In this document: positions 1 through 64,000 of the stretch, one piece after another
Numbering within the stretch: the first letter of the stretch is position 1
How the letters are laid out: every line of letters starts with the position of its first letter
DNA from: Solirubrobacterales bacterium
GTDB taxonomy: Bacteria > Actinomycetota > Thermoleophilia > Solirubrobacterales > JBBDJG01
Reading direction: 5' to 3'
Assembly (NCBI GenBank): GCA_035650255.1
Contig: DASRIA010000045.1
Span: forward strand, 42,461-106,460
Length of the DNA stretch: 64,000 nt
Made by a program: the position numbers and the translations under genes
The notes under the pieces: model-generated
Database searches by the model: none
Told to the model about the DNA's origin: nothing
Seen by the model: the letters and a program-made list of their open reading frames with translations, nothing else

Positions 1-72
1 CGTGTATGCGGGCCGCGAGCGGGTGTCGGGGCTACAGGAGGGTGCGATCGGACGATCGTCCGCGGTCCGAAT

Positions 73-1893
73 ATGACCGTGAGCCGGGATTCTCCCCGGC
101 GTTTCCGGGTAAGTGGGACGAGGGTGCGTCGATTCATGCGACATGTGGTTGTGGGAGCGGCCGCGGCGCTGATGCTCGCGGCGCCGGCCGCGAATGCCGC
201 GCCGGTGTCCTCCGCCTACAGCGAGCAGGTCGTCGCCGCGGGGCTCTCGGCACCCACCGCGATCGCGTTCCTGCCGGACCGCCGGATGCTCGTGACCGAG
301 AAGGGCGGCGCGCTGAAGCTCGTGGACGGGGGCAGCGCGACCACGCTCACCACGATCCCGGTGTGTACGGACAGCGAAATGGGGCTGCTGGGGATCGCGG
401 TCGATCCGAGCTTCGAATCCAACGGGTTCGTCTACCTGTACCGCACCAAGCCGGGGCCCAGCGGATGCGCCACGGCCACGGGCCGCTTCAACCAGGTGGT
501 CCGGGTGACGATGTCGGGCAACACGGTCGTGGCCGGCAGCCTCGCCGAGCTGCTCACCGGCATCCGGACGACCAACGGCAACCACGACGGCGGCACCGTG
601 CGCATCGGCCCAGACGGGAAGTTGTGGGTCTCGGTGGGTGACTCGGGGCTCGGCGACGGCGGCGCGCCCGGGCAGTCGACCAATCCCTACGCCGAGGACC
701 TGAGCGCACTCGAGGGCAAGATCCTGCGGCTCGAGCGCAACGGATCACCCGCGGCCGGCAACCCTTACATCGGACAGCCGCCGGCACGGCCGGAGGTCTA
801 CGCCCGCGGCTTCCGCAACCCGTTCCGCATGAGCTTCGACGAGCGGACGGGCCGGCTGTGGGCGGGCGACGTGGGCCAGGCAACGATTGAGGAGATAGAC
901 GTCGTGCAGAGCGGCGGCAACTACGCGTGGCCGCGCTGCGAGGGCACGCTGCCGGCCGGCTGTCAGGAGCCCGGTGACATCCCTCCGGTCTTCGAGTATC
1001 CGCACTCGGGCGCGACGTCTCTGGGCTCCGTGGTGACCGGCGGAGACTTTCTGCCCGACAGCTTCGGCGCAGTCGGCGGCCAGTACGTGTTTGGCGACTA
1101 TGGGGACAGCATGCTCTACATCGCTGCGCCGAACGCTGCGCGCACCGACATCGGCACTCCCGCCGCGCTCGTCACGAACGCGGGCGGCCCCGTCGACATC
1201 GTGAGCGGGCCCGACAACGCGCTCTACTGGGTCGCGCTCAACACGGGCGAGGTGCGAAAGCTCGTGGCGGGCTATCCGCGGCCGCAGACCGCGCAGTCGG
1301 TGCGAGTCTCGCTGGTGCCGGCGTTCCAGCAGTGCACCGCGCCGGACCTCGTGCACGGTCCCCCGCTCGGGTTCGGTTCGTGTGGCCTTCCGGTACAGCG
1401 CTCGGCGCAGCTGACCATCGGCACGCCCGACGTCAACGGCGCCTCCGCGGAATCGACCGGCGATGCCAGCCTGCGTGTCATGCCCGGGGACCCGGACACC
1501 CCCGCGGACGAGGCGGACGCCATGCTGCGCATCCGGATCACCGACGTGCGGCGGCTCGCGGGCCTGGCCGACTACACCGGCCAGCTGCAGGCCGCTGTGG
1601 GCCTGCGGATCACGGACCGGGACAACCCCGCCGCCGCCGGCTCGCCCGCCGGCACCGTGCAGGACAGCACGTTCACCTGGACGGTTCCCTGCACGGCCAC
1701 CGCGGACACGACGATCGGGTCGACGTGCTCGATCGTCACGACCGCGGACGCGGTCACCCCGGGGGCGGTCGTCGAAGGGATGCGCGCGGTCTGGGAGCTC
1801 GGCCACGTGCGCGTGTATGACGGCGGCCCGGACGGAGCGGCCGGGACTGTGCCCAACACGCTGTTCGCGAGCCAGGGCCTGTTCGTTCCTTAG
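73..1893 (+). CDS. Secreted PQQ-dependent sugar (glucose/sorbosone) dehydrogenase-like beta-propeller with an extra ~200-aa C-terminal Cys-containing domain
   Basis: 606-aa ORF. Signal-peptide-like MRHVVVGAAAALMLAAPAANA (alternative ATG at 136). SGDH-type motifs GLLGIAVDP, NGNHDGGTVRIGPDGKLWVSVGDSG, YARGFRNPFRMSFD, GGNYAWP. Confidence 0.75.
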   Translation: MTVSRDSPRRFRVSGTRVRRFMRHVVVGAAAALMLAAPAANAAPVSSAYSEQVVAAGLSAPTAIAFLPDRRMLVTEKGGALKLVDGGSATTLTTIPVCTDSEMGLLGIAVDPSFESNGFVYLYRTKPGPSGCATATGRFNQVVRVTMSGNTVVAGSLAELLTGIRTTNGNHDGGTVRIGPDGKLWVSVGDSGLGDGGAPGQSTNPYAEDLSALEGKILRLERNGSPAAGNPYIGQPPARPEVYARGFRNPFRMSFDERTGRLWAGDVGQATIEEIDVVQSGGNYAWPRCEGTLPAGCQEPGDIPPVFEYPHSGATSLGSVVTGGDFLPDSFGAVGGQYVFGDYGDSMLYIAAPNAARTDIGTPAALVTNAGGPVDIVSGPDNALYWVALNTGEVRKLVAGYPRPQTAQSVRVSLVPAFQQCTAPDLVHGPPLGFGSCGLPVQRSAQLTIGTPDVNGASAESTGDASLRVMPGDPDTPADEADAMLRIRITDVRRLAGLADYTGQLQAAVGLRITDRDNPAAAGSPAGTVQDSTFTWTVPCTATADTTIGSTCSIVTTADAVTPGAVVEGMRAVWELGHVRVYDGGPDGAAGTVPNTLFASQGLFVP

Positions 1894-2357
1894 CGCTGCG
1901 CGCGTGCGTCCCGCAGCGCGTCCTGCGGGTCCGAGTACACCTGCATCGCGACGGCCTTGTTGTCGACGACCGTCCACAGGTGCGCGATCTCCTCCTCGAC
2001 CGGCACACCACTCCCCCGACCCCGGCCCGACATCCGCAGAACCACGACGACGTGGCTGCTGCCGACGCCGATCATGTCGACGGGGTCGAGCGTGAACTCG
2101 TCGAAGCTGTCGTCGCTGGACGCCAGCGCCTCGCGGACGCCCTCGCGGCCGTGATACGTCTGCGGGTCGGGCGCCTCGGGGCGGTCGCGGATCACGACCT
2201 CGTCCGAGATCAGGTCCCAGGCCTCGGCGCTCTCCAAGCCCTCGCGGCCGATCCCCTCGTACGCGGCGCGCAGCATCGCGACGTTGCGCTCGGTGAGGAA
2301 CTCCTCCTGCTCGAGCCGCTCGGTCAGCGCAACCCTCCGTGCACGCGCACGCGCCAT
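1890..2357 (-). CDS. SnoaL-like / NTF2-fold protein
   Basis: C-terminal 155 codons of the 552-aa track ORF. ERNVAMLRAAYEGIGREG...IAHLWTVVDNKAVAMQVYSDP is typical of SnoaL-like polyketide-cyclase-fold proteins. The upstream part of the track ORF is the alternate frame of neighbouring genes. Start uncertain. Confidence 0.55.
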   Translation of the reverse strand: MARARARRVALTERLEQEEFLTERNVAMLRAAYEGIGREGLESAEAWDLISDEVVIRDRPEAPDPQTYHGREGVREALASSDDSFDEFTLDPVDMIGVGSSHVVVVLRMSGRGRGSGVPVEEEIAHLWTVVDNKAVAMQVYSDPQDALRDARAQR

Positions 2358-2899
2358 GCCGATCCCGGCGCCGCCAGCGCTGCGACGTGGCCCGCGGGTG
2401 CCGGCACCGCGGCGACGTCCCAGCCGCCGACGGTGCACCGCGCGCGGCCTTCCGCGAGGCCGGCCACGGAGAACGACCCGAGCCCCAGCGAAAGGCCGGT
2501 GCCGAGTCCCTTCGCATATGCCTCCTTGCCCGTCCAGCAGCGATGGAACGCCGTGGTGCGCCCGGGCTCGGCCAGCCGCGCAAGGGCGGCGGCCTCGTCG
2601 CCGGCGAATCGGCGCCGCGCGAACCGTTCCACCGCCCGTCGCGGTTTGACCCGCTCGAGGTCGATGCCCACGGGCCGCTCGCGCGACACCGCGACGAGCG
2701 CCCGGCTGCCTGAGCGCGAGAAGCTGAAGTGCAGTGCGTGCCCCGCCAGCGCGGGCTTGCCGTGCGGGCCCGCCTGGAACAGCAGCGTCGCAGGGTCGGC
2801 GGCGAGGTAGGAGCCCAGCACCGCGCGCATCGCCGCCTCGCCCCGGCTGCGGTCGCCGGCGCTCACCTGCCAGACGTCGATCACGTCCCGTGCGGGCAT
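2324..2899 (-). CDS. 4'-phosphopantetheinyl transferase (Sfp-type)
   Basis: Motifs GPHGKPAL, FSFSRSG, PVGIDLERV, FHRCWTGKEAYAKGLG. Start set at the internal ATG (MPARDVIDVWQV) at 2899. Confidence 0.8.
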   Translation of the reverse strand: MPARDVIDVWQVSAGDRSRGEAAMRAVLGSYLAADPATLLFQAGPHGKPALAGHALHFSFSRSGSRALVAVSRERPVGIDLERVKPRRAVERFARRRFAGDEAAALARLAEPGRTTAFHRCWTGKEAYAKGLGTGLSLGLGSFSVAGLAEGRARCTVGGWDVAAVPAPAGHVAALAAPGSAWRVRVHGGLR

Positions 2900-2921
2900 G
2901 TCCTGAAGGTAACAGCCGGGT

Positions 2922-3404
2922 GTGCCGCTCCCGGGGTGCGGCGCGCTTAGACTCCGCGCCGTGCCGGAGTCCGAGGAGAAGCTCGACGTCGAGGCCGCCA
3001 TCGAGCGCCTCAACCAGGCGCTCGCCTTGCAGTACCGCTCGACGCTCCAGTACATGGTGCTGGCGGGCGGCATGACGGGATTCGCTCATCTCGCGCTGCG
3101 GGCTCCGCTCGCGGAGGCGGCCCAGGCGGAGCTCGAAGACGTGCGGCTGCTGGTCGAGAAGGTGACGGCACTTGGCGGCGAGCCCACCGTGGAGATCGCG
3201 CCGCTGCGCTGGGATCCCGACCCCGAGCAGCAGATCGACCGCCTGCTCGAGGACGAGGGCGCTGCGATCGAGGCACTGCAGGCGGCCATCGAGCCCACCG
3301 GCCGGGAAGGCGCCTCCGAGGCGCTGGAACACCTGCTCGAGCACCTCATCCTGCGCAAGCAGCGGCAGGTGGACCTGCTGCTCCGCGCCCGCCGCACCCC
3401 CTGA
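2922..3404 (+). CDS. Ferritin-like (bacterioferritin/Dps-fold) domain protein
   Basis: Four-helix-bundle-like sequence LNQALALQYRSTLQYMVLAG...EDEGAAIEALQAAI...LEHLLEHLILRKQRQVDLL. Alternative GTG start at 2961. Confidence 0.5.
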   Translation: MPLPGCGALRLRAVPESEEKLDVEAAIERLNQALALQYRSTLQYMVLAGGMTGFAHLALRAPLAEAAQAELEDVRLLVEKVTALGGEPTVEIAPLRWDPDPEQQIDRLLEDEGAAIEALQAAIEPTGREGASEALEHLLEHLILRKQRQVDLLLRARRTP

Positions 3405-3768
3405 CCCCGACCGTCGCGCCGGCGCGGACGCCCAGCGCAAGGAACGCCCCGGCGGGAGCTTCGAGCACCGCCGTGTCCCGCGTCCGCCGGCCGGCCAGGC
3501 GTAGCGCGCGGCGCGGCCCCACCCCCTCGTGGAGCCGCAGCACCGCACATCCGGCGGCCGGGGGCCACTCCAGGAAGGCCACGTCCAGGCCGAAGCGCAT
3601 GCCGTAGGTGTGGACCGCCCGGCACCGTGGGATCAGCAGGCCCCGCGCGGCCGCGTCCACCCCCGCCAGGCCGAGCAGCCGCGCGCCGAAGGACTGGGCC
3701 AGCCAGACCTCGAGGGACCCACCCGCTGCCTGGACGTCCAGCGTTCGTGCGAACCGAAACCGCCGCAT
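3346..3768 (-). CDS. DUF192-family protein
   Basis: LAQSFGARLLGLAGV...RGLLIPRCRAVHTYGMRFGLDVAFLEW matches the DUF192 pattern (A..R..GL...VHT.GMRF.LDV.FL). The 3' end overlaps the convergent ferritin-like gene by 59 nt. Confidence 0.5.
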   Translation of the reverse strand: MRRFRFARTLDVQAAGGSLEVWLAQSFGARLLGLAGVDAAARGLLIPRCRAVHTYGMRFGLDVAFLEWPPAAGCAVLRLHEGVGPRRALRLAGRRTRDTAVLEAPAGAFLALGVRAGATVGVRGCGGRGAAGPPAAACAG

Positions 3769-3900
3769 TTCAAGCTAAGGGCCGGGCCGCCCGAAAATGA
3801 CCGTGGACGTGCAAAGCACCTCCCAGGGCCTCGCGCGAGGGCAGGAGTCGCCCGTAAGATTCAGACGCGGGCCCGGGGTGCCGGGGCGAGAGCCAGGGAC

Positions 3901-4371
3901 ATGTCAAGGGACAACACCAAAAAACGCGGCAACTACAACTCCGGCGAGGACTACGTCCTCGAGTACGGAGAGCTGCGCTTCACCTTCAACGAGGAGGACT
4001 TCCGCCAGCGGGTGGAGCAGGCCGCCGTGAAGCTGAGCTTCGTCAAGCCGGGGCTGGCCACCGAGGAGCTGGACGACCTCGTGAACCTGGCCGTGAACGG
4101 TGAGATCCGCGAGGCGTCCTCCCCGCTCGGCGAGCACGTGAACGAACGCTGGTACGAGCTCGTCGGCCCCGCCGACCGCTCGCTCGTCCACTGGCTGCGC
4201 CGGCTGGTGTTCCGCGGCGCCTGGCTGGACCAGCGCGTCAAGGAGGGCGAGCTCGACATCCACTTCCATGAGGAGACGCACAGCTTCGGCTACGTGCAGC
4301 CGGACCGGGACTCGGAGCTGATCGAGCTGTCACCGGAACCCTCGTGGAAACCAGTGGCTTATCCCGGCTAG
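3901..4371 (+). CDS. Hypothetical protein
   Basis: Start placed at an ATG internal to the 280-aa track ORF (MSRDNTKKRGNYNSGEDYVLEYGELRFTF...). Normal amino-acid composition and coding-like GC3. No family recognised. Confidence 0.45.
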   Translation: MSRDNTKKRGNYNSGEDYVLEYGELRFTFNEEDFRQRVEQAAVKLSFVKPGLATEELDDLVNLAVNGEIREASSPLGEHVNERWYELVGPADRSLVHWLRRLVFRGAWLDQRVKEGELDIHFHEETHSFGYVQPDRDSELIELSPEPSWKPVAYPG

Positions 4372-4395
4372 GTAACTCCGCGTCCCACGGGCCGC

Positions 4396-4459
4396 CGGCC
4401 GGCATGCCCGCTCGGAGACGGAAAACCGTTCGGGAGTCTCCGATCGGGCATACCGGCCG
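4396..4459. repeat. Long imperfect palindrome (copy 1 of a conserved hairpin element)
   Basis: 24 paired positions with 2 mismatches. Inner stem TCGGAGAC/GTCTCCGA around the loop GGAAAACCGTTCGGGA. Same core as 15190-15248. Lies between convergent genes. Confidence 0.6.
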
Positions 4460-4468
4460 TCGGCCCGG

Positions 4469-5737
4469 CTAGCTCTGCTCCCTAGCCCGTTCCGCGAGGA
4501 ATTCCCACGCCTCTTCCGGATTGAGTGAGCGGGCCACGCCGCGCATGTTCTCGAGTTCGCGGCGGCGCTCGGGGTCGAGCAGCGCGTCCTCGCCCAGGGT
4601 GCGGGAGCGCTCCGCGTCGATAGCGGGGTGCTTGCCGCGGGCCGCCAGGCCCGCGTGCAGCCGCAGCACCATGTTCGCGCTGTCCTCGAGGGCGTCGTGG
4701 ACGAGCCCGTCCAGCGGGGAGCCGGTTTCCACCCGCGCGGTGGCGATCAAGGTCAGCGAGCCCTGCCCGGGGCCTGCGTCCCGCGCCGCGGAGAACCAGC
4801 GCTTGGTGGCTTCGACCGCCTGCGCGGGAGTGCCGAGGGCGAGGCCGTAGGCGCGCGCCAGCCGGCTCAGCGAGTCGAGCAGCAGCACCGCGTCCTCCCC
4901 GCGCGCCGCAGCCTGCTTGGAGTCATCGAGTGCGCGCTCCGCGAGCGCAACCTGATCGCGCGGAGAGCTGCTCGCGTCGGCGGCGGCCACGTCCACGTGC
5001 TCGTCCCACTCCGGCACCTCTTCGGGCCGCACGTCGACGAGCACCGCCCGCACACGCGCGCCCTCACGCGCCAGGCCGCGGCCGAACTCCTGCAGGAGCG
5101 CGGTCGCACCGGCGCCGGCCGGGCCCGCGATCATCGCGCGCTGGCCGCGCCCCACGGGCGCAACGATCTGCACCATGCGCGTGGCGAGCGCATCGCCCAG
5201 CTCGAGCTCCCGGCTGGGGCGCAGCACCGGCAGGTCGTCGAACGACGACCGCGACACGGGAGCGGGCCGCTCGGCGGGACGCTGGGTGGGGCGCTCGACT
5301 GAACGTTCGACGGGACGCTCGACCGGGCGTTCGAGGTCTTCGAGGGTGACGTCGTCCTCCTCGGGCCGCTCGCGCCGGCGGGGCCGCCGCTCCGCCGGGC
5401 GGGCCCGCTGCGGGCGGGAGGGTCGTGCCGGAGGCGGCGCGGGCGTCGGAACCGGCGTGGGCACGGCCACCTCTCCCCCGCTCAGCGCGGCCACCAGCTG
5501 CTCGCGTCTCAGCAGGCGATAGCGCGGGAGCCGGGCCTCGGCGGCGAACCGGTGCAGGTCCGCGAGCGGCCTGCCCTCCAGCTCCTCCGGCGCATGTGCG
5601 GGCGCGGGCGGAGCGCCCACCGCCTCCCGGGCGGCTACGTCCTCGCCGGCGGCCTGCGCCTCGCTGCCCGACGGACCCTCCGGAGCAGCCGGAGGACCCT
5701 CGCTATGCCGACGTCGGCTGCTTCGAAACCAGCTCAC
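4469..5737 (-). CDS. Rho-like protein: Rho N-terminal helix domain plus RecA-type C-terminal domain with degenerate ATPase motifs and no OB-fold RNA-binding domain
   Basis: LADLHRFAAEARLPRYRLLRREQLVAAL (Rho_N-like). IVAPVGRGQRAMIAGPAGAGATALL aligns to Rho IGRGQRGLIVAPPKAGKT. VLVDVRPEEVPEW aligns to LIDERPEEVTEM. AVLLLDSLSRLARAYG aligns to VIILLDSITRLARAYN. GSLTLIATARVETGS and HPAIDAERSRT are also Rho-like. Confidence 0.7.
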   Translation of the reverse strand: MSWFRSSRRRHSEGPPAAPEGPSGSEAQAAGEDVAAREAVGAPPAPAHAPEELEGRPLADLHRFAAEARLPRYRLLRREQLVAALSGGEVAVPTPVPTPAPPPARPSRPQRARPAERRPRRRERPEEDDVTLEDLERPVERPVERSVERPTQRPAERPAPVSRSSFDDLPVLRPSRELELGDALATRMVQIVAPVGRGQRAMIAGPAGAGATALLQEFGRGLAREGARVRAVLVDVRPEEVPEWDEHVDVAAADASSSPRDQVALAERALDDSKQAAARGEDAVLLLDSLSRLARAYGLALGTPAQAVEATKRWFSAARDAGPGQGSLTLIATARVETGSPLDGLVHDALEDSANMVLRLHAGLAARGKHPAIDAERSRTLGEDALLDPERRRELENMRGVARSLNPEEAWEFLAERAREQS

Positions 5738-6395
5738 GTAGCCACTCGACGAACTCCGGCCGGGTTTCCCAGTCCGCCTTGAAACGCGTCCGCCCCTGCT
5801 CGGTCAGCGGGTGATCGAGCATCTGCCGGAACACCTTTGCCGGGACGGTGGCGACCTCGCACCCCAGCCTGGCCGCTGTGACGACGTGCTCGGGGTGGCG
5901 GATCGACGCGGCCAGAACCTCGGTGGTCGTCCCGCCCGGACGCAGCGCAGACACGATCTCCTGCACCACAGAGGTGGAATCGATGGAGATGTCGTCCAGC
6001 CGGCCCATGAAGCAGGACGCGTACAGCGCTCCCGCCTGTGCGGTCAGGAGCGCCTGGTTGGACGAGAAGACCAGCGTCATGTTCACGCGGATGCCCTCAT
6101 CGGTCAGCGCGCGCGTGGCAGCCAGGCCCTCGCTCCCGAAGGGGACCTTCACCACGACGTGCTCGTGCAATGTGGCGAGGGCGCGGCCTTCCTCGATCAT
6201 GCTCGCGGCGTCGTCGGAGACGACCTCGGCGCTCACTGGGCCGCCCACGAGGTCGCAGATCCGGCGCACGATGTCGCCCGGCTCCCCCTTCTCCTTTGCG
6301 AGCAGGGAGGGATTGGTCGTCGCGCCGGAGAGGATGCCCCAGCCGGCGATCTCCTCCACCTCTGCAACGGACCCTGTGTCTATGAAGAACCTCAT
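5703..6395 (-). CDS. tal: Transaldolase / fructose-6-phosphate aldolase (short TalC/Fsa type)
   Basis: MRFFIDTGSVAEVEE, SGATTNPSL, VVVKVPFGSEGL, IRVNMTLVFS, FMGRLDDI. ATGA overlap with the upstream gene at 6392-6395. Confidence 0.9.
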   Translation of the reverse strand: MRFFIDTGSVAEVEEIAGWGILSGATTNPSLLAKEKGEPGDIVRRICDLVGGPVSAEVVSDDAASMIEEGRALATLHEHVVVKVPFGSEGLAATRALTDEGIRVNMTLVFSSNQALLTAQAGALYASCFMGRLDDISIDSTSVVQEIVSALRPGGTTTEVLAASIRHPEHVVTAARLGCEVATVPAKVFRQMLDHPLTEQGRTRFKADWETRPEFVEWLRELVSKQPTSA

Positions 6396-7384
6396 CGCGC
6401 CATTCCCTTCTCCGAGCCATCACCCGAGGCACCACCGCCCCGTTCGGGCACTCCTGAGAGATTAGCGCCGGAGGCGGCACCCACCGCGTCGAGCACGACC
6501 TCGAGGACCCGGCGCCACACGTTCTCGAGGCCCGATCCGGAGGCGTCGATCACCGGCACGCCGGCGGCCTCGGCGCGCCCGATCAGGTAGTCCTGCACTG
6601 CCCGGATGCGCTCGAGCGCCTCCAGGTAGCGCTGGGGCTCGCGCAGCGTCTGCACGCCGCGCGTGTGGAAGTGCTCCCGGTGCTCGTCCTCGTCGCGCAC
6701 CGCGAGCATCACCCGCACGGTGGTCGCACGCGCGCACAGGCCGGCGTCCGGGACGTCGGGCAGCAGGTGCACGCCCTCGACGACCATCGGCGTGCGGTCC
6801 GAGATCGCCCGCTCGACCACCGCGTCGAGCCCGGGAGCGATGTCGTGCGCCTGGTGCACGTAGCCGGCGACGGTGCCCGACGGATCGCCCGCCGGCCCGG
6901 CGAGAGCCCGCGAGACGTCGAAGGACGAGTGGTGCACGGACGGCAGGAACTCGCGGGAGAAGAAAGCCCGCACGACCTGCCGCACCTGGTCGGTGGCGAT
7001 CACGTGCGGGATCCCGAGCCGCCCCGCCAGCTGGGTCGCGACGGTCGACTTCCCGACGCCCGTCACGCCGCCGATCAGGACGAGCAGCGGCCGCTCCAGG
7101 TTGCGCACGTTCCACCACTGGCGGAACCGGGTCAGCACCGGCTCTCCCTCGCCCGCGGCAAGCACGTCCTCCGCCACCGCGCGCAGCTCGTCCACGCTGA
7201 TCTCCCCGGACCGGTGGGTCAGGAGGTGCTCCTCGATCTGCTGGGCGAGCGCGAACGAGCGCTCGGAAGGCAGGCCGGTCGCCATCAGGGACTGAGCCAT
7301 CAGGCCCTTCGAGTACGGCAGTCCGTAGTCGCTGCGCACGACCACGGTCGGCGGCGCACCGCCCCGGCGCTGCGCCGGGCTCAC
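6392..7384 (-). CDS. 2-phosphoglycerate kinase-like (COG2074 family)
   Basis: LPYSKGLMAQSLMATGL..., P-loop LIGGVTGVGKSTVATQLAGRLGI, HVIATDQVRQVVR. Start set at GTG 7384, which forms a GTGA overlap with the upstream stop. The rest of the 521-aa track ORF is the alternate frame of the upstream gene. Confidence 0.75.
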   Translation of the reverse strand: MSPAQRRGGAPPTVVVRSDYGLPYSKGLMAQSLMATGLPSERSFALAQQIEEHLLTHRSGEISVDELRAVAEDVLAAGEGEPVLTRFRQWWNVRNLERPLLVLIGGVTGVGKSTVATQLAGRLGIPHVIATDQVRQVVRAFFSREFLPSVHHSSFDVSRALAGPAGDPSGTVAGYVHQAHDIAPGLDAVVERAISDRTPMVVEGVHLLPDVPDAGLCARATTVRVMLAVRDEDEHREHFHTRGVQTLREPQRYLEALERIRAVQDYLIGRAEAAGVPVIDASGSGLENVWRRVLEVVLDAVGAASGANLSGVPERGGGASGDGSEKGMAR

Positions 7385-8748
7385 GAGCCCGCCCTCGTGA
7401 CACGGCCACCGGCCTTCTGCCGCGCGGCCTCCACGAGCTGGAGCAGGGCGCCGTCGAGCGGCGGCCCGCTCGCCTCGGCGACCGGGCGGTTGCGCAGGAA
7501 CACGACGCGCACTCCCGCGCCGGCGGCGGCTTCGGCGACGACGTCGACGGCGGCGGCTTTCAGCTCGGTCAGGAACACATCGCACCCATCGCGCAGCGCG
7601 GCCTCGACATCTCGCGCGAGCTCCTCGCGCCGCGCCAGGTTGGTCGAGAGGTGGCGCGGCTTCACGCCCTCCCGGGCCAATCCCTCGACCAGGCTCGTCT
7701 CCGTGCCTGGCCGTGCCGTCACGAAGCATGCCACGCGGGCGCCTTGCTCCAGCGGCTCCGCCGGGCGCGGCCGGAGGGCGCAGCTCACGATCCGCTCGCG
7801 GGGGATCCAGCGGTCGAGGCCACCGTCGAGCTGCCCGCGCAGGGACGGCGCGAGCTCGGCCGCTCCCAGCAGCACGAGCAGGTCGGCGCGCAGCAGCCGC
7901 AGGGGCCCGAGGTGGGAGAGCGCCTGCGCACCGGCGTCCGCGGCCGGCGTCACGCACACCGTCGCGTGCGCGGCCACCGGTGGCAGAGCGGCGCCGCTTC
8001 CCTCCAGCACGATCACGTCCGGTTCTTCCTCGAGCGCCGCGCGCAGCCCCGCGTGGACGTTGGACTCGAAGGTCTCACCCGCCGGGCCCTCCCCGCAGCG
8101 GCGGCAGCCGACGGTGGTCACGCCGGCGAGCACCGCGTCCTCCAGGTAGTCGGACGCGGCATGTCCGCCGGCGCGCGCGATCTCCAGCAGCTCGGCGAGG
8201 CCCGGGCGTGCGGCGGCCCGGATCACGACCGGCTCGGGCGGGCCGCCCCGCCCCATCGAGACCACCACGGTCTCCATGCCGGATTCGCGCAGCAGCGCAG
8301 CGAGGTGAGTGCCGAGCGCGGTCTTGCCGGTTCGCTTGCCGGTCCCGATCACCGCGACAACGGGAACGCCGTCCGTCTCCGGCGCAGGGGCGGCCGGCGG
8401 GGTCAGCAGCATGCCGGGCGCGCGGTACTCCAGCCCTTCGTGCAGTGCGACCGCCGCCAGCTCCATCCGGGCGGCTGGATCGACGACGGGCTCTCCCGAG
8501 AGGTCGACGACCGCCTCCGCTGCGCATGTTCGGGCAAGGGAGCCGAGCGCTGCGCGCACGTCCTCCCCCGGCATCGTCACGTCCCGCCCGTAGTGGGCGG
8601 CCGGATCCGCGAGCACCGCCGGGGGGACCTTCTCCTCGCCGCCGGCGAACAGCACGCCCGCGAGCTCGTGCTCCTCCTGCAGCTTGTCGAGCGCCGCGCG
8701 CGCGACGCCGGGATGGTGCTCGCCGTCTACGAGCGCGATGACCCGCAA
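7381..8748 (-). CDS. cpgS: Cyclic 2,3-diphosphoglycerate synthetase-like (COG2403 family)
   Basis: 455 aa. N-terminus MRVIALVDGEHHPGV. P-loop VVAVIGTGKRTGKTALGTHLAALL. The size and adjacency to a 2-phosphoglycerate kinase-like gene fit the cDPG pathway pair. Confidence 0.7.
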   Translation of the reverse strand: MRVIALVDGEHHPGVARAALDKLQEEHELAGVLFAGGEEKVPPAVLADPAAHYGRDVTMPGEDVRAALGSLARTCAAEAVVDLSGEPVVDPAARMELAAVALHEGLEYRAPGMLLTPPAAPAPETDGVPVVAVIGTGKRTGKTALGTHLAALLRESGMETVVVSMGRGGPPEPVVIRAAARPGLAELLEIARAGGHAASDYLEDAVLAGVTTVGCRRCGEGPAGETFESNVHAGLRAALEEEPDVIVLEGSGAALPPVAAHATVCVTPAADAGAQALSHLGPLRLLRADLLVLLGAAELAPSLRGQLDGGLDRWIPRERIVSCALRPRPAEPLEQGARVACFVTARPGTETSLVEGLAREGVKPRHLSTNLARREELARDVEAALRDGCDVFLTELKAAAVDVVAEAAAGAGVRVVFLRNRPVAEASGPPLDGALLQLVEAARQKAGGRVTRAGS

Positions 8749-8758
8749 CGCGACGCCC

Positions 8759-9544
8759 TCACCCGCCGACTCCCTCCCGGTCGAGGCCGGCCTTCTCGTA
8801 CTCGTGGGGCATCTGGCGGGACCACTCGATGATCGGCTCCTGATCGTCGAACGGATACCGGCGCACGATTCGCACCGAGCTGGGATCGATCTCGATCACG
8901 TTGTAACAGGGGCGGGTGTGACCGCGGAGCCGCAGGGTGGAGACCGTGCCCGTCGTGACCACGAACAGGTCCTCGAGGCGCCATGCGTACGGCACGTGCT
9001 TGTGGCCGGCGAGCACGAGGTCCACCCGCGATCGCAGCAGCACCTCGAGCAGGTCGCCGGCGTCGTAGACGATGTTGCGCTCGCGCCCGGTGCCGGGGAC
9101 GGGCAACAGGTGGTGGTGCAGGACGAAGATGCGCAGGTCGGCCGGGTGGGAGAAGCTCTGCTCGATGTGCTCGTAGCGGTTGCGGCCGATCTGGCCGTGG
9201 TTGAGGTCGGGCTCGGACGAGTCCTCGGCCACGAACGAGACACCGTCGACGTGCAGCGAGGAATGGCGCGGCCCGAACATCTCCTCGAAATGCACGTAGC
9301 CCACGTTGCGCGAGTCGTGGTTCCCGGGGACGACGATCAGCTGCTCGCACTCGATCCGGTCCACGAATTCGCGCGCGATCTGGTACTCGCCGCGGAACCC
9401 GTCCGAGGTGAGGTCGCCGCTGATCACGGTGACGCCCGGCTGGAGCTCGTTGATCTCCTCGATCGCGCGCTCCAGCAGGTCGGCCTGGAAGTGCGGCGAG
9501 CCGCAGTGCAGGTCGGAGATGTGTGCGATGCGAAGAGAGCTCAT
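8759..9544 (-). CDS. Calcineurin-like metallophosphoesterase
   Basis: IAHISDLHCG, VISGDLTSDG, VVPGNHD, VLHHHL, LAGHKHVP. Start chosen at ATG 9544, one nt after the folP-like stop. Confidence 0.8.
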   Translation of the reverse strand: MSSLRIAHISDLHCGSPHFQADLLERAIEEINELQPGVTVISGDLTSDGFRGEYQIAREFVDRIECEQLIVVPGNHDSRNVGYVHFEEMFGPRHSSLHVDGVSFVAEDSSEPDLNHGQIGRNRYEHIEQSFSHPADLRIFVLHHHLLPVPGTGRERNIVYDAGDLLEVLLRSRVDLVLAGHKHVPYAWRLEDLFVVTTGTVSTLRLRGHTRPCYNVIEIDPSSVRIVRRYPFDDQEPIIEWSRQMPHEYEKAGLDREGVGG

Positions 9545-9545
9545 C

Positions 9546-10475
9546 TCAAGGTGTTCCTGATTCACGACTGACTTCCTCTACTTGTTCCCGCCGCAGGCGG
9601 TCGTCAAGCAGCAGGTCGGCCGGCACGGACACATCGCCCCGCAGCGCCGCGCGAACCGCCAGGAAGTCGCGTGTCGCGGCGACGTCGTGCACGCGCAGGA
9701 AGTCGGCGCCGTGGTCGAGCCCGTGGGCGATCGCGGCAAGCGTTCCGCCCAGACGCTCGCGCGGCGCCCTCTGCGTCAGCGCGCCGACGAAGTCCTTGCG
9801 CGACACGGCCAGCAGCACCGGGTATCCCAGCGCGCTGATCTCGTCCAGGCGGCCGAGCAGCTCGATCGTCTGTGCCGGGTCCTTGCCCAGGTCGGGGCCG
9901 GGGCAGACCACCAGCCGGTCCTCCGCGACGCCGGCTTCACGCGCGAGCTCGAGCCGCTCACAGAGGAAGCTCTTCACGTCGTCCACGACGTCGTCGTAAC
10001 GAGGGCGATGGAGCTTTTCCTTCGGGCGCGCGCGCGTATGGGTCACCACGAGCGCGGCGCCGGAGTCGGCGCACACCCCGGCCACGCCGAGGTCGGTCAG
10101 GCCGCTCGGGTCGTTGACCATCACGGCTCCCGCCGCCACGGCGGCGCGTGCGACCGGAGCCTTGTACGTGTCGACCGACAAGGCTGCTCCCGAGCCGGCC
10201 AGGCGCTCCACCAGGGGGGCGACGCGCTCGATCTCCTCGGCCGGGTCCACCGCCGGCTTGTTCGTCACCCCGGACTCCCCGCCCACGTCCAGCAGATCGG
10301 CCCCCTGGGCCAGCAGCTCGCGCCCCCGGGCCACCCGGGCCCCGAGATCCGGGTGGTCGCCGCCGTCGGAGAACGAGTCGGGAGTCGCGTTCAGGATGCC
10401 GACCACGTGCGCAGCGCCGTCGAGGCCGAACTGGCGCTCCCGTGCGACCAGGGTGTGGCCCGCTGCTCTAGTCAT
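9546..10475 (-). CDS. folP: Dihydropteroate synthase family protein (atypical loop 2)
   Basis: GILNATPDSFSDGG, LLDVGGES, VDTYKAPVA, VMVNDPSG, VSRKDF, LRVHDV. The canonical GGESTRPG motif reads GGESGVTNKP here. Confidence 0.8.
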   Translation of the reverse strand: MTRAAGHTLVARERQFGLDGAAHVVGILNATPDSFSDGGDHPDLGARVARGRELLAQGADLLDVGGESGVTNKPAVDPAEEIERVAPLVERLAGSGAALSVDTYKAPVARAAVAAGAVMVNDPSGLTDLGVAGVCADSGAALVVTHTRARPKEKLHRPRYDDVVDDVKSFLCERLELAREAGVAEDRLVVCPGPDLGKDPAQTIELLGRLDEISALGYPVLLAVSRKDFVGALTQRAPRERLGGTLAAIAHGLDHGADFLRVHDVAATRDFLAVRAALRGDVSVPADLLLDDRLRREQVEEVSRESGTP

Positions 10476-10589
10476 CGCATCCGAGGTCGCCTAGCATAGG
10501 ACCGCGGGGCCCGTCCCGGCTCAGAAGCGATCTGACCTTGTGTCGCAAGGTCGGACCGGCGATAGTATTCTGGCTATCAGCGGGGGACG

Positions 10590-11876
10590 GTGGTGACCTG
10601 CCGCAAAGGCCATCCATCAGCAGCGGGGGGCATGGGAGTTCGTAGCGTGAGACGAAGGGGTTTCACCTTGACCGGCGCAAGGCGCCTGGTCGTTTCTGCG
10701 TGCCTGGCGATCGTCGGCGCAGCGCTGCTGCCGGCTGCCGCCGGCGCCCTCCCGCCGCCGTACGACAACTTCCAGTTCAACACCGACTTCGTGCAGCAGA
10801 CCGGGCCCGAGGTGATGGTCTACGACTGGACCACGCAGAAGTGCGAGAACAACGACATCCCCGACCAGTCGGCGCGGGCGTTCCGGGACAACACCGGGAA
10901 GATCAACCTGATCGCGGGCCACTTCACGAACTACCGCTGGCTCGCGGACTCGCTTGACGGTCCCTTCACACACCCGTGCACCGTGATCATGTCGTCGACC
11001 AACAGCCCGGACGTGGCGACGTTCAACTCGCGCGAGTGGATCGCCTCCCCGTGGACTGCCGACGGCGCGAACGTGTACGCGCTGGTGCACAACGAGTACC
11101 AGGGCTCGCAGTTCCTCTCCGGCTGCGGCGAGGGGTACCAGTGCTGGTGGAACTCCATCACCACCGCGGTCTCCACGAGCGGCGGGGCCGGCTTCACCAA
11201 CACGGGCGCACCCGCGCACATGATCGCGACGATCCCGTACCAGTTCACGAAGGACGGCCCGCACGGCTACTTCACGCCGAGCCAGATCGTGCGCACCGGC
11301 GACGGCTGGTTCTACGCCATCTTCCGCGCCAACCCGAAGGGCGCGCAGCAGTTCGGCGACTGCCTGATGCGCACGCGCGACATCAGCACCCCGTCCTCTT
11401 GGCGGGCGTGGAACGGCACCGACTTCTCCACCCGCTTCGCCAACCCGTACATCGAGTCGATCAACCCCGCCGACCACGTCTGCGCGCCGGTCGACTTCGC
11501 GAGCATCGGCCTGATCAGCGAGAGCCTCACCTACAACACCTACCTGAAGAAGTGGATGCTGGTCGGCAACTCCGTGGGCGAGCCGGCTGAAGGCAAGCCG
11601 CCGGGCGTCTACTACGCGCTCTCCGACGACCTGCTCAACTGGACGCACTCGGCACTGTTGATGGAGGCCGAGATCACCTGGGTCAGGGACTGCGTGCTGC
11701 CGGACCCGATCAAGGAGGTCTCGATCCTCGACCCGAGCAGCACGTCGCGCAACTTCACGACCGTGGGACAGACCGCGCAGCTGTTCTACACCTGGTACCA
11801 CATGAGCGGCTGCAACGGCACGCTCGACCGCGACATAGTCCGCGTCCCGATCCAGTTCGTAGACCCGACCCCGTGA
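10590..11876 (+). CDS. Secreted hypothetical protein
   Basis: 428-aa ORF with a signal peptide (RRLVVSACLAIVGAALLPAAAGA; alternative start at 10632). Trp/Tyr-rich globular sequence. The stop overlaps the start of the next gene. No family confidently recognised. Confidence 0.55.
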   Translation: MVTCRKGHPSAAGGMGVRSVRRRGFTLTGARRLVVSACLAIVGAALLPAAAGALPPPYDNFQFNTDFVQQTGPEVMVYDWTTQKCENNDIPDQSARAFRDNTGKINLIAGHFTNYRWLADSLDGPFTHPCTVIMSSTNSPDVATFNSREWIASPWTADGANVYALVHNEYQGSQFLSGCGEGYQCWWNSITTAVSTSGGAGFTNTGAPAHMIATIPYQFTKDGPHGYFTPSQIVRTGDGWFYAIFRANPKGAQQFGDCLMRTRDISTPSSWRAWNGTDFSTRFANPYIESINPADHVCAPVDFASIGLISESLTYNTYLKKWMLVGNSVGEPAEGKPPGVYYALSDDLLNWTHSALLMEAEITWVRDCVLPDPIKEVSILDPSSTSRNFTTVGQTAQLFYTWYHMSGCNGTLDRDIVRVPIQFVDPTP

Positions 11877-13444
11877 TGCACGCCGTCGCCGGGAAGTGCA
11901 ACCGAGCCGGCGTGCGCGTCATGCTCGCGCTGCTGGCGATGCTGATGGCCGCGAGCGTCGTCCCGGCGGCCGCGCAGGCGGCCTTCCCGGGCACCAACGG
12001 CAAGCTCGCGTTCGACAGCTTCCGCAACGGCTTTCCCGCGGACAACGACCTCTACACGATGGCCAACGACGGGACGCTCCAGACACGCATCACCAGCCTG
12101 AACCAGGACGAGCTGAACCCAACCTGGAACGCCAAGGGCGCCAAGATCGCCTTCGAACGCAGCACCGGGCTGCGCACCGACATCTGGACGGCCGTCGGCG
12201 ACGGCTCGAACCGGGTGCAGCTGACGACCGACCCGCGCACCGACGCCCACCCGTCCTGGAACCCCACCGGCACCAAGATCACGTTTGCCAGCGACCGCGC
12301 CGGCACCGCGGGGGTCTTCGACATCTTCGTGATGGACGCCGACGGCACCAATCAGAAGAACCTCACCAACACGCCCACGATCAACGAGAGGGACCCGAGC
12401 TGGTCGCCCGACGGCACCGCGATCGCGTTCTCGCGCGACGGCGACATCTACAAGTTCACGCCGAAAGGCACCAGCCTCAAGCAGCTCACGAGCATCGTGG
12501 GTGTCGAGGACCAGCCGGACTGGTCCCCCACCAGCCACCAGGTCGTCTTCCACAGCTACGCCAACGCAGCGGACGAGCTCTGGAAGGTCAACGCCAACGG
12601 CACCGGCCCGGCTGTCCTGACGACCAACGGCAGCATTCCCGAGGAGCACCCGGTGTGGTCGCCGCAGGGCGACAAGATCGCCTTCATCCGCGGCGCCTTC
12701 AAGGATGCAGAGGTGTACACGATGAGCCCGGACGGCACGAACGTGGTCCGCATCACCAACAACACGGTGATCGACACGTCGCCCTCCTGGCAGCCGATCC
12801 CGTTCGCTGCGACCTTCGTGCGCCCCAAGACGGCGGACAAGGTGCGGGTCGCGCTCGTGCCCAGCTTCCGTCCCTGCAAGACGCCGGACCGCATGCACGG
12901 ACCGCCGCTCGCGCATCCGTCCTGCACGCCACCGAAGCCGTACTCGCGCTACCTGACGATCGGGACGCCGGACGTCAACGGAGCGGGGTCGAACATGGAC
13001 GCGTCCGTGCGGATCGGCGCGATTCCGGGCATCGCCAGCACCCCGGCCGACGAGGCCGATGTGTCCATGCAGCTCAGGATCCAGGACGTGCGCAACAAGG
13101 CGGACCTCACCGACTACACCGGGCAGCTGCGGGTGCGCGCGGAGACGCGGCGCCAGACCGACAAGGAGAACGCCATCGGCGCGGCAAGTCCCGTGGAGTC
13201 CGGAACCAGTGTCGATTCCGCATGGAACTTCACCGTGTCCTGCGTGACGACTGCAAGCACAACGGTCGGCTCGAACTGCAACCTCACGACGACCCGGGAC
13301 GCGATCACTCCGGGGAGCATCAAGGAGAGCAAGCGGGCCATCATCGAGCTGGGCCGGATCCAGGTCTGGGACGGCGGCGCCGACGGCCAGGCTTCGACGC
13401 AGGTCAACGACCTGTTCCTCACGCAGGGGATCTTCGTCCCGTAA
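11873..13444 (+). CDS. Secreted TolB-like PD40 beta-propeller protein with the same C-terminal domain as the 73-1893 product
   Basis: Signal peptide, then repeated PD40 motifs (NPTWNAKGAKIAFE, HPSWNPTGTKITFASDR, DIFVMDADGTNQKNLT, DPSWSPDGTAIAFSRDG, HPVWSPQGDKIAFI). The C-terminal 201 aa are homologous to residues 409-606 of the first CDS. Confidence 0.8.
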   Translation: MMHAVAGKCNRAGVRVMLALLAMLMAASVVPAAAQAAFPGTNGKLAFDSFRNGFPADNDLYTMANDGTLQTRITSLNQDELNPTWNAKGAKIAFERSTGLRTDIWTAVGDGSNRVQLTTDPRTDAHPSWNPTGTKITFASDRAGTAGVFDIFVMDADGTNQKNLTNTPTINERDPSWSPDGTAIAFSRDGDIYKFTPKGTSLKQLTSIVGVEDQPDWSPTSHQVVFHSYANAADELWKVNANGTGPAVLTTNGSIPEEHPVWSPQGDKIAFIRGAFKDAEVYTMSPDGTNVVRITNNTVIDTSPSWQPIPFAATFVRPKTADKVRVALVPSFRPCKTPDRMHGPPLAHPSCTPPKPYSRYLTIGTPDVNGAGSNMDASVRIGAIPGIASTPADEADVSMQLRIQDVRNKADLTDYTGQLRVRAETRRQTDKENAIGAASPVESGTSVDSAWNFTVSCVTTASTTVGSNCNLTTTRDAITPGSIKESKRAIIELGRIQVWDGGADGQASTQVNDLFLTQGIFVP

Positions 13445-13461
13445 CCGGGGCGCGCCGGCCC

Positions 13462-15153
13462 TCAGCTGCGGACCGCGGCCACCTCTGCCACCGTCAGCCG
13501 CTCTGCCCGAACGATCTCCGGCCATGCTTCCGCGGCGCGCTTGACCTGGCGCCTCCCCCAGCCGTGCTCGCGTCCCAGGATGCGGGCCAGCCGGAGGGCG
13601 ATGCCCGGATCGTCGGCGAGCCGGCGCCCCGCCAGGAGGCCGAGGCGGGTGCGCCGCAACAGGATGTCGGCGACCGTCCGCGCCTGCTCGTGGCGCGCCG
13701 CGACGGCCGCCTCGACCAGCAGGTCCGGCATGCCCTCGACGATCGGCTGGGCCAGGTCCGGGTCCTCTCCGCAGATCGACAGCACCTGCTCAGCGAACAG
13801 GCCGTAGCGCGCGGCCAGATGGGCGCGCGAGTGCTCGCCGATCCCGGACGAGTCGTGCAGGGTGGCCGGGTCCACGGGATGGCCGAGCGGTATCTCGTGG
13901 GTGCGGCAGGGCGCATCCCGGAACTCGCGCTCCACCATGCGGTCCACGACCAACTTGGCCATGCGCCGCCAGGTCGTCAGCTTGCCGCCCGTGATCGTGA
14001 TCAGCCCCGACGACGTCTCGTAGAGCTCCGCCTTGCGCGAGATGTCGACGCTCTTCTTCGGATCCGCACTGGAGATCAGCGGGCGCACACCGGCGTAGGC
14101 GCCGGCCAGGTCTCCGGGCCCGAACTCCGTCCCGAAGAACGAGTTCACCGCCGCGAGCAGGTACGCCACGTCGTCCTCGGACACCGGCGGGTGCTCGAGG
14201 CTGCCCTCGTAGTCGTTGTCCGTCGTGCCGACCAGGGTCTGGCCGAGCCAGGGCAGCGCGAAGATCGTGCGGTCTTCGCCCGCGGGCACCACGACTGCCG
14301 CGTTCAGCGGCAGCTGCTCGCGGTCGAGCAGGACATGCGTCCCGCGGCTCGGGCGGATCACGGGGACGTCCTCGTCCTCCTCGCCGTGCAGTTCCTCGGG
14401 GCGGATCCGATCGGCCCACACGCCGGTCGCGTTCACGACGTTCGTGGCCGAGATCGCGAACCGCTCGCCCGACTCGGCTTCCTCGCACACGATCCCGGCG
14501 GCCTTGCCCTGGTCCTCGATCAGCTCCACCGCCCGCGCGCCGTTGACGCACACGGCGCCGAACCGCTCCGCCTCGCCGAGCACGGTCAGCACCAGCCGCG
14601 AGTCGTCCGTCTGGCAGTCGTAGAAGAGATAGCCCGAGGACGGATTGCGCGACGCGAGGGCCGGCACCATCTCGAGCACCTCGCCGGCGTCGATCGTGCG
14701 ATGCCGGTCGGGGCTCCAGTACTCGCCTCCCTCGAGCGCCGCTTCGCGCTTCGCGCGGCGGCGTGCGCGCGGGTTGCGCAGGGACATGACGTCGTACATG
14801 TTGAGCCCCACGCCGATGCGCAGGTCCAGGCGCGCGCCTTCGAGCGCGGGCACCAGGAAGGGCAGCGGCTTCACGAGGTGCGGCGCGAGGCGCACCATCA
14901 GCTGCCGCTCGACCAGCGCCTCCCGCACGAGCCCGAGGTCGAAGTTCTGCAGGTAGCGCAGCCCGCCGTGGACCATCTTCGACGAGCGGCTCGACGTGCC
15001 GCAGGAGTAGTCGTCGCGCTCGACGAGGGCGACCGAGAACCCGCGCGTGGCCGCATCGAGAGCGACGCCGGCGCCTGTGATGCCGCCGCCGATCACCACT
15101 ACGTCGAATGCTTCCTGCTGGAGCGCTGTTAGGGCGTCGGCGCGGGAGATCAT
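13462..15153 (-). CDS. glpD: FAD-dependent glycerol-3-phosphate dehydrogenase
   Basis: FDVVVIGGGITGAGVALDAATRGFSVALVERDDYSCGTSSRSSKMVHGGLRYL and a GlpD-type C-terminal domain. 563 aa. Confidence 0.9.
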   Translation of the reverse strand: MISRADALTALQQEAFDVVVIGGGITGAGVALDAATRGFSVALVERDDYSCGTSSRSSKMVHGGLRYLQNFDLGLVREALVERQLMVRLAPHLVKPLPFLVPALEGARLDLRIGVGLNMYDVMSLRNPRARRRAKREAALEGGEYWSPDRHRTIDAGEVLEMVPALASRNPSSGYLFYDCQTDDSRLVLTVLGEAERFGAVCVNGARAVELIEDQGKAAGIVCEEAESGERFAISATNVVNATGVWADRIRPEELHGEEDEDVPVIRPSRGTHVLLDREQLPLNAAVVVPAGEDRTIFALPWLGQTLVGTTDNDYEGSLEHPPVSEDDVAYLLAAVNSFFGTEFGPGDLAGAYAGVRPLISSADPKKSVDISRKAELYETSSGLITITGGKLTTWRRMAKLVVDRMVEREFRDAPCRTHEIPLGHPVDPATLHDSSGIGEHSRAHLAARYGLFAEQVLSICGEDPDLAQPIVEGMPDLLVEAAVAARHEQARTVADILLRRTRLGLLAGRRLADDPGIALRLARILGREHGWGRRQVKRAAEAWPEIVRAERLTVAEVAAVRS

Positions 15154-15189
15154 CGCTTGGGACTGTAAAGCGTGTGGTTGCGGCGGTCC

Positions 15190-15248
15190 CCCGGAGCCCC
15201 TCCCCGGAGACCGAAAACCGTTTTGAGTCTCCGGTGAGGGGCTCCGGG
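15190..15248. repeat. Long palindrome (copy 2 of the conserved hairpin element)
   Basis: Perfect 13-bp outer stem CCCGGAGCCCCTC/GAGGGGCTCCGGG, a C.T mismatch, inner stem CCGGAGAC/GTCTCCGG, and loop CGAAAACCGTTTTGA. Lies just downstream of the ECF operon stop. Confidence 0.6.
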
Positions 15249-15259
15249 CGCCCGCCTCC

Positions 15260-17089
15260 CTACGGGCGGCGTCGCAGGATGTATGCGCCGGTGCCTGTGA
15301 CCGCGATCAGGGCCGCGCCGGCCAGGGCCAGCAGCGGGGGGTCGCCGTCGCTCTCGTGCTTGGCTTGGGAGCGAGTGGATGTGGGGAGTGTGGTTGCCGT
15401 CTCGACGGGGGCGGTGGGCCGGCGTGTCACCTCGGCCGCCTTCGGACGTTCACCCTCCTTGCCTGCCTTGACTGTGCGCTTGCGCCTCGGCGGGGCGCCG
15501 GGCGTGGCCTTCTTCGCGGCGCGGCGGCGTTGTGGCTCCTTCACCGGGAACGCCTTGCGTCGCAGGGCGGCGATTACCTGGGCCGTCACCCAGACCGGGG
15601 TTTGCGCGCTCGAGCGCGAGTAGCGGAAACTGCCGTCGGCCTGCTGGAGACTCGCGAGGTACGCAAGCGGCGTCCGGCCGCCGCGGCGGAACGCCGCGGG
15701 CGCTCGACCGGCCGCGACGATGCCCTGCACCGCCCACGCGGTCGACTGCGCGTTCGAGCGCGAGCCCTCGGACTGGCCGAACCCGCCGTCGGGGTTCTGC
15801 GCGCCGCGCAGATAGCGGACGGCTCGCGCGACGGTGCGGCTACCGCGGCGCCCGGCGGCGCCCAGGCCCTGCAGGGCGGCGCCGGTCTCGTCCACGAACG
15901 TGCCGCCCCCGCGGGTCGCATAGGAGAAGCCGCCGTCCTCGTTCTGCTGGCGCGCGAGCCACGCGGCTGCACGGCGGACGGCGGCAGAGCTCCGCGAGCG
16001 CCCGCTCGCGCGCAGCGACATGATCCCGAAGGCGGTCCAGTTCGACAGCCCGGAGAAGGAGCCGTCCGGGCGGCGCTTGCGCTCCAGGTCCGCGATCAGG
16101 TCCCGGCCTCCGAAGCGCCGCGGGTCGACGCCCGCCCCGCGCAGCGCCAGGATCGTGCGCTCCAGCTCGCCCGTCTCGCCCAGCGACCGGACGCCGGAGC
16201 GGATGTAGTCGATCGGGGTGTTCCCTCCCTTGCGCAGGTCCAGCGGGTGGCGGCCCGCAGCCTCTAGCCCCAGCACGGCCCACCCGGTGACGAGCTGGTT
16301 GGATGCCTGGCCTGGCGCACCGCCGAGGCCGCCGTCGGCGTTCTGGGCGCGCTCCAGGTATCGCGCGCCGTCGCGCACCGGGCGCGACGCCGCAACCGCC
16401 ACGGAGGAGGCGCCCAGCACCATCGCCAGCACGAGCGTGGTGGTGACCGCCGCCCGGCCGCGGGCACCCGGCGCGGCGGCCGGCTCCCATCGCACGTGCA
16501 GCCTGCGCCGGAAGCGGTCCAGCAGGCGCACGAACGCGGGCCCGAACACGAGGCACAGGGCGACATTGCCGATCGCGTGCGCGAGGTTGAAGGGCAGCGA
16601 GAGCGCCGCGATGGCGAAGTAGCCCTCGGCGGAGGTCTGCGCGGCGAAGCTCGTGAGCGTGAACAGGTCCATCCAGGCCCCGAAGGCGAGCCCCGCGAGG
16701 CCGCACGCGAGCGCCAGCGGCCAGCGGCCCAGCCGCCGGCCCGCAGCCGACGCCAGGAGCGCGCCGCCCAACCCGGCCGCGCCCCATCCCACCATCTGCC
16801 ACGGCGTCCACGGGCCCTGGCCGAGGAACAGGTTGGAGGCCAGCGCCGCCAGCGCCCCGACCATGAACCCGGGCGCCGGGCCGAGCACATAGCCGGACAA
16901 GAGCGCGACGTCGGTCGTGCCCTGCACGTTCGGCACGGCCGCGAACAGCACGCGCGCGGCCACGCCGAGCGCGGCCAGCGCGGCGACCAGCGCGACCAGC
17001 TTCGCCGGGGGCCGGCGGCTCTCGAACCAGAACACGCCCGCGACGGCCGCCAGGAGCACCACGACCGCGCTGCCGGCCTGCCAGCTCAC
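15260..17089 (-). CDS. Fusion protein: ECF-transporter S-component-like membrane domain, extracytoplasmic prenyltransferase/squalene-cyclase-type alpha/alpha-toroid repeats, and a C-terminal TM anchor
   Basis: The N-terminal multi-TM region carries NLFLGQGPWTPWQMVGWG. Five repeats follow: QNADGGLGG, RRPDGSFSG, QNEDGGFSY, QNPDGGFGQ, QQADGSFRY. C-terminal hydrophobic helix plus RRRP. Start set at GTG 17089 (GTGA overlap with the ATPase stop). Confidence 0.7.
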   Translation of the reverse strand: MSWQAGSAVVVLLAAVAGVFWFESRRPPAKLVALVAALAALGVAARVLFAAVPNVQGTTDVALLSGYVLGPAPGFMVGALAALASNLFLGQGPWTPWQMVGWGAAGLGGALLASAAGRRLGRWPLALACGLAGLAFGAWMDLFTLTSFAAQTSAEGYFAIAALSLPFNLAHAIGNVALCLVFGPAFVRLLDRFRRRLHVRWEPAAAPGARGRAAVTTTLVLAMVLGASSVAVAASRPVRDGARYLERAQNADGGLGGAPGQASNQLVTGWAVLGLEAAGRHPLDLRKGGNTPIDYIRSGVRSLGETGELERTILALRGAGVDPRRFGGRDLIADLERKRRPDGSFSGLSNWTAFGIMSLRASGRSRSSAAVRRAAAWLARQQNEDGGFSYATRGGGTFVDETGAALQGLGAAGRRGSRTVARAVRYLRGAQNPDGGFGQSEGSRSNAQSTAWAVQGIVAAGRAPAAFRRGGRTPLAYLASLQQADGSFRYSRSSAQTPVWVTAQVIAALRRKAFPVKEPQRRRAAKKATPGAPPRRKRTVKAGKEGERPKAAEVTRRPTAPVETATTLPTSTRSQAKHESDGDPPLLALAGAALIAVTGTGAYILRRRP

Positions 17090-18723
17090 GCCTGCGCCAC
17101 CGCCGTGCGTTGCTCCGGGGCGAGACGCGCGGCGAGCACCGACGCGCCGTCTTCGGCCAGCACGGCTCCCGCGTCGGGGCCGAGCACGCGCGCAACCTCG
17201 GTCGTGAAGTAGCGCCCGCCCGAGAGCACCTCGCCGGTGGGCCCATCGGCCACGACGCGCCCCCGGCCCAGCAGGACGCAACGCCGGGACGCCCGAGCCG
17301 CGAACTCGACGTCGTGGGTCGCCACCAGCACCGCGGCGCCGGCGGCGGCGAGCCGCGCCAGGCGGTCGGCGAGCGCGCGCTTCCGCGCCTGGTCCATCCC
17401 GCGCGTCGGCTCGTCGAGTGCGACGACCGCCGGTGCGTCTCCCCCGCCGATCCCGCGGCCCGCCAGCACGATGCCGAGCGCCAGGCGCTGGCGGGCGCCG
17501 CCCGACAGGTCACGGGGATCGCGCTGCGCGACGTCGGCCAGCCCGAGCTCGTCGAGCGCTGCTGCCGCAGCGTCGCCGGGCAGCTCGTCGACGACGCGCT
17601 CGTGCAGCAGGTAGTCGGACGGGCTCTGCAGCAGGAGCGCCACCTCCCCGGCCGCGCGCACCGCCCCGCGGTCGGGTGTCACGACACCCGCGGCCGCACG
17701 CAGGAGCGTGCTCTTCCCGGCGCCGTTGCGGCCCAGCAGCGCAACCATCTCGCCGCCCGCCACGTCGAGCGACAGACCGCGCAGCGCCACGGCCGTGCCA
17801 CCGGATCCGTCGTCGAACTCGACCCACACGTCACGCAACGAGAGCGCGGGCCGCCGCGGCCGCGCGCGGGGCGCCTCCGTGGCGCGGCGCTCCACGGGCC
17901 CCGCCGGCAGACGGCTGCGCGCCTCCTTCACCGTCACCGGGAGCGGCCGCATGCCGGCCAGCGAGAACATCCGCGCGGCGGGCGGCAGCAGCTCCGGCCG
18001 CTGCACCGCGGCCCAATCCAGGAACGCGCCCGGATCGCCGTCGTACGAGATCCTCCCCTCCTGGAGCGCGACCACGCGATCCGCCCCGGCCAGACAGCGC
18101 TCGAGGCGGTGCTCGCCGATCAGGATCGTCGTGCCCCACTCCTCGTTCAGGCGCCGGAGCTGCGAGAGGAGCTCCTCGCCCGCGACGGGGTCGAGCTGCG
18201 AGGTCGGCTCGTCGAGCAGCAGCAGCTGCGGGCCGGCGACCAGCGCCGCGGCCAGGGCCACGCGCTGCATCTCTCCGCCGGACAAGGTGCGCACGGGGCG
18301 CTCGAGCAGGTTCTCGATGCCGAGGGCCAGCGCCCCCTCCTCCACGGCGCGCGCGGCGCCCGCGCCACCGTGACCGCGGGACTCCAGCGAGAGCTCGAGC
18401 TCGGCCCGCACCCCGTTCATCACCAGCTGCGACTCCGGGTCCTGGAAGACCATCGCCGCCACGTCGGCGACGCCGGCGGGCCCGTGCGTCCGCGTGTCGC
18501 GACCGCAGACCGCCACGCTGCCCGCCATCTCGCCGCCGAAGAAGTGCGGCACGAGGCCGCACGCCGCGCGCAGCAAGGTTGACTTGCCGCTCGCCGACAT
18601 TCCGGCGAGCACGACCAGCTCGCCCTCGGTCAGCGTCAGGTCGACGCCGTCGAGCGCCGGCCGCCCCCCACCCGGATAGCGATAGGTGACGCGGCGCATG
18701 CGCAGGACGTCAGGCACGCACAT
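17086..18723 (-). CDS. ECF-transporter ATPase, fused tandem ABC domains (EcfA-EcfA')
   Basis: Two Walker A sites (GMSASGKST, GRNGAGKST), two signatures (LSGGEMQR, LSGGARQR) and two Walker B sites (LLLDEPTSQLD, VALDEPTRGMD). Alternative start ATG at 18699. Confidence 0.9.
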   Translation of the reverse strand: MCVPDVLRMRRVTYRYPGGGRPALDGVDLTLTEGELVVLAGMSASGKSTLLRAACGLVPHFFGGEMAGSVAVCGRDTRTHGPAGVADVAAMVFQDPESQLVMNGVRAELELSLESRGHGGAGAARAVEEGALALGIENLLERPVRTLSGGEMQRVALAAALVAGPQLLLLDEPTSQLDPVAGEELLSQLRRLNEEWGTTILIGEHRLERCLAGADRVVALQEGRISYDGDPGAFLDWAAVQRPELLPPAARMFSLAGMRPLPVTVKEARSRLPAGPVERRATEAPRARPRRPALSLRDVWVEFDDGSGGTAVALRGLSLDVAGGEMVALLGRNGAGKSTLLRAAAGVVTPDRGAVRAAGEVALLLQSPSDYLLHERVVDELPGDAAAAALDELGLADVAQRDPRDLSGGARQRLALGIVLAGRGIGGGDAPAVVALDEPTRGMDQARKRALADRLARLAAAGAAVLVATHDVEFAARASRRCVLLGRGRVVADGPTGEVLSGGRYFTTEVARVLGPDAGAVLAEDGASVLAARLAPEQRTAVAQA

Positions 18724-19648
18724 GACCCGGGTAGGCCCGGCGGCGCGCGCGGCGGTGCATGCAGAACGCGAAGGGGGCCAGCGCGATGACGCTCAGCGCT
18801 GCCGCCGCGGCCAGCGCTGCTGTGCCCGCGTCCACTGCCGCGGTCGGATAGGGCTCGAACCAGCCCGCGCCGGACAGCCTCAGGGCCACGGGCACGCCGG
18901 CGAGCAGGAGCGCGGCGAGCGCGAACGCCCGCTCGTCGCGGGACCAGGGCAGGCGCTGGGCCCTCGTCGCGGGCGCGCGGCTCCCGTAACCCCGCACCTC
19001 GAGCGACGCCGCCGCATCCATCGCGCGTTCGAGCGCGCCCGCCCCGAGCGCCCTGGTCATGACGCCGGCGCGCCGCAGCCGCCCGCGGCGGCCGCCGCCC
19101 TGCACGGCATCGGCCCGCAGCCCGTATGCCTCGCGCATGCGCTCGGCGTCACGGGTCAACAGCGGCACGAGCCGCGTCGCCAGCGACGCTGTCAGCGCGG
19201 AGCGCGGTGCCACCCGGCGCAGGGCGCGCAGCACGCGGTCCGGGTCGACCACCGCCGAGTACACCGCGAAGGCGAGCACGATCACGATCACCCGCAACCC
19301 GGCAATGGCGCCGAACACCACCGCCTCGAGCGTCACGTCGAGGGTGCCCCACAACGGCAGGCTCGGCCCCTGCACGAGCAGGGTGAGGCCCTCGCGCGAC
19401 ACGAGCGGGTTGATCGCGGCAACGAGGACCGCGAGGGGCACGGCCCAGCGTGCGGCGCTGCGCAGCTCGGCACCGACCCCCGCGGACAGCCCGATCGAGA
19501 TCACGCAGGCGAGCGCACCGCCGAGCACCAGCGGATTTGCGGTGACGAGGGCCGCGACGCACGGCGCGAGCGTGAACGCCGCGGCGACGCCGGCGCGCGT
19601 CGCGTGCAGCGGCGATCCGGTGTCTCGATAAACGGGGACGAGTGGCAT
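18710..19648 (-). CDS. ECF-transporter transmembrane T component (EcfT/CbiQ family)
   Basis: Polytopic membrane protein with a CbiQ-like cytoplasmic ATRLVPLLTRDAERMREAYGLRA helix. Start at ATG 19648 overlaps the upstream stop (TGATG). Confidence 0.75.
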   Translation of the reverse strand: MPLVPVYRDTGSPLHATRAGVAAAFTLAPCVAALVTANPLVLGGALACVISIGLSAGVGAELRSAARWAVPLAVLVAAINPLVSREGLTLLVQGPSLPLWGTLDVTLEAVVFGAIAGLRVIVIVLAFAVYSAVVDPDRVLRALRRVAPRSALTASLATRLVPLLTRDAERMREAYGLRADAVQGGGRRGRLRRAGVMTRALGAGALERAMDAAASLEVRGYGSRAPATRAQRLPWSRDERAFALAALLLAGVPVALRLSGAGWFEPYPTAAVDAGTAALAAAAALSVIALAPFAFCMHRRARRRAYPGHVRA

Positions 19649-20586
19649 CACTCGCCTCCGCCGGTGACCGGGAGCCGGATGGGCTCGGGGCCCGAGGCGG
19701 CCGTCGCGAAGCTGTCGCGCAGGGTGGCGCGGTCGAGCAGCGCGACCGCGCGCGAGAGACCGGCCGCGTCCGTGCCCGCCACGACCCATGTCGGCTGCTG
19801 CTCCTCGAACCGCGTCGCAGCCACCAGCCCCGTGCCGGGCCCGAGCGTGCGCACGGTCCGCCCCTGTTCATCGAGCAAGGCGACGTCGAAGGCTTCGCCG
19901 CGCGCAACCGGGCGCGCGAACACTCCGCTCTCCCCGGGGCCCTCTTCGAGCTTGCGGACGGCGACGTCAGCGCGAACGTCTGCCCACTTCCCCACCACCA
20001 CGCGCAACGTGTCCTTGCCCACCGCGGTCCCGAGCGCCGAGATGGCCGTCTCCACCCCGTCGCGGTCGAGGCGGTCGCGCACCTCCTCGCACTGGTCCGC
20101 CGCGTCGGGCGCGCAGTCGAGCCGCACGGGGAAGCGCTTTCCCTCCGACCCGTGCAGGAACGGCTCCGGGTAGGCGCCCACCACGGCGGGGACCCGCATC
20201 GCGGCGCCCCAGTCGCGATAGTCCCACCACACGCGGTCACCCGCGCTCAATTCGCGCTCCGCGGCGCCGGTGTCGGCCTCGATGCCGTTCACGAAGTAGA
20301 ACCAGTCCCGCCGCGCTCCCCCGCTCGCCTGGGAGCGGATGCCCTCGATCGCGTTCACGAACCGCCCGCCGTAACGGGTGTCGACGTCCGCGTTGCGTGA
20401 GAGCAGGCGAAGCACGGTCTCCCCGCCGGGAATCGGGTCCTCGCGCGCCGCCAGCACGCGCTGCGCGCCGAAGTCCCGGGTGACGGAGAGGGTCGCGCCG
20501 CCCTGCTGCGCGTCGTCCGCGCCCACGCTGCAGCCGGCGACCGCGATCGCCAGCGCGACGAGAGCGAGAATGGCAAGGCTCTTCAC
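19648..20586 (-). CDS. Lipoprotein with a DUF4430-like (transcobalamin C-terminal-like) domain
   Basis: Lipobox signal MKSLAILALVALAIAVAGC. DUF4430-like pattern LSVTRDFG...GGETVLRLL...GGRFVNAIEG...RDWFYFVNG...LSAGDRVWWDY. GTGA overlap with the upstream gene. Confidence 0.65.
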   Translation of the reverse strand: MKSLAILALVALAIAVAGCSVGADDAQQGGATLSVTRDFGAQRVLAAREDPIPGGETVLRLLSRNADVDTRYGGRFVNAIEGIRSQASGGARRDWFYFVNGIEADTGAAERELSAGDRVWWDYRDWGAAMRVPAVVGAYPEPFLHGSEGKRFPVRLDCAPDAADQCEEVRDRLDRDGVETAISALGTAVGKDTLRVVVGKWADVRADVAVRKLEEGPGESGVFARPVARGEAFDVALLDEQGRTVRTLGPGTGLVAATRFEEQQPTWVVAGTDAAGLSRAVALLDRATLRDSFATAASGPEPIRLPVTGGGE

Positions 20587-22376
20587 TTGACCTCGAACGG
20601 GACAGGGAAGGACGGCAGGGCCCCGGGTGCCGTGGCCGCGATCGTGTAGCTGCCGTGATGCGGCGCGGTCAGGGTCGCCGTGCCGCCGGCATCAGCGATT
20701 GCCGTGGCCGGACCGAGCGCCACGAGTGCGCCCGCCGCGGGCGAGTCGCGGCGCTCGTTGTCGTATGCGCGCACGCGCACGCGAACGGGCGCGCCGGTCG
20801 CCGCAGACCCGGCGCCGGCCGTCACGCGCAGGGATGGCTGGCAGCTGCGGGAGGCGGGATCGAGCACGCAGTAGAGCCACAGCACCCGGTCCCCGGTGCG
20901 CAGGCGCGGCGCCGCGACGTCGGCGGCCCCGACGTTGCGCGCGAAGTCGTTGACCTTGTACACCCAGCCGTTCTGGCCCCGGTTGCGGTCCTTGCCGATC
21001 CGATCGACGAACAGCTGCGCGGAGCTGCCGGCCCGCCGCCGGTCGCAGCTTCCGTAGTCGCGCAGGCGCCGGCCGACGTCGCGCGGGCCGAGCGCCGCGA
21101 TCAGCGCGGCCAGCGGCGTGGAGCCGGGCACCTTGCACGCGCGCCCCGACGCCCGAACCACCGTCGCGCGCGCCCGCAAGGTCACGGCGTCCACCACCGT
21201 GCCGCCCTTTCCCACCACCATCACCTGCACCCGCGCCGCGGCCCGCGTGCGGGCGGCCGCGCTGGTGCCCCGCGTCTTGCGGGGCACCACCTTGAACTCG
21301 ACCCGGTTCCTGCCGCCGACGAACTTCTCGTCGCGGTTGCGGCGCCCGTCGAACGCCTTCACGTCGAGGACATAGCGGCCTGCAGGGAGCGCGCGCGGAA
21401 GGAGGTACGACCAGTTCCGGTTGGAGCCGATCGAGAAGAAGAACACCTTCCGGCAGTGCGTGCCGACGAATCGCTCGCGCCGCCCGCTCCACCACTGGCA
21501 GCTGCGTCCGCGCACGTGCCTGCGCAGCGCGATCTTCACTTCGCGCACGCCGCTCGGGTCATCTCCCACGGTTCCCTTCAGCAGGCGGGGGCCGCGGCGG
21601 TATGTGCGCCCGTTCCGCGGTCCGCTGATCGATGCGACGGGAGCCGCGCTGTCACGGACGTCCACCACACCACTGCAGGTTCCGGACCCACGCTGCTCCA
21701 CGCAAATCCGTAGAGCGTTCGAACGGATCGATCCGGCGCGCTCTGCCTTGAGTGACTTGAAACCCGGGTCGCCGAAGGCGACGCCGAGCCTGCCGTCCGC
21801 GTCCGTGGACCCGGGCAGTCCGGTCACCGATGCTCCAGCGGCCGGCTGACCGGTCGTGCCGTCCGTCACCGAAAGGATCGCGGTTTCGCCGACCGCGACG
21901 CGTGCCGGCCCGCCCAGCTTCAGCAGCGGCTTTCCGTACGAGTCGAAGGCAAACAGCAGATCATCGCCGGCTCCCACCCGCTGCTGGCAGCCACCGAGGT
22001 CGGGGAACTTGTAGTTGAGGGCGTAGGCCCAGTACTTGAGGTTGGGCGGGTCCTGCGCTTCGCTTCCGATGCGCTCGACGGAGAAGTCCGGAAACGCTCC
22101 GCTCCACGCCCCTCCCCATCCGCCCGGGATCGGTGCGTCGTCCAGCGCGGAAGTCATCGTGGGTCCCGGCTCCGGATTGACGCCTCCGTTGGTGCCGTCG
22201 CACGGATGCGGCCCGTCGCCCTTGTCGATTTGCTTCCCGTCCGTCGTGACGGGAGCTTCATAGATCGTCGAGGACGAGCCCTCGACGCGTAGGTTCACTG
22301 TCACCGGGGCAGCCTGCGCACCGGCACATGTGAGCAGCGCGAACAGCACGGCGCACGCCCAAGTCCTGAGGTTCAT
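20583..22376 (-). CDS. Secreted protein with two DUF4430-like modules, an Ig-like middle region and a carboxypeptidase-regulatory-like C-terminus
   Basis: Signal peptide MNLRTWACAVLFALLTCAGAQA. Module 1: VNLRVEGSSSTIYE...KYWAYALNYK...GAGDDLLFAF. Module 2: VQVMVVGKGG...TPLAALIAAL...NGWVYKVND...RTGDRVLWLYC. Confidence 0.6.
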   Translation of the reverse strand: MNLRTWACAVLFALLTCAGAQAAPVTVNLRVEGSSSTIYEAPVTTDGKQIDKGDGPHPCDGTNGGVNPEPGPTMTSALDDAPIPGGWGGAWSGAFPDFSVERIGSEAQDPPNLKYWAYALNYKFPDLGGCQQRVGAGDDLLFAFDSYGKPLLKLGGPARVAVGETAILSVTDGTTGQPAAGASVTGLPGSTDADGRLGVAFGDPGFKSLKAERAGSIRSNALRICVEQRGSGTCSGVVDVRDSAAPVASISGPRNGRTYRRGPRLLKGTVGDDPSGVREVKIALRRHVRGRSCQWWSGRRERFVGTHCRKVFFFSIGSNRNWSYLLPRALPAGRYVLDVKAFDGRRNRDEKFVGGRNRVEFKVVPRKTRGTSAAARTRAAARVQVMVVGKGGTVVDAVTLRARATVVRASGRACKVPGSTPLAALIAALGPRDVGRRLRDYGSCDRRRAGSSAQLFVDRIGKDRNRGQNGWVYKVNDFARNVGAADVAAPRLRTGDRVLWLYCVLDPASRSCQPSLRVTAGAGSAATGAPVRVRVRAYDNERRDSPAAGALVALGPATAIADAGGTATLTAPHHGSYTIAATAPGALPSFPVPFEVK

Positions 22377-22413
22377 GTTCGAGCCTTCCCTTCCTCGAGG
22401 GTGGTTACGGCGT

Positions 22414-22581
22414 GGCCGGTGGCAGGTATCCTGGCTCCCGGGTCATTCCGCCGCGCCTTCCCGTGGAAGCGATGCTTCCCAGTGGCTCCCGGGCCGCTTC
22501 AGACGGCTCGGGTGCGACGAACACTCCCGGTCACAGTGGCGGGACCGCGCCGGATTCACACCGGCTTCCCTTCCACCGACC
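22414..22581 (-). promoter_or_regulatory. Cobalamin (B12) riboswitch aptamer
   Basis: The minus strand reads GGUCGGUGGAAGGGAAGCCGGUGUGAAUCCGGCGCGGUCCCGCCACUGUGACCGGGAG...GGGAGCCAGGAUACCUGCCACCGGCC. This gives the conserved core, a B12-box (GAGCCAGGAUACCUGCC) and a 9-bp P1 (GGUCGGUGG/CCACCGGCC). It ends 37 nt before the ATG at 22376. Confidence 0.85.
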
Positions 22582-22713
22582 TCTTGGCGCGCAGTCTATC
22601 CGCTGTCGCAAGGCACGACGTGCGCGTGGCGGCGAACGTCGCTGATCGGGTCCGCACAGCGGTCCCAATTCAGCAAAGTTCGAGACGCGGAGCGACAGAG
22701 GCCGGCGCCCGTC

Positions 22714-23631
22714 GTGCCCTACCCTGCTGCGGTGCTCGCGGTCGCTGCCGTCATCCTCGCCGGTACCGCGGCCGGTGTGCTCGCCGTGCGGCGCCGCCCC
22801 GATGCGACGGTGCTCGCCGACAGGATGCTGTGGATCAGCCTGTGGGTGATCCTGCCGCCCGTCACCTTCTTCAACTTCGCGCGGTTCGAGCCGTCGTCCG
22901 AGGTGGGCGCGGGCGTCGTGTTCGCATACATCGGCCTTGGCGTCGCGCTCGCCGTGGCCTGGCTGCTCGCACGTGGTCCGCTGCGACTCGAAGGGCACAC
23001 GCGCGGGGCGTTCATGTGCGCGGCGTTCCATGCGAACACGGGCTTCCTCGGCCTGCCGTTCACGACCGTGCTGCTGGGTTCCGACGCGCTACCGGAAGCG
23101 ATCACGTACGACCAGCTGGTGTCGACGCCGTGGCTGCTCGTCGTCGCCTTCGCGATCGGTGCGCACCACACGGAAGCCGAGGGAGAAAGCCGCCTGCGGG
23201 CATTCCTGACGCGCAATCCGGCGCTGCTGGCGATGGTGCTCGGACTGCTCGCTCCGGATGCGCTCGCGCCCGACCTCGCGGTAGATGCGGCAAACGTGCT
23301 GGTGGTCGCGCTGGCCCCGCTGGGCTTCTTCGCGCTCGGCGTGTACGCGGCCGCGGGAGACGGCCTGCGGTTCCCGCCGGCGCTGAGCGCCCCCGTGGTC
23401 GCTGCGGTGCTCGTGAAGCTGACGGTGCCGGTCGCCGTCGTCGCGGGCTGCGCGGCCCTGATCCACGACGTTCCGGACGCCTTCCTCGTGCAGGCAGCGA
23501 TGCCCACCGGCCTCAACGCACTGCTGCTCGTGACCGCCTACAGCCTCGACCGCGCGATCATCTCCGGCGCGATCGTGTACTCGACCCTTGCGGTGATGTC
23601 GTGGGGCCTTGCCGCGGCCGCCGTCGGCTAG
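22714..23631 (+). CDS. AEC (auxin efflux carrier) family membrane transporter
   Basis: About 10 TM segments with AEC-like sequence (FHANTGFLGLPF, AMPTGLNALLLV). Start placed at GTG 22714 (or 22732). The upstream part of the 433-aa track ORF lies antisense to the riboswitch and looks non-coding. Confidence 0.7.
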   Translation: MPYPAAVLAVAAVILAGTAAGVLAVRRRPDATVLADRMLWISLWVILPPVTFFNFARFEPSSEVGAGVVFAYIGLGVALAVAWLLARGPLRLEGHTRGAFMCAAFHANTGFLGLPFTTVLLGSDALPEAITYDQLVSTPWLLVVAFAIGAHHTEAEGESRLRAFLTRNPALLAMVLGLLAPDALAPDLAVDAANVLVVALAPLGFFALGVYAAAGDGLRFPPALSAPVVAAVLVKLTVPVAVVAGCAALIHDVPDAFLVQAAMPTGLNALLLVTAYSLDRAIISGAIVYSTLAVMSWGLAAAAVG

Positions 23632-23667
23632 CGCCCAAGGTCGAGACGGCGATCGCCGGAGGAAGGT

Positions 23668-23740
23668 AGCCCGTAGGGGATTCGAACCCCTGTTTCCGCC
23701 GTGAGAGGGCGGCGTCCTAGGCCAGGCTAGACGAACGGGC
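23668..23740 (-). tRNA. tRNA-Glu (anticodon CUC)
   Basis: The reverse complement GCCCGTTCGTCTAGCCTGGCCTAGGACGCCGCCCTCTCACGGCGGAAACAGGGGTTCGAATCCCCTACGGGCT folds as a cloverleaf. Anticodon stem CCGCC/GGCGG, loop CTCTCAC. CCA not encoded. Confidence 0.9.
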
Positions 23741-23792
23741 CGTGCGGCTGATCATTCTAGACAGGCCCGCCGCGCCCTTCTCGGCGGATCAG

Positions 23793-23876
23793 TGCGGGCG
23801 GAGGGACTCGAACCCCCACGGGCTTTCGCCCACGGCGACCTGAACGCCGCGCGTCTACCAATTCCGCCACGCCCGC
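23793..23876 (-). tRNA. tRNA-Leu (anticodon CAG)
   Basis: The reverse complement is GCGGGCGTGGCGGAATTGGTAGACGCGCGGCGTTCAGGTCGCCG...GGGGGTTCGAGTCCCTCCGCCCGCA. Long variable arm, anticodon loop TTCAGGT. Confidence 0.9.
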
Positions 23877-23898
23877 TGGCGAGGGGTCCGAAGTTTAG

Positions 23899-25908
23899 TT
23901 AGCCCCGCCGGGAAGCCACCACGTGGTCCGCCGTGCGGTGGGCCAGCGACATGATCGAGATCATGGGGTTGACGCCCGGCGCCGTCGGGAACGCCGAGGC
24001 ATCACCGATCCAGACGCCCTTCGTGTCGTGGAGCTCCCCGCGCCCGTCGGCGACCGATGTCGCCGGGTCCTGGCCCATCCGGCATGCGCCCATCTGGTGT
24101 GCGGTGAAGCACACGATGTCCAGCGGGCCGTACGGCGCCCGCTCGATCGACTCCACGAACGCATCGAAGTCATCCCCGCGCCGCCATCCCACGCGCTCGC
24201 TGTGCAGGGTGAAGATCTCGGCCGCCCCCGCGGCCTGGTGGAGCCGCGCGAGCTCGACATTGGCCCGCACCGCGACGCGGCGGTCCACGGCGTCGTCGAG
24301 TCCCCACCGCACGACCGCGCGCCCGAGATCGTCCACGACCACCTCGCCGCTGCCGTGGTCGCGTTGAACGCTGATGAACGGGGCCATGAAGCGCAGCTTC
24401 GCCATCTGGCGCTTGTGGTCGGCCCCGTCCGTCCACGGCAGCGACGCGCTCCAGAGGCCGGGGAAGATCCCGGTCGCCTCGATCAGGAACCCGTAGCCGT
24501 CCTCGAGTCCCGCGAACGAGTCGGACACGAGGGACTGGACCTGGCCGCGCCATCCCTCGACGGGATCGTCGTAGATCCCGTTCACCGCATAGGCCGGGTG
24601 CAGCCGCAGGTACTTGCCGACCGCGGGCCCTCCGATGCCGGAACGCAACAGCAGCGCCGGCGACTCTACGCCGCCGCACGCGACCACCACCGTCGGCGCC
24701 TTCACCGTGACTGCTGTCTCACTGCCGTCGTCGTGGATCACGGTCGCGGCGACGCCGGCAGCGCGGCCGTCCGCGGTCAGCACGCGGTCGGCCCGGCACT
24801 GCACGACGCAGCGCGCACCCGCGTCGGAGGCATCCTGCAGCCACGTCTTCATCGAGGAGCGCTTGCAACCCTGCTGGCAGCCCATCGAGCAGTAGCCGCA
24901 GAACTCCGGGTCGTCGTCGGGGGATGCGTTGCGCACGATCGGGCGGTGCTCCAGCCCCAGCGAGTCGAGCCCCTGCATCAGCAGCTGGTGCGTCCCGTTC
25001 TGGCGCGTCATCTCGGTGTTGGTGCCGAGCCGCTCCGACACGGCATCGATGTGGTCGCGCTCGTAGTCGGGAGTGTCGATCCCTTCCAGGCCGTGCTGCG
25101 CCCACTCGTCCCGGATGTGCTGCGGAGTGCGGATGCAGTTCATGTAGTTGACGACCGTGCCGCCCCCGAGCGTCGAGCCTGCGAGCACGGCGATCGAGCC
25201 GTCCTCGGATGTCGCCAAGCCGCCGCCGAGGTAGAGCTCGAACATCCCCGGGATCTCGAGCTGCTTGAAGTCGGCCTCGTTGCGATACCCGCCCATCTCG
25301 ATCACGAGCACCGACAGCCCTGCCTTCGCACAGCCCGCGGCGATCACCCCGCCGCCCGCGCCCGAGCCGACCACGCACACGTCGGCGGTGAGCTCCGCGG
25401 CCGGGCCCGACACGTCCTCGATGCGGATCGTTTTCGGCGCCTCCGCCGCCGACGGGGCGGGCGAGTTGGGGCCCGGGTAACCCAGCGCGTCCCAATTCGG
25501 GTTCAGGCCCTGCTCGTCGGGAAGCGCGTAGAAGAACAGCAGGGTGAGTCCCTTCAAAGCGTGCAGGCCGTGACGGGCGTCGAAGCTCGACGCCGCCATC
25601 TCGCTCACCATGCCCGCGCGCTCCGCCGGGGACTGCGCCGCGAAGCCCTCGGTCCCGAGTGCATCGAGCAGCTCCGCCGTCGCCGCAATCTCGTCCGGGG
25701 TCATGGCGTCCGCCATCAGGCCTTCGATCTGGTCGGCGACCGCCAGCTCTCCCGCGGCCCGGGCGAGGAAGCTCGCCTCGACGGGGTCGGCTCCATCGGG
25801 GTCGACCGCCGGGACCCACGTGTCGCACAGCGCCTCCAGCGTGCGCTTCTGCTGCTCGCTCAGTACGCCCGCCACGACCGCCACGGGCACCTCCTCTCCT
25901 CGCCTCAT
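23899..25908 (-). CDS. GMC-family FAD oxidoreductase (long-chain alcohol oxidase-like)
   Basis: FAD fold VCVVGSGAGGGVIAAGCAKAGLSVLVIEMGGY. GMC C-terminal region HQMGACRMG...VWIGDASAFPTAPGVNP. 669 aa. Confidence 0.85.
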   Translation of the reverse strand: MRRGEEVPVAVVAGVLSEQQKRTLEALCDTWVPAVDPDGADPVEASFLARAAGELAVADQIEGLMADAMTPDEIAATAELLDALGTEGFAAQSPAERAGMVSEMAASSFDARHGLHALKGLTLLFFYALPDEQGLNPNWDALGYPGPNSPAPSAAEAPKTIRIEDVSGPAAELTADVCVVGSGAGGGVIAAGCAKAGLSVLVIEMGGYRNEADFKQLEIPGMFELYLGGGLATSEDGSIAVLAGSTLGGGTVVNYMNCIRTPQHIRDEWAQHGLEGIDTPDYERDHIDAVSERLGTNTEMTRQNGTHQLLMQGLDSLGLEHRPIVRNASPDDDPEFCGYCSMGCQQGCKRSSMKTWLQDASDAGARCVVQCRADRVLTADGRAAGVAATVIHDDGSETAVTVKAPTVVVACGGVESPALLLRSGIGGPAVGKYLRLHPAYAVNGIYDDPVEGWRGQVQSLVSDSFAGLEDGYGFLIEATGIFPGLWSASLPWTDGADHKRQMAKLRFMAPFISVQRDHGSGEVVVDDLGRAVVRWGLDDAVDRRVAVRANVELARLHQAAGAAEIFTLHSERVGWRRGDDFDAFVESIERAPYGPLDIVCFTAHQMGACRMGQDPATSVADGRGELHDTKGVWIGDASAFPTAPGVNPMISIMSLAHRTADHVVASRRG

Positions 25909-25982
25909 CTCACGCGCGGCGACGCCGCACCGGCCATCCTAATCGCCGGCGGGGCGAGCGGAAAGCGGTCGCCGGGAGCTGT

Positions 25983-27602
25983 CTACCCGGAGGAGCCGGG
26001 GCGGCGGCGCTCGTCGGCGGCCAGCCGCTGGAACCGGTGCTCGAGCTGGTCCTTGGTGCGGCGCGTGAGGCCCTCGGAACCCTTGGCTTCCTTCGCGAGC
26101 GCCTGCATCACCAGGTCGGAGTCCATCGCCACACCCTTGCGCTCGGCCTCCGCGCGGGCATCCTTGAAGACGCCCTCCAGCTCGGCGTCCACGCCGGCGT
26201 CGTGAAGGATGCGCTGCAGCTCGGCGTCGACCTCCTGGTTGTGAGGCGACGACGGCACGGCCGGGGCGGCCTCGGCGCCGTTGGCCGGTGCCGGGGCGGC
26301 TTCCTTGGCCTCGCCTGCGCCGTTCGCGACATGTGCCCCATTCACCCTGGGCGCGCCGGCGACGGCCGGCGGGACGACCGGTGCCCGGATCGCGGGCGCG
26401 GGCGGCGGAACCTGCGGCTCGGCTGCCGGAACATCGGCCCTCGCGGGCGGGACGACCGGCGCCTCGACCCCGGCCGCCGGCACAGGCGGCCCCTTGACCT
26501 CGGCCGGCGGGACGATCGGTGCCTTCACCTGGGCCGGCTTTGCCGCAGCGACCGGAGCGGCTCCGACCGCCGGTGCGGCGTCCTGCTTCTCGGGCAGGGG
26601 CTGGGCCGCCGCTCCATCGGCCATGCCGTCGGCAGCATCGGCAGCGACGGTGTGCGGGATCAAACGCGCTCCGCCCACTCCCATACCGCCGCCCATCGAC
26701 TTGGACTCCTCCTGCGCGCCCACCATGCCACGCTCGCCGAGGTCAACTGCTTGGTCGTCGAGCATCGAAGGCAGCTTGCCGTCCGGGTTCAGCAGCGTGG
26801 CAAGCTGCTCGTCGTCATACCGCCGGAACTTCGTCCAGGCGATGGCCGAGAGCCCCCCGAGCACGATGAACAGGCCCACCAGGCCGACCAGCGCGGCGGT
26901 GCTGTTGGCGTCCTCGGTCGCGCGGTCTTCCGGGCTGGTCGAGGCGGCCGGCTGGGGAGCGGGCTCCGAACCCCTGGAATACGGGTCGATCGGCGTCACC
27001 CATGCCCTTGCGTCCTTGGGCGGCTCGAGCGGATTGACCGGAGTGACCGCCGAAGGCTGCGGCAGGGTCGGCTTCGGCGTCGGCGTCGCACGCGGCTTCG
27101 GCGTGGGCGTGGTGACGCTGGGCGCGGGGGTCGGCGTGGGAGTTGGAGCCGGCGTCGGAGTCGGAGTGGGCGTCGGCGTCGGGGTCGCAACCGGGGGCGG
27201 AGGCTCGGTCGACTGCGGCGTCGGCTCGGCCGGCCGGTAGCGCATCTCCTCCTTCAGCTTCCAGGGGCTGTTCTCGCATCCGTCGTTGGCGAGCACCATC
27301 ACGAGCCGCGCGTCGCGAGCCTTGTCGCCGAGATCCGGCATGCGCCACTTGCGGGTGATCTTGTCGGTTTCGGCGATCCCCTCCTTGACCTCGCGGCCGT
27401 TCACCTTGAGGAGGTACTCCGTGCCGGGGGCGACGCTGGTCACCTCGAGGGGCACGAGCTCGTTGGCCGTCGCGCGTGTCGGCGGCTCGGTGAGGACGGG
27501 CTCTGCGCACGGTAGCGCCTGGGCCTGCAGGCTTTGCGCCCCTGTCCCAAGGGCCAAGACCGCTACGCAGATGCCGAATCCGGCTCGTAGACGGCTGCTC
27601 AT
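25983..27602 (-). CDS. Membrane protein with Pro/Thr-rich linker and Pro-rich cytoplasmic repeats
   Basis: Signal peptide, globular N-domain, PTPTPTPTPTPAPTPTPTPAP linker, one TM (AALVGLVGLFIVLGGLSAIAW), then repeated P-rich units (APIVPPAEVKGPPVPAAGVEAPVVPPA...). No family recognised. Confidence 0.5.
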   Translation of the reverse strand: MSSRLRAGFGICVAVLALGTGAQSLQAQALPCAEPVLTEPPTRATANELVPLEVTSVAPGTEYLLKVNGREVKEGIAETDKITRKWRMPDLGDKARDARLVMVLANDGCENSPWKLKEEMRYRPAEPTPQSTEPPPPVATPTPTPTPTPTPAPTPTPTPAPSVTTPTPKPRATPTPKPTLPQPSAVTPVNPLEPPKDARAWVTPIDPYSRGSEPAPQPAASTSPEDRATEDANSTAALVGLVGLFIVLGGLSAIAWTKFRRYDDEQLATLLNPDGKLPSMLDDQAVDLGERGMVGAQEESKSMGGGMGVGGARLIPHTVAADAADGMADGAAAQPLPEKQDAAPAVGAAPVAAAKPAQVKAPIVPPAEVKGPPVPAAGVEAPVVPPARADVPAAEPQVPPPAPAIRAPVVPPAVAGAPRVNGAHVANGAGEAKEAAPAPANGAEAAPAVPSSPHNQEVDAELQRILHDAGVDAELEGVFKDARAEAERKGVAMDSDLVMQALAKEAKGSEGLTRRTKDQLEHRFQRLAADERRRPGSSG

Positions 27603-27711
27603 CTCGAAGTTACGACCCCCCTCCTAGGGCGTCCCGGGAAAGCCGAGGGTACCAAAGGCCACCCGGCAGATACAGCGGTTTTCCGTCCAATCCAGGCTTG
27701 GCACGCTGCTC

Positions 27712-28899
27712 TCACCGGTGCGCGCTGCCGCCCTTCGAGCGCTTGCGGACGACGACCGTTGCGGTCTTCGAAGTGGCGCCCATGCAGCGGGTCGTCTGGG
27801 AAACGCGCGCGCGGTACGCATAGGTACGAATAGGACGCGTCGAGGACCTGAAGCTCCCGCTCCGGGTGGTGATCGCGACCTCGAAGGTCTGGAAGCGGCC
27901 GCCGGTCTGCTTGCGGCGCTGGATCGCGATCTTCTGGCGCGAGCGGCAGCTCACCGGGCCGCCCGACGCCCTCAGCATGCCGTTCAGCCGCACCAGGGCG
28001 TTGCGACTCACGCGCCGCTTGCTGGGCTGGAGGCTGAGCCCGCGCAGGACCCGGGTCTGCACGGTCGGGTTGCTGGTGTCGCCCGTCACGCCGGGGTCCG
28101 CAGACGGCGGAGGCGGCGGCGGAGGTGGCGGGGGTGCCGGCGCGTCGCCGTCGCGGATCCTGCCCTGTCCCGTCCCATCCGCGATCGTGGCGTTCGTCGG
28201 ACTGGAGAGGTTCACCAGGAAAAGCTCGTCCGGCTCGACGACGAGGTCGCTCATCACGGGCACCGTGATCGTCTGGGTCAGCTCGCCGAACTCGGCGAAT
28301 GTCAGAGTGCCGGTTCGGGTGGTGTAGTCGCTGGGCGACGTGGCGGTGCCGTCGGCGGTCGCGTAGCCGACCGTGATGTCGCCGCTGTCGGTGCTCGAGG
28401 CCGTGACCGTGAAAGCAGCACTCGTCCCGCCACTGCCCTCGTACACCTCCACGTCGGCGATGCTGATCGTCGCATCGGTGTCGAGGATCGTGGCGGTGCC
28501 GGTCAGGTCTCCGTCCACCTGCCCCATCACCTCCAAGTCGAAGTACTCGGTCGCCTCGTCGACGTCGTCGCCGACTACAGGGACGGCGACGGTCTTGGAC
28601 GTCTGACCGTCCGTTTCCCCGGTCTCCGCGTCCCAGGTGAGCTGGCCCGTCCGCGCAAGGAAGTCGTCTTCCGGATCAGCCGGCAGGCCGGGGAGGGTCT
28701 GGTAGTCGACGGTGACGTCGGCAGCCTCGACGGTCGTGAGCGTCACCGTGAACACCGCATCGATGTTCCCCGCGTCCCCTTCCGTGACGATCGGGTCATC
28801 GACGGTCACGGTCGCCGACCACGCAGGCGCAGCCAGGCACGCCCAGGCCAAGACAACTAGAGCGATTCCGCCGAGACGGAAACGATTTGCTGAGAACAC
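27712..28899 (-). CDS. Secreted protein with two Calx-beta domains, a poly-Pro linker and a basic C-terminal domain
   Basis: Signal peptide GIALVVLAWACLAAPAWSA. Two Calx-beta-like units (VDDPIVTEGDAGN...FTVTL...VDYQT... and IADVEVYEGSGGTSAAFTVTAS...VGYATADGTATSPSDY...LTFA). P8 run. Start at GTG 28899 is tentative. Confidence 0.65.
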   Translation of the reverse strand: MFSANRFRLGGIALVVLAWACLAAPAWSATVTVDDPIVTEGDAGNIDAVFTVTLTTVEAADVTVDYQTLPGLPADPEDDFLARTGQLTWDAETGETDGQTSKTVAVPVVGDDVDEATEYFDLEVMGQVDGDLTGTATILDTDATISIADVEVYEGSGGTSAAFTVTASSTDSGDITVGYATADGTATSPSDYTTRTGTLTFAEFGELTQTITVPVMSDLVVEPDELFLVNLSSPTNATIADGTGQGRIRDGDAPAPPPPPPPPPPSADPGVTGDTSNPTVQTRVLRGLSLQPSKRRVSRNALVRLNGMLRASGGPVSCRSRQKIAIQRRKQTGGRFQTFEVAITTRSGSFRSSTRPIRTYAYRARVSQTTRCMGATSKTATVVVRKRSKGGSAHR

Positions 28900-28972
28900 T
28901 CCCTTTTTCCCTGCTTCCAGGCCCCTGCCGGCGCCGAACGGCGAGGCGGCAATCCTCCGCCCCAGCGGTTCG

Positions 28973-28978
28973 ATTATA
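28973..28978 (-). promoter_or_regulatory. Candidate -10 box (TATAAT) for the Calx-beta gene
   Basis: Perfect TATAAT on the minus strand within CCTATAATCG, the same 10-mer found upstream of tRNA-Gly. It lies about 74 nt upstream of the proposed start. Confidence 0.3.
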
Positions 28979-29290
28979 GGCCCGTTCCACCCCCCTCCGC
29001 GACAGTTGTTCGACCCCCAAGGGCGCCCAATTGCAGGCGGGAAGCGGCATCGCGCCCAATTCCGGGCGCGCCCGCGGGTATGCTCTGGACAGCAGGGGTC
29101 ACCGGTCTGACCGAGCTGGATGCGGACAACGGGTGTCGTTGTCCGAAAGATCTGTCGGCCGCGGCCGTTACCACCTCGAAAGCGAATGGAAGCCAGAGCA
29201 GCACTCTTCCCCAGAGGATCGAGGGGCCCCGGAGGGGTCAAGCGACTGCTGTCGCGCCTCCCGCGGCGCTCGTCGCAGGGCGAGCGGGCG

Positions 29291-30400
29291 ATGACGCTGG
29301 CCTTCGCCGGCGCCCTGTTCGTCGGGATCTTCGCCCTGGGGATCGTGGTCGACGACCCCGCCGAGGCGCCCTCCGTCCTGTACGTGCTGCCGGTCGCGCT
29401 GATCGCGATCAGATTCGGAGCGCTCGGCGGCGCGATCGCCGCGACCTTCGCGCTGATCCTCTTCGGGGTCGTCAATACCGTCAACGAGGAGGGCACCGGT
29501 GCACTCGGCTACCTCACGCGCGCGACTGCGTTCTACGTCCTCGCCCTCCTGCTCGGCAACTTCTCCACCCGGCTGCGCACCACCTACGAGATCGTGCTCA
29601 ACCGGGAGCAGCAGCTCCAGGCGATCCTGGACAACAGCACGGCGGTGATCTACGTCAAGGACCGCGAGGGGAAGTACATCCTCGTGAACCGCAAGTTCGA
29701 GGCCCTGTTTCGCGTCGAGCGCGGCAAGGCGATCGGCAAGACGGACCGGGACCTGTTCCCGGGCTACATGGCCGACGCCTTCCGTGCCAACGACCGGCGG
29801 GTCTTGAAGGAGGACGCCTCGCTCGAGACGGAGGAGATCGCTCCCGGTGAGGGCGGCGAGCACACCTTCATCTCCGTGAAGTTCCCGCTCCACGATGCCA
29901 CCGGCCAGGCATACGGGGTCTGCGGCATCTCGACCGACATCACGGCCCGCAAGGTCGCCGAGACCGCGCTCAAGGAGAGCAAGGAGAACATCGGGCAGAT
30001 CATCGACGGCGCGCGCGAAGCGTTCGTGTCGATGAACCAGAGGGGCGAGGTGATCGCCTGGAACCGGGCTGCCGAGGAGATGTTCGGCTGGCCGGCGGCA
30101 AAAGCGGTCGGCAAGCAGCTTGCCGAGCTCATCATCCCGGCGCGCTACCGGGAGGCGCACCAACGGGGCCTCGACCGCTTCCTGCGCACGGGCAAGGGGC
30201 CCATGCTGAACAGCCGCGTCGAGCTGCTCGCGCTCCACCGCGACGGCTCCGAGTTCCCCGTCGAGGTGAGCATCACGGCGGTGCGCGTGCGCGGCGGCTT
30301 CTCGTTCCACGCGTTCATTCACGACATCGCCGACCGCAAGCGCCTCGAGCGCGAGGTCGTGCGGTTGTCGGAGCTTCGCGCGGGCGCGCTCAACCAGTAG
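29291..30400 (+). CDS. Membrane-associated tandem-PAS sensor protein without a recognisable output domain
   Basis: N-terminal TM helices, then two PAS units (LQAILDNSTAVIYVKDREGKYILVNRKFEALF...CGISTDITARK and IIDGAREAFVSMNQRGEVIAWNRAAEEMFGW...FHAFIHDIADRK). The protein ends after a short coiled segment. Start at ATG 29291. Confidence 0.75.
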   Translation: MTLAFAGALFVGIFALGIVVDDPAEAPSVLYVLPVALIAIRFGALGGAIAATFALILFGVVNTVNEEGTGALGYLTRATAFYVLALLLGNFSTRLRTTYEIVLNREQQLQAILDNSTAVIYVKDREGKYILVNRKFEALFRVERGKAIGKTDRDLFPGYMADAFRANDRRVLKEDASLETEEIAPGEGGEHTFISVKFPLHDATGQAYGVCGISTDITARKVAETALKESKENIGQIIDGAREAFVSMNQRGEVIAWNRAAEEMFGWPAAKAVGKQLAELIIPARYREAHQRGLDRFLRTGKGPMLNSRVELLALHRDGSEFPVEVSITAVRVRGGFSFHAFIHDIADRKRLEREVVRLSELRAGALNQ

Positions 30401-30427
30401 CGGAGCGGTCCGCGCTAAATTCAGCGC

Positions 30428-31294
30428 ATGGCCTTTCGCCTCCGAAAGCTGGGCGGAGCCGACACCGGCTTCCCCGCCTCGGACGCGCAGACGGACTTCT
30501 CCCGGGCGCGCCGCGAACAGGCGCTTGCCCGCCTCACCTCGCGCCTGCGGAGGGAGCCATCGGACTTCGACGTGATCCTGCCGTTCGAGGAGGTGACCGC
30601 CGCCCTCGGGTGGGTCGGGCAGCGCAGCGTGGGCCTGCAGTCGATCCCGATCGAGTCGATCGTCGGCACGGTGGACCGCTCCAAGGAGTTCGACCGCGAG
30701 TTCCGGCCGACGTCCGGGCGCGTGCGCGGCCGCTGGCAGCGAATCGCCGAGGCCCAGCGGCGCGGGCGCGACATGCCGCCGATCTCCGTCTTCCGGGTGG
30801 GAGACCTGCACTTCGTGCGCGACGGCCATCACCGCGTGTCGGTCGCGCGAGCGCAGGGACGGTCGCACATCGACGCGTACGTCACGGAGGTCGAGACCAA
30901 GCTCCCGCTCGATTCGCAGCTACGTCCCGAGGACCTGCCGCTGAAGAGCCACGAGCGCCTGTTCCGCGAGCGGGTTCCGCTGAGTGACGAAGCCCGCACA
31001 CGGGTGGTGCCCTCGGACTCGTGGGACTACGGCTGCCTTGCCGAGGGCGTCGAGGCGTGGGGCATGCGCTGCATGCAGGCGCGCGGCGAGCTCATGGACC
31101 GTGAGGACGTGGCCGAGGCGTGGTACCGCGACGACTACCTCCCGGTCATCAACACTCTGCGCGAGGCGGGGCTGCTGGAAGGCCGCAACGAGACCGATGT
31201 GTACATGCGCGTCGTGTCGGACCGCTACCGGCTGATGCGCACGCATGCCTGGGGCGAGGACATCCTCACCGAGCTGCGCCCCAAGCTGCGCTAG
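30428..31294 (+). CDS. ParB/sulfiredoxin-like domain protein
   Basis: [28 protein letters not shown] matches the ParB-like N-terminal domain motif (V.DG.HR..A). 288 aa. Standalone, with no parA nearby. Confidence 0.6.
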
Positions 31295-32472
31295 CTGCGC
31301 GCCAGGTTGCGGCCGTCGTCCGCGTCGAAGAAGTGGAGCTTGTTCGTGTCGACCCACAGCTCCAGGTCCTCCCCGCGGCGTGCCTTGCTGGCCGCGTCCA
31401 GGCGAGCCACGACCTGTCCCTCCCCGCCGGCGCCCGGCACCTCTCCGACACCCGAGTCCTCCGCGAGCTCGGCGAGCTCCTGTGACTCGACGCGCTCCTG
31501 CTCGACCGTGAAGTAGGCGTACAGCTCCGAGCCCATCGACTCCACCAGGTCGATCTTGGCGGGGAAGGTCGCGCCGCTGTCCCGCGCCTCGCCGACCATG
31601 GCTGCGTCCTCGAAGCTCTCCGGCCGGATGCCGGCGATCACGTTGCGGACTCCCTCGGCGCGCCCGACCCGCTCGCGGGCTTCCGGTCCCAGCGTGACCT
31701 CGCCGAAGGGCAGCTTGACCCGGTCGCCCTCGATCGTCGCAGGCATGAAGTTCATCGCGGGTGACCCGATGAAGCCCGCCACGAACAGGTTCGCCGGCTC
31801 GTTGTAGAGCTCGGCCGGCGTTCCGACCTGCTGCAGGACGCCGGCGCGCATGACGGCCACCCTGTCGCCGAGCGTCATGGCCTCGGTCTGGTCGTGCGTG
31901 ACGTACACGGTGGTCGTGCCGAGCCGGGATTGCAGCCGCGAGACCTCGGTGCGCATCTGAACTCTGAGCTTGGCGTCGAGGTTCGACAGCGGCTCGTCCA
32001 TCAGGAACGCGGCGGGGTCTCGGACGATGGCGCGGCCCATCGCCACGCGCTGTCGCTGGCCACCGGACAGGTGCCCGGGCTTGCGGTCCAGGTGCTCGGT
32101 CAGGTCGAGGGTGCGGGCGGCCTCCTCCACCTTCTCGTCGATCTCAGCCTGGGGGACCTTCGCGAGCTTCAGCGCGAATCCCATGTTCTCCCGCACCGTC
32201 ATGTGCGGGTAAAGGGCGTAGTTCTGGAACACCATGGCGATGTCCCGGTCCTTGGGCGCCCGCTCGTTCACGACCTCGCCGCCGATCTTCAGCTCGCCCT
32301 CCGTGATGTCCTCGAGGCCGGCGATCATGCGCAGCGCGGTCGACTTGCCGCAGCCCGACGGCCCCACCAGGATCACGAACTCCCCGTCGTGGATGTCGAG
32401 GCTCATGTCCTTGACCGCCTCGTAGCCGTCGCCGTAGCGCTTGGTGACGTTGTCCAATTGAATCTCAGCCAT
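31291..32472 (-). CDS. Sugar ABC transporter ATP-binding protein (MalK/UgpC/MsiK type)
   Basis: [34 protein letters not shown], and a MalK-like C-terminal regulatory domain. Start at ATG 32472 ([14 protein letters not shown]). The upstream part of the 678-aa track ORF is the alternate frame of the permease. Confidence 0.9.
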
Positions 32473-32486
32473 CTCGTCGAGCCTCC

Positions 32487-33320
32487 TCAGCCCTTGACTG
32501 CGCCGGCGGTGAGGCCCGCCACGATGCGCCGCTGGAATATCAGAACCATGATGATGATCGGGATCGTGACCACGACCGCAGCGGCCGAGATCACTCCGGT
32601 CGGGTCCTCGAACTGGGAGCCGCCGGTGAAGAAGGCGAGCGTCGCCGGCACCGTCCGCGCGCGGTCGGTGGACGTCAGCGTGTTCGCGAACAGGAAGTCG
32701 TTCCACGCGAAGATGAACGTCAGGATCGCCGCGGTGAACACACCGGGCGCCGCCAGCGGCACGATCACCTTGCGATACGCCTGCCAGGGCGTCGCGCCGT
32801 CGATCTGCGCGGCCTGCTCGAGCTCCCACGGGATCTCCCTGAAGAACGCCGACAGCGTGTAGATCGCGAGCGGGAGCGTGAACGTCATGTACGGGATGAT
32901 CAGCCCCCACCAGGTGTCGAAGAACCCGATCTGGCGCCACAGGTCGAACAGGGAGCCGACGATCGAGATCGGCGGGAACATCGCAACGGCGAGCGCACCG
33001 GCCAGGATCAGGCCCTTTCCGGGGAACTGGAGCCGCGCGATGGCGTACGCGGTCATCGACCCGAGGAAGATCGAGATCAGGGTCGCAATCGCGGCGATGC
33101 CGATCGAGTTGCGCAGCGCGTAGGTGAACGCATCGGTCTCGAACAGCTGCTCGTAGTTCTTCAGCGACCAGTCCTGCGGCAGGAAGCGGCCGTCGCCGAT
33201 CGTGGCGGGGTCCTTCAGCGACAGCGAGAGGATCCAGAGCACCGGCAGCAGCGCGTAGAAGACGACGATCAGGATCGCGATGGTCCAGAGGAGCTTCTCC
33301 CGGGTCGTGTGGGTGCTCAT
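32487..33320 (-). CDS. Carbohydrate ABC transporter permease (MalG-like)
   Basis: 277 aa, 6 TM. EAA-type loop [26 protein letters not shown]. Confidence 0.9.
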
Positions 33321-34261
33321 TGGTCATCCCCCTGTTGCGCCGTCGACGCGCCGAGTCCCTTGATGAACAGGACCGCGATGATGATCACGCAGGCAAAGAT
33401 CAGCACGGACACGGCCGAGCCGAGCCCGAGGTTCACCCTGTTGATCAGCTGGTTGTAGCCCAGGATCGACACGGTCTCGGTGTCGTTCGCCCCGGCCGTC
33501 TGGATGAAGACCGTGTCGAACACGCGGAACGCGTCGAGGGTCCGGAAAAGCAGCGCGACGAGGATCGCCGGCTTCATCAGCGGCAGGGTGATCCGGAAGA
33601 AGCGCTGCACGGCGCTTGCACCGTCGACCTTCGCCGCCTCGTGCAGCTCGTCCGGGACCAGCGCGAGGCCGGCCAGCAGCAGCAGCGCCATGAAGGGCGT
33701 GGTCTTCCAGACCTCCGTCATGATGATCACGAAGAAGGACCCGGCGCGCTCGGCGAGCGGAGCCCATGTCTCGCTGATCGGCCCGAGCCCGATGACGAAC
33801 CCCGTCGTCGGGTCGAACGCGTAACGCCAGGCGAATGCGGCGACGACCGTGACGATCCCGTACGGGATCAGGATCGACGCGCGCACCGGGCCGCGCCCCC
33901 AGATCGCGCGGTGCATGATCAGCGCGATCACCATTCCGAGCACGAGCTCGATCGCCACCGAGAAGCCCATGATGATCACCGTGTTGGTGAGGTCCAGCCA
34001 CCACGTGCTCGACGACAGCACCTCCCCGTAGTTCGAGAGCCCGACGAACTCCCGGTCGTCCGGAAATCGCAGGTCGTACCGTTGGGTGGAGAGGTAGACC
34101 GCGTAGGCGATCGGATAGCCGGTCACGACGAGCATCGCCAGCACGGCGGGCGCGCACAGCATGTAGGCGAGCTTGCGCTCCGCCCGCGCACGCTCCGTGA
34201 GGCGCTTGCGCCCCCCGACCCGGCCGACGGGAGCAGGTGTGGCGGGAGCCTGCGCCGCCAT
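33317..34261 (-). CDS. Carbohydrate ABC transporter permease (MalF-like)
   Basis: 314 aa. EAA loop [25 protein letters not shown]. 4-nt overlap with the downstream permease. Confidence 0.9.
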
Positions 34262-35511
34262 CAGAAGAGCCCTCCGTTGGAGACCGTCTCGATGTTGTCC
34301 TTCAGGTCGGCGATCGTCTTCTGCGGATCGATGTCCTGCGGCGGGTGCAGGGTCTGCTGGATCGCGAGCGAGATGTCGCTGTACGCCGGAGTGACCGGCC
34401 GCGGGACGCCCTCGGCGATCGACTCACCGAGCAGCTCGGCGAACGGGAACGCCTTCTTGATCCGCGGGTCGTCGTAGAGCGCCGCGTTGGTCGGCGCGAG
34501 GCCGCCCTTCTCCGATGCGATGACCTGGTTGTCGGATTGGGCGAGGCACAGGGCCGCTTCCTCGGCGAGCTCGGGATTCTCCGAGTACGAGCCGATGCCG
34601 AGGTTGATGCCTCCTAGGGTCACCCGGCTCTTCTTGCCGGGATCGACGCTCGGCCACCGCGCCCACGCCATGTTGTCGAAGATCTTCTTCACGGCCGGGT
34701 TCGTCTCGGCCCCGGTCTTCGCGCTCGCGTAGACGAACGAGTAGTTCACTTGGAACGCCGAGCCGCCGGCCTCGAATCCCAGCCGCGCCTGGTCCTCGCG
34801 GTTGTTGGTGAATGCCGGCGGCGCCACCGACGACGAGGCGAACCTCTTCAGCACCTCGGCGGCCTGCTCGGCCGGAGCCCCGAGCACCGGATCGCCGGCG
34901 TCGTCGACGATCTCGCCGCCCGCGGAGGCGACCAGCGAGTTGAACCACACCACGAACCCTTCGTAGCGGGCGGCCTGGACCTGGATCGTCGTGTCAAGCC
35001 GCTCGGCCTGCTCGATCATCTCGTCCCACGTCTCGGGCACCTGCTTCACGAGGTCCTTGCGGTACCACAGCAGCTGGGTGTTGCTCGTGAACGGGATCGC
35101 CCACAGCCGCCCCTGGTACTTCGCGGTCTCGAGCGGCCCCGGGAGGACTCCGCGCTCTGCCTGCTCGCGCGCGGCGCCCGTGACCTCCTTGATCCACTCC
35201 GCCTCCGCGAACTCGGCGGTCCAGATCACGTCCATCCCGATGATGTCGATGTCGGAGTCCTCCGCCGCCAGCCGGCGCACCACCAACTCGCGCTGCTGGT
35301 CGGCGTTCGTCGGGAGGTCGACGATCTCGATCTGGTAGCGGCCGTTCGCCTCCTTGGTGCAGTTTTCCGCGGCATCCTGGAACGCGCCGGAGGGCTCCGC
35401 GAACACGTACCACTTCAGTGTCCGGGAACCGCCGGAATCGTCGCTGCCGCATCCACTGCCCAGGAAAATGGCCGCGACTGCGACCCCGATCGTGATCGCA
35501 ACCTTCCGCAT
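34261..35511 (-). CDS. Extracellular sugar-binding protein of the ABC transporter (probable lipoprotein)
   Basis: Signal MRKVAITIGVAVAAIFLGSGCGSDD. Family-1 solute-binding protein features. 416 aa. Confidence 0.85.
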   Translation of the reverse strand: MRKVAITIGVAVAAIFLGSGCGSDDSGGSRTLKWYVFAEPSGAFQDAAENCTKEANGRYQIEIVDLPTNADQQRELVVRRLAAEDSDIDIIGMDVIWTAEFAEAEWIKEVTGAAREQAERGVLPGPLETAKYQGRLWAIPFTSNTQLLWYRKDLVKQVPETWDEMIEQAERLDTTIQVQAARYEGFVVWFNSLVASAGGEIVDDAGDPVLGAPAEQAAEVLKRFASSSVAPPAFTNNREDQARLGFEAGGSAFQVNYSFVYASAKTGAETNPAVKKIFDNMAWARWPSVDPGKKSRVTLGGINLGIGSYSENPELAEEAALCLAQSDNQVIASEKGGLAPTNAALYDDPRIKKAFPFAELLGESIAEGVPRPVTPAYSDISLAIQQTLHPPQDIDPQKTIADLKDNIETVSNGGLF

Positions 35512-35562
35512 CTCCTCATCAGCCCGCTTACCCGGCTGTAGCGTTTCTAACTCGCAGCGGTG

Positions 35563-37005
35563 CTAAGCGCGCGACATCAGCACGCCGTCGCCCGGCGCCA
35601 GCCTGCCATCCTGGGCCGCCGCGGCCGAGGTCGCGAGCACCGGTTCGCCGGGCGGTACAACCGCCGGCTGGTCGCCCGCGTTGATCGCGACGAGCTTGTC
35701 CCCGCGCTCGTAGGCGATGATCCCCGCCTCGCTCTCGACCATGCGAAAGCCGGGACCGAGGTCGCGGCGCAGGCCGATCAGCTTCCGCCAGAAATGCAGC
35801 AAGGAGTCCGGGTCGTCGCGCTGGTCCGCGACGTTTCGCTCCTGAGGATCGGTGAGCGGCAGCCAAGGCTCGGCCGCGCTGAAGCCTCCGCCGCGAGTGC
35901 CGTCCCACTGCATCGGATTGCGGAAGCCGTCGCGGCCAACGCGGTCGTACGGCGGATCGCCCGCGGCACCCGTGCCCTGGCCGATCTCGTCGCCCTGGTA
36001 GAGCGTGGCCGTGCCGGGAAGGGTCATCAGCATGAGCGCGGCGGCGCGCTCGTTCGCTCTCCCGAAGCGGGTCGAAAAGCGACCGAAGTCGTGATTGGAC
36101 AGGGCCCACGCGGCGCCGGGGCCGAACCGCCCCTCCGTCGCGGCGCCGGCCGCGATCGCCGCTCGCAGTTGCGCGGGGTCCCAGCCCGACAGGATCAGCT
36201 CGAACACGAAGGAGCGATCGAGATGCTCCAGATAGTGCACGTGCTTGTGCGCAGGCAGGTAGACCTCGCCGATCAGCAGCGCGTCGCCGGCCGCCTCGCG
36301 GATCGCGCCCAGCGCCTCCCCGATCCACTCGGCGTTGCGCGAGTAACGCAGGTCGCGACCCAGCTCGTGCTCCATCAGCGGCAGCCCGAACGGCTCGTCC
36401 GACGGCGGGTCGTCGCGGAACGCCGTGTCCTTGGCGAGCCGGTCGATCGCATCCAGCCTGAATCCATCGGCGCCGCGCGCGACCCAGAAGCGCACCACCT
36501 CCTGCATCGCCGCCACGACCTCCGGGTTGCGCCAGTCGAGGTCCGGCTGCTCCGGATAGAAGGAGTGGAGATACCAGCGCTCGTCGTCGTAGCGGCTCCA
36601 TGCGGGCCCGCCGAACGCCGAGGTCCAGTTGTTCGGCGGCGCGTCCCCTTTCGACCAGACGTACCACTCGGGGTGGTCACGGAACCAGGGATGCTGGATG
36701 GAGGTGTGGCAGGCGACCAGGTCGAGCAACACCTTCAGGCCGCGTTCGTGTGCCGCCGCCGCCAGCCGGTCGAAGTCGGGCAGCGCGCCGAAGATCGGGT
36801 CGACGTCCGTGTAGTCGGACACGTCGTAGCCGAAGTCGGCGAGCGGCGACGGGTAGAACGGCGAGATCCAGAGTGCGTCGACGCCCAGCCAGACCAGGTG
36901 GTCGAGCCGTGCCGTGATTCCCGCCAGGTCCCCGACGCCGTCGTCGTTCGAGTCCTGGAAGGAGCGGGGGTAGATCTGATAGACGACTCCTTCACGCCAC
37001 GACAT
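35563..37005 (-). CDS. GH13 alpha-glucosidase / oligo-1,6-glucosidase-like
   Basis: VVYQIYPRSFQDSNDDGVGDLAGI, GVDALWISPFYPSP, DFGYDVSDYTDVDP, DGFRLDAI, GEVY, and SNHD-type regions of the alpha-amylase family. Confidence 0.85.
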   Translation of the reverse strand: MSWREGVVYQIYPRSFQDSNDDGVGDLAGITARLDHLVWLGVDALWISPFYPSPLADFGYDVSDYTDVDPIFGALPDFDRLAAAAHERGLKVLLDLVACHTSIQHPWFRDHPEWYVWSKGDAPPNNWTSAFGGPAWSRYDDERWYLHSFYPEQPDLDWRNPEVVAAMQEVVRFWVARGADGFRLDAIDRLAKDTAFRDDPPSDEPFGLPLMEHELGRDLRYSRNAEWIGEALGAIREAAGDALLIGEVYLPAHKHVHYLEHLDRSFVFELILSGWDPAQLRAAIAAGAATEGRFGPGAAWALSNHDFGRFSTRFGRANERAAALMLMTLPGTATLYQGDEIGQGTGAAGDPPYDRVGRDGFRNPMQWDGTRGGGFSAAEPWLPLTDPQERNVADQRDDPDSLLHFWRKLIGLRRDLGPGFRMVESEAGIIAYERGDKLVAINAGDQPAVVPPGEPVLATSAAAAQDGRLAPGDGVLMSRA

Positions 37006-37022
37006 TGGGGCGGGCAGCCTAG

Positions 37023-38096
37023 ATGATCCACACCACGATGACGACGCACGGGATCGACCCGCTCGCTGATCCGCGCTGGGACGCCTACGTGCGGGCGCAT
37101 CCCGGCGCGTCCGTCTACCACCTCGGGGCCTGGGCCGCGATCCTCGCGCGCTCGTACGGCTTCCACCCGGCCTACCTGTGCGCGGTGAGCGACGGTGCCG
37201 TCACCGGCGTGCTCCCCCTGTTCTGGAAGAAAGGGCTCGTCTCGGACGCGCGCGCCCGCTCCATCCCGGTCTTCTCCTATGGCGGGCCGTTGGCCGACGA
37301 CGACCGCGTCGCCCTGCAGCTGATCGAGGCGGCGCGCGACTCCGGCCACGCGCCGAGCGTCACGATCAACACCGACGATCGCCGCTTCGAGCCGCCCGAG
37401 GGATTCGTCGTGGACGAGCTGCTGCCGCGCTGGATGGTCGACATTCCCGCCGACCTCGAAGCGCTCAGGGCCGGCTGGCGCAAGTCGTCGAGCAACCTGT
37501 TCCGCAGCCTGAAGAAGGCCGACAAGTCCGGGCTCGAGTTCCGTTCCGCCGGCTCACCGCGCGATCTGCGGAGCTTTCACCGCCTGTACGTGGACACGAT
37601 GAAGAAGCACCGGTCGCTGCCCCGGAGCCTGCGGCAGCTGCGGCTGTCCCAGCAGCTGCTGGGCGACTCCTTCAAGCTCTTTGCCGTGAGCCACGAGGGC
37701 CGCGACGTGGCGGGCGGCGTGTACCACGTGTTCGGCGACACGATCGAGCTCGTGTACAACGGCAGCGACGAGGACGCGCTTCCGCTGCGCCCCAACCACG
37801 CGCTCTACTGGAACGTCATGGAGTGGGCCGCGGCCCGCGGGTTGCGGCGCGTCAATCTCGGCGGCGCAGAGTTCGACACCCCGCTGGCCGGCTTCAAGCA
37901 GCAGTGGGGCGCCGTGCCGCAGGTGCGCTACCGCCTCACGCACCGCCGCGGCGGTGCGACGACGCGCACCGAGGCGCTGGTCTCGGTCGGCTACGGGGCG
38001 GAGAGCTCGGAGAACCGCCTCACCGCCCTGGGCTGGCAGGTGATCCCGGCGCCGCTCCTGCGATTGGGCGCGCATGTCGCGTACCGGTACGCATGA
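37023..38096 (+). CDS. FemAB-like / GNAT (Acetyltransf_6) family protein, paralog 1
   Basis: 357 aa. WDAYVRAHPGASVYHLGAWAAILARSYGF...LPLFWKKGLVSDARARSIPVFSYGGP...FRSLKKA...IELVYNGSDEDALPLRPNHALYWNVMEWA...FKQQWGA. Confidence 0.65.
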   Translation: MIHTTMTTHGIDPLADPRWDAYVRAHPGASVYHLGAWAAILARSYGFHPAYLCAVSDGAVTGVLPLFWKKGLVSDARARSIPVFSYGGPLADDDRVALQLIEAARDSGHAPSVTINTDDRRFEPPEGFVVDELLPRWMVDIPADLEALRAGWRKSSSNLFRSLKKADKSGLEFRSAGSPRDLRSFHRLYVDTMKKHRSLPRSLRQLRLSQQLLGDSFKLFAVSHEGRDVAGGVYHVFGDTIELVYNGSDEDALPLRPNHALYWNVMEWAAARGLRRVNLGGAEFDTPLAGFKQQWGAVPQVRYRLTHRRGGATTRTEALVSVGYGAESSENRLTALGWQVIPAPLLRLGAHVAYRYA

Positions 38097-39169
38097 GCGA
38101 GCCACGCGCCGTGCCGATCGACCCGGCGGCACCGGCCTACGACGCGTACGTGCGGGCGCACCCGCGGGCCACGCTGTATCACCACGGCGCATGGGCGACC
38201 GTGCTGCGCCGCGCGTACCGGTTCGAGCCGCGCTATCTCGCGCTCGAAGACGACGGCGGAACACTGCGCGGCGTGCTGCCGCTGCTGCACAAGAAGGGCC
38301 TGGTGTCGGACTCGCGGACCCGCTCCATGCCGGTCTTTCCGGCCGGCGGCCCGCTGGCGGACACACGGGAGCTCGAGGTGGCCCTCATCCGCGCCGCGTG
38401 TGACTCGGCCCGCGCCGACACGGACCTGCTGCAGATCCACTCCATGGCGGACTACTCGGCCGACCTGCCCGACCTCGTCACGGACGCGATGCCGCCGCGC
38501 TGGATGCTGCGCATCGACACCGACCTCGACACGCTGCGGAAGGGCTGGCGCAAGTCGTCGAACAACCTCTTCCGCAGCCTGCAGAAGGCGGACCGGGCGG
38601 ACCTCGCGTTCCGGGAGGGCACCTCCGACCGCGACCTCGCGAGCGCCTATCGCCTGTACCTGCACACGATGCGCAAGTGGCGCTCGCTCCCGCGCAGCAT
38701 GCGGCAGCTGAAGCTGGCCAGGGACCTGCTCGCGCCCGGCGAGTTCCGGATCTTCCTCGTCGAGCACCGCGGCCGGGCTGCGGCGGCGGGCGTGTTCCAC
38801 GTCCACCGCGGCACGGTCGAGCTGATCTACAACGGGTCCGCCGACGAGACCCTCGACCTGCGACCCAACCACCGGCTCTACTGGGAGGTCATGTCGTGGG
38901 CGGTCGCGCAGGGCCACCACACCTTCGACTTCGGGACCGCGCAGCCAACGAGCTCGCTGGGCCGCTTCAAGTCACAATGGGCGGAACCCGTGCAGCACTA
39001 CCGGTACTCGTGGCGCCGCGGCGGCACGCCCTCCCGTGCAGAGTCGATGGCCACCGCGTCCTACGCGGTCGAGTACGGCGGCGGCGAGGGGCTCGTCGCA
39101 GCGGCGTGGCGGCGCGCGCCGTTGCAGCTCACGCGGATCGGGGCGGTGCTCGCCTACCGCTATCTGTAG
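38093..39169 (+). CDS. FemAB-like / GNAT (Acetyltransf_6) family protein, paralog 2
   Basis: Start at ATG 38093 in an ATGA overlap with paralog 1. Collinear with paralog 1 (YDAYVRAHPRATLYHHGAWATVLRRAYRF...LPLLHKKGLVSDSRTRSMPVFPAGGP...VELIYNGSADETLDLRPNHRLYWEVMSWA...FKSQWAE). Confidence 0.65.
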   Translation: MSEPRAVPIDPAAPAYDAYVRAHPRATLYHHGAWATVLRRAYRFEPRYLALEDDGGTLRGVLPLLHKKGLVSDSRTRSMPVFPAGGPLADTRELEVALIRAACDSARADTDLLQIHSMADYSADLPDLVTDAMPPRWMLRIDTDLDTLRKGWRKSSNNLFRSLQKADRADLAFREGTSDRDLASAYRLYLHTMRKWRSLPRSMRQLKLARDLLAPGEFRIFLVEHRGRAAAAGVFHVHRGTVELIYNGSADETLDLRPNHRLYWEVMSWAVAQGHHTFDFGTAQPTSSLGRFKSQWAEPVQHYRYSWRRGGTPSRAESMATASYAVEYGGGEGLVAAAWRRAPLQLTRIGAVLAYRYL

Positions 39170-39172
39170 CGA

Positions 39173-40228
39173 CTAGGGCGGCGGTGGAGGGCTGCACGAC
39201 ACGTTCACGCACTGCGGATTCGTACCGTCGCCGTTGCCACCGGCCACGTTGCCGCCACCGTCCACCGTTCCCTCCGGCCCGTAGATGCCGTAGCTGCCGT
39301 TGTTGTGAGCCGCGTTGGCACGGACGAAGGTGCCGGCGAGGCTCAGCAGGATGCCCGTGTCGGAGGCTTCCTCCGCGATGTTGCGGTTCACGGTGGCAGA
39401 GCCGTCCTGCACCCGGATCCCGACGTTGCCGCCGGCCGTGTGGTTCAGCGCGACCCGACCGCCGCCGGCGCCGGCCGCAACCGCCGCCTGCGCCACGACA
39501 CCCTCGGTGCAGTCCTGCGTGAGATTGCGGTTGACCACGGCGTATTCCGTGTATCCGGACGCGCTCACCCCGGCGACCGAGAGCTGTCCCAGCGGACTGC
39601 ATGCGACTCGGTTGTACACGAGGCGGGGCCGCTCGCCGATGGCCACAACGCCGGAATGTCCGCCTGAGCTCTCGTCCCCGCCGGCCGCCACGACGTTCCC
39701 CCACGCGTACACGTCGTTTCCGGCCAAGCGGATTCCCGGGTCGCCGAAGGGAGCCAGCAGGCTGACTCCGCTCTGCTCGACCCGGTTGCGGTGACCGGTC
39801 AGGAGGATGCCGGCGTCTCCCAGCTCCTGGCTGTCGAAGGCATTGGTGGTGACGTTCACCTTGAAGATGGTGCTGTCATCTATGGGCGCCAGGTCGACGC
39901 CGGCGAGGAAGCCCTCGATCGAGCCACGCTTGATCCTCACGCCCTGGAGACCGTCCGCATCGGGACTCGAGCTCGAGATGCCGACTCCGCCGCCGCCCAG
40001 GCCCGCCCGGAGGGCGTGGCCGTTCATCCTGAGCAGGACGTTGTCAGCCGCGATCCGGAGGCCGTAAGGCTGGTAGTCGTCCGCACACAGCACGTCGCCG
40101 TCCAGCGTCGTGCTGGTGGTGAGAGTGTCGCCGCACTGCACGTGCGCCGCGTGGGCGGGCGCCCCGGCCAGTAGCAGCAGGCCCGCCGCCGCGGTCAGGA
40201 CAGCGCGAAGGCAGATCCTCCCGTTCAT
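39173..40228 (-). CDS. Secreted right-handed parallel beta-helix repeat protein, paralog A
   Basis: Signal peptide ending AHAAHVQCGDTLT. Gly/Asn/Val-rich ~22-residue beta-helix periodicity. C-terminus CVNVSCSPPPPP. Confidence 0.65.
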   Translation of the reverse strand: MNGRICLRAVLTAAAGLLLLAGAPAHAAHVQCGDTLTTSTTLDGDVLCADDYQPYGLRIAADNVLLRMNGHALRAGLGGGGVGISSSSPDADGLQGVRIKRGSIEGFLAGVDLAPIDDSTIFKVNVTTNAFDSQELGDAGILLTGHRNRVEQSGVSLLAPFGDPGIRLAGNDVYAWGNVVAAGGDESSGGHSGVVAIGERPRLVYNRVACSPLGQLSVAGVSASGYTEYAVVNRNLTQDCTEGVVAQAAVAAGAGGGRVALNHTAGGNVGIRVQDGSATVNRNIAEEASDTGILLSLAGTFVRANAAHNNGSYGIYGPEGTVDGGGNVAGGNGDGTNPQCVNVSCSPPPPP

Positions 40229-40318
40229 GACTCCTCCGGTACGGATGAGGCGGCTGAGCGGAACCTAACCCGAAGGCCGCCGGCGGGTCAAGCCAGGGAC
40301 GGCATCACCGCCACCGGA

Positions 40319-41281
40319 TCACGTGGGAGGCAGCGAAGGCACGCACACGACCACCAGGCATTGCTCGATGCCGTTGCCCGTCGCGACGTTGTCCCCCTTG
40401 TCGATCGTGCCCGCGGGCGCGTCGATGCCGTAGTCGGCGTTGTTGTTGGTCCGGTTGTCCCGAACCGTGACGCCCGCCTGCAGGATCAAGATGCCCGTGC
40501 AGCCGTTGTGCGCGTCGTTGTTGCGCACGAACGCGCCCGGGTCGTCGACCAGGACGCCGATGCAGTTCCCGGACACGTCGTTGCGCTGGACCTTGATGCC
40601 GGTCCCCGACGGAGCGATCCCGATGTCGCATCCGGTCACGGTGTTGTACGCGATCATGCCCGTCGTGTAGGCGCCGGCGATCATGCCGTCGAACCCGCAG
40701 CCCGACACGGAGTTGTTCACGATCCGCGGGTTGCTGCCGTAGACCACGATCCCGTCGTCGAGGCTCGTCGCGCTCCCGGTGACCGTGTTGCCCCACAGGT
40801 AGGCGTCGTCACCGAGCGCCTCGATCGCCGCGAACCCGGCCCCGGCGCTCATGTCGACGGTCGTGCGGTAGATGTAGTTGCCGTTCCCGCGCACGACGAT
40901 GCCCGTGCTGGACGCGCCGACGGCGACCTTCAAGATCTCGCTGGTGGATGCGTCGAGGTCGATCCCGTCGTCGAACCCCGTGATCGTGCCGCCGGAGCCG
41001 CCTCTGATGACGACACCCGACCGCGCGGTGCCGTCGTCGGCGATCCCGTCGGTGTCTGCCACATCGGCTCCCTGGATCGTGTAGCCCGCCATCCACAGGG
41101 TGAGGTCGTCTCCCCCGATCACCAGGCCGACAGGATCTTGGTCCGTACAGACCACGTCGCTGTCCAGCACCGTCGTCTGGGTGATCGTGTCACCGCACTG
41201 CACGTGGGCCGCGGATGCCATGCCGGGCAAGAGCCACAGACACCCAAGCGCCACTACGGCAAACAGACGAACTCGCATCAC
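40319..41281 (-). CDS. Secreted right-handed parallel beta-helix repeat protein, paralog B
   Basis: Signal peptide ending ASAAHVQCGDTIT. Same periodic repeats and the same Cys-containing tail (CLVVVCVPSLPPT) as paralog A. Confidence 0.65.
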   Translation of the reverse strand: MMRVRLFAVVALGCLWLLPGMASAAHVQCGDTITQTTVLDSDVVCTDQDPVGLVIGGDDLTLWMAGYTIQGADVADTDGIADDGTARSGVVIRGGSGGTITGFDDGIDLDASTSEILKVAVGASSTGIVVRGNGNYIYRTTVDMSAGAGFAAIEALGDDAYLWGNTVTGSATSLDDGIVVYGSNPRIVNNSVSGCGFDGMIAGAYTTGMIAYNTVTGCDIGIAPSGTGIKVQRNDVSGNCIGVLVDDPGAFVRNNDAHNGCTGILILQAGVTVRDNRTNNNADYGIDAPAGTIDKGDNVATGNGIEQCLVVVCVPSLPPT

Positions 41282-41482
41282 ATCCCTCCCTAGACGAACT
41301 GCCTCCCTGGTCCAGACGCCGCGAGTCTAACGTGCCTGCATCTGTGCACGCAACGTCCGGGTGGATGAGGACCCATTCCCATCGCCGCTCCACCCCACTT
41401 ATCGGCGCCCGCGCGCTCCGCCTGCAGCGACCTCTTCGCCATTGGACGCAAAGCTGGCTCAGGGCACGGGATACTTCGGGGG

Positions 41483-41869
41483 ATGAGCGTGGACGCGGTC
41501 GCACTCGTGCGCGAGGCCTACGAGGCCTGGAACCGCGACGGGCCGCGCGCGATGCTTCCGTACGCCTCCGCGGAGCTCCAGCTGCAAGATCCGCCCCAGA
41601 TGCCCGACGGGCGCACCTGGGAGGGATGCGATGCGGTGCTCGCGCGGCTGGAGGAGGTCGCCGGCGCGGTCGGCGGCCGGTGGGTCGACCTGCGCGAGAT
41701 GCGGCTCGCCGGGGATGAGGTGTTCGTCGCGATGGCGTGGCGAATCGACAGCTCACCCGACAGCGCGGTGCTGGGAGACGTCTTCCACCTCGTGCGCGTG
41801 AGGGGCGGAAAGCTGGATCGCATCCGCGTCTTCGTTACCGAGGCCGACGCGCTGGAGACGGTGGACTAG
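41483..41869 (+). CDS. SnoaL-like / NTF2-fold protein
   Basis: MSVDAVALVREAYEAWNRDG...VFVAMAWRI...VFHLVRVRGGKLDRIRVF. Typical SnoaL_2-type sequence. Confidence 0.6.
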   Translation: MSVDAVALVREAYEAWNRDGPRAMLPYASAELQLQDPPQMPDGRTWEGCDAVLARLEEVAGAVGGRWVDLREMRLAGDEVFVAMAWRIDSSPDSAVLGDVFHLVRVRGGKLDRIRVFVTEADALETVD

Positions 41870-42270
41870 GAGAGCGACTCCCGCGCACGTTGAATCGGCG
41901 GGAGCTGGTCGGGCCAGTACTTCTCGGCGTCATCGGTGAGCCGTGCGAGCAGAGTGCCGACCGTCTCCCGAGAGCCGACGCGGGTGTCATCGATCACCGC
42001 GTCCTCCGTCGCGCCCTCGAGCAACTCGATCATGTCGCCGAGCAGTCGCGGCCCATTGATGGACGCCTCGATGTCCTCCCGCGCGGGCACGTCTCCGACG
42101 ACGTTGCTGAGCCTCACGAGTCCGGCCGCCGACACCGCGCGCAGGTACTCGGCGTACGTGCTCCCGAGCGCGCTCGCGTCGTCGTCGTCGAGTCTTCTGT
42201 CGCGCCCCGCCCTGAGCCCGATCAGACAGGCGACCCCAACGGTGAGCAGCAGTGCGATGACCGCCTCCAC
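41866..42270 (-). CDS. Hypothetical membrane-anchored protein
   Basis: 134-aa ORF with an N-terminal TM (MEAVIALLLTVGVACLIGL) and an acidic soluble part. No family recognised. Confidence 0.35.
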   Translation of the reverse strand: MEAVIALLLTVGVACLIGLRAGRDRRLDDDDASALGSTYAEYLRAVSAAGLVRLSNVVGDVPAREDIEASINGPRLLGDMIELLEGATEDAVIDDTRVGSRETVGTLLARLTDDAEKYWPDQLPPIQRARESLS

Positions 42271-42383
42271 AGCCTCTCCTTGCGTCTTCGTCGGAGAACG
42301 AAATCGGAGGTTATCGCCAACGCGACTGCTGCATCCAGTCCCGTGTCAGCGCGCGCGACACGAGCTGACCACATCGGCCGCCA

Positions 42384-42806
42384 TCAGTCCCCATGGCAGC
42401 GCAGCCCTTCGATGATGCGCCAGTAGAACCGTCCCGACACACGCGAGCCGGTGATGAGCAGCGACACGCCGGGGTTGCCAAACACGCCAGGTCCGAATAC
42501 CTCTCCGCACGAGTGAGCCGGGTCGTAGACCTCGCAGCGCCAGCGGTGATACCGCCGGGTGCCTCGCTTCGGTTTCGTGCCGCGCTTGGGGAAGCAGAAC
42601 CCCCGCGTCCGTGCGAAGTCGTGCTCATAGAACTCCCCATTGATGGTCACGTCCCACGGGCTCTCCTCGTACGCCGTCTGGCGTGCGAGGCTGACGGCCT
42701 CGGTGCGGCTGACGTAGTAGCCGGACGCACCGGCGGCGGCCGGGGCGGAAAGGGCAGCCACGGCGAAAATGACGACTCCGGTGGCCGTGATGGTGATTCG
42801 GTTCAC
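42384..42806 (-). CDS. Hypothetical secreted protein
   Basis: 140-aa ORF with signal peptide ITATGVVIFAVAALSAPAAAGA and several Cys. No family recognised. Confidence 0.4.
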   Translation of the reverse strand: MNRITITATGVVIFAVAALSAPAAAGASGYYVSRTEAVSLARQTAYEESPWDVTINGEFYEHDFARTRGFCFPKRGTKPKRGTRRYHRWRCEVYDPAHSCGEVFGPGVFGNPGVSLLITGSRVSGRFYWRIIEGLRCHGD

Positions 42807-42809
42807 TGT

Positions 42810-43541
42810 TCAGAGGCGCTCGTTGCCAGGCATCCTTTCGGATGCCGCTCCTATCAGACTTCGCTTCAAGTCCTCATCAAATGGCTCGAGCACATCCACG
42901 AAGATGAATAGACCAACCGCACGATCACGTTGGACTACCGCCAGGTCAAGGTAGGCATCAACCGAGATGATCTTGGTCTCCATCGGAATTGTGATCTGTA
43001 GATCTGCCGACCGATCACCAACCTTGGGTGTCGAGACTCGGCCTACCGACACCTTGCCGAGCTTTACCTCATCTTCGTCCTCGTCCTCAACCGCTTTTGT
43101 GATCTCGCTCTGAACCGTCTCCGCGAGACAGCGTGCGGTGCCGTCGCTCGCGAGTCGCCGGAATACATCCTGCGCCTGGCCAGCCGTATCGAAGATGCCC
43201 ACCTTGGACGATGCCTCGGTGGTGTCGCCCTTGCTGAAGTCTGGTGATTCCGCCCTTCCGGTAACCGTCAGACGTGAGAAATCAAGCTCACGACAGGTGA
43301 GGTTGCCGCTGCTGTCCTCGTCTTTCGAGAGTTCGCGTCGCCAGCCAGTCGGAAAGTCTGAGTGTCTCAGGACAATGCGCTTCGCCAGGGCGCTGTCCTC
43401 AGGACGGATGGCCTGCTGTGCCTCTGTCTGCGATTCGGCGCGGGTGTCGCTCTTGTCGCCGCCGCAAGCCAGGTTGCCGCAGAGCACTATGGCGAAGAGG
43501 CTCGTCGCGAATGCACTGAGCGTGAGGTGCCTGTGCATCAT
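42810..43541 (-). CDS. Hypothetical secreted protein or lipoprotein in a lower-GC segment
   Basis: 243-aa ORF with signal-like N-terminus LSAFATSLFAIVLCGNLACGG. Visibly lower GC and different codon usage than the flanks. Confidence 0.45.
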   Translation of the reverse strand: MMHRHLTLSAFATSLFAIVLCGNLACGGDKSDTRAESQTEAQQAIRPEDSALAKRIVLRHSDFPTGWRRELSKDEDSSGNLTCRELDFSRLTVTGRAESPDFSKGDTTEASSKVGIFDTAGQAQDVFRRLASDGTARCLAETVQSEITKAVEDEDEDEVKLGKVSVGRVSTPKVGDRSADLQITIPMETKIISVDAYLDLAVVQRDRAVGLFIFVDVLEPFDEDLKRSLIGAASERMPGNERL

Positions 43542-43660
43542 CCCCCGCTTTCTATAAGAACGTGCCGACAGTTAACGGAGCCGGGCCGCGAGGCGCCCTC
43601 CAACGGCCTGACCTATTGGCGAAATCAATATCTCCACCTCGCTATGCCCGCGAACGGGGA

Positions 43661-43955
43661 TCAGGCACAGAGGTTCAACAAATGGCTTAGGACTGCACGC
43701 ACCGTCGAGGCGGCGAAGTCGATCCAGTCCCATTGAAGCGCGCAGCCCTCCAGCGAACGTGCCCCTGTGTAGGCCGTGAACAGGATCATGGAGCGCATCG
43801 CGGGTCCGTATTTGCGCGAAGGTGACGGCGCGCAGCCGGTCAACCTCCGCCAGCGGAACGCCTCGGAACTCTTGGACGAAAGGCTTGAGCCGTTCCGTGT
43901 TCGTGCGGTTGGTGCCCTCGGTCTTGGGCTGGCCGCGTGTCGGGCGTGACTTCAC
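43661..43955 (-). pseudogene. Tyrosine recombinase (phage integrase) remnant, frameshifted and 3'-truncated
   Basis: One frame gives RLKPFVQEFRGVPLAEVDRLRAVTFAQ. A second frame continues MRSMILFTAYTGARSLEGCALQWDWIDF (the core TG.R..E...L.W.DID motif), then stops. The catalytic C-terminal half is absent. Confidence 0.55.
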
Positions 43956-44833
43956 GATCGGGTGATCGGGTCATCGTTCGGGTCCGCTGGCACGGCACGG
44001 GGCAGGGGCCTCGGCCACTGCGATGTTCTCATCGATCATTGGTTGTCCCTGTTGGGTGTTTGAGTCATGCGCCCGCCGTCTGCTGGTCAGCGGTAGCTGC
44101 GAGTGATCGGCCGACCATCCGACCCTCCTGCACTTCTTCTTGGAGGTTCGTTCTGCGCCATGGCCGTGGCGGACTACACTCGTACAGCACAGGGTTGCTT
44201 CCCTTCCTTGCTGGTAGGTCCCATACGGCACCGAGAGCGGCAGTCTGGACCTACAACGGGAAGGCGGCCGCAATGGCCCATGAACCTCCTCCCTCGCACC
44301 GCGAGGGCGCGAACGGAAGCGTGCTGCAGGACGTTCCAACGCAATGTTCGTGTTTGAGCCACGGCCCGAAGCCCTCGAAGCCGTGAGGCTGTCCGAGCAA
44401 GATGCCGAGGCCGACTCTTGAGAACGGTCTCGATTCGCGTAACCCTGTTTCGTTTCTACCTTGTCTGCCTCGGCGCGTACGTCGCGCTCGTCGTACCGCT
44501 GCAGCAAGTGATCGGTCTCTCCGACAAGGCATGGTTCCTGGCAGGCATCGCAGCGGGGACGGCGGGAGTGGTCTTGTTTAGAAGGTGGATCGGAGTACCG
44601 CTGTTTGCGACTGACGAGCTTTCCGAGCAAGACGCTCGCGCCGGCCCCTAATACCTAGCCGTGTGGCACGGAAAGACGGGAAGGTGAGGAAAGCCCTGCA
44701 CGACCGTTCACCGGCCTACACCCCTATGCACCAGACGCCGGCAGGGGATCAACAGGGAGGAAACTGCACAGTCACCCCTCTGCACCCCTACCGGCGCCAG
44801 TCCGTGCGTCGCTATGCGGCCTCCGTCCGGTAG

Positions 44834-44907
44834 TCGGGGCGACTGGATTTGAACCAGCGACCGCTCGGCCCCCAGCCGAGTGCGCTACCAGACTGCGCTA
44901 CGCCCCG
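44834..44907 (-). tRNA. tRNA-Pro (anticodon GGG)
   Basis: The reverse complement is CGGGGCGTAGCGCAGTCTGGTAGCGCACTCGGCTGGGGGCCGAGCGGTCGCTGGTTCAAATCCAGTCGCCCCGA. Anticodon stem CTCGG/CCGAG, loop CTGGGGG. Confidence 0.9.
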
Positions 44908-44957
44908 TGTGCTTCGGAGGATAGCCGCTCGGACACACCGGTCCGGCTCGCCGGCGC

Positions 44958-46418
44958 CTACAGCTCGGCAGCGCGCTGGACGAACTCGCGCCACTGCTTT
45001 CCGGCCGCCTCGCGCCACGCGGCGCCGGTCTCCGGCTCGACGCGTTTCGCGATCGGCACCAGCCGCGCGGCGTCCGCGATCGACGCGAACACGCCCGCCC
45101 CCACCCCGGCCAGCAGCGCGGCGCCGAGGCTCGTGGCATCCGCCGTCACCTGCTCGACCGGGATGCCGATGGCGTCTGCCTGGAGCGACACGAGCAGCGC
45201 GTCGTTCGTGAGGCCGCCGTCCACCCGCAGCACCTGCACGTCGACCCGCTCCCTGACCGCCTCGAACACGTCGGCCACACGCCAGGCGATTCCCTCGAGC
45301 GCCGCGCGCGCCACCTCGGGCCGCCCGCTGGCGGCGGTCAGGCCGGCGATCACGCCGCGCGCTTCGGGCTTCCACCAGGGAGCGCCGATGCCGGCGATGG
45401 CCGGCAGCACGCGCACGCCGCCCGAGTCCTCCACGTCGCGCGCGAGCGCCGCCAGCGCCCGCGGGTCGTCGGCGAATCCGAGCTTGTGCGACATCCATTC
45501 GAGCAATGCCCCGGCCGCGAACACCCCTCCGTCGAGCGCATACTCCGTCACGCCCTCGATTCGCCACGCCACCGTCGGCAGCAGCTCGCCGGCGTCGGGG
45601 ACCGTCGTCCCAGCGTGTGCGAACACGAACACGCCGGTGCCGTACGTCGCCTTCACCATGCCCTGCGTGACACACCCCGTCCCCGCGAGCGCGGCCTGCT
45701 GGTCGACGAGCCTCGCGCACAACGGCAGCTCGCGGTCCCAGCTCGGATGGCGCAGCGTGCCGAGCTTGCCGACCGTGTCCTCGATCGCGGGCAACGCGTC
45801 CGCAGGCACGCGGAACGTCTCGCACAGCCACGGGTCCCAGTTCGTCGCGCCGAATGAGAAGAGCTGCATGCGCGACGCCGTGGAGGGGTCCGTCGCAAAG
45901 TCCGCGCCGAGCAGGTCGCACAAGAACGCGTCCAGCGTCCCCAGCCGCAGCGTCCCGCGCTCGCGGGCCGACCGCACCTCGGGGAGGTTGTCGAGCATCC
46001 ATGTGAGCTTCCCGGCCGAGAAGTAGGGGTCGAGCGGCAGCCCGCTGCGCGACTTGATCTCCTCCTCGAGGCCCGCGGCGCGCAATTGATCGAGCAGCTC
46101 GAGCGGCCGCTTGTCCTGCCACACCACGTTGGGCGAGAGGGGCTTGCGCGTCTCCGCGTCCCACGCGATCACCGACTCGCCCTGATGGTCGAGGCCACAG
46201 GCCACCACTTCGCCCGGCGCCTCCGACAGGACCTCCGCGACCGATTCGACCGCGGCGCTCAGCACGTCGTCTCCGTCCTGCTCCACCCATCCGGGTTGCG
46301 GGTGCCGCGTCGGGATGCGGCGAGTCGCGGACGCCAGCGGCTCGAGCTGCGCATCGACGAGCACAGCCTTCACGCCGGTGGTGCCCACGTCGAGCCCGAG
46401 CAGCAGCGGCCTGCTCAC
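44958..46418 (-). CDS. glpK: Glycerol kinase-like FGGY carbohydrate kinase
   Basis: LLLGLDVGTTGVKAVL, QPGWVEQDGDDV, GLDHQGESVIAWDAETRKPLSPNVVWQDKR, DPYFSAGKLTWMLDN. Start set at GTG 46418 (GTGA overlap with the upstream stop). Confidence 0.8.
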   Translation of the reverse strand: MSRPLLLGLDVGTTGVKAVLVDAQLEPLASATRRIPTRHPQPGWVEQDGDDVLSAAVESVAEVLSEAPGEVVACGLDHQGESVIAWDAETRKPLSPNVVWQDKRPLELLDQLRAAGLEEEIKSRSGLPLDPYFSAGKLTWMLDNLPEVRSARERGTLRLGTLDAFLCDLLGADFATDPSTASRMQLFSFGATNWDPWLCETFRVPADALPAIEDTVGKLGTLRHPSWDRELPLCARLVDQQAALAGTGCVTQGMVKATYGTGVFVFAHAGTTVPDAGELLPTVAWRIEGVTEYALDGGVFAAGALLEWMSHKLGFADDPRALAALARDVEDSGGVRVLPAIAGIGAPWWKPEARGVIAGLTAASGRPEVARAALEGIAWRVADVFEAVRERVDVQVLRVDGGLTNDALLVSLQADAIGIPVEQVTADATSLGAALLAGVGAGVFASIADAARLVPIAKRVEPETGAAWREAAGKQWREFVQRAAEL

Positions 46419-47548
46419 GCCCGCCCTTCCCGGTACGCGGCGGAACGCCGCCACCAGGGCATGGACGGCGGCGGCGCCGGCCCAGCGGCCAACGGTTGCT
46501 CCTCGCCCAGCCGCACGCCCGCCGCTGCGACGAGCTCCAGCACGCGCTCCGCGATGCCGAGGGCCGCGGACAGGCCAGTCGAGCGGATCGCGGCCGCATG
46601 GACCATGCGCGGCTGCACGCGCGAGCGCTGTATCACGTAGTTCACTCCCCGGCCCGCCGGGCGCAGGCCCGCGTACGACGCAATCGGCCGCGCACCCTCC
46701 AGCGCGGGGACGAGACCCTTGGCCTTGGCGAGCACCTCGTCACGCGCCGCGCTTCGCACGGACCAGTCCTGCTTGTCCTCCTGGTCGACCGCCGTCGGCC
46801 CCGCGACGAGCTTTCCGTCCACGGTGGGGAACACAAGCACACCCTTCGTGCCGGCGCTCGGAACAGGCAGGTGGATCACGTCGAGCAACCCCCGGTCCGG
46901 CGGCTCGAACACGAAGAACTCGCCCTTGCGCGGATAGATCGCAAAGCTCGAGTCCCCCGCGGCACGCGCGACGTCGTCCGCGTAGAGCCCCGCGCAATTG
47001 ACCACGACCGCGGCCCGCAGATGGTCCTCGCCGTGGCGCAGGACGAGCGCGTCGCGATCGTCGCGCACCTCCGTCACCCGGGCCCCTGAGACGACGCGTG
47101 CGCCTGCGCGCCCTGCGGCGGCGGCGAGCGCGGACGTGAAGGCGACCGGGTCCGTGACGGACTCGCCCGGCACGAACAGCGAGCCGTCCGGCCGGGAGCA
47201 GGCCTCGACCCCATTTGCGCGCGCATTGGCGGCCAGGTCCTCGACTGCGCGGCGCTCGCGGTCGTCGCGGGGACCGAGCTGCGCACCCGTGCGCAGCACC
47301 GGGACGCCGAGCGCCTCCAGGACCGGATCGCGCAGCTGCGCGGAACGCAGGATCATGCGAGTCTCGAGCGCTCCGGGCGGCGAGTCGAACCCGGTGTGCA
47401 GGACGCCTGAGTTGGTGCCGCTCGCCGCGAGGCCGAGCTCGCGCTCGGCTTCGAGGAGGACCACCTCGGCGCCCCGGCGCGCGGCGGCGAGCGCGACGCT
47501 CGTCCCCACGATTCCCCCGCCGATCACGCCCACGGCCGCGGTCTGCAA
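46415..47548 (-). CDS. FAD-dependent oxidoreductase (glycerol-3-phosphate oxidase / L-2-hydroxyglutarate oxidase-like)
   Basis: VGVIGGGIVGTSVALAAARRGAEVVLLEAE...ASGTNSGVLHTGF. The start is either TTG 47548, two nt from the tRNA-Gly 3' end, or GTG 47533. Confidence 0.75.
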   Translation of the reverse strand: MQTAAVGVIGGGIVGTSVALAAARRGAEVVLLEAERELGLAASGTNSGVLHTGFDSPPGALETRMILRSAQLRDPVLEALGVPVLRTGAQLGPRDDRERRAVEDLAANARANGVEACSRPDGSLFVPGESVTDPVAFTSALAAAAGRAGARVVSGARVTEVRDDRDALVLRHGEDHLRAAVVVNCAGLYADDVARAAGDSSFAIYPRKGEFFVFEPPDRGLLDVIHLPVPSAGTKGVLVFPTVDGKLVAGPTAVDQEDKQDWSVRSAARDEVLAKAKGLVPALEGARPIASYAGLRPAGRGVNYVIQRSRVQPRMVHAAAIRSTGLSAALGIAERVLELVAAAGVRLGEEQPLAAGPAPPPSMPWWRRSAAYREGRA

Positions 47549-47549
47549 G

Positions 47550-47620
47550 AGCGGGCGACGGGAATCGAACCCGCCCTAAGAGCTTGGAAGGCTCCTGTGC
47601 CACCACAACACTTCGCCCGC
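47550..47620 (-). tRNA. tRNA-Gly (anticodon UCC)
   Basis: The reverse complement is GCGGGCGAAGTGTTGTGGTGGCACAGGAGCCTTCCAAGCTCTTAGGGCGGGTTCGATTCCCGTCGCCCGCT. Anticodon stem GGAGC/GCTCT, loop CTTCCAA. Confidence 0.9.
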
Positions 47621-47633
47621 CGGAAGCGCTCCG

Positions 47634-47639
47634 ATTATA
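47634..47639 (-). promoter_or_regulatory. Candidate -10 box (TATAAT) for tRNA-Gly
   Basis: Perfect TATAAT on the minus strand, 13 nt upstream of the mature tRNA 5' end, embedded in CCTATAATCG. Confidence 0.35.
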
Positions 47640-47657
47640 GGCTCGCCAAATGCGGCT

Positions 47658-48275
47658 CTAGCGGCGCGCGAGCGCCAGGCGGAAGCCGACCGCCACCAGC
47701 ACCGTGCCCGTGACGCGCTCGACCAGCCGCGTGACGCGCTCGGAGCGCATCGCCTCCCGCACTCGCGACATCGCCATCGTGAAGCCGAACAGCCACACCG
47801 CGCACATCGCCGCGTAGATGCCCGCCAGCAGCAGCGAGCGGGGCGCGGCGGCTGAGCCCGGGTCGATGAACTGCGGGAGCACGGTGAGGAAGAACACGGC
47901 CAGCTTGGGGTTGAGGACGTTGCTGAGCAATCCCTGGCGAAACGGTGAGCCACCGGCCCTGCTCGTGGCCGGGGGCCCGTCCGCGGCCCCGCCCTGCCAG
48001 GACCGCCAGAGCGCCTGCGCGCCCAGGTAGATCAGATACGCCGCGCCGGCGAGCTTCAGCGCGGAGAACGCGGTTGACGACGCGCGCACGATCGCCGACA
48101 ACCCGAGTGCGGCCGCGCATCCGTGCACGAGGATCCCGGTGCAGACGCCGGCGCTGGTGGCGAAGCCCGCGCGCCGGCCCGCGCTCACGGTGTTGCGCGT
48201 CACGAGGGCCATGTCGGGCCCGGGAACGAGGATCACAACCACCGCAACGGCCGCGAACGTGAGCAGCTCCGCCAT
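47658..48275 (-). CDS. LysE/RhtB-family amino-acid exporter
   Basis: 205 aa. N-terminal PGPDMALV motif, 5-6 TM, LSNVLNPK motif. Confidence 0.85.
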   Translation of the reverse strand: MAELLTFAAVAVVVILVPGPDMALVTRNTVSAGRRAGFATSAGVCTGILVHGCAAALGLSAIVRASSTAFSALKLAGAAYLIYLGAQALWRSWQGGAADGPPATSRAGGSPFRQGLLSNVLNPKLAVFFLTVLPQFIDPGSAAAPRSLLLAGIYAAMCAVWLFGFTMAMSRVREAMRSERVTRLVERVTGTVLVAVGFRLALARR

Positions 48276-48298
48276 CCGGCGATTGTCCCTGAACGACG

Positions 48299-48350
48299 AA
48301 GGCCACCCTGATGTGAGTGGCCTTTGCGCGGCGCGAATTGAGTCGCGCCG
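48299..48350 (-). terminator. Two tandem GC-rich hairpins downstream of the sigma/anti-sigma operon
   Basis: AAGGCCAC(N10)GTGGCCTT at 48299-48324 and CGGCGCGA(N6)TCGCGCCG at 48329-48350. No clear U-tract on the minus strand. Confidence 0.3.
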
Positions 48351-48435
48351 GATCCCCCTGCCGTAACCGAGACATCATGGTGCCAGAAAAATCCGAGGCG
48401 CGCTCACCGCCGGTAAGCCGGATGACGGACGCGGC

Positions 48436-49647
48436 TCACTTGGGGCGCCCAACAGGCGCGCAGCACCATCCCGCGAGGCCCGGGAACGGCGACCGGCCAG
48501 TACGCGCGCCCGGGTCGAACTGGTTCGCGATGTTCCCCACGGCGCGCAGGCGCTCGATTGCAGGCCGGGCTCTGCGGCCGGTCCGGATGAACACCCACTG
48601 GTCGGCATCCGGCCAGGCGGCCAGGAGCCACTCGCCGGTGGGCGCCCACGCGACGTCGCCGAACCGGCCGGCGCCCGCCAGCAGCTGCCGGCGCTGCGCT
48701 CCGCCCGCGCCGATCCGCACGACCTCCAGGCGGCTGCGGTTGGAGCCCGCCGCGTGCGTCACCAGGGCGACCTCGACGGAGGCCGGCCTGAAGGCGGCGG
48801 TCTGCGCGCGCGTGCCCGGAGCCATCTCCAGCACCCCGCGCGCACGGCCGCCCGCATCGAACTGACGCAGCGCCCGCGGCCCGACTGCGATGAGGCGGCT
48901 TCCGTCGGATGACCAGGCGAGCCCGGTCACAGCATCCGCGGGTGCCGAGCGCCACAGTGTCCTGCCGGAGTCCGTCTCGACCACGGAGACGCGCCCACGA
49001 GCATCCGCGAAGGCCAGCCTGTGCGCCGGGCCCGGCCACCAGGCTGAAGGGGCGGCGGCAACACCGCGCACGAGGAGCCGGTCACCCGTGCCGTCGCCCG
49101 CCACGACCCGCAGCGCGCTGTCGGCGTGGTAGGCGATGCGGAAGCCGTCCGGCGACCAGCGCGCGGCGCGCACGCGGCCGGATCGCGCGATCGACCAGCG
49201 CGGGCGGCCGCCCGGCTCGAGCGCGATCACCTCGTGGCCGCGCGTCACCACGACGAACAGGCCCTGCGGAGACCACGAGGCATCCTCGTAGGCGCCCAGG
49301 AGCCGCTTCGACCCGTCGTGTTCGACGACCCACGGGCCGCGCTCGGAGGTCACGAGCAGGCGCCCGCGCGCAGGCAGCGACACGAGCGCCTCACGCGCAT
49401 CGTCCCGCCCCGGCCGCACGACGTCCCGCAGCCAGTCGGCGACCGCCTGCCCCGGAGGAGTGAGACCGGCGACGAGGAGGGCGAGTACCGCCAGCGCCGC
49501 CGCGAGCCGTCCGGGATGCCGGGCGCGCCGCGCCGGCCCGCGGCCGGCGAAGCCGGCCGAGATCACTCGCCACGCGCGCTCCTCCGCCGCCTGCTCGCCA
49601 GGGGCGTGGCGGTGCTGCAGGAGCTCGCGCACACGCACCTCGTTCAC
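48436..49647 (-). CDS. Probable anti-sigma factor: cytoplasmic N-terminus, one TM, extracytoplasmic PD40/WD40-like beta-propeller
   Basis: GTGA overlap with the sigma factor stop. TM LAAALAVLALLVAGL. Repeats such as ASWSPQGLFVVV, ARWSPDGFRIAYH, LAWSSDGSRLIAV. Confidence 0.6.
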   Translation of the reverse strand: MNEVRVRELLQHRHAPGEQAAEERAWRVISAGFAGRGPARRARHPGRLAAALAVLALLVAGLTPPGQAVADWLRDVVRPGRDDAREALVSLPARGRLLVTSERGPWVVEHDGSKRLLGAYEDASWSPQGLFVVVTRGHEVIALEPGGRPRWSIARSGRVRAARWSPDGFRIAYHADSALRVVAGDGTGDRLLVRGVAAAPSAWWPGPAHRLAFADARGRVSVVETDSGRTLWRSAPADAVTGLAWSSDGSRLIAVGPRALRQFDAGGRARGVLEMAPGTRAQTAAFRPASVEVALVTHAAGSNRSRLEVVRIGAGGAQRRQLLAGAGRFGDVAWAPTGEWLLAAWPDADQWVFIRTGRRARPAIERLRAVGNIANQFDPGARTGRSPFPGLAGWCCAPVGRPK

Positions 49648-50255
49648 GGCGGCCCCTCCTCCTCCAACTCGCTCGCGAGCCGGTCGAGGCCGCGCCGGAG
49701 GCGCGAGTTGACGGTTCCGCGTGGGAAGCCCAGGATCCGCGCGATCTCGCCCGGGGTGTAGCCGAGGACGTAGCGCATCACGACCACCGCGCGCTGCTCG
49801 GGCGGCAGCACCGCCAGCGCGGCGGCGACGTCGTCCGAGTACCGCTCGCCGGCCGCGCCTGCGGAGTCCGGTTCGGACGACTCCCCCACCTCACGCCGCA
49901 GCGCTCGTGCGCGCGACCAGTCGATCGCCCGGTTGACGACGATCCGATGCAGCCAGGGGCCGAACGGCCTGCGCCGGTCGAACCGGTCGAGCGCGCGCAA
50001 CGCGGAGAGGAACGCCTCCTGCACGATGTCCTCCGCCGCGTGCGCGTCCCGCACAACCAGATATGCCGCCCGGTAGGCCGGCCGCCAGTGGCGACGGAAC
50101 AGCGCCTCGGCAGCCTCGCTCGAGCCCGACTGGGCGGCCCGGATCCACTCGCGCTCGCTCCGCTCGTCACGTCTCCTTGCACGCCGGTCGTCGATAGGGG
50201 CGATCTTCTCCGAGCCGGACCGCGCGGACATGGAAATCGCAAGCGCCGCCGTCAT
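49644..50255 (-). CDS. ECF-type RNA polymerase sigma-70 factor
   Basis: Region 2 (AEDIVQEAFLSALRALDRFDRRRPFGPWLHRIVVNRAIDW) and region 4 (LPPEQRAVVVMRYVLGYTPGEIARILGFPRGTVNSRLRRG). Start at ATG 50255 or 50231. Confidence 0.85.
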   Translation of the reverse strand: MTAALAISMSARSGSEKIAPIDDRRARRRDERSEREWIRAAQSGSSEAAEALFRRHWRPAYRAAYLVVRDAHAAEDIVQEAFLSALRALDRFDRRRPFGPWLHRIVVNRAIDWSRARALRREVGESSEPDSAGAAGERYSDDVAAALAVLPPEQRAVVVMRYVLGYTPGEIARILGFPRGTVNSRLRRGLDRLASELEEEGPP

Positions 50256-50310
50256 CGTTGCGCGCGGATCGCCACGTACCTCATACGTGCGGGAACCCGC
50301 GTGAGGTCCC

Positions 50311-51339
50311 GTGGACCTCTCGAGCACTCGCGTCCGTATCAGGAATGGCAAGGCAAACCAGAGAGGTGAGGACGTGAGCAGGCTTTTGAGGGTGGGTCTT
50401 TCGATGCTGGCGATGGCGGCTGTCTGCGCCCCGGCGAGCGCGGCAGCCGACGGCCTTCCGGTCGGCAACGTCGATGCCGGGCCCGGAGGGGTGGCCAGCC
50501 GGACGGGGGAATTGCGATACCTCGCGCTGCCCGCCGGCCCGGACACCCTTGCGCTTGCGATTCGCCGCGATGGCGGGCAGGTGCAGCGCTCCAGGCACCT
50601 GCGAGGGCGCTACGCCGTGCCCGTCGTGGCGCTCGACGGAACGGTCGACGGCCTGTCTGCAGACGGGCGCACGCTCGTCCTGATCCGTCCGCGCACCGGC
50701 TTCCCCCGCTCGACGACGACGTTCGCGGTTCTCGACGCGCGGGAGATGCGCGTTCGCGAGGTGGTCCGGCTCCGCGGCGACTTCAGCTACGACGCGATGT
50801 CTCCGGACGGCGGGCTCGTGTACCTCATCCAGTACACGTCGCGCCGCGACCCGACGCGCTACGCCGTGCGCGCCTACGACACGCGCGCAAGCCGCCTGCT
50901 CCCCGATCCGATCATCGATCCACGCGCGTTCGGCGAAGGGATGCGTGGCTATCCGATCACCCGCGCGACGAGTGGGCGGTGGGCCTACACGCTCTACGAC
51001 GGCGCCGGCAAGCACCCGTTCGTGCACGCGCTCGACACGCGCGACCTGACGGCCGCGTGCATCGACCTCCACGCCCTGGAAGGCCGCACGGACCTCACGG
51101 CTCTGGGCCTGGACGTGGCACCGGGCGGCGGCGAGCTCAGCGTCGTGGACAGGCGGGACCGCGCCCTGGCCGTGATCGACGCCAAGACCTTCGAGGTCAG
51201 CGCCCCGGTTGCGGAGGACACCGGCGCGGACGGCAGCGTGCCGCCCGCGATCTGGCTCGGGGGCGCAGGCGTGGTGGCGCTGTCGCTCTGTGCCGTCGTG
51301 CTGCTCACCCGCCGCCGCCGGGCGGTAGCGGCAGCCTGA
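50311..51339 (+). CDS. Secreted hypothetical protein with a C-terminal TM anchor
   Basis: Signal LRVGLSMLAMAAVCAPASAAA, a globular region, and a C-terminal hydrophobic helix plus RRRR. Divergent from the ECF sigma gene. Confidence 0.5.
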   Translation: MDLSSTRVRIRNGKANQRGEDVSRLLRVGLSMLAMAAVCAPASAAADGLPVGNVDAGPGGVASRTGELRYLALPAGPDTLALAIRRDGGQVQRSRHLRGRYAVPVVALDGTVDGLSADGRTLVLIRPRTGFPRSTTTFAVLDAREMRVREVVRLRGDFSYDAMSPDGGLVYLIQYTSRRDPTRYAVRAYDTRASRLLPDPIIDPRAFGEGMRGYPITRATSGRWAYTLYDGAGKHPFVHALDTRDLTAACIDLHALEGRTDLTALGLDVAPGGGELSVVDRRDRALAVIDAKTFEVSAPVAEDTGADGSVPPAIWLGGAGVVALSLCAVVLLTRRRRAVAAA

Positions 51340-51497
51340 GATCCCGGCGGGCGGGCCGGTCCCGTCTTTCTCCGGAAAATGCGCAGCAAAGCGGCTCTTT
51401 TGGGTCCCTCCGGGCCAACCTCTAGTTTGACCCGCTGCCGACTCGGCCATCCTCGGCTAGACGAGGGGCCGGGTCCGGCCAGCCCCCGCAACGCCCC

Positions 51498-52091
51498 ATG
51501 CCTCTCGTGCTTGCTCGAGAACGCTCACGCGTCTTTCTGCGCTGCTTCTTCGTCCCGATGGTGGTGGCGTTCGCGCTGCTCGTGGGCTTTTCGCCCCCGG
51601 CGGAGGCCGACGATGACGCCCGCGCCGCGGGCGGCGGCGGCTGCAGGGCGCACGACGCCCACCTCGGCGTCAGGCGATTCGCGCGGGCGGTCCTGTGCGT
51701 CCAGAACCGGCATCGCCGGGCCCACGGGCTGCGGCGGCTGCGAGCGAGCCGTGGCCTGCGGCGCGCGGCGGCTCGGCACGCGCGGGACATGGTGCGCAGG
51801 AACTACTTCGGCCATGTCTCCTTCGGGGGCCGCACGGTGGTCGACCGCGTCGGCCGAGCCGGCTATGGGCGCCGGTTCGCGGCCGGCGAGAACATCTTCT
51901 ACGCGCTGCCGCCGCGACCCACGCCCGCCAGAGTGGTGGCCGCCTGGATGGCGAGCGCCGGCCACCGGCACCAGATCCTCAACGGCGCCTGGCGTGACGT
52001 CGGCATCGGAACGGTGATGCGGCCTCCGTTCAGAGCCCGCGGCGGTGTCACCGTCGTAGCGGTCTTCGGGAGTCGGCGGGCGGGCCGCTAG
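51498..52091 (+). CDS. CAP/SCP (PR-1-like, YkwD-type) domain protein
   Basis: NRHRRAHGLRRLRASRGLRRAAARHARDMVRRNYFGHVS...GENIFY...AWMASAGHRHQILNGAWRDVGIG. Confidence 0.75.
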   Translation: MPLVLARERSRVFLRCFFVPMVVAFALLVGFSPPAEADDDARAAGGGGCRAHDAHLGVRRFARAVLCVQNRHRRAHGLRRLRASRGLRRAAARHARDMVRRNYFGHVSFGGRTVVDRVGRAGYGRRFAAGENIFYALPPRPTPARVVAAWMASAGHRHQILNGAWRDVGIGTVMRPPFRARGGVTVVAVFGSRRAGR

Positions 52092-52875
52092 CTCCTGCCC
52101 GCAGCGTCGACGACTCGAGCGATGCGGTCACGACAAGTCGCTGCGCGGCGCTGAACAGCGGCGTGCAGGTCGTCAGCACGAGGCGGTCGTGCTTCACCGG
52201 GCGCAACGACCGCGTGTTCTGCGGCGACACGACGATCGAGCCTTCGACCGCATACCGAAAGCGGCCGTAGGGCATCTGGAGCACGATCGAGTCCCCCTTG
52301 CGCAGGGAATCGATGTTGCGGAACGGAGCGAGATAGGTGGTGCGGTGTCCCGCCACGCCGACCGTCCCCCGCTCACCGGGCAGCGCGGTGCCGGCGTAGT
52401 GCCCCGGACCCTTCTCGAGCTGGCCGGGGTTGGCGCCCTCGACGAACACGAACTTCAGCCCGAGACTCGGGATCCGCAGCCGGCCGAGGGGATCTCCGTT
52501 GTCAGTGCGGCGGCGGTGCGCCTCCGCGAACGCTGCGGTGGGCGTCGTCGCCGGGCCGCGCTCCGCCGCAAATGCGGCCGGTGCCGCGAGTGCGGCCGAC
52601 TCGGCCTCCCGCAGCTCCGCGCTGAGCTGGTCCTGCTGCCGTGCCGCCGACCATGCGCTGAACGGCTCCTGCCACGCGAGCGTCACGACTGCCTCTGCCA
52701 GCAAGAGCACCCCGGTCACGAGGAGCATCACCGCAACCGATGCGCGCGCGCCCTCGAGCAGCGCACCTCGCCCCGACGCGCCGGACCGCTGCGCCGGGAT
52801 TGCGTCTGACGTCAGGAAACCCCGCGCGAACGGTGCCTCCGTCGAAAGCAACGTTGCTTTGGTCAGCGCATCCAC
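52048..52875 (-). CDS. Sortase (class E-like)
   Basis: N-terminal TM. LRIPSLGLKFVFVEG, GPGHYAGTALPGERGTVGVAGHRTTY, catalytic LVLTTCTP, and a downstream Arg. Adjacent to an LAxTG substrate. Confidence 0.8.
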   Translation of the reverse strand: MDALTKATLLSTEAPFARGFLTSDAIPAQRSGASGRGALLEGARASVAVMLLVTGVLLLAEAVVTLAWQEPFSAWSAARQQDQLSAELREAESAALAAPAAFAAERGPATTPTAAFAEAHRRRTDNGDPLGRLRIPSLGLKFVFVEGANPGQLEKGPGHYAGTALPGERGTVGVAGHRTTYLAPFRNIDSLRKGDSIVLQMPYGRFRYAVEGSIVVSPQNTRSLRPVKHDRLVLTTCTPLFSAAQRLVVTASLESSTLRAGASGPPADSRRPLRR

Positions 52876-52962
52876 GGCCTGCTTCTCCCTTCGCCGCTAC
52901 CTACCCGGCGGCGGGACGCGGGGGGCGGCGATCCCCCGCGTCCCGATCCGCCCACGTGCTTG

Positions 52963-53895
52963 CTACGCGGTCCGCTTGCGGCGGAACAGCAGCAGCGATG
53001 CCGCGACACAAAGCGCTCCGATCAACGCAAGCGCTCCGGTGTTGACGCCGGTGCTTGCCAGTTCGGCGGGCTGGCTGCCCTGCGCGGCCTGGCTGCTCTC
53101 CGACGATTCCTCGCTGGTGTCGGTCTGGGCGAACTCACGTCCGCCTCCGCCGCCACCCTGCTCGCCCTGCTGGCCCTGAACGCCGGACTCGCTTTCGACC
53201 TGGCCCTGAACCTGGCCCTCGTTGGACTGGTTGTTGGACTGGGTCTGCGTCTGCGTCTGGGTCTGGGTGTTGGTGACGTTGTTGTTGACGGTCACAGGAC
53301 CGGCGCCTGGGGCACCTGGAGCACCCGGAGCGCCTGGGGCACCTGGCGCGCCCGGAGCTCCCGGGGCACCTGGAGCGCCTGGGGCACCTGGAGCGCCCGG
53401 AGCGCCTGGGGCACCCGGCTTGCCGCCGGGGCCGCCTTCGCCCTTGTCCTTGTCGTGATCCTTGTCCTTGTCCCCATGGTCCTTGTCCTTGTCGCCATGG
53501 CCTTTGTCCTTGTCGCCATGGTCCTTGTCACCGTGGTCCTTGTCCTTGTCCCCGTGACCCTTGTCGCCATGGTCCTTGTCCTTGTCCCCATGGTCTTTGT
53601 CCTTCCCATGACCCTTGTCCTCGTCATGGCCCTTGCCTTCGTCGTCCTTGCCCTCGTCGTCCTTGCCGGAATCCTTGTCGCCCTTGTTCCCGTGGCTGCC
53701 CTCGTCGTCCTTGCCTCGGCTCTCGTCCTTACCCTTGTCGTTCCCCTTGCCGCCGGAGTACTCGCCGGCCTTTCCCTTGCTGCTTCCCTCGTCGCCCGTA
53801 CCCCAGCCGAAGCCGCTGCTCGCGGTGAGCGCGAAGGTCAGCAGCACGGCCAGGACGACCAGGATTGTCTTGTGGCTTTTTAGGAGCCCAGACAT
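52963..53895 (-). CDS. LAxTG-anchored surface protein with His/Asp/Lys-rich repeats, a (GAP)n collagen-like tract and TQ/GQ low-complexity regions
   Basis: ATG 53895 preceded by AAGGAGGTG. Signal peptide ILVVLAVLLTFALTASSG. (HGDKDKD)n. 11 consecutive GAP triplets. C-terminal LASTG plus a hydrophobic helix plus RRKRTA. Confidence 0.8.
   Translation of the reverse strand: MSGLLKSHKTILVVLAVLLTFALTASSGFGWGTGDEGSSKGKAGEYSGGKGNDKGKDESRGKDDEGSHGNKGDKDSGKDDEGKDDEGKGHDEDKGHGKDKDHGDKDKDHGDKGHGDKDKDHGDKDHGDKDKGHGDKDKDHGDKDKDHDKDKGEGGPGGKPGAPGAPGAPGAPGAPGAPGAPGAPGAPGAPGAPGAPGAGPVTVNNNVTNTQTQTQTQTQSNNQSNEGQVQGQVESESGVQGQQGEQGGGGGGREFAQTDTSEESSESSQAAQGSQPAELASTGVNTGALALIGALCVAASLLLFRRKRTA
53301..53416. 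repeat. 9-bp tandem repeat encoding (Gly-Ala-Pro)n
   Basis: Degenerate ggcgcctgg / ggcacctgg / agcacccgg units repeated about 12 times inside the CDS at 52963-53895. Confidence 0.85.
53441..53640. repeat. Degenerate ~21-bp tandem repeats encoding HGDKDKD-type units
   Basis: Recurrent cttgtccttgtcgccatggtc-like units inside the CDS at 52963-53895. Confidence 0.8.
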
Positions 53896-54121
53896 GGACA
53901 ACACCTCCTTGCTCCTGTCGGGGTTCACGAATCGGGGGCACCCTACCTTGCCGGCGCTTCCCGCATCCGGGTCGTTTCAGGAGCTATCACGCACTTCCCT
54001 TGGCATGGGGCGCCTGCCCGCTGCACAATGCCGTCAAACCGCAACCGGTCGTGGCCAGGTCCGGCTTTCGACCCCGGCGTACGGAGAAACGATGTCGGTG
54101 CAGGGAATTCCTGGTTGCGGT

Positions 54122-54148
54122 GGAGCGGGCCGCGCCGCGGCCCGCTCC
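54122..54148 (-). terminator. GC-rich perfect palindrome just after the hydrolase stop codon
   Basis: GGAGCGGGCCGCG-C-CGCGGCCCGCTCC (13-bp arms), 14 nt downstream of the stop at 54162. No U-tract. Confidence 0.45.
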
Positions 54149-54161
54149 TACCTGAGCGCCC

Positions 54162-56360
54162 CTACTTGATCCAGGAGCCGAACGCGATCTCCGTCGTCCA
54201 GCCGCTGCCGGAAAGGGGCGGCGCCGGCCCAAGCGGCCGTCCGCCGTACACGACGTTGCCCACGGCTCCGTCCTGGTAGGTCTGCCAGGCGATCGGGTCG
54301 GCCTGGCTGACTCCCAGCCGCCCCCAGTCGCACACGCCGGCCGGGAAGGCCCCCTGCAGGCGCGCCCACTGGCCGTCCGTGAACGCAATCGGGTAGTAGT
54401 CGGTGCGTCGCAGCGGCTTCAACGTGCACTTGTTGACGTCGGTCTCGATGCCCTCGCCGGCGACGGTGCGCGGCGTTCCGTACCGGGTCTGGACGTCCTT
54501 CAGGTTGCAGACCTGGCCGATGCCCGGGATCGTGACCTGCTCGAGCGCGTCCACCTGCGTGCAGCGATCGTGCACGTCGCCGGGGCGGTTGCGGATGATC
54601 TTCGCCGCGAGTGAACCGGTGCCGCGGTCCCGCTCCACGCCGGCAAGCCACCGGTCCATGGCCACTATGGCGTCGTCCGCGTAGCGCGGGTCGCCCATCA
54701 GCGGAACGGCCCCGAACCAGATCACATGGTTCGCGAACGTGCCGTGCTCCCGCTCGAGCCGCGCGCGGATGGCCCACGAGCGGTAGGCATCGTGGAACGC
54801 GCCCGGGTCGGGCCCGCGCAGGTCGATGATCGCGACCTTGTCGAGGTTCTTCGTCGTGTTGATCGACCCGCTCTTGTAGGCGTTGGCGAGCGCGGGCTGG
54901 TCGGCGCTGAACCGCTGCGGCGTCCAAACGCTGTCGATCGTGCCGCCGCCGATCTTCTCGTTCAGGTCGACGAACTGCTCGGTCGTGATCTGACCGTTCT
55001 TCAGCGCTTCGAGCCCGTACTGCACTCCCACGTTGTCCAGGGGCAGCCCTGCGAAGCCGCGGCCGACCGCCTGCTCCGCCGGCCCCCACACGCTCGCAGG
55101 GCGCGGGCCGAACACGTTGATCATGTAGTCCGCAAGCGTGCAGCGGATGCCGCCGGGGTTGGACGCGGCGTTGTAGTTGTCCGCGGACGGGACGCCGGGG
55201 CAACCGTCGTCCGGCACGCCCAGCGAGGTCCAGTAGACCGTGTCGAACACGATCGAGTTCACGTGGTTCGGGTGACCCTCCACCGCCGCGATCGCGTCGG
55301 GTGTCCAGGCGACGCCGGTGCCCCACCTGGCCGGGTTCTCGGTGTAGTTGCGGACCAGGTGGTAATCGACGAGCTGCTGCCCGGTCGACCACGCGTCCGG
55401 GAAGCTGCACGCGGGCAGGATCCCCTGGTAGATGCCGGGATAGGCGTTGGCCACCTGCTGCTGCGTGAGCGAGCCGCCCGAGCAGCCCGTGCCGATCGTG
55501 TAGCGGATCGCGCCGTACTGCTCCACCAGCCGCTCCTTGGCCATCACCATCGACTCGGCCTGGGTGACGAGATTGCAGTTGTGACCCGCGTTGTTCAGCG
55601 CGGTCGACATCACGGCAAAGCCGCGCGACAGCGCCGCATCGTTCTCCACCGACGGCGCCGAGCCCGCCTGACGCTCGATCCCACAGCTGGCGCCGTGGTT
55701 GATCAGCAGCTTGTGGTTCCAGCCGGCCTGCGGCTTCCATGGCTCCCACGGCTGCGACGGGTCATAGAGGAGCGCGATCTTGTACTGGTCGCGATCCTGG
55801 TAGCCGGTCTCGACGCGCACGATGTACGGCACCGTCCTGCCCTGGTCGGTCGTCGTAGTGGCGACGTCGGCCGGCGGGTTGTCGGGGTCGTAGTCGGCGA
55901 ACGCCCCGCCGGTCGTCATGTAGCGGTACTCGTAGGTGGCAGGCTGGTTGCACTGCGCGTCGACCGCCCCCGACTGGCACACCCATGGCTGGACCTGCGG
56001 CCCCGAGAAGACCGGGCCGCCGTTCGGATGGTTCGTGATGGTCAGGCTGCCGTCGGCCGCACCGGGGGCCCGCGCCGTGAGGACGTTGCGCCCGATCGAC
56101 AGGCCGGTCACGAGCCCCTGGAACTGCGTGTTCGGGCGCAACGCGAACGACTGCGTCACATCGCGGTCGTCGTCGAACACGCGCACGTCGGCGGGGTTGA
56201 CGCCGGCGGGCATCCTGACCGTGACCAGGGCATCGCCGCCCGAGATCACGTCCGGCCGGTTGGAAACGGCCTCCAGATGAAGCTTTGGCGTGGCGGCCGC
56301 GGCGGGCGCCGCGCACCACAGCATGAGCAAGGCGACCAGGAACCACCAAGTCCGACGCAT
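54162..56360 (-). CDS. Secreted alpha/beta-hydrolase, tannase/feruloyl-esterase-like
   Basis: ATG 56360 preceded by GGGGAGG. Signal peptide MRRTWWFLVALLMLWCAAPAAAA. Nucleophile-elbow-like TGCSGGS. Size and Cys pattern resemble the tannase-family fold. Confidence 0.55.
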   Translation of the reverse strand: MRRTWWFLVALLMLWCAAPAAAATPKLHLEAVSNRPDVISGGDALVTVRMPAGVNPADVRVFDDDRDVTQSFALRPNTQFQGLVTGLSIGRNVLTARAPGAADGSLTITNHPNGGPVFSGPQVQPWVCQSGAVDAQCNQPATYEYRYMTTGGAFADYDPDNPPADVATTTTDQGRTVPYIVRVETGYQDRDQYKIALLYDPSQPWEPWKPQAGWNHKLLINHGASCGIERQAGSAPSVENDAALSRGFAVMSTALNNAGHNCNLVTQAESMVMAKERLVEQYGAIRYTIGTGCSGGSLTQQQVANAYPGIYQGILPACSFPDAWSTGQQLVDYHLVRNYTENPARWGTGVAWTPDAIAAVEGHPNHVNSIVFDTVYWTSLGVPDDGCPGVPSADNYNAASNPGGIRCTLADYMINVFGPRPASVWGPAEQAVGRGFAGLPLDNVGVQYGLEALKNGQITTEQFVDLNEKIGGGTIDSVWTPQRFSADQPALANAYKSGSINTTKNLDKVAIIDLRGPDPGAFHDAYRSWAIRARLEREHGTFANHVIWFGAVPLMGDPRYADDAIVAMDRWLAGVERDRGTGSLAAKIIRNRPGDVHDRCTQVDALEQVTIPGIGQVCNLKDVQTRYGTPRTVAGEGIETDVNKCTLKPLRRTDYYPIAFTDGQWARLQGAFPAGVCDWGRLGVSQADPIAWQTYQDGAVGNVVYGGRPLGPAPPLSGSGWTTEIAFGSWIK

Positions 56361-56473
56361 GAAGAATCCTCCCCGATTCGGTTTGAGCCGACATACCCGT
56401 CGTGGGCGGCCGGTAAACAAAGCCGTACCTCCAGAAACGAATCCGTACCCAGCCGCGCTACTCTTGGCCGGCC

Positions 56474-57139
56474 GTGGCAACGCAGTCCCAGCCGATCTAC
56501 TTCAGGGCCCTCGACTCCCCACCCTGGGAGCGGGGCGACCGCGAGGCCACGGCCGAGTGGCAGCAGGCGCGGATGCTGCATGCGATCGCCCGGGCCGTGT
56601 CGGACAAGGGCTACGCCAAGGTCACGGTCGCGGACGTCGTGGCGCTCGCGGGCGTTTCCCGCCGAACCTTCTACGAACACTTCGACGACGTCGAGCACTG
56701 CTTCGTGGCGGCATACGAGACGGCCACGCGGGAACTGCTGGCGGCCGTCGAGTCCGCCGTGCGCGCAGCGGACGCGGACGACTGGCGGGACCGGTTCGAG
56801 GTCGCGATCGCCGCGTACGCCGATGCGCTGGCATCCGACCCGCACGTGGCCCGCGCCTGTCTCGTATACGTGCACGGCGCCGGCCCGCAGGCCGTGGAGA
56901 CGCGCCGCGTCGTCTACGAGCAGTTCGTGCACCAGATGCGCGCGCTGCGCAACGGCCGCCGGGACGGCAAGGGAGAGATCCCTGCGATCCAGGTGCAGGC
57001 CGCGGTGGGAGCGATCGGTGAGCTCGTGCAGGAGCACATATCCACGCGCGGGGCCGAGTCGCTGCCCGAGCTCACCCCCACCCTGGTCCGGATCGGCTGG
57101 GCGCTGCTCGAGTCGCCCTTTGAGCTGCCCGGCCGGTGA
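56474..57139 (+). CDS. TetR-family transcriptional regulator
   Basis: HTH region ARMLHAIARAVSDKGYAKVTVADVVALAGVSRRTFYEHF. Divergent from the hydrolase. Confidence 0.85.
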   Translation: MATQSQPIYFRALDSPPWERGDREATAEWQQARMLHAIARAVSDKGYAKVTVADVVALAGVSRRTFYEHFDDVEHCFVAAYETATRELLAAVESAVRAADADDWRDRFEVAIAAYADALASDPHVARACLVYVHGAGPQAVETRRVVYEQFVHQMRALRNGRRDGKGEIPAIQVQAAVGAIGELVQEHISTRGAESLPELTPTLVRIGWALLESPFELPGR

Positions 57140-57729
57140 GCCGGTCCCGGTGCGAGTGGGCGCCGGCGGGTGATCCGCTCTACCTCGCCTACCACGACGA
57201 GGAATGGGGCGTGCCCGTCCACGACGACCGCCGGCTCTTCGAGCTGCTGACGCTCGAAGGCGCGCAAGCCGGCCTGTCGTGGGCGACCATCCTGCACAAG
57301 CGTGAGGGGTACCGGAGGGCGTTCGCCGGCTTCGATCCCGCGCGCGTGGCGCGCTTCGACCGCCGCAAGGTCGAGCGCCTGCTTCAGGACCCGGCGATCG
57401 TGCGCAACCGCTTGAAGGTGGAGTCGACCGTGAACAACGCGCGTCGCGTCCTGGAGGTCCAGCGGGAGTCGGGCAGTCTCGACGCCTACCTGTGGAACTT
57501 CGTCGGCGGAGCCCCGATCGCCGGCCGGCGGCGAAAGCTCGCCGACGTCCCCGCCGAGACGGCCGAGTCGAAGGCGATGAGCAAGGATCTGAAGCGCCGG
57601 GGATTCCGGTTCGTCGGGCCGACGGTTTGCTATGCCTTCATGCAGGCGGCCGGGCTCGTCAACGATCACGTGACGTCTTGCTTCCGCTACCGGGAGCTCG
57701 AGCCCCGCGAGAAAGCTCGCCGGGGCTGA
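57136..57729 (+). CDS. tag: DNA-3-methyladenine glycosylase I
   Basis: RCEWA...YHDEEWGVPVHDDRRLFELLTLEGAQAGLSW...ILHKREGYRRAF...IVRNRLK...GPTVCYAFMQAAGLVNDH. GTGA overlap with the TetR gene. Confidence 0.9.
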   Translation: MSRSRCEWAPAGDPLYLAYHDEEWGVPVHDDRRLFELLTLEGAQAGLSWATILHKREGYRRAFAGFDPARVARFDRRKVERLLQDPAIVRNRLKVESTVNNARRVLEVQRESGSLDAYLWNFVGGAPIAGRRRKLADVPAETAESKAMSKDLKRRGFRFVGPTVCYAFMQAAGLVNDHVTSCFRYRELEPREKARRG

Positions 57730-57798
57730 GATCCTCAACTAAACTCCTGCATAACGCCTGATCGGCGGAGTGGGAACCCCCAGGGAAGGGATAGCGGA

Positions 57799-58545
57799 AT
57801 GAAGTTTCTTGGCCTTGTGGCCGTCTGCGTGACGGCCCTGCTGGCGCTGGCGTCAAACGCCATGGCGCGCCCAGACTTTCGATGCAACGGGGTCTTCAAG
57901 GGGAAGACCTATGACGGAGTGGTCGTGCCGCGCGGCGCCTCATGCACGCTGGTCGACGCGAAGGTCAACGGCAACGTCCGCGTGCTGCGCAACGCGTACT
58001 TCCAGTCCACCGGCTCGATCGTGCACGGGGACATCGAGGGCAAGGCGTCCCAGACCATCTTCATCGACACCGGCTCGAGGATCTCCGGCAGCGTCGAGTC
58101 CGTCGACGCGCGTCAGTTCTTCGTGTTCAACAGCACCGTGGGCGAGGACATCGAGCCCGAGCGGACCCGGGAGACCGTGCAGGTCTGCGGCAACAACGTG
58201 CGCAGGGGGAACATCGAGGTGCTCTGGAGCGGGCCCAACGGCGGTGCGCTCAGCGAGCACCCCGGGACCGACATCCTGATCGGCGACCCGCTCACCGTCG
58301 GTTGCCGTGGCAACGCGGTGCGCCGCGGGGACATCCGGGTGTTCGGCAACTTCGCGAACATCGAGTTCGTGATCCGCGGCAACACGGTCAAGCGCGGCAG
58401 CCTCGAGGTGGCGCGGAACACCGGTCCGGCCCCGAAGATCGTGGCCGGCAACGTCGGCGGCGATCGTCTGGCATGCCGCGACAACAGCGCGTTCGCCAAG
58501 GAGGCGAACAAGCGCTGGGACCGTCGCAGCGGTCAGTGCAGCTGA
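57799..58545 (+). CDS. Secreted hypothetical protein with beta-solenoid-like G(N/D)(V/I) periodicity
   Basis: Signal MKFLGLVAVCVTALLALASNAMA. Recurring GNVRV, GDIEG, GSVES, GNIEV, GDIRV, GNTVK and GNVGG units. Conserved Cys. Confidence 0.5.
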   Translation: MKFLGLVAVCVTALLALASNAMARPDFRCNGVFKGKTYDGVVVPRGASCTLVDAKVNGNVRVLRNAYFQSTGSIVHGDIEGKASQTIFIDTGSRISGSVESVDARQFFVFNSTVGEDIEPERTRETVQVCGNNVRRGNIEVLWSGPNGGALSEHPGTDILIGDPLTVGCRGNAVRRGDIRVFGNFANIEFVIRGNTVKRGSLEVARNTGPAPKIVAGNVGGDRLACRDNSAFAKEANKRWDRRSGQCS

Positions 58546-58560
58546 CGCAGCGCTAGCGGC

Positions 58561-58923
58561 TCAGACGTCGACGGCGACCGCGAACCCGCCGTAGATCATC
58601 CGCTTCATGTCGAACGGGTTGACCTTCGGGTCCATCATGTCGGCGAGGCGGGGATCCTTCATGACCTTCGCGTTCACGCGGTTGCGGTCCGCGCGCGACT
58701 TGAAGGTGATCCACGAGAACACGACGGTCTCGCCGGGCTTGAGCTTCACGCTCTGCGGGAATGACGTCACCTTTCCCTTCTTCACGTCGTCAGCCACGCA
58801 CTCCCGGTACTCGAGCGCACCGTGCTCGCGCCAGACCTTGCCCGCCTTGCGGGCCATGCGGCGGTATTCGGGGAGCTTGTCCTTCGGGATGGGAAGCACG
58901 AATCCGTCTACGTACTGCGCCAT
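58561..58923 (-). CDS. DUF1428-family protein
   Basis: MAQYVDGFVLPIPKDKLPEYRRMA...GALEYRECV...VVFSWITFKSRADRNRVNAKVMKDPR...MIYGGF. Confidence 0.8.
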   Translation of the reverse strand: MAQYVDGFVLPIPKDKLPEYRRMARKAGKVWREHGALEYRECVADDVKKGKVTSFPQSVKLKPGETVVFSWITFKSRADRNRVNAKVMKDPRLADMMDPKVNPFDMKRMIYGGFAVAVDV

Positions 58924-58924
58924 G

Positions 58925-59980
58925 TCAGCCTCCGTTATGGGTGGTTGTCGGTAGCAGCTCGGCGGGCAGCCCGAAGCGCTCGAACAGTGACGGCGTGGCC
59001 CACGCCGTCACGTCCGCGATCAGGCCCTCGCGCACAGTGAGCACGTCGAGGATCGCGGCGCGATAGACGCCGGTCTCGTCGTCGCGCCGGTAGGCCGCGA
59101 AAGCCAGCTGGCCGTTCGCCCGGGTCGGCACCAGGCGCCATTGGCCGTGTATCCGCGGGAGGAACGCGTCCACGGCGTCCCTGCCCTCGTACCACGCGTC
59201 ATGCGGCGGCAGCGCAAAGGTGGGCTGGTCGGCCAGCAGCGCGACCATCGTGTCGACGTCGCCCCGATCCCAGGCGTCGATGAACCCTTCGACCAGGTAG
59301 CGGACCTGCTCGTCGCCCAGCGCGCGCAACGTGGCCTGCTGGCTTTGCTCCGGGAGCCGCGACTCGACCGCCGCACGCGCCCGCTGCATGGTGCTGTTCA
59401 CCGAGGCCGTGGTGGTCTCGAGCGTCTCGGCCACCTCCCGGGCGGAGAACCCGAGCACCTCGCGGAGGATCAAGACGGCTCGCTGCCGCGGGAGCAGGTG
59501 CTGGAGGGCCGCGGTGAACGCCAGCTCCACGCTCTCGCGCAGCTCGTAGCGGGCCTCCGGGGCCGCGAAGCCTTCCGCGAGGCCCGTGACGGCGTCCGGG
59601 TACGGCTCCAGCCACGTCGAGTCCGGCAGCGGCTCACCCAGCTCGTCGTCGATTCTGGAGACCGGGCCGTAGTCGATCGGCAGCACCCGCTTGGAGCGCC
59701 GCGCCAGCGCGTCGAGGCACGCGTTGGTGGCGATCTTGTAGAGCCAGGACCGCAGGGAGCTGCGGCGCTCGAAGCCGGGGAGGCCGCGCCATGCGCGCAA
59801 CAGCGCCTCCTGGAGAGCGTCATCGGCGTCGTGCACCGAGCCGAGCATCCGGTAGCAGTGAGCGTGCAACTCGGCGTGGCGCGGCTCCACGAGCCGGCGA
59901 AACGCCGCCTCGTCACCCTCGCGGGCGGCCGCCAGCAGCTCCTGCTCGGACGCGGCCGGGCTTGTGGAGGCGGAACTCAT
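58925..59980 (-). CDS. ECF sigma factor with a C-terminal SnoaL-like domain (SigJ/ECF41-like)
   Basis: Region 2 DADDALQEALLRAWRGLPGFERRSSLRSWLYKIATNACLD. Region 4 LLPRQRAVLILREVLGFSAREVAETLETTTASVNSTMQRAR. About 130-aa NTF2-like tail. Confidence 0.85.
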   Translation of the reverse strand: MSSASTSPAASEQELLAAAREGDEAAFRRLVEPRHAELHAHCYRMLGSVHDADDALQEALLRAWRGLPGFERRSSLRSWLYKIATNACLDALARRSKRVLPIDYGPVSRIDDELGEPLPDSTWLEPYPDAVTGLAEGFAAPEARYELRESVELAFTAALQHLLPRQRAVLILREVLGFSAREVAETLETTTASVNSTMQRARAAVESRLPEQSQQATLRALGDEQVRYLVEGFIDAWDRGDVDTMVALLADQPTFALPPHDAWYEGRDAVDAFLPRIHGQWRLVPTRANGQLAFAAYRRDDETGVYRAAILDVLTVREGLIADVTAWATPSLFERFGLPAELLPTTTHNGG

Positions 59981-60071
59981 TCTTCATGACGATAGACCTA
60001 TCGGCCCGGCCAGATTCATCGCCGGCCCGATGAATTCCCCGGCCGGCGGCGGTCAAGAAGGCAAACAGGCG

Positions 60072-60434
60072 ATGAGGCCGGCCCTGACCAATCCCGTCGT
60101 GCACCTCGAGCTCCAGACGGGGAACCTGCCGCGCGCGTGTGCCTTCTACACGCGCCTCTTCGGCTGGCCGGTGGAGCACATCGACGCCGGGTCGGGCTCG
60201 TACATCGCGCTGGGCCTCGGCGAGGCGATCGAGGGAGGCGTGGTCGAACGCGACACGGGCCGCTCCCTCTGGCTGCCATACGTCGAGGTCGAGGACGTGG
60301 TCGACCTCACCGAACGCGCGCGACTGCTCGGCGCCTCCGTCCTGCTCGCGCCGCGAGAGGGTCCGGCGGGCTGGCGCAGCGTCGTGTCGGTCCCGGCCGG
60401 CGCGGAGGTCGCCTTGTGGCAGCCGAAGCCCTAG
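60072..60434 (+). CDS. Glyoxalase/VOC-family protein
   Basis: VVHLELQTGNLPRACAFYTRLFGW...WLPYVEVEDVVDLTERARLLGASVLLAPRE. Start at the internal ATG 60072. Confidence 0.7.
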   Translation: MRPALTNPVVHLELQTGNLPRACAFYTRLFGWPVEHIDAGSGSYIALGLGEAIEGGVVERDTGRSLWLPYVEVEDVVDLTERARLLGASVLLAPREGPAGWRSVVSVPAGAEVALWQPKP

Positions 60435-60934
60435 TGCGTTTGTACGATCAGGCCGTGGCCCGCTGGCAGGAGATCGAGGACTCGGCATCCGAGTTCGCAG
60501 CCCGGATGCGCGACCGGCTCGACGCGGGGGTCCACAAGACGATCGCCACGCTGCGGGCGGGCGGCGCACCGCGCATCAGCGGCATCGAGGCGTTCTTCGC
60601 CGACGGCGATCTGTGGTTCGGCTCGATGCCGAATGCGCGCAAGGCGCTCGACCTGCGACGCGATCCGCGGTTCGCGCTCCACAGCGCATCGGCCGACCCG
60701 CCGGGCTGGGACGGCGACGCGAAGCTCAGCGGGCAGGTCGAGGAGATCACCGATGCCGAGCGCCGGCTGGCGGTCTTCGGCACGCACGGGTCGGATCCAC
60801 CCTCGAGCGATGCGCACCTGTTCCGGGCCGACATCGAAGAGGCGGTGTTGGTGGGGCTGAACGACGCGCGCGACCGGCTGGTGATCGAGCTGTGGCGCCC
60901 GGGTCAGGAGATCCGCAGGATCGAGCGGGAGTGA
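60434..60934 (+). CDS. Pyridoxamine 5'-phosphate oxidase-family (PPOX-fold) protein
   Basis: GTG 60434 overlaps the previous stop (TAGTG). IATLRAGGAPRISGIEAFFADGDLWFGSMPNARKALDLRRDPRFALHS. Confidence 0.55.
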   Translation: MRLYDQAVARWQEIEDSASEFAARMRDRLDAGVHKTIATLRAGGAPRISGIEAFFADGDLWFGSMPNARKALDLRRDPRFALHSASADPPGWDGDAKLSGQVEEITDAERRLAVFGTHGSDPPSSDAHLFRADIEEAVLVGLNDARDRLVIELWRPGQEIRRIERE

Positions 60935-61221
60935 GCGGCAAGGCGGCGGAGGAGCGCATCCTGAACGCGATCCGCGCGATCCCGGAGGGGTTCGTGCGAA
61001 CGTACGGAGACGTGTCGCCCGGAGCGCCGCGGCTCGCGGGGCGCATCCTCAGCACAACCCACGCGCCCGACGTTCCGTGGTGGCGGGTGGTGCGCGCCGA
61101 CGGCTCGCTGGCGGCCGGCGACGCCCAGCGCGCACGACTCGAGGCCGAGGGCGTGCCGTTCCGGTCAGGGTCGAAGGTACGTGTCGATCTGCGGATCGCC
61201 CGCATCCCCGGCGCTCCTTGA
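60931..61221 (+). CDS. Alkyltransferase-like (ATL) protein: MGMT DNA-binding domain with Trp replacing the active-site Cys
   Basis: GTGA overlap with the upstream gene. IPEGFVRTYGDVS...VPWWRVVRADGS, where canonical O6-alkylguanine transferases read PCHRV. Confidence 0.7.
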   Translation: MSGKAAEERILNAIRAIPEGFVRTYGDVSPGAPRLAGRILSTTHAPDVPWWRVVRADGSLAAGDAQRARLEAEGVPFRSGSKVRVDLRIARIPGAP

Positions 61222-61318
61222 TCCACCCACGCGTCGCCGTGATACCCCAGATGGAGCAGAGGCACGGGAGGTAGCTCTGGCGGAGCAAGGCGTTCCCGCC
61301 GACTCCTGAGCCGGGTGG

Positions 61319-63532
61319 CTACGCGCCGGACCTGATCGCAGGAGAAGCCGTCGCAGCCAATCGTTCCTTGAGCGCCGGCACGTACCGCAGGATCGTCTCG
61401 TCGGACCTGCCGTACCTGTCCCGGAACGTTTCCGTGAACTGCCGCCACATGCTCTCGGGATACGGCGCGGCGTTGTCCGGCCGCAGTCTGCTCAGCTTCT
61501 TCCGGAACTCGGCTTCCGACCTCGTGTAGTAGTGGTTGATCCGCAGGCGTGAGAACGACGTGAACGCCGTCGTTGCACCCAGGATCGGGTAGTGGTTCTC
61601 GTCGACGGCCAGGCTCCCGTCCTCGTAGCGGAAGTGATGCGGACCGAGGCATTCGGCCGTGCGCACCGGGTCGATGATGGTCTTGATGTGCCGATGCACT
61701 CTGGCATCGAAGCTACCGAGGTAGTTCTCGGTGACGAGTCCATCCGGCCTCGTGCGGTGGCCGGACGTGCCGAAGGTGAGTCGGCTCACGCCGACGCCGG
61801 GCCACGCTTCGTAGTCCGCCAACACCTCCGGCAGGGGCTGACCGGTCGATGCGAACAGGAACTCGTCGGTGTCTATGACCGCGACCCACCGGGCGCCTTC
61901 GCGGTGCTCTTCGAGTAGGTGGTTGTAAGCGGGCGTCTGGGGCGGGAACACGGTCCAGTCGTGCAGGACCACCACCCCTTCCTCGACGTAGGGTGCGAGC
62001 AGCTCACGCTGCGTCTCCCGGTCCCCGTTGTTGTAGAGAAAGAAGCGCTCCACACCGACGAGACGATGGAACTCGATCCACTCGCGCAGGTAGGGCGCGT
62101 CATATCCGAGACAGGCGCACACCGCGAGATACGGCATCGGCGGTCGATCCGCGCGGGCACGGTCCTCGCTCCCGGTGGGTCGCGTCGGCACTGCGGGCGC
62201 GTCAATCCTCCAGAGGGCGTCCTGGGTGGACCGCGAGAACCAGAGCGACGACAGGCAGACGAGGATCTGGACGTCGAGCATGTCGCGGACGCCGATCGGT
62301 TCTTCCTTCATCTCGGCCTCGATGCGGTTCGCGAACTCGAGCCGCTGTGCGTACTGCTCGGCGAGCGAGGCGCTGTGATCGAGGGAGAAATCCCTCAGTC
62401 GGCTCGCCTGGTAGCTGAATCGGCCGTGCCCCACTACCGGCGCGGATTCCGGGTCGACGACGAAGTTGAACAGGGACCCCAGCGTCATGAGCATCGCTGG
62501 ATCCGTCGCGATCTCTGCGGGCTGCGGTTCCGTGGCCGCTGTGGCGAAAGCTGCGAACCGCGCTGTGGGCTCCTCCTTCTCGAGGAAGCACCTGAGTGCA
62601 CGACGAAACTGGTCCTCGTCGGAGGACGCCCATCCTCGCGTCGCGTGCTCCACGTCGTCCCAGACCAGGTCGTAGAGGCGCTCGGGGTCGAATACCAGGC
62701 CCAGGAACGAGTCCAGCACGGCGGTGAGTGGCGCATCCCCGCGCGCTGCTTGGAGGACCGCTTGCCCGCGGCGGGCGACCTCGAGCATCCGGTCGCGCTC
62801 CTCGGGCTCGAATCTCGGATTGCCCCGCACATATGCCGCGTGCTTCAAAAACGCCTCCCACCGCTGATACGGGAGAACCTGTAGAGAGGCGATGCCGACC
62901 AGGCCCTGAACGTCGACCATGTCCCTGACGCCGATGTCCGCGGCCTTCATCTCGGCCTCGACAAGTCGCGCAACGGAGAGATGTGCCGCGTACTGCTCGC
63001 TCAGCGTGACCGAGGCGTCGGCTGCAAAGCCCGTCAGCCGCTCGATCTCCCGGCTGAAGTCGTTTGCACCCACGACCGGACAAGTCTCCGGCGCGACCGC
63101 GAAGTTGAGCAGCGAGCCGAACGCCATCACATCCCTCGCGTCCACGGCCAATCCGGCGCTCCGCGCATCCTCGGCAGCTTCCACGAACGTCGCGAAACGC
63201 CCGTCGGGCGATTCCTCGGAACGGAGGAAGGAGCCGAGCGCTCGCCGGAGCGAGGCTTCGTCGAATGAAAGCCAACTCCGCACCCAGGCCGCGACGGTCG
63301 CCGGGACGAGGTCGTAAGGCGGCTCCTCGCTCTCGAGCAGACCGAGAAGGTCCTCGAGCGGCCCTTGCAGCGGCAGGTCGCCGGCCGCGGCGTCCACCAA
63401 TGCCCTGCCGACCCGAGCGAGCTCGAGCTTCGTCGCCCGCTCACTGGTGTCGAACCAGGGATCGTGCAACTTGTAGGGCGCGGAGTGGATCATGAACAGC
63501 TCCCAGTCACGGGTCTTGGGGAGCGCGTTCAT
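61319..63532 (-). CDS. Glycosyltransferase (GT92/DUF23-like C-terminal domain) with an internally duplicated ~220-aa N-terminal domain
   Basis: C-terminus: YLAVCACLGYDAPYLREWIEFHRLVGVERFFLYNNGDRETQ...WVAVIDTDEFLF. The N-terminus holds two collinear repeats. Start at 63532 or 63493 (the track ORF begins at 63583). Confidence 0.6.
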   Translation of the reverse strand: MNALPKTRDWELFMIHSAPYKLHDPWFDTSERATKLELARVGRALVDAAAGDLPLQGPLEDLLGLLESEEPPYDLVPATVAAWVRSWLSFDEASLRRALGSFLRSEESPDGRFATFVEAAEDARSAGLAVDARDVMAFGSLLNFAVAPETCPVVGANDFSREIERLTGFAADASVTLSEQYAAHLSVARLVEAEMKAADIGVRDMVDVQGLVGIASLQVLPYQRWEAFLKHAAYVRGNPRFEPEERDRMLEVARRGQAVLQAARGDAPLTAVLDSFLGLVFDPERLYDLVWDDVEHATRGWASSDEDQFRRALRCFLEKEEPTARFAAFATAATEPQPAEIATDPAMLMTLGSLFNFVVDPESAPVVGHGRFSYQASRLRDFSLDHSASLAEQYAQRLEFANRIEAEMKEEPIGVRDMLDVQILVCLSSLWFSRSTQDALWRIDAPAVPTRPTGSEDRARADRPPMPYLAVCACLGYDAPYLREWIEFHRLVGVERFFLYNNGDRETQRELLAPYVEEGVVVLHDWTVFPPQTPAYNHLLEEHREGARWVAVIDTDEFLFASTGQPLPEVLADYEAWPGVGVSRLTFGTSGHRTRPDGLVTENYLGSFDARVHRHIKTIIDPVRTAECLGPHHFRYEDGSLAVDENHYPILGATTAFTSFSRLRINHYYTRSEAEFRKKLSRLRPDNAAPYPESMWRQFTETFRDRYGRSDETILRYVPALKERLAATASPAIRSGA

Positions 63533-63638
63533 CCGGACGAGTATAGGTCGTGCGGATGGACCGTTTCGAGGACCGGATACCATCGAAACTGCCGCAAATG
63601 GGCGGTTTTCAGCTTTGACCGAGATTCAGATAGACAGC

Positions 63639-64000
63639 GTGTTGCTTCCACCGGAGCCCTCCGATCAGCTGTGGGGCTGTTCCATCCAGGTTCCGCTGAT
63701 CGGTTCCGGCGATGTCGGGTTCTGGATTCACGTGGGCGGCTACGTCTCAGGTCGCTGGCGGCCGGCGGCGGCGGTCGAGTTCGTGGAGGCAGACAACGTC
63801 GTGAGGGTGGCCGCGGTCCGGATCTCTCGCCCCGATGTCGCTCTCAGCAGGCCCGGCGAGCGGGAGGTCGAGTTCTGCGGCTTCTACACACTCGTCGATG
63901 CGCGGAAGCTGTCGGCGGAGTTCGACCTGAGACTCGCCGCGATCCTCGAAGACGGGAGCCGCGTGCCCATGGGCTCCATCCGGGGGCGCCACCGGTATCA
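63639..64000 (+). CDS. Partial CDS running off the window end (hypothetical)
   Basis: Open frame from GTG 63639 with no stop up to 64000, not in the supplied track. Translation VLLPPEPSDQLWGCSIQVPLIGSGDVGFWIHVGGYVSGRW...RISRPDVAL...FCGFYTLVDARKL has protein-like composition and GC3 bias. Confidence 0.3.
   Translation, partial: MLLPPEPSDQLWGCSIQVPLIGSGDVGFWIHVGGYVSGRWRPAAAVEFVEADNVVRVAAVRISRPDVALSRPGEREVEFCGFYTLVDARKLSAEFDLRLAAILEDGSRVPMGSIRGRHRY

What the first reader, a model, noticed from the sequence alone, without database searches (positions are those of the whole stretch)
4469..5737. Rho paralog with substituted Walker A lysine and catalytic glutamate, and no OB-fold RNA-binding domain
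Alignment by eye to E. coli Rho shows clear homology of the RecA-type domain, but with several changes:
- PPKAGKT becomes GPAGAGAT, so the P-loop Lys is Ala.
- LIDERPEEV becomes LVDVRPEEV, so the catalytic Glu211 equivalent is Val.
- The R-loop segment ([26 protein letters not shown]) is about 6 residues shorter (ALGTPAQAVEATKRWFSAAR).
- The Rho_N helix bundle is present (LPRYRLLRREQLVAAL), but the cold-shock-like primary RNA-binding domain is replaced by a ~100-aa Pro/Arg/Glu-rich low-complexity linker.

This looks like a non-catalytic Rho-derived protein. It could be a regulator or a partner of the real Rho.
Basis: partly seen in the sequence, partly recalled or inferred. Interest (0 to 1): 0.6.

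Follow-up and report, generated by a model that had tools for sequence, protein, structure and literature searches.

The report
Motor-dead Rho ortholog without RNA-binding domain
This soil actinobacterium's only copy of the transcription terminator Rho has lost its ATP-hydrolysis residues and its RNA-binding domain yet is still kept by selection, which suggests Rho was repurposed rather than discarded across a whole bacterial order.

Summary
It has also lost the Arg finger (R366→Leu), the R-loop Lys326 and Lys181.

The word "paralog" and the idea of a partner of a real Rho do not hold. The genome (Solirubrobacterales, 93.6% complete) has no other Rho and no OB domain. No genome of the order among the 41 relatives searched plus a further class-level sample has a Rho above the curated cut-off, closed genomes included. 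The gene sits in the conserved slot downstream of tal, the same slot used by OB-containing orthologs in the same genus.

The protein is not simply decaying:
- The ATPase-derived domain has dN/dS of 0.2-0.34, against 0.02-0.06 for canonical Rho in a sister family.
- Eleven positions are fixed to new residues, including an invariant Asp at Gly337.
- The RecA fold is predicted with high confidence.

OB loss is recent, seen in 3 species of one genus. An Arg/Pro-rich disordered linker takes its place.

Most likely reading: a non-motor protein derived from Rho. Published work lists two cultured members of the order only as "lacking functional Rho".

The parts
4469..5737 (-). Whole CDS of the Rho-derived protein (422 aa, GTG start, TAG stop). 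Its first 35 nt overlap the 3' end of the tal gene.
   Evidence: The start is supported by the conserved N-terminus MSWFRSSRRR in orthologs that begin with ATG.
5708..5737 (-). Conserved basic N-terminal motif (M/V)SWFRSSRRR, residues 1-10.
   Evidence: Alignment A1: identical in four of the five Solirubrobacterales orthologs aligned, both OB-less and OB-containing.
5591..5707 (-). Disordered Ala/Pro/Glu-rich N-terminal extension, residues 11-49.
   Evidence: pLDDT 43-47. dN/dS 0.48-0.64 against the OB-less orthologs G004 and G005, and 0.18-0.26 against G001 and G002 over only 26-28 aligned residues.
5483..5590 (-). Rho_N-like helix bundle, residues 50-85 (ELEGRPLADLHRFAAEARLPRYRLLRREQLVAAL).
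   Evidence: Pfam Rho_N E=0.012, below the cut-off. Aligns to T. thermophilus Rho residues 17-51. Helices 50-54, 58-67 and 78-85 have pLDDT above 90. dN/dS 0.20-0.27.
5243..5482 (-). Arg/Pro/Glu-rich disordered linker, residues 86-165, occupying the place of the acidic insertion plus OB fold of the orthologs. All primary RNA-binding-site residues are absent.
   Evidence: No PF07497 hit. pLDDT 48-67. 21% Arg, 22% Pro, net charge +3, against net -3 to -23 in OB-containing orthologs. Alignment to OB-containing orthologs.
5263..5334 (-). 12-nt tandem repeat, 6 copies, encoding the ERPV-type peptide repeats within the linker.
   Evidence: Tandem Repeats Finder.
4472..5242 (-). RecA-type domain derived from the Rho ATPase domain, residues 166-422. 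The fold is intact and the catalytic site is remodelled.
   Evidence: NCBIfam Rho 165.7 bits (cut-off 315), covering residues 161-420. PDB Rho E=6e-39. pLDDT above 90. Foldseek best match 3ice_A, E=5e-24, rmsd 1.9 A over 270 columns. dN/dS 0.20-0.34.
5102..5125 (-). Walker A remnant GPAGAGAT, residues 205-212. Ala211 (codon 5105-5107) replaces Lys184 and Gly208 replaces Lys181. The glycines and Thr212 are kept.
   Evidence: Family counts at Lys184: Ala 55 of 59, against Lys 37 of 37 in canonical Rho.
5030..5032 (-). Val236 codon (GTG) at the position of catalytic Glu211. The neighbouring Arg valve (R237) and Glu240 are kept.
   Evidence: Val in 58 of 59 family members, Glu in 37 of 37 canonical.
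4874..4876 (-). Asp288, which is Walker B Asp265, retained within LLLDSLSRLAR.
   Evidence: 59 of 59.
4820..4843 (-). Site of the Q-loop deletion, residues 299-306 (LALGTPAQ). Nine residues are missing, including the K283 and T286 equivalents.
   Evidence: HMMER alignments.
4709..4723 (-). R-loop remnant GSPLD, residues 339-343. Pro341 replaces Lys326.
4682..4684 (-). Asp352, invariant in the family, at the position of Gly337 in the ATP/bicyclomycin pocket.
   Evidence: Asp 59 of 59, against Gly 36 of 37.
4595..4597 (-). Leu381 at the position of the Arg finger R366. A new conserved Arg379 sits at the position of Gly364 (RSRTLGE against RSGTRKE).
   Evidence: Leu 51 of 59, against Arg 37 of 37.
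4388..4467 (.). Long near-perfect hairpin in the 97-nt gap between the convergent Rho-like gene and the 155-aa ORF. Terminator-like, with no U tract.
   Evidence: Fold energy -67.2 kcal/mol, z=-5.6, 0 of 200 shuffles fold as well. The consensus terminator scan found nothing.

Best explanation
The gene is the organism's single, positionally orthologous rho, converted into a protein that cannot work as an ATP-driven RNA translocase.

Shown:
- An uncultured Solirubrobacterales lineage (Thermoleophilia, Actinomycetota) carries one Rho homolog per genome.
- Across the order its motor residues have been lost in different combinations.
- In family f1 a new residue set is fixed: Ala184, Val211, Leu366, Gly353, Asp337 and Arg364 (E. 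coli numbering).
- The Mg2+-binding and scaffold half of the pocket is invariant: Gly183, Thr185, Arg212, Glu215, Asp265, Ser266 and Arg269.
- The Q-loop is deleted and the R-loop lysine is replaced.
- In a sub-clade of one genus (this genome plus two other species) the OB-fold primary RNA-binding site was also lost. An Arg/Pro-rich, net-basic disordered linker, partly built by 12-nt repeat expansion, takes its place.
- The Rho_N helices and the RecA-type domain remain under purifying selection.

Inferred: the protein is functional but not a motor. The RecA-type domain most likely still serves as an oligomerisation scaffold with a remodelled inter-subunit pocket that is either self-filled or binds a ligand. 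The Rho_N bundle, the basic N-terminal motif and the Arg-rich linker provide ATP-independent contacts with nucleic acid or with the transcription machinery. The lineage would then terminate transcription without Rho translocation.
For: Identity and catalytic losses.

Sole Rho homolog in the genome.

Order-wide pattern: 0 of 41 relatives and 0 of the order's genomes in the class sample score above the curated cut-off. Each has at most one copy, closed genomes included. Sister families of the class score above 600 bits.

Positional orthology: folP-MPE-cDPGS-2PGK-tal-RHO-155aa ORF-DUF192-PPTase is conserved, the OB-containing congeners use the same slot, and a canonical rho of family f10 lies next to MPE-cDPGS.

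Monophyly and the long stem branch: root-to-tip distance 2.0-2.8 against 0.6-0.7 for canonical Rho.

Selection:
- ATPase domain dN/dS 0.20-0.34 and Rho_N 0.20-0.27. The linker is 0.62-0.73 in three of four comparisons.
- These values resemble the neighbouring enzymes cDPGS (0.20-0.44) and PPTase (0.27-0.53).
- 36 invariant and 51 nearly invariant columns among 37 homologs.
- 11 columns are at least 90% conserved in both groups but with a different residue.

Fold: pLDDT above 90 for residues 170-422, Foldseek rmsd 1.9 A to E. coli Rho, and disorder at residues 1-45 and 96-165.

OB loss is recent and clade-limited: the congeneric ortholog P0028 scores 64 bits on PF07497, and G000, G004 and G005 form a clade sister to G001 and G002.

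Linker charge and repeat origin.
Against: - No expression, biochemical or genetic data.
- dN/dS is 5-10 times higher than for canonical Rho, so much of the constraint is gone.
- Some lineages of the order have no detectable copy (family f5, 0 of 6 genomes). Others keep similarity only to the N-terminal half of the Rho model (f2, f3). The protein is therefore dispensable in at least some backgrounds.
- dS is near saturation and distorted by the extreme G+C content, so the dN/dS values are approximate.
- Oligomerisation, ligand binding and RNA binding are all inferences. No multimer model could be made.
- The genome is a 93.6%-complete metagenome-assembled genome.
Confidence: 0.6

Rival explanations
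1. A slowly decaying relic. Rho-dependent termination became unnecessary in the ancestor of the order, and the gene is being lost piecemeal (first the catalytic residues, then the Q-loop, then the OB fold or the C-terminal half). It has no remaining function, and the apparent constraint only reflects selection against misfolding or polar effects in the tal operon.
For: - Different families lost different catalytic residues: f2 keeps GKT but lost Glu211, f4 has GRT with Glu211 kept, and f1 and f3 lost both.
- Family f5 has no copy. f2 and f3 keep only the N-terminal half of the Rho model.
- Several other families of the class have no Rho at all.
- The protein evolves 5-10 times faster than canonical Rho.
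- The start overlaps the tal gene.
- In 73% G+C DNA long open frames persist by chance.
Against: - dN/dS of 0.2-0.34 in the folded domains against 0.6-0.7 in the linker in three of four comparisons. This is the same range as neighbouring bona fide enzymes.
- 36 invariant columns across 37 homologs of about 41% mean column identity.
- 11 positions are fixed to new residues, including the 100% invariant Asp352 and Ala354. Drift does not produce that.
- The gene is retained in the same slot across at least four families of the order.
Confidence: 0.25
2. A still-active ATPase or translocase that uses non-canonical catalytic residues, for example the newly conserved Arg379 and Arg335 in place of Lys184 and Arg366.
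For: - The P-loop glycines, Thr185, Asp265, Arg212, Glu215 and Arg269 are invariant.
- New conserved arginines appear at the positions of Gly364 and Leu320.
- The position of adenine-stacking Phe355 stays aromatic or His (His 35, Tyr 21).
Against: - Lys184→Ala, Glu211→Val and Arg366→Leu are all non-polar replacements of the residues that bind the beta/gamma phosphates, activate water and sense the gamma phosphate.
- An invariant Asp is introduced at Gly337 inside the phosphate pocket.
- The Q-loop is deleted and the R-loop Lys is lost, so the RNA-coupling elements are absent.
- From established knowledge of P-loop NTPases, Lys→Ala in Walker A abolishes activity.
Confidence: 0.08
3. One reading: a non-catalytic paralog that regulates or co-assembles with a canonical Rho encoded elsewhere in the genome. 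This would resemble the non-catalytic B or alpha subunits of rotary ATPases.
For: The assembly is 93.6% complete, so a gene could be missing. Non-catalytic RecA-type subunits exist in other hexamers (general knowledge).
Against: - No second Rho and no OB domain in the assembly.
- No genome of the order has a canonical Rho, including single-contig genomes G011, G024, G032, G040, G100, G147 and G164.
- The gene is syntenic with the rho of relatives.
Confidence: 0.03

Closest known systems
Canonical transcription termination factor Rho (E. coli Rho; M. tuberculosis Rho as the actinobacterial type with an inserted disordered region)
   Same: The RecA-type C-terminal domain has the Rho fold (Foldseek rmsd 1.9 A, about 32% identity). 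It has a Rho_N-like helix bundle and shares the motifs GRGQR, RPEE, LLDSxxRLAR, KRxF and PAID. It sits at the chromosomal position of rho in relatives. Like actinobacterial Rho, it has a disordered insertion after Rho_N.
   Different: No OB-fold primary RNA-binding site. Walker A Lys, catalytic Glu, Arg finger, Lys181, Arg353 and Lys336 are replaced, the Q-loop is deleted and the R-loop Lys is lost. It scores 160-166 bits against curated cut-offs of 315-628. Protein evolution is 5-10 times faster.
'Rho-like sequences' of Conexibacter woesei and Baekduia soli, listed as the only 2 of 464 Actinomycetota 'lacking functional Rho' (Moreira et al. 2024, PMC11347177)
   Same: Same order (Solirubrobacterales) and the same phenomenon of a Rho remnant with no functional Rho in the genome. 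Families f2 and f3 in this analysis match the Rho model only over positions 3-267, which fits their 'N-terminal + RNA-binding domains only' class.
   Different: The published cases keep the OB fold and lose recognisable ATPase similarity. The window's protein is the opposite: the OB fold is lost and a well-folded, conserved but catalytically dead ATPase-derived domain is kept. The paper's main text does not analyse residues, selection or synteny of these remnants. Its supplement could not be read.
Short-form Rho paralogs: NCBIfam NF041509 'paralog_Rho2', also called 'group B' or Type 4 Rho, which lack the N-terminal domain
   Same: A Rho homolog with a reduced N-terminal architecture. The NF041509 model matches the ATPase part at 165 bits.
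   Different: According to Moreira et al. 2024, short-form Rho keeps the RNA-binding and ATPase domains and lacks Rho_N. Here Rho_N is kept, the OB fold is lost and the motor residues are gone. The score is far below the 628-bit cut-off. It is not a second copy.
Non-catalytic RecA-type ring subunits (F1 ATPase alpha; V/A-type ATPase B)
   Same: A RecA-type fold related to Rho, kept in a ring-forming family although the subunit does not hydrolyse ATP. The nucleotide pocket is retained in altered form (general knowledge).
   Different: Those subunits alternate with catalytic partners in a heterohexamer. Here no catalytic partner exists in the genome, so any ring would consist only of dead subunits.

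Membership tests
Transcription termination factor Rho (TIGR00767 / NF006886) | Score above the curated family cut-off | tested here: not met
   NF006886 165.7 bits against 315; TIGR00767 159.7 against 509.45. Genome-level search 158.2 bits.
Transcription termination factor Rho (TIGR00767 / NF006886) | Rho-type RecA ATPase domain fold | tested here: met
   AlphaFold2 pLDDT above 90 for residues 170-422. Best Foldseek matches are all Rho, rmsd 1.8-1.9 A over about 270 columns. phmmer to PDB Rho gives E=6e-39.
Transcription termination factor Rho (TIGR00767 / NF006886) | OB-fold (cold-shock-like) primary RNA-binding domain, PF07497 | tested here: not met
   No hit at E≤1 in the protein and none in the whole genome. 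No beta structure at residues 86-165. The ortholog P0028 scores 64 bits as a positive control.
Transcription termination factor Rho (TIGR00767 / NF006886) | Rho_N helix bundle, PF07498 | tested here: inconclusive
   16 bits, E=0.012, below the 24.9 cut-off. However, there are three confident helices at residues 50-85, the segment aligns to Rho_N of T. thermophilus Rho, and it is orthologous to proteins flagged PF07498.
Transcription termination factor Rho (TIGR00767 / NF006886) | Walker A GxxxxGK(T/S) with Lys184 | tested here: not met
   GPAGAGAT, with Ala211 at Lys184.
Transcription termination factor Rho (TIGR00767 / NF006886) | Catalytic Glu211 and Arg finger Arg366 | tested here: not met
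   Val236 and Leu381.
Transcription termination factor Rho (TIGR00767 / NF006886) | Secondary RNA-binding site: Q-loop and R-loop (Lys326) | tested here: not met
   9-residue Q-loop deletion and Lys326→Pro.
Transcription termination factor Rho (TIGR00767 / NF006886) | Walker B Asp265 and Arg valve Arg212 | tested here: met
   Asp288 and Arg237, invariant in 59 of 59 family members.
Transcription termination factor Rho (TIGR00767 / NF006886) | RNA-dependent ATPase / 5'→3' translocase activity and hexameric ring | not testable with these tools
   Needs purified protein. No multimer modelling was available.
Ortholog (by descent and position) of rho | Single copy, monophyletic with Rho, in the syntenic slot of rho in relatives | tested here: met
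Short-form Rho paralog (NF041509 paralog_Rho2) | Score above the 628-bit cut-off; a second copy beside full-length Rho; OB fold and active ATPase retained | tested here: not met
   165 bits. It is the sole copy, with no OB fold and the catalytic residues lost.

The most novel reading that the evidence does not exclude
An entire actinobacterial order (Solirubrobacterales) has turned its essential-type Rho motor into a conserved 'pseudo-helicase'. This would be a ring or scaffold protein with a remodelled, non-hydrolytic inter-subunit pocket: a fixed set of Ala184, Val211, Asp337, Gly353, Arg364 and Leu366 replaces the catalytic residues. It would carry out an ATP-independent role in transcription or RNA biology. 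In the window's clade the role no longer even needs the OB-fold RNA-binding site and uses an Arg-rich disordered region instead. That would be a natural separation of Rho's motor-independent functions from translocation.
Probability: 0.45. Interest if true: 0.75.

Novelty: new variant of a known kind. Interest (0 to 1): 0.6.

Why it matters
Rho is regarded as a near-universal, often essential, ATP-powered terminator. Published surveys treat lineages as either having it or lacking it. Here an order keeps the gene in place for a long evolutionary time after its motor chemistry was abolished, with new residues fixed in the former active site.

If the protein is functional, it is a natural motor-dead Rho. 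That bears on a long-running debate over whether Rho acts by translocation or by allosteric, stand-by contacts, because a selected function that needs no ATP hydrolysis could be studied directly. It would also add a clear bacterial example of a pseudo-enzyme derived from a hexameric helicase.

Two further questions follow. How do these high-G+C actinobacteria terminate transcription and suppress pervasive transcription? And what does the repeated pairing of Rho domains with disordered regions contribute?

If it is only a relic, it still documents, step by step, how Rho is lost: the catalytic residues go first, then whole domains, then the gene.

Tried and rejected

2. The very conserved convergent 155-aa ORF (3904-4371) as a dedicated partner of the degenerate Rho. 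It also occurs in families with canonical Rho (f10) and in families with no Rho (f7, f9), and is absent from f8 and f11. Its presence does not track the Rho state; only its adjacency is specific to the order.

3. The in-frame TAG reported for G007 and G012 as evidence of pseudogenes. It is the true stop codon near E. coli residue 406.

4. My first locus extraction picked a wrong strand for L019. This was corrected using the table strands.

5. G142 was mis-extracted in the tree input (all gaps, spurious long branch) and should be ignored.

6. The supplement of Moreira et al. 2024, which is said to describe the 'Rho-like' sequences, is not held.

7. The search for related loci with the single protein returned only one true ortholog (L025) and two distant Rho genes. 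It was useful only for naming the taxon.

8. The consensus promoter and terminator scan found nothing in 3800-6600.

9. The whole-gene dN/dS values used stop-to-stop frames with non-coding 5' extensions for some genes. The per-domain values are the ones to rely on. All dS values are near saturation in this 73% G+C DNA.

10. One search was an empty script.
Full report
**1. What is at the coordinates**

The minus strand carries an ORF at 4469-5737: GTG start, 422 aa, in DNA of about 73% G+C. Its first 35 nt overlap the end of a transaldolase gene (tal, 5703-6395, PF00923).

Pfam finds only the generic ATP-synt_ab domain (E=4e-11) and a sub-threshold Rho_N hit (16 bits, E=0.012). It finds no Rho_RNA_bind domain even at E≤1.

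NCBIfam places the protein nearest Rho (NF006886 165.7 bits, paralog_Rho2 165 bits, TIGR00767 159.7 bits). All are far below the curated cut-offs of 315, 628 and 509.

phmmer against PDB sequences gives Rho of Thermus, Mycobacterium, Thermotoga and E. coli at E=6e-39 to 4e-33. The next hits, FliI and type III secretion ATPases, are at 1e-5.

**2.

HMMER's own alignments show `agpagagat` against `vappkagkt` and `lvdVrpeev` against `lidErpeev`. They also show a 9-residue gap in the segment after Walker B. I fetched the real E. coli rho for numbering and aligned it with 59 close homologs and 37 canonical Rho proteins.

Positions replaced or lost in the window protein:

| E. coli position | Window protein |
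|---|---|
| Lys181 | Gly208 |
| Lys184 | Ala211 |
| Glu211 | Val236 |
| Lys326 (R-loop) | Pro341 |
| Lys336 | Glu351 |
| Gly337 | Asp352 |
| Arg353 | Gly368 |
| Arg366 (Arg finger) | Leu381 |
| Q-loop positions 283 and 286 | deleted |

Positions retained: Gly183, Thr185, Arg212, Glu215, Asp265, Ser266 and Arg269.

The shortened segment is the Q-loop, not the R-loop. The linker is about 80 aa, not about 100.

**3. Structure**

An AlphaFold2 model built on a 37-sequence alignment has mean pLDDT 83.
- Residues 1-45 and 96-165 are disordered.
- Three helices at 50-85, the Rho_N bundle, have pLDDT above 90.
- Residues 170-422 form a RecA-type domain with pLDDT above 90.
- There is no beta-barrel between Rho_N and the RecA domain.

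All top Foldseek matches are Rho. The best is 3ice_A (E=5e-24, rmsd 1.9 A over 270 columns), and the match covers only the ATPase domain.

**4. It is not a paralog**

The window's assembly is 3.33 Mb in 104 contigs and 93.6% complete. It has three matches to the Rho model: this gene, and two weak ones that are F1 ATP synthase beta and alpha. PF07497 is found nowhere in the genome.

Among 41 relatives, 31 have exactly one Rho-like match and none reaches the curated cut-off.

In a class-level sample of 151 genomes:
- 66 have canonical Rho at about 566-667 bits (families f8, f10, f11).
- Every genome of the window's order is below the cut-off (81-281 bits), including single-contig genomes.
- Families f7, f9, f12 and f13 have no Rho at all.

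The taxon is Solirubrobacterales, based on the title of locus L025 and a named hit.

**5. Positional orthology**

The gene order folP, metallophosphoesterase (MPE), cDPG synthetase, 2-phosphoglycerate kinase, tal, RHO, convergent 155-aa ORF, DUF192, PPTase and SnoaL is conserved in the genus and the family. The core tal-RHO-155aa unit persists in families f2 and f4.

The OB-containing proteins of congeners G001 and G002 sit in exactly this slot. In a canonical-Rho genome of family f10 (G134), rho lies about 2 kb downstream of the same MPE-cDPGS pair.

A maximum-likelihood tree of the ATPase domain puts all Rho-like proteins of the order in one clade on a long stem. Root-to-tip distance is 2.0-2.8, against 0.6-0.7 for canonical Thermoleophilia Rho.

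**6. An order-wide pattern of decay, followed by fixation**

Catalytic residues were lost in different combinations:
- f4 has GRT with Glu211 kept.
- f2 (G100) keeps GKT but has Val at position 211.
- f1 and f3 have GAT plus Val, Ala or Thr at position 211.
- The Q-loop is shortened everywhere.
- f2 and f3 match the Rho model only over positions 3-267.

This fits release from selection for ATPase activity in the ancestor of the order, followed by independent losses.

Within the window's family the new state is fixed. In 59 homologs, Ala184 is found in 55, Val211 in 58, Leu366 in 51, Gly353 in 55 and Asp337 in 59. Eleven alignment columns are at least 90% conserved in both the degenerate family and canonical Rho, but with different residues. 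Alignment A2 has 36 invariant and 51 nearly invariant columns.

In an exhaustive search of 1.84 billion cluster representatives, only about 25 of the best 150 are of the degenerate type, nearly all ranked in the top 33. The rest are canonical. It is a small, lineage-restricted family.

**7. Selection**

Nei-Gojobori estimates against four congeners:

| Region | dN/dS | Amino-acid identity |
|---|---|---|
| RecA-type domain | 0.20-0.34 | 64-76% |
| Rho_N | 0.20-0.27 | 70-79% |
| Linker | 0.62-0.73 (one comparison 0.17) | 39-65% |
| Canonical Rho, genus g55 of family f10, at similar or higher dS | 0.017-0.060 | 93-97% |

Neighbouring genes give 0.06-0.15 for tal, 0.20-0.44 for cDPGS and 0.27-0.53 for PPTase.

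So constraint on this protein is 5-10 times weaker than on a working Rho. It is comparable to ordinary enzymes next door and clearly below neutrality in the folded parts. Caveat: dS is close to saturation in this G+C-rich DNA.

**8. Loss of the OB fold**

The congeneric ortholog P0028 (from G001) has PF07497 at 64 bits. All family members outside the G000/G004/G005 clade keep the GFGF(L/V)R motif.

The OB-less proteins (G000, G004 = P0018, G005 = P0004 = L025, plus about 15-20 metagenomic sequences) are each other's closest relatives. They form a clade sister to G001 and G002, so this is one recent event.

Alignment shows that the first half of the OB fold (DGYGFVR ... YVSR ... RRGE) is missing. 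The second half corresponds to low-complexity sequence, part of which is a 12-nt tandem repeat with 6 copies (5263-5334).

The replacement is 19-26% Arg and about 20% Pro, with net charge +3 to +9. The same region in OB-containing orthologs is net -3 to -23.

The N-terminal motif MSWFRSSRRR is conserved in both forms, which supports the annotated start.

**9. Interpretation**

Shown: this is the sole, orthologous rho of the organism. It cannot be a canonical ATP-driven translocase. It retains a well-folded Rho_N and RecA-type domain under purifying selection, with a remodelled pocket.

Inferred: it has an ATP-hydrolysis-independent function. The most likely form is an oligomeric scaffold with a self-filled or ligand-binding former ATP site, and basic disordered segments for nucleic-acid contacts.

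The main rival is a slowly decaying relic. That reading is supported by complete loss in some lineages and by the relaxed rate. The fixed switch residues and the contrast between the folded domains and the linker argue against it.

NusG is present and canonical, as it is in other bacteria that lack Rho.

**10. Literature**

Moreira et al. 2024 (PMC11347177) list Conexibacter woesei and Baekduia soli, both Solirubrobacterales, as the only 2 of 464 Actinomycetota lacking functional Rho. [quoted passage not shown] They also state that the ATPase domain of functional Rho is highly conserved, without large deletions.

A 2025 review (PMC12360218) mentions absence of Rho only in Cyanobacteriota, Mycoplasmatota and Streptococcaceae. 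It contains no occurrence of 'Rho-like' or 'degenerate'. Two further searches found nothing on catalytically dead Rho orthologs.

So the order-level absence of functional Rho is known. The conserved motor-dead ortholog, its fixed residue set and the OB-less form are not described in the literature I could search.

Earlier notes from this scan report the GRT and GAT/AGVRPEE forms in other genomes. They agree with what I verified independently.

Noticed in passing
window 6392-8748 (-): A two-gene pair for the extremolyte cyclic 2,3-diphosphoglycerate. The first is a cDPG synthetase homolog (7381-8748; E=4e-63 to solved cDPG synthetase structures 8oru/8ork/9sxb; no curated family hit). The second is a 2-phosphoglycerate kinase homolog (about 6395-7300; NF003259 at 230 bits, below the cut-off). 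The pathway is known from hyperthermophilic methanogens. Here it is syntenic across a bacterial order and is also present in a sister family (G134).
   Followed up: partly
window 3904-4371 (+): A 155-aa ORF (MSRDNTKKRGNYNSGEDYVLEYGELRF...) with no Pfam or NCBIfam family. It is extremely conserved: 94-99% identity between this genome and its four congeners, 65-78% across the order, and dN/dS 0.02-0.06. It lies convergent to the Rho-like gene throughout the order. It is also present at 37-50% identity in families with canonical Rho or with no Rho, and absent in f8 and f11, so it is not tied to the Rho state.
   Followed up: partly
window 4388-4467: A near-perfect hairpin of about 30 bp between the two convergent genes (-67 kcal/mol, z=-5.6) without a U tract. 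It looks like a bidirectional terminator, in a lineage that lacks a working Rho.
   Followed up: partly
class-level genome sample, families f7, f9, f12, f13: Several whole families of Thermoleophilia have no Rho homolog at all; their only hits are 62-86-bit matches of the kind given by other RecA-type ATPases (not checked individually). The class therefore shows three states side by side: canonical, degenerate and absent. That is more Rho loss within Actinomycetota than the 2 of 464 species reported in the literature.
   Followed up: partly
L065 (G025), L007-L010 (family f4): Family f4 Rho-like proteins have Walker A GRT (Lys→Arg) with the catalytic Glu kept, but lack the Q-loop and the R-loop lysine. 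This may be an intermediate that binds nucleotide without hydrolysing it.
   Followed up: partly
window 2922-3404 (+) and 2324-3073 / 3346-3768 (-): A ferritin-like ORF on the plus strand overlaps the PPTase and DUF192 ORFs on the minus strand almost completely. In this G+C-rich DNA one of the overlapping frames may be spurious. I did not resolve which.
   Followed up: no

Follow-up and report, generated by a model that had tools for sequence, protein, structure and literature searches.

[quoted passage not shown] We propose that the three form a module for the synthesis and turnover of cDPG, a reading to which we assign a probability of roughly 65%. The pair of cpgS and 2PGK genes is already known from bacteria, as it is annotated in databases and common in Actinomycetota; the addition made here is the phosphoesterase as a part of the module. 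In the current literature, cDPG and its synthetase are treated as markers of thermophilic archaea. A 2023 structure paper stated that cDPG is exclusive to hyperthermophilic methanogens (PMC10690619), and ancestral reconstructions use cDPG synthetase as a thermophily trait.

Organization of the locus

The genes of the block and the junction between the two pathway genes are located in the window as follows.

4469-5737, minus strand: Rho-family ATPase gene at the end of the block (context; NCBIfam Rho models, E 1e-47 to 1e-48, under their cut-offs)
5703-6395, minus strand: fructose-6-phosphate aldolase/transaldolase-family gene (context; TIGR00875, E 1.9e-75, over cut-off)
6392-7384, minus strand: homologue of 2PGK (330 aa, start codon GTG), made up of an ATP-cone-like N-terminal region and a P-loop kinase domain
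7381-7384, minus strand: GTGA in which the cpgS stop and the 2PGK start overlap (translational coupling), read from the sequence
7381-8748, minus strand: cpgS homologue, 455 aa, TTG start
8759-9565, minus strand: calcineurin-type metallophosphoesterase, 268 aa (Pfam Metallophos, E 1.5e-18)
9546-10475, minus strand: dihydropteroate synthase-family gene (context; TIGR01496, E 9.5e-77), heading the chain of overlapping genes

Both the cpgS-like and the 2PGK-like gene are real genes of the minus strand, and their matches exceed chance by far. The initial annotation had described them as a coupled pair with a GTGA overlap, and this is what we observed. The plus-strand letters at 7381-7384 are TCAC, which read GTGA on the coding strand, so that the start codon of 2PGK (GTG) and the stop codon of cpgS (TGA) overlap. 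The same junction was present in loci L002 and L007 of the closest relatives. A GAGGG run resembling a Shine-Dalgarno sequence lies about 8-13 nt 5' of both the cpgS and the 2PGK start. Further along, an ATGA overlap joins the 2PGK stop to the fructose-6-phosphate aldolase/transaldolase-family gene, and on the other side a gap of 10 nt separates the end of the metallophosphoesterase gene from cpgS. The module would be transcribed with its neighbors as a single overlapping gene chain. A scan of positions 4200-10900 for promoters and terminators gave no signal above chance. A longer 2PGK frame, open upstream to position 7957, was rejected; its extra part lies within cpgS, and the matches to orthologues start at residues 1-13.

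The block is found upstream of rho in conserved synteny across 32 families, with GC contents of 36-72%. The cpgS and 2PGK genes were adjacent in 85/86 and 30/32 loci, and the phosphoesterase gene lay upstream of cpgS in 78/86 and 28/32 loci. A rho homologue occupied the end position of the block in 29 of the 32 families, and the fructose-6-phosphate aldolase/transaldolase-family gene followed 2PGK in 23 of them. Loci in which the dihydropteroate synthase-family gene precedes the phosphoesterase came only from Solirubrobacterales and Thermoleophilaceae.

The CpgS homologue and its ligand residues

The assignment of the first gene to cDPG synthetase was borne out by comparison with the solved Methanothermus fervidus enzyme (cDPGS; PDB 8ORK/8ORU; De Rose et al. 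2023, PMC10690619). Residues 2-442 of the 455 in the window protein matched this structure with an E value of 4.8e-63. The two proteins are similar in length (460 aa in M. fervidus), align over their full length, including the CpgS_N domain and the P-loop core, and share the GTGKRxGKT loop, although the identity is only 33% across 444 aligned columns. A database protein identical to window CpgS carries the Pfam domain PF27272 (CpgS_N). The motifs named in the initial annotation are the conserved ones: the N-terminus, (M)RVIALVDGEHHP, agrees with the orthologue consensus MRVIALIDGEHHP, and the P-loop GTGKRTGKT is present. The window protein is therefore confirmed as a CpgS homologue, with a putative catalysis of 2,3-diphosphoglycerate (2,3-DPG) + ATP to cDPG + ADP + Pi.

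The ligand residues were well preserved. In M. fervidus, 2,3-DPG, Mg and ATP are bound by E45, K46, K145, R146, K149, T150, D208, E404 and K406, of which E45 and K46 are contributed by the partner subunit (PMC10690619). The window protein retains the equivalents E39, K40, K138, R139, K142, T143, D200, T344, E395 and K397. Nine of these ten positions were invariant among 119 bacterial and 8 archaeal CpgS sequences, and at the T353 position (T344 in the window) Thr was found in 112 of the 119 bacterial sequences. The adenosine contact E305 of the M. fervidus enzyme is replaced by Ala297 in window CpgS, and this position varies among bacteria.

Bacterial copies have been named before. The orthologue of Rubrobacter xylanophilus DSM 9941 (ABG04618.1/Q1AVG0), 43% identical to window CpgS, is annotated as cyclic 2,3-diphosphoglycerate synthetase, apparently on the basis of similarity only, and JGI metagenome calls likewise name bacterial copies cDPG synthetase. 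Our literature search turned up no report of cDPG, or of either enzyme, being demonstrated in a bacterium, in agreement with the initial annotation, where no biochemical demonstration was known.

An alternative is that CpgS and 2PGK are diverged paralogues with other substrates. They might form another cyclic or phosphorylated compound, or work in the reverse direction to gain ATP, like ArcE. ArcE of Thermococcus kodakarensis (TK2200) is an arginine synthetase that interconverts arginine and citrulline (PMC11032458). It belongs to the same P-loop superfamily as CpgS, as a distant member, occurs widely in bacteria too and used to be called a putative GTPase (PMC11032458), and it shows that a complete change of chemistry is possible within the superfamily. 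However, its authors described the similarity of ArcE to cDPGS as low (PMC11032458), compared with the E value of 4.8e-63 for window CpgS, and none of the 2,3-DPG and Mg ligands named for the solved enzyme varies. Indirectly, the high similarity to cDPGS, the retained 2,3-DPG ligands and the linkage to 2PGK suggest that window CpgS may lie outside the ArcE clade. The strict linkage and co-occurrence of precisely the two families of the known pathway also argue against other substrates, and we consider this alternative improbable, including the points raised by the kinase below.

The 2PGK homologue

The second assignment of the initial annotation, to 2PGK, held as well. The window protein contains the motifs GLPYSKGL, GGVTGVGKST and IATDQVRQV, and it matched the NCBIfam models NF003259 (E 5e-74, model positions 8-290 of 306) and NF008994 (E 1.6e-76). 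Against the 304-aa 2PGK of the M. fervidus genome the identity was 32% over 266 residues, with an E value of 2e-54. This reference was taken from the genome whose cDPGS is a 100% match to protein P0123, itself a 100% match of the PDB-derived M. fervidus query; the M. fervidus enzyme is the subject of Lehmacher and Hensel (1994). Both kinases consist of an N-terminal region and a kinase domain, and both carry the motifs P[YF]SKG, [ST]TDxxR[QE]V and EGxH, which were conserved among 113 bacterial and 22 archaeal (Methanobacteria) 2PGKs.

Two features count against the cDPG-pathway reading. First, window 2PGK scored under the curated equivalog cut-offs, with 249 against 343 bits for NF003259 and 258 against 603 bits for NF008994. 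By the NCBI rule this is family membership, with equivalog status not assured. Second, the Walker A residue is Lys in all 113 bacterial 2PGKs, whereas it is Thr in all 22 Methanobacteria sequences. The low score is also a point for other substrates, as is the breadth of the family. Its members occur in Thermus, Deinococcus, M. jannaschii, H. volcanii and S. acidocaldarius, which are not known for cDPG, and a mevalonate-3-phosphate 5-kinase model belongs to the 2PGK family as well. The Rubrobacter solute data, as far as they were accessible, list no cDPG, which would fit another product; they were obtained by targeted methods not designed for cDPG.

Proposed pathway

In the synthesis and turnover module that we favor, 2PGK would first convert 2-phosphoglycerate and ATP to 2,3-DPG. 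With a further ATP, CpgS would then form the intramolecular phosphoanhydride that closes the ring, yielding cDPG as in M. fervidus. The phosphoesterase would most likely open or dephosphorylate the product, either from cDPG to 2,3-DPG or from 2,3-DPG to phosphoglycerate. If it acts in this way, the three genes would constitute a cycle of synthesis and turnover branching off lower glycolysis/gluconeogenesis.

Unlike the hyperthermophile M. fervidus, the host of the window genes is a soil actinobacterium. Since its nearest relatives are genomes from soil metagenomes, thermoprotection is an improbable role, and buffering of carbon, phosphate or energy, or service as a stress solute, seems more likely. 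The presence of a co-inherited operon in most Actinomycetota lineages implies either that the solute is far commoner than thought and has another role, or that the bacterial enzymes make something else. If it is widespread, cells might store phosphate, carbon or energy in it or be protected by it from desiccation. The enzymes may also be of applied interest for the production of the extremolyte cDPG.

The linked metallophosphoesterase

The phosphoesterase carries the metal motifs DxH, GD, GNHD, HHH and GHxH. Its inheritance followed that of the other two genes exactly. In a set of 61 relatives, 24 genomes had all three genes (cpgS, 2PGK and the phosphoesterase orthologue) and the other 37 had none of them. 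In R. xylanophilus, the phosphoesterase gene lies directly upstream of cpgS and rho downstream, as in the window, although 2PGK is unlinked to cpgS and its place is taken by a gene resembling class II fructose-1,6-bisphosphatase (by motif). The phosphoesterase thus stayed beside cpgS even where 2PGK was relocated. Another cultured carrier, Parvivirga hydrogeniphila, has the full operon.

A linkage of this kind was also seen in archaea. In 42 of 51 Methanobacteria loci, the gene immediately preceding 2PGK encodes a different, unrelated metallophosphoesterase. The linkage in bacteria and, separately, in Methanobacteria suggests that a phosphoesterase is tied to the pathway in both domains. The presence or absence of phosphoesterase genes in archaea was uninformative in this respect, because nearly all of the 101 genomes sampled from the archaeal phylum have cpgS (95) and 2PGK (99). 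Being inherited together with cpgS and 2PGK, the window phosphoesterase is counted here as the third gene of the module and is a candidate cDPG or 2,3-DPG phosphohydrolase. A cDPG hydrolase activity, apparently unassigned to a gene, is on record for M. thermautotrophicus (review), described in 1992-1994, and the linked phosphoesterases provide concrete candidate genes for it, with a 223-aa Methanothermobacter phosphoesterase as a further candidate.

The phosphoesterase could instead be merely a syntenic neighbor with another job outside cDPG metabolism, for example as a cyclic-nucleotide or sugar-phosphate phosphodiesterase. Synteny by itself is weak evidence for its role, since the fructose-6-phosphate aldolase/transaldolase-family gene and rho, which are unrelated housekeeping genes, sit in the same block. 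Its closest solved relative is the cyclic-nucleotide phosphodiesterase Rv0805 (E 1.6e-9). Paralogues occur in genomes or places that lack cpgS, beside genes of sugar metabolism (transaldolase, ROK kinase) or a CpsB-like gene. Homologues of the window phosphoesterase in Methanothermobacter were 49% and 42% identical (tblastn), and the 49%-identical one adjoins a NAC gene, away from cpgS. In a phosphoesterase tree, these homologues fell clearly neither with the cpgS-linked clade nor with the paralogues. Against this stand the perfect match in presence and absence with cpgS and 2PGK, the arrangement in Rubrobacter and the independent linkage in Methanobacteria, and we regard a mere neighbor as possible but rather unlikely.

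A broader version of the module hypothesis can be put forward tentatively, and we consider it doubtful in this full form. In this version, cDPG metabolism, rather than being confined to hot methanogens, would be ancestral to Actinomycetota and widespread among them, present in more than half of the sampled genomes and encoded by a three-gene operon whose metallophosphoesterase is the long-missing cDPG hydrolase; the non-orthologous metallophosphoesterase upstream of 2PGK would play the same role in Methanobacteria.

Distribution and origin

The pair and the linked phosphoesterase gene are common and old in Actinomycetota, with a vertical distribution. The cpgS gene was present in 231 of 401 sampled Actinomycetota genomes, representing 151 of 249 genera. 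Together with the synteny across 32 families and the existing annotations of bacterial copies, this speaks against the rarity implied by the initial annotation. Its suggestion of an archaeal import, to be checked by phylogeny, did not hold up either. The CpgS tree follows taxonomy, with the window sequence nested in a Solirubrobacterales clade, and a single branch divides Archaea from Actinomycetota.

A recent archaeal-to-bacterial transfer of the pair, which would mark the organism as unusual, might be supposed from the archaeal origin of the characterized enzymes and from the Methanobacteria counterparts, which are about 33-49% identical for all three proteins. However, the breadth of the distribution in the phylum, the identical gene order before rho over a wide range of GC contents and the position of the window sequence among its taxonomic relatives make such a transfer extremely improbable, and we rejected it. 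The linkage of cpgS to 2PGK, moreover, is missing in archaea; the Methanothermobacter cpgS has neither 2PGK nor the phosphoesterase gene as a neighbor, in contrast to the operon in the window.

For any ancient transfer, the tree gives no direction. No ArcE-like paralogues were found among the matches of window CpgS in the 401 genomes. The weak matches were all gene fragments at contig ends, so there was no outgroup and the tree was left unrooted. One match outside Actinomycetota, labeled 'Phycisphaeraceae', was set aside; its gene order is the actinobacterial one (folP, phosphoesterase, cpgS, 2PGK, rho), and it probably comes from a misbinned contig. Many of the Actinomycetota carriers came from soil or had small genomes of low GC content.

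Gene organization

The two coupled genes described in the initial annotation proved real, with the motifs as named and a GTGA-type overlap at 7381-7384. [quoted passage not shown]

9546-10475, minus strand: dihydropteroate-synthase-family gene, overlapping the phosphoesterase start by 20 nt
8759-9565, minus strand: metallophosphoesterase gene (the phosphoesterase), stopping 10 nt ahead of cpgS
7381-8748, minus strand: cpgS, 455 aa, (M)RVIALVDGEHHP at the N-terminus, contains GTGKRTGKT
6392-7384, minus strand: 2PGK, 330 aa, contains GLPYSKGL, GGVTGVGKST and IATDQVRQV; P-loop at 7040-7069, Walker A lysine present
Start overlapping the 2PGK stop (ATGA, 6392-6395), minus strand: fsa/transaldolase-family gene
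4469-5737, minus strand: Rho-family gene, last in the chain

The plus strand reads TCAC at 7381-7384, so the GTG start of 2PGK overlaps the TGA stop of cpgS. A GAGGG run was located 8-13 nt 5' of both starts, and a consensus scan of the chain found no internal terminators above chance. Solirubrobacterales and Thermoleophilaceae retain the overlap between the folP-type gene and the phosphoesterase; other classes lack it. The Rho-family product has a long Pro/Arg/Glu-rich N-terminus, and its Pfam match covered the ATPase domain only, without Rho_N or an RNA-binding domain; a rho homologue occupies the same position in relatives.

Family assignment and ligand residues

The likeliest reading is the known two-step route to cDPG, and we put at roughly 65% the probability that it runs via these two proteins. 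2PGK would convert 2-phosphoglycerate to 2,3-diphosphoglycerate (2,3-DPG), and CpgS would convert this to cDPG. CpgS aligned end to end with the crystallised Methanothermus fervidus cDPG synthetase (cDPGS; E 4.8e-63), and 2PGK showed 32% identity (E 2e-54) to the 304-aa 2PGK of the M. fervidus genome. The family names in the initial annotation were correct. The M. fervidus genome was assigned by a cDPGS 100% identical to database protein P0123, itself a 100% match of the PDB-derived M. fervidus query. CpgS also matched a second deposited cDPGS, PDB 9sxb, with E 3.7e-56. The latter is a Lys/Ile-rich protein of 436 aa that shares 49% identity with the M. fervidus enzyme. CpgS reached no model in the Pfam or NCBIfam copies searched; a database protein identical to it carries the PF27272 (CpgS_N) tag.

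In M. fervidus cDPGS, 2,3-DPG is bound by K145 and R146 and, from the partner subunit, by E45 and K46, phosphate and Mg2+ by K149, T150 and D208, and ATP by T353, E404 and K406 (PMC10690619). Nine of these ten ligands were invariant across 119 actinobacterial and 8 archaeal sequences, and the T353 position was Thr in 112 of the 119 bacterial ones. The counterparts in the window are E39, K40, K138, R139, K142, T143, D200, T344, E395 and K397. In contrast, the adenosine contact E305 was variable, and is Ala in the window CpgS. Against the cDPG route, the superfamily also includes arginine synthetase (ArcE), whose chemistry is unrelated (PMC11032458).

Two further points about 2PGK weigh against this route. 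The protein matched two NCBIfam 2PGK models with E values of 5e-74 and 1.6e-76, but both scores fell below the curated cut-offs. The family also extends beyond the carriers of cpgS, with matches in Thermus, Deinococcus, M. jannaschii, H. volcanii and S. acidocaldarius. Across 113 bacterial and 22 archaeal 2PGKs, three motifs were shared: P[YF]SKG, [ST]TDxxR[QE]V and EGxH. However, the Walker A Lys, present in all 113 actinobacterial sequences, was replaced by Thr (GVGTSS) in all 22 from Methanobacteria, including the M. fervidus gene.

Distribution and co-inheritance

The survey showed that the pair is not peculiar to this bacterium. An even sample of Actinomycetota gave strong cpgS matches in 231 of 401 genomes (151 of 249 genera), the few weak matches being genes truncated at contig ends, and synteny extended across 32 families. 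CpgS homologues numbered over 6,000 in a protein search, many of them named cyclic 2,3-diphosphoglycerate synthetase by JGI. Searching 1.84 billion cluster representatives without a profile gave 171 clusters with E <= 1e-30, and 514 when the threshold was relaxed to 1e-10. Two peptide patterns alone matched at least 580 species genomes. Exact look-up identified two cultured carriers, Rubrobacter xylanophilus DSM 9941 (ABG04618.1/Q1AVG0, listed under the name cyclic 2,3-diphosphoglycerate synthetase) and Parvivirga hydrogeniphila (named only as a DUF1611 protein). The pair is thus a widespread actinobacterial feature already annotated in databases. In the archaeal phylum of Methanothermobacter, cpgS was present in 95 and 2PGK in 99 of 101 sampled genomes.

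Among the matches listed, the named loci that came closest were from Solirubrobacterales metagenome genomes of soil surveys; the window's own assembly comprises 3.3 Mb in 104 contigs. With soil organisms as the nearest relatives, thermoprotection is unlikely to be the purpose here.

The gene order was well preserved. Among 86 loci drawn from relatives and from species genomes, 2PGK followed cpgS in 85, the sole exception being cut off at a contig end, and the phosphoesterase lay upstream within the locus in 78. In a further set of 32 loci, one per family (36-72% GC), 2PGK followed cpgS in 30, the phosphoesterase preceded it in 28, and an fsa-family gene and a rho homologue lay downstream in 23 and 29, respectively. 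Within the window's order, the same 24 of 61 genomes had cpgS, 2PGK and the orthologous phosphoesterase, and the same 37 had none (phosphoesterase orthologues called at E <= 1e-99, save one copy pieced together from a fragmented genome). The phosphoesterase was the best conserved, at about 48-95% identity versus 35-79% for CpgS and 33-86% for 2PGK.

A FastTree phylogeny of 101 CpgS sequences separated the 8 archaeal from the 93 actinobacterial ones by one branch (support 95). Solirubrobacterales, Thermoleophilaceae and Gaiellaceae grouped according to taxonomy, and the window sequence nested with its own genus. This argues against a recent archaeal import, one form of the transfer that the initial annotation had raised; with no outgroup, the tree does not show which way an ancient transfer between domains would have gone. 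Together, tree and synteny point to vertical descent from early in Actinomycetota. Contigs labelled Phycisphaeraceae (L089/L090, protein P0110) and Nocardioidaceae (L030) showed the Thermoleophilia-type gene order, and L030 sat with Thermoleophilaceae in the tree; these contigs look misbinned.

The linked phosphoesterase

The phosphoesterase might send the pathway product back to the glycolytic pool, a role we propose tentatively. That the cDPG pathway includes a phosphohydrolase is best argued from the association of phosphoesterase and 2PGK in two domains, through different phosphoesterase lineages. Unlike in the window, neither gene adjoins cpgS in Methanothermobacter. In both M. fervidus (L144:2332-2970) and Methanothermobacter (L143:3244-3915), 2PGK is immediately preceded on its own strand by a gene for a metallophosphoesterase of 212-223 aa. 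Of 51 Methanobacteria loci, 42 had this arrangement, among them the ones whose 2PGK identity dropped to 50%. The archaeal protein resembled the window phosphoesterase at the motif level only (E 0.009), and was rejected as its orthologue. Two homologues of the window type (49% and 42% identical) occur at other sites in Methanothermobacter. To our knowledge, the gene of the M. thermautotrophicus cDPG hydrolase has never been identified. The activity itself is described in a review as membrane-bound and inhibited by K+ and phosphate. The linked phosphoesterases are candidates for this hydrolase.

In Rubrobacter, 2PGK has been relocated (about 870 kb from the cpgS locus in R. xylanophilus), and the phosphoesterase still adjoins cpgS. 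Between cpgS and rho, at the site occupied by 2PGK and fsa in other lineages, R. xylanophilus carries a 333-aa gene with GIGGAPEGV (L107:3850-4851), which by eye looks like a class II fructose-1,6-bisphosphatase (GlpX). A phosphoesterase paralogue, 46-49% identical, also occurs at other sites. One such copy, 47-49% identical, is in the genome of the window itself (G000:C62:6924-7658, equal to L138:3920-4732, minus strand). The latter copy lies directly 3' of genes for a 364-aa transaldolase and a pyridine-nucleotide-disulphide oxidoreductase.
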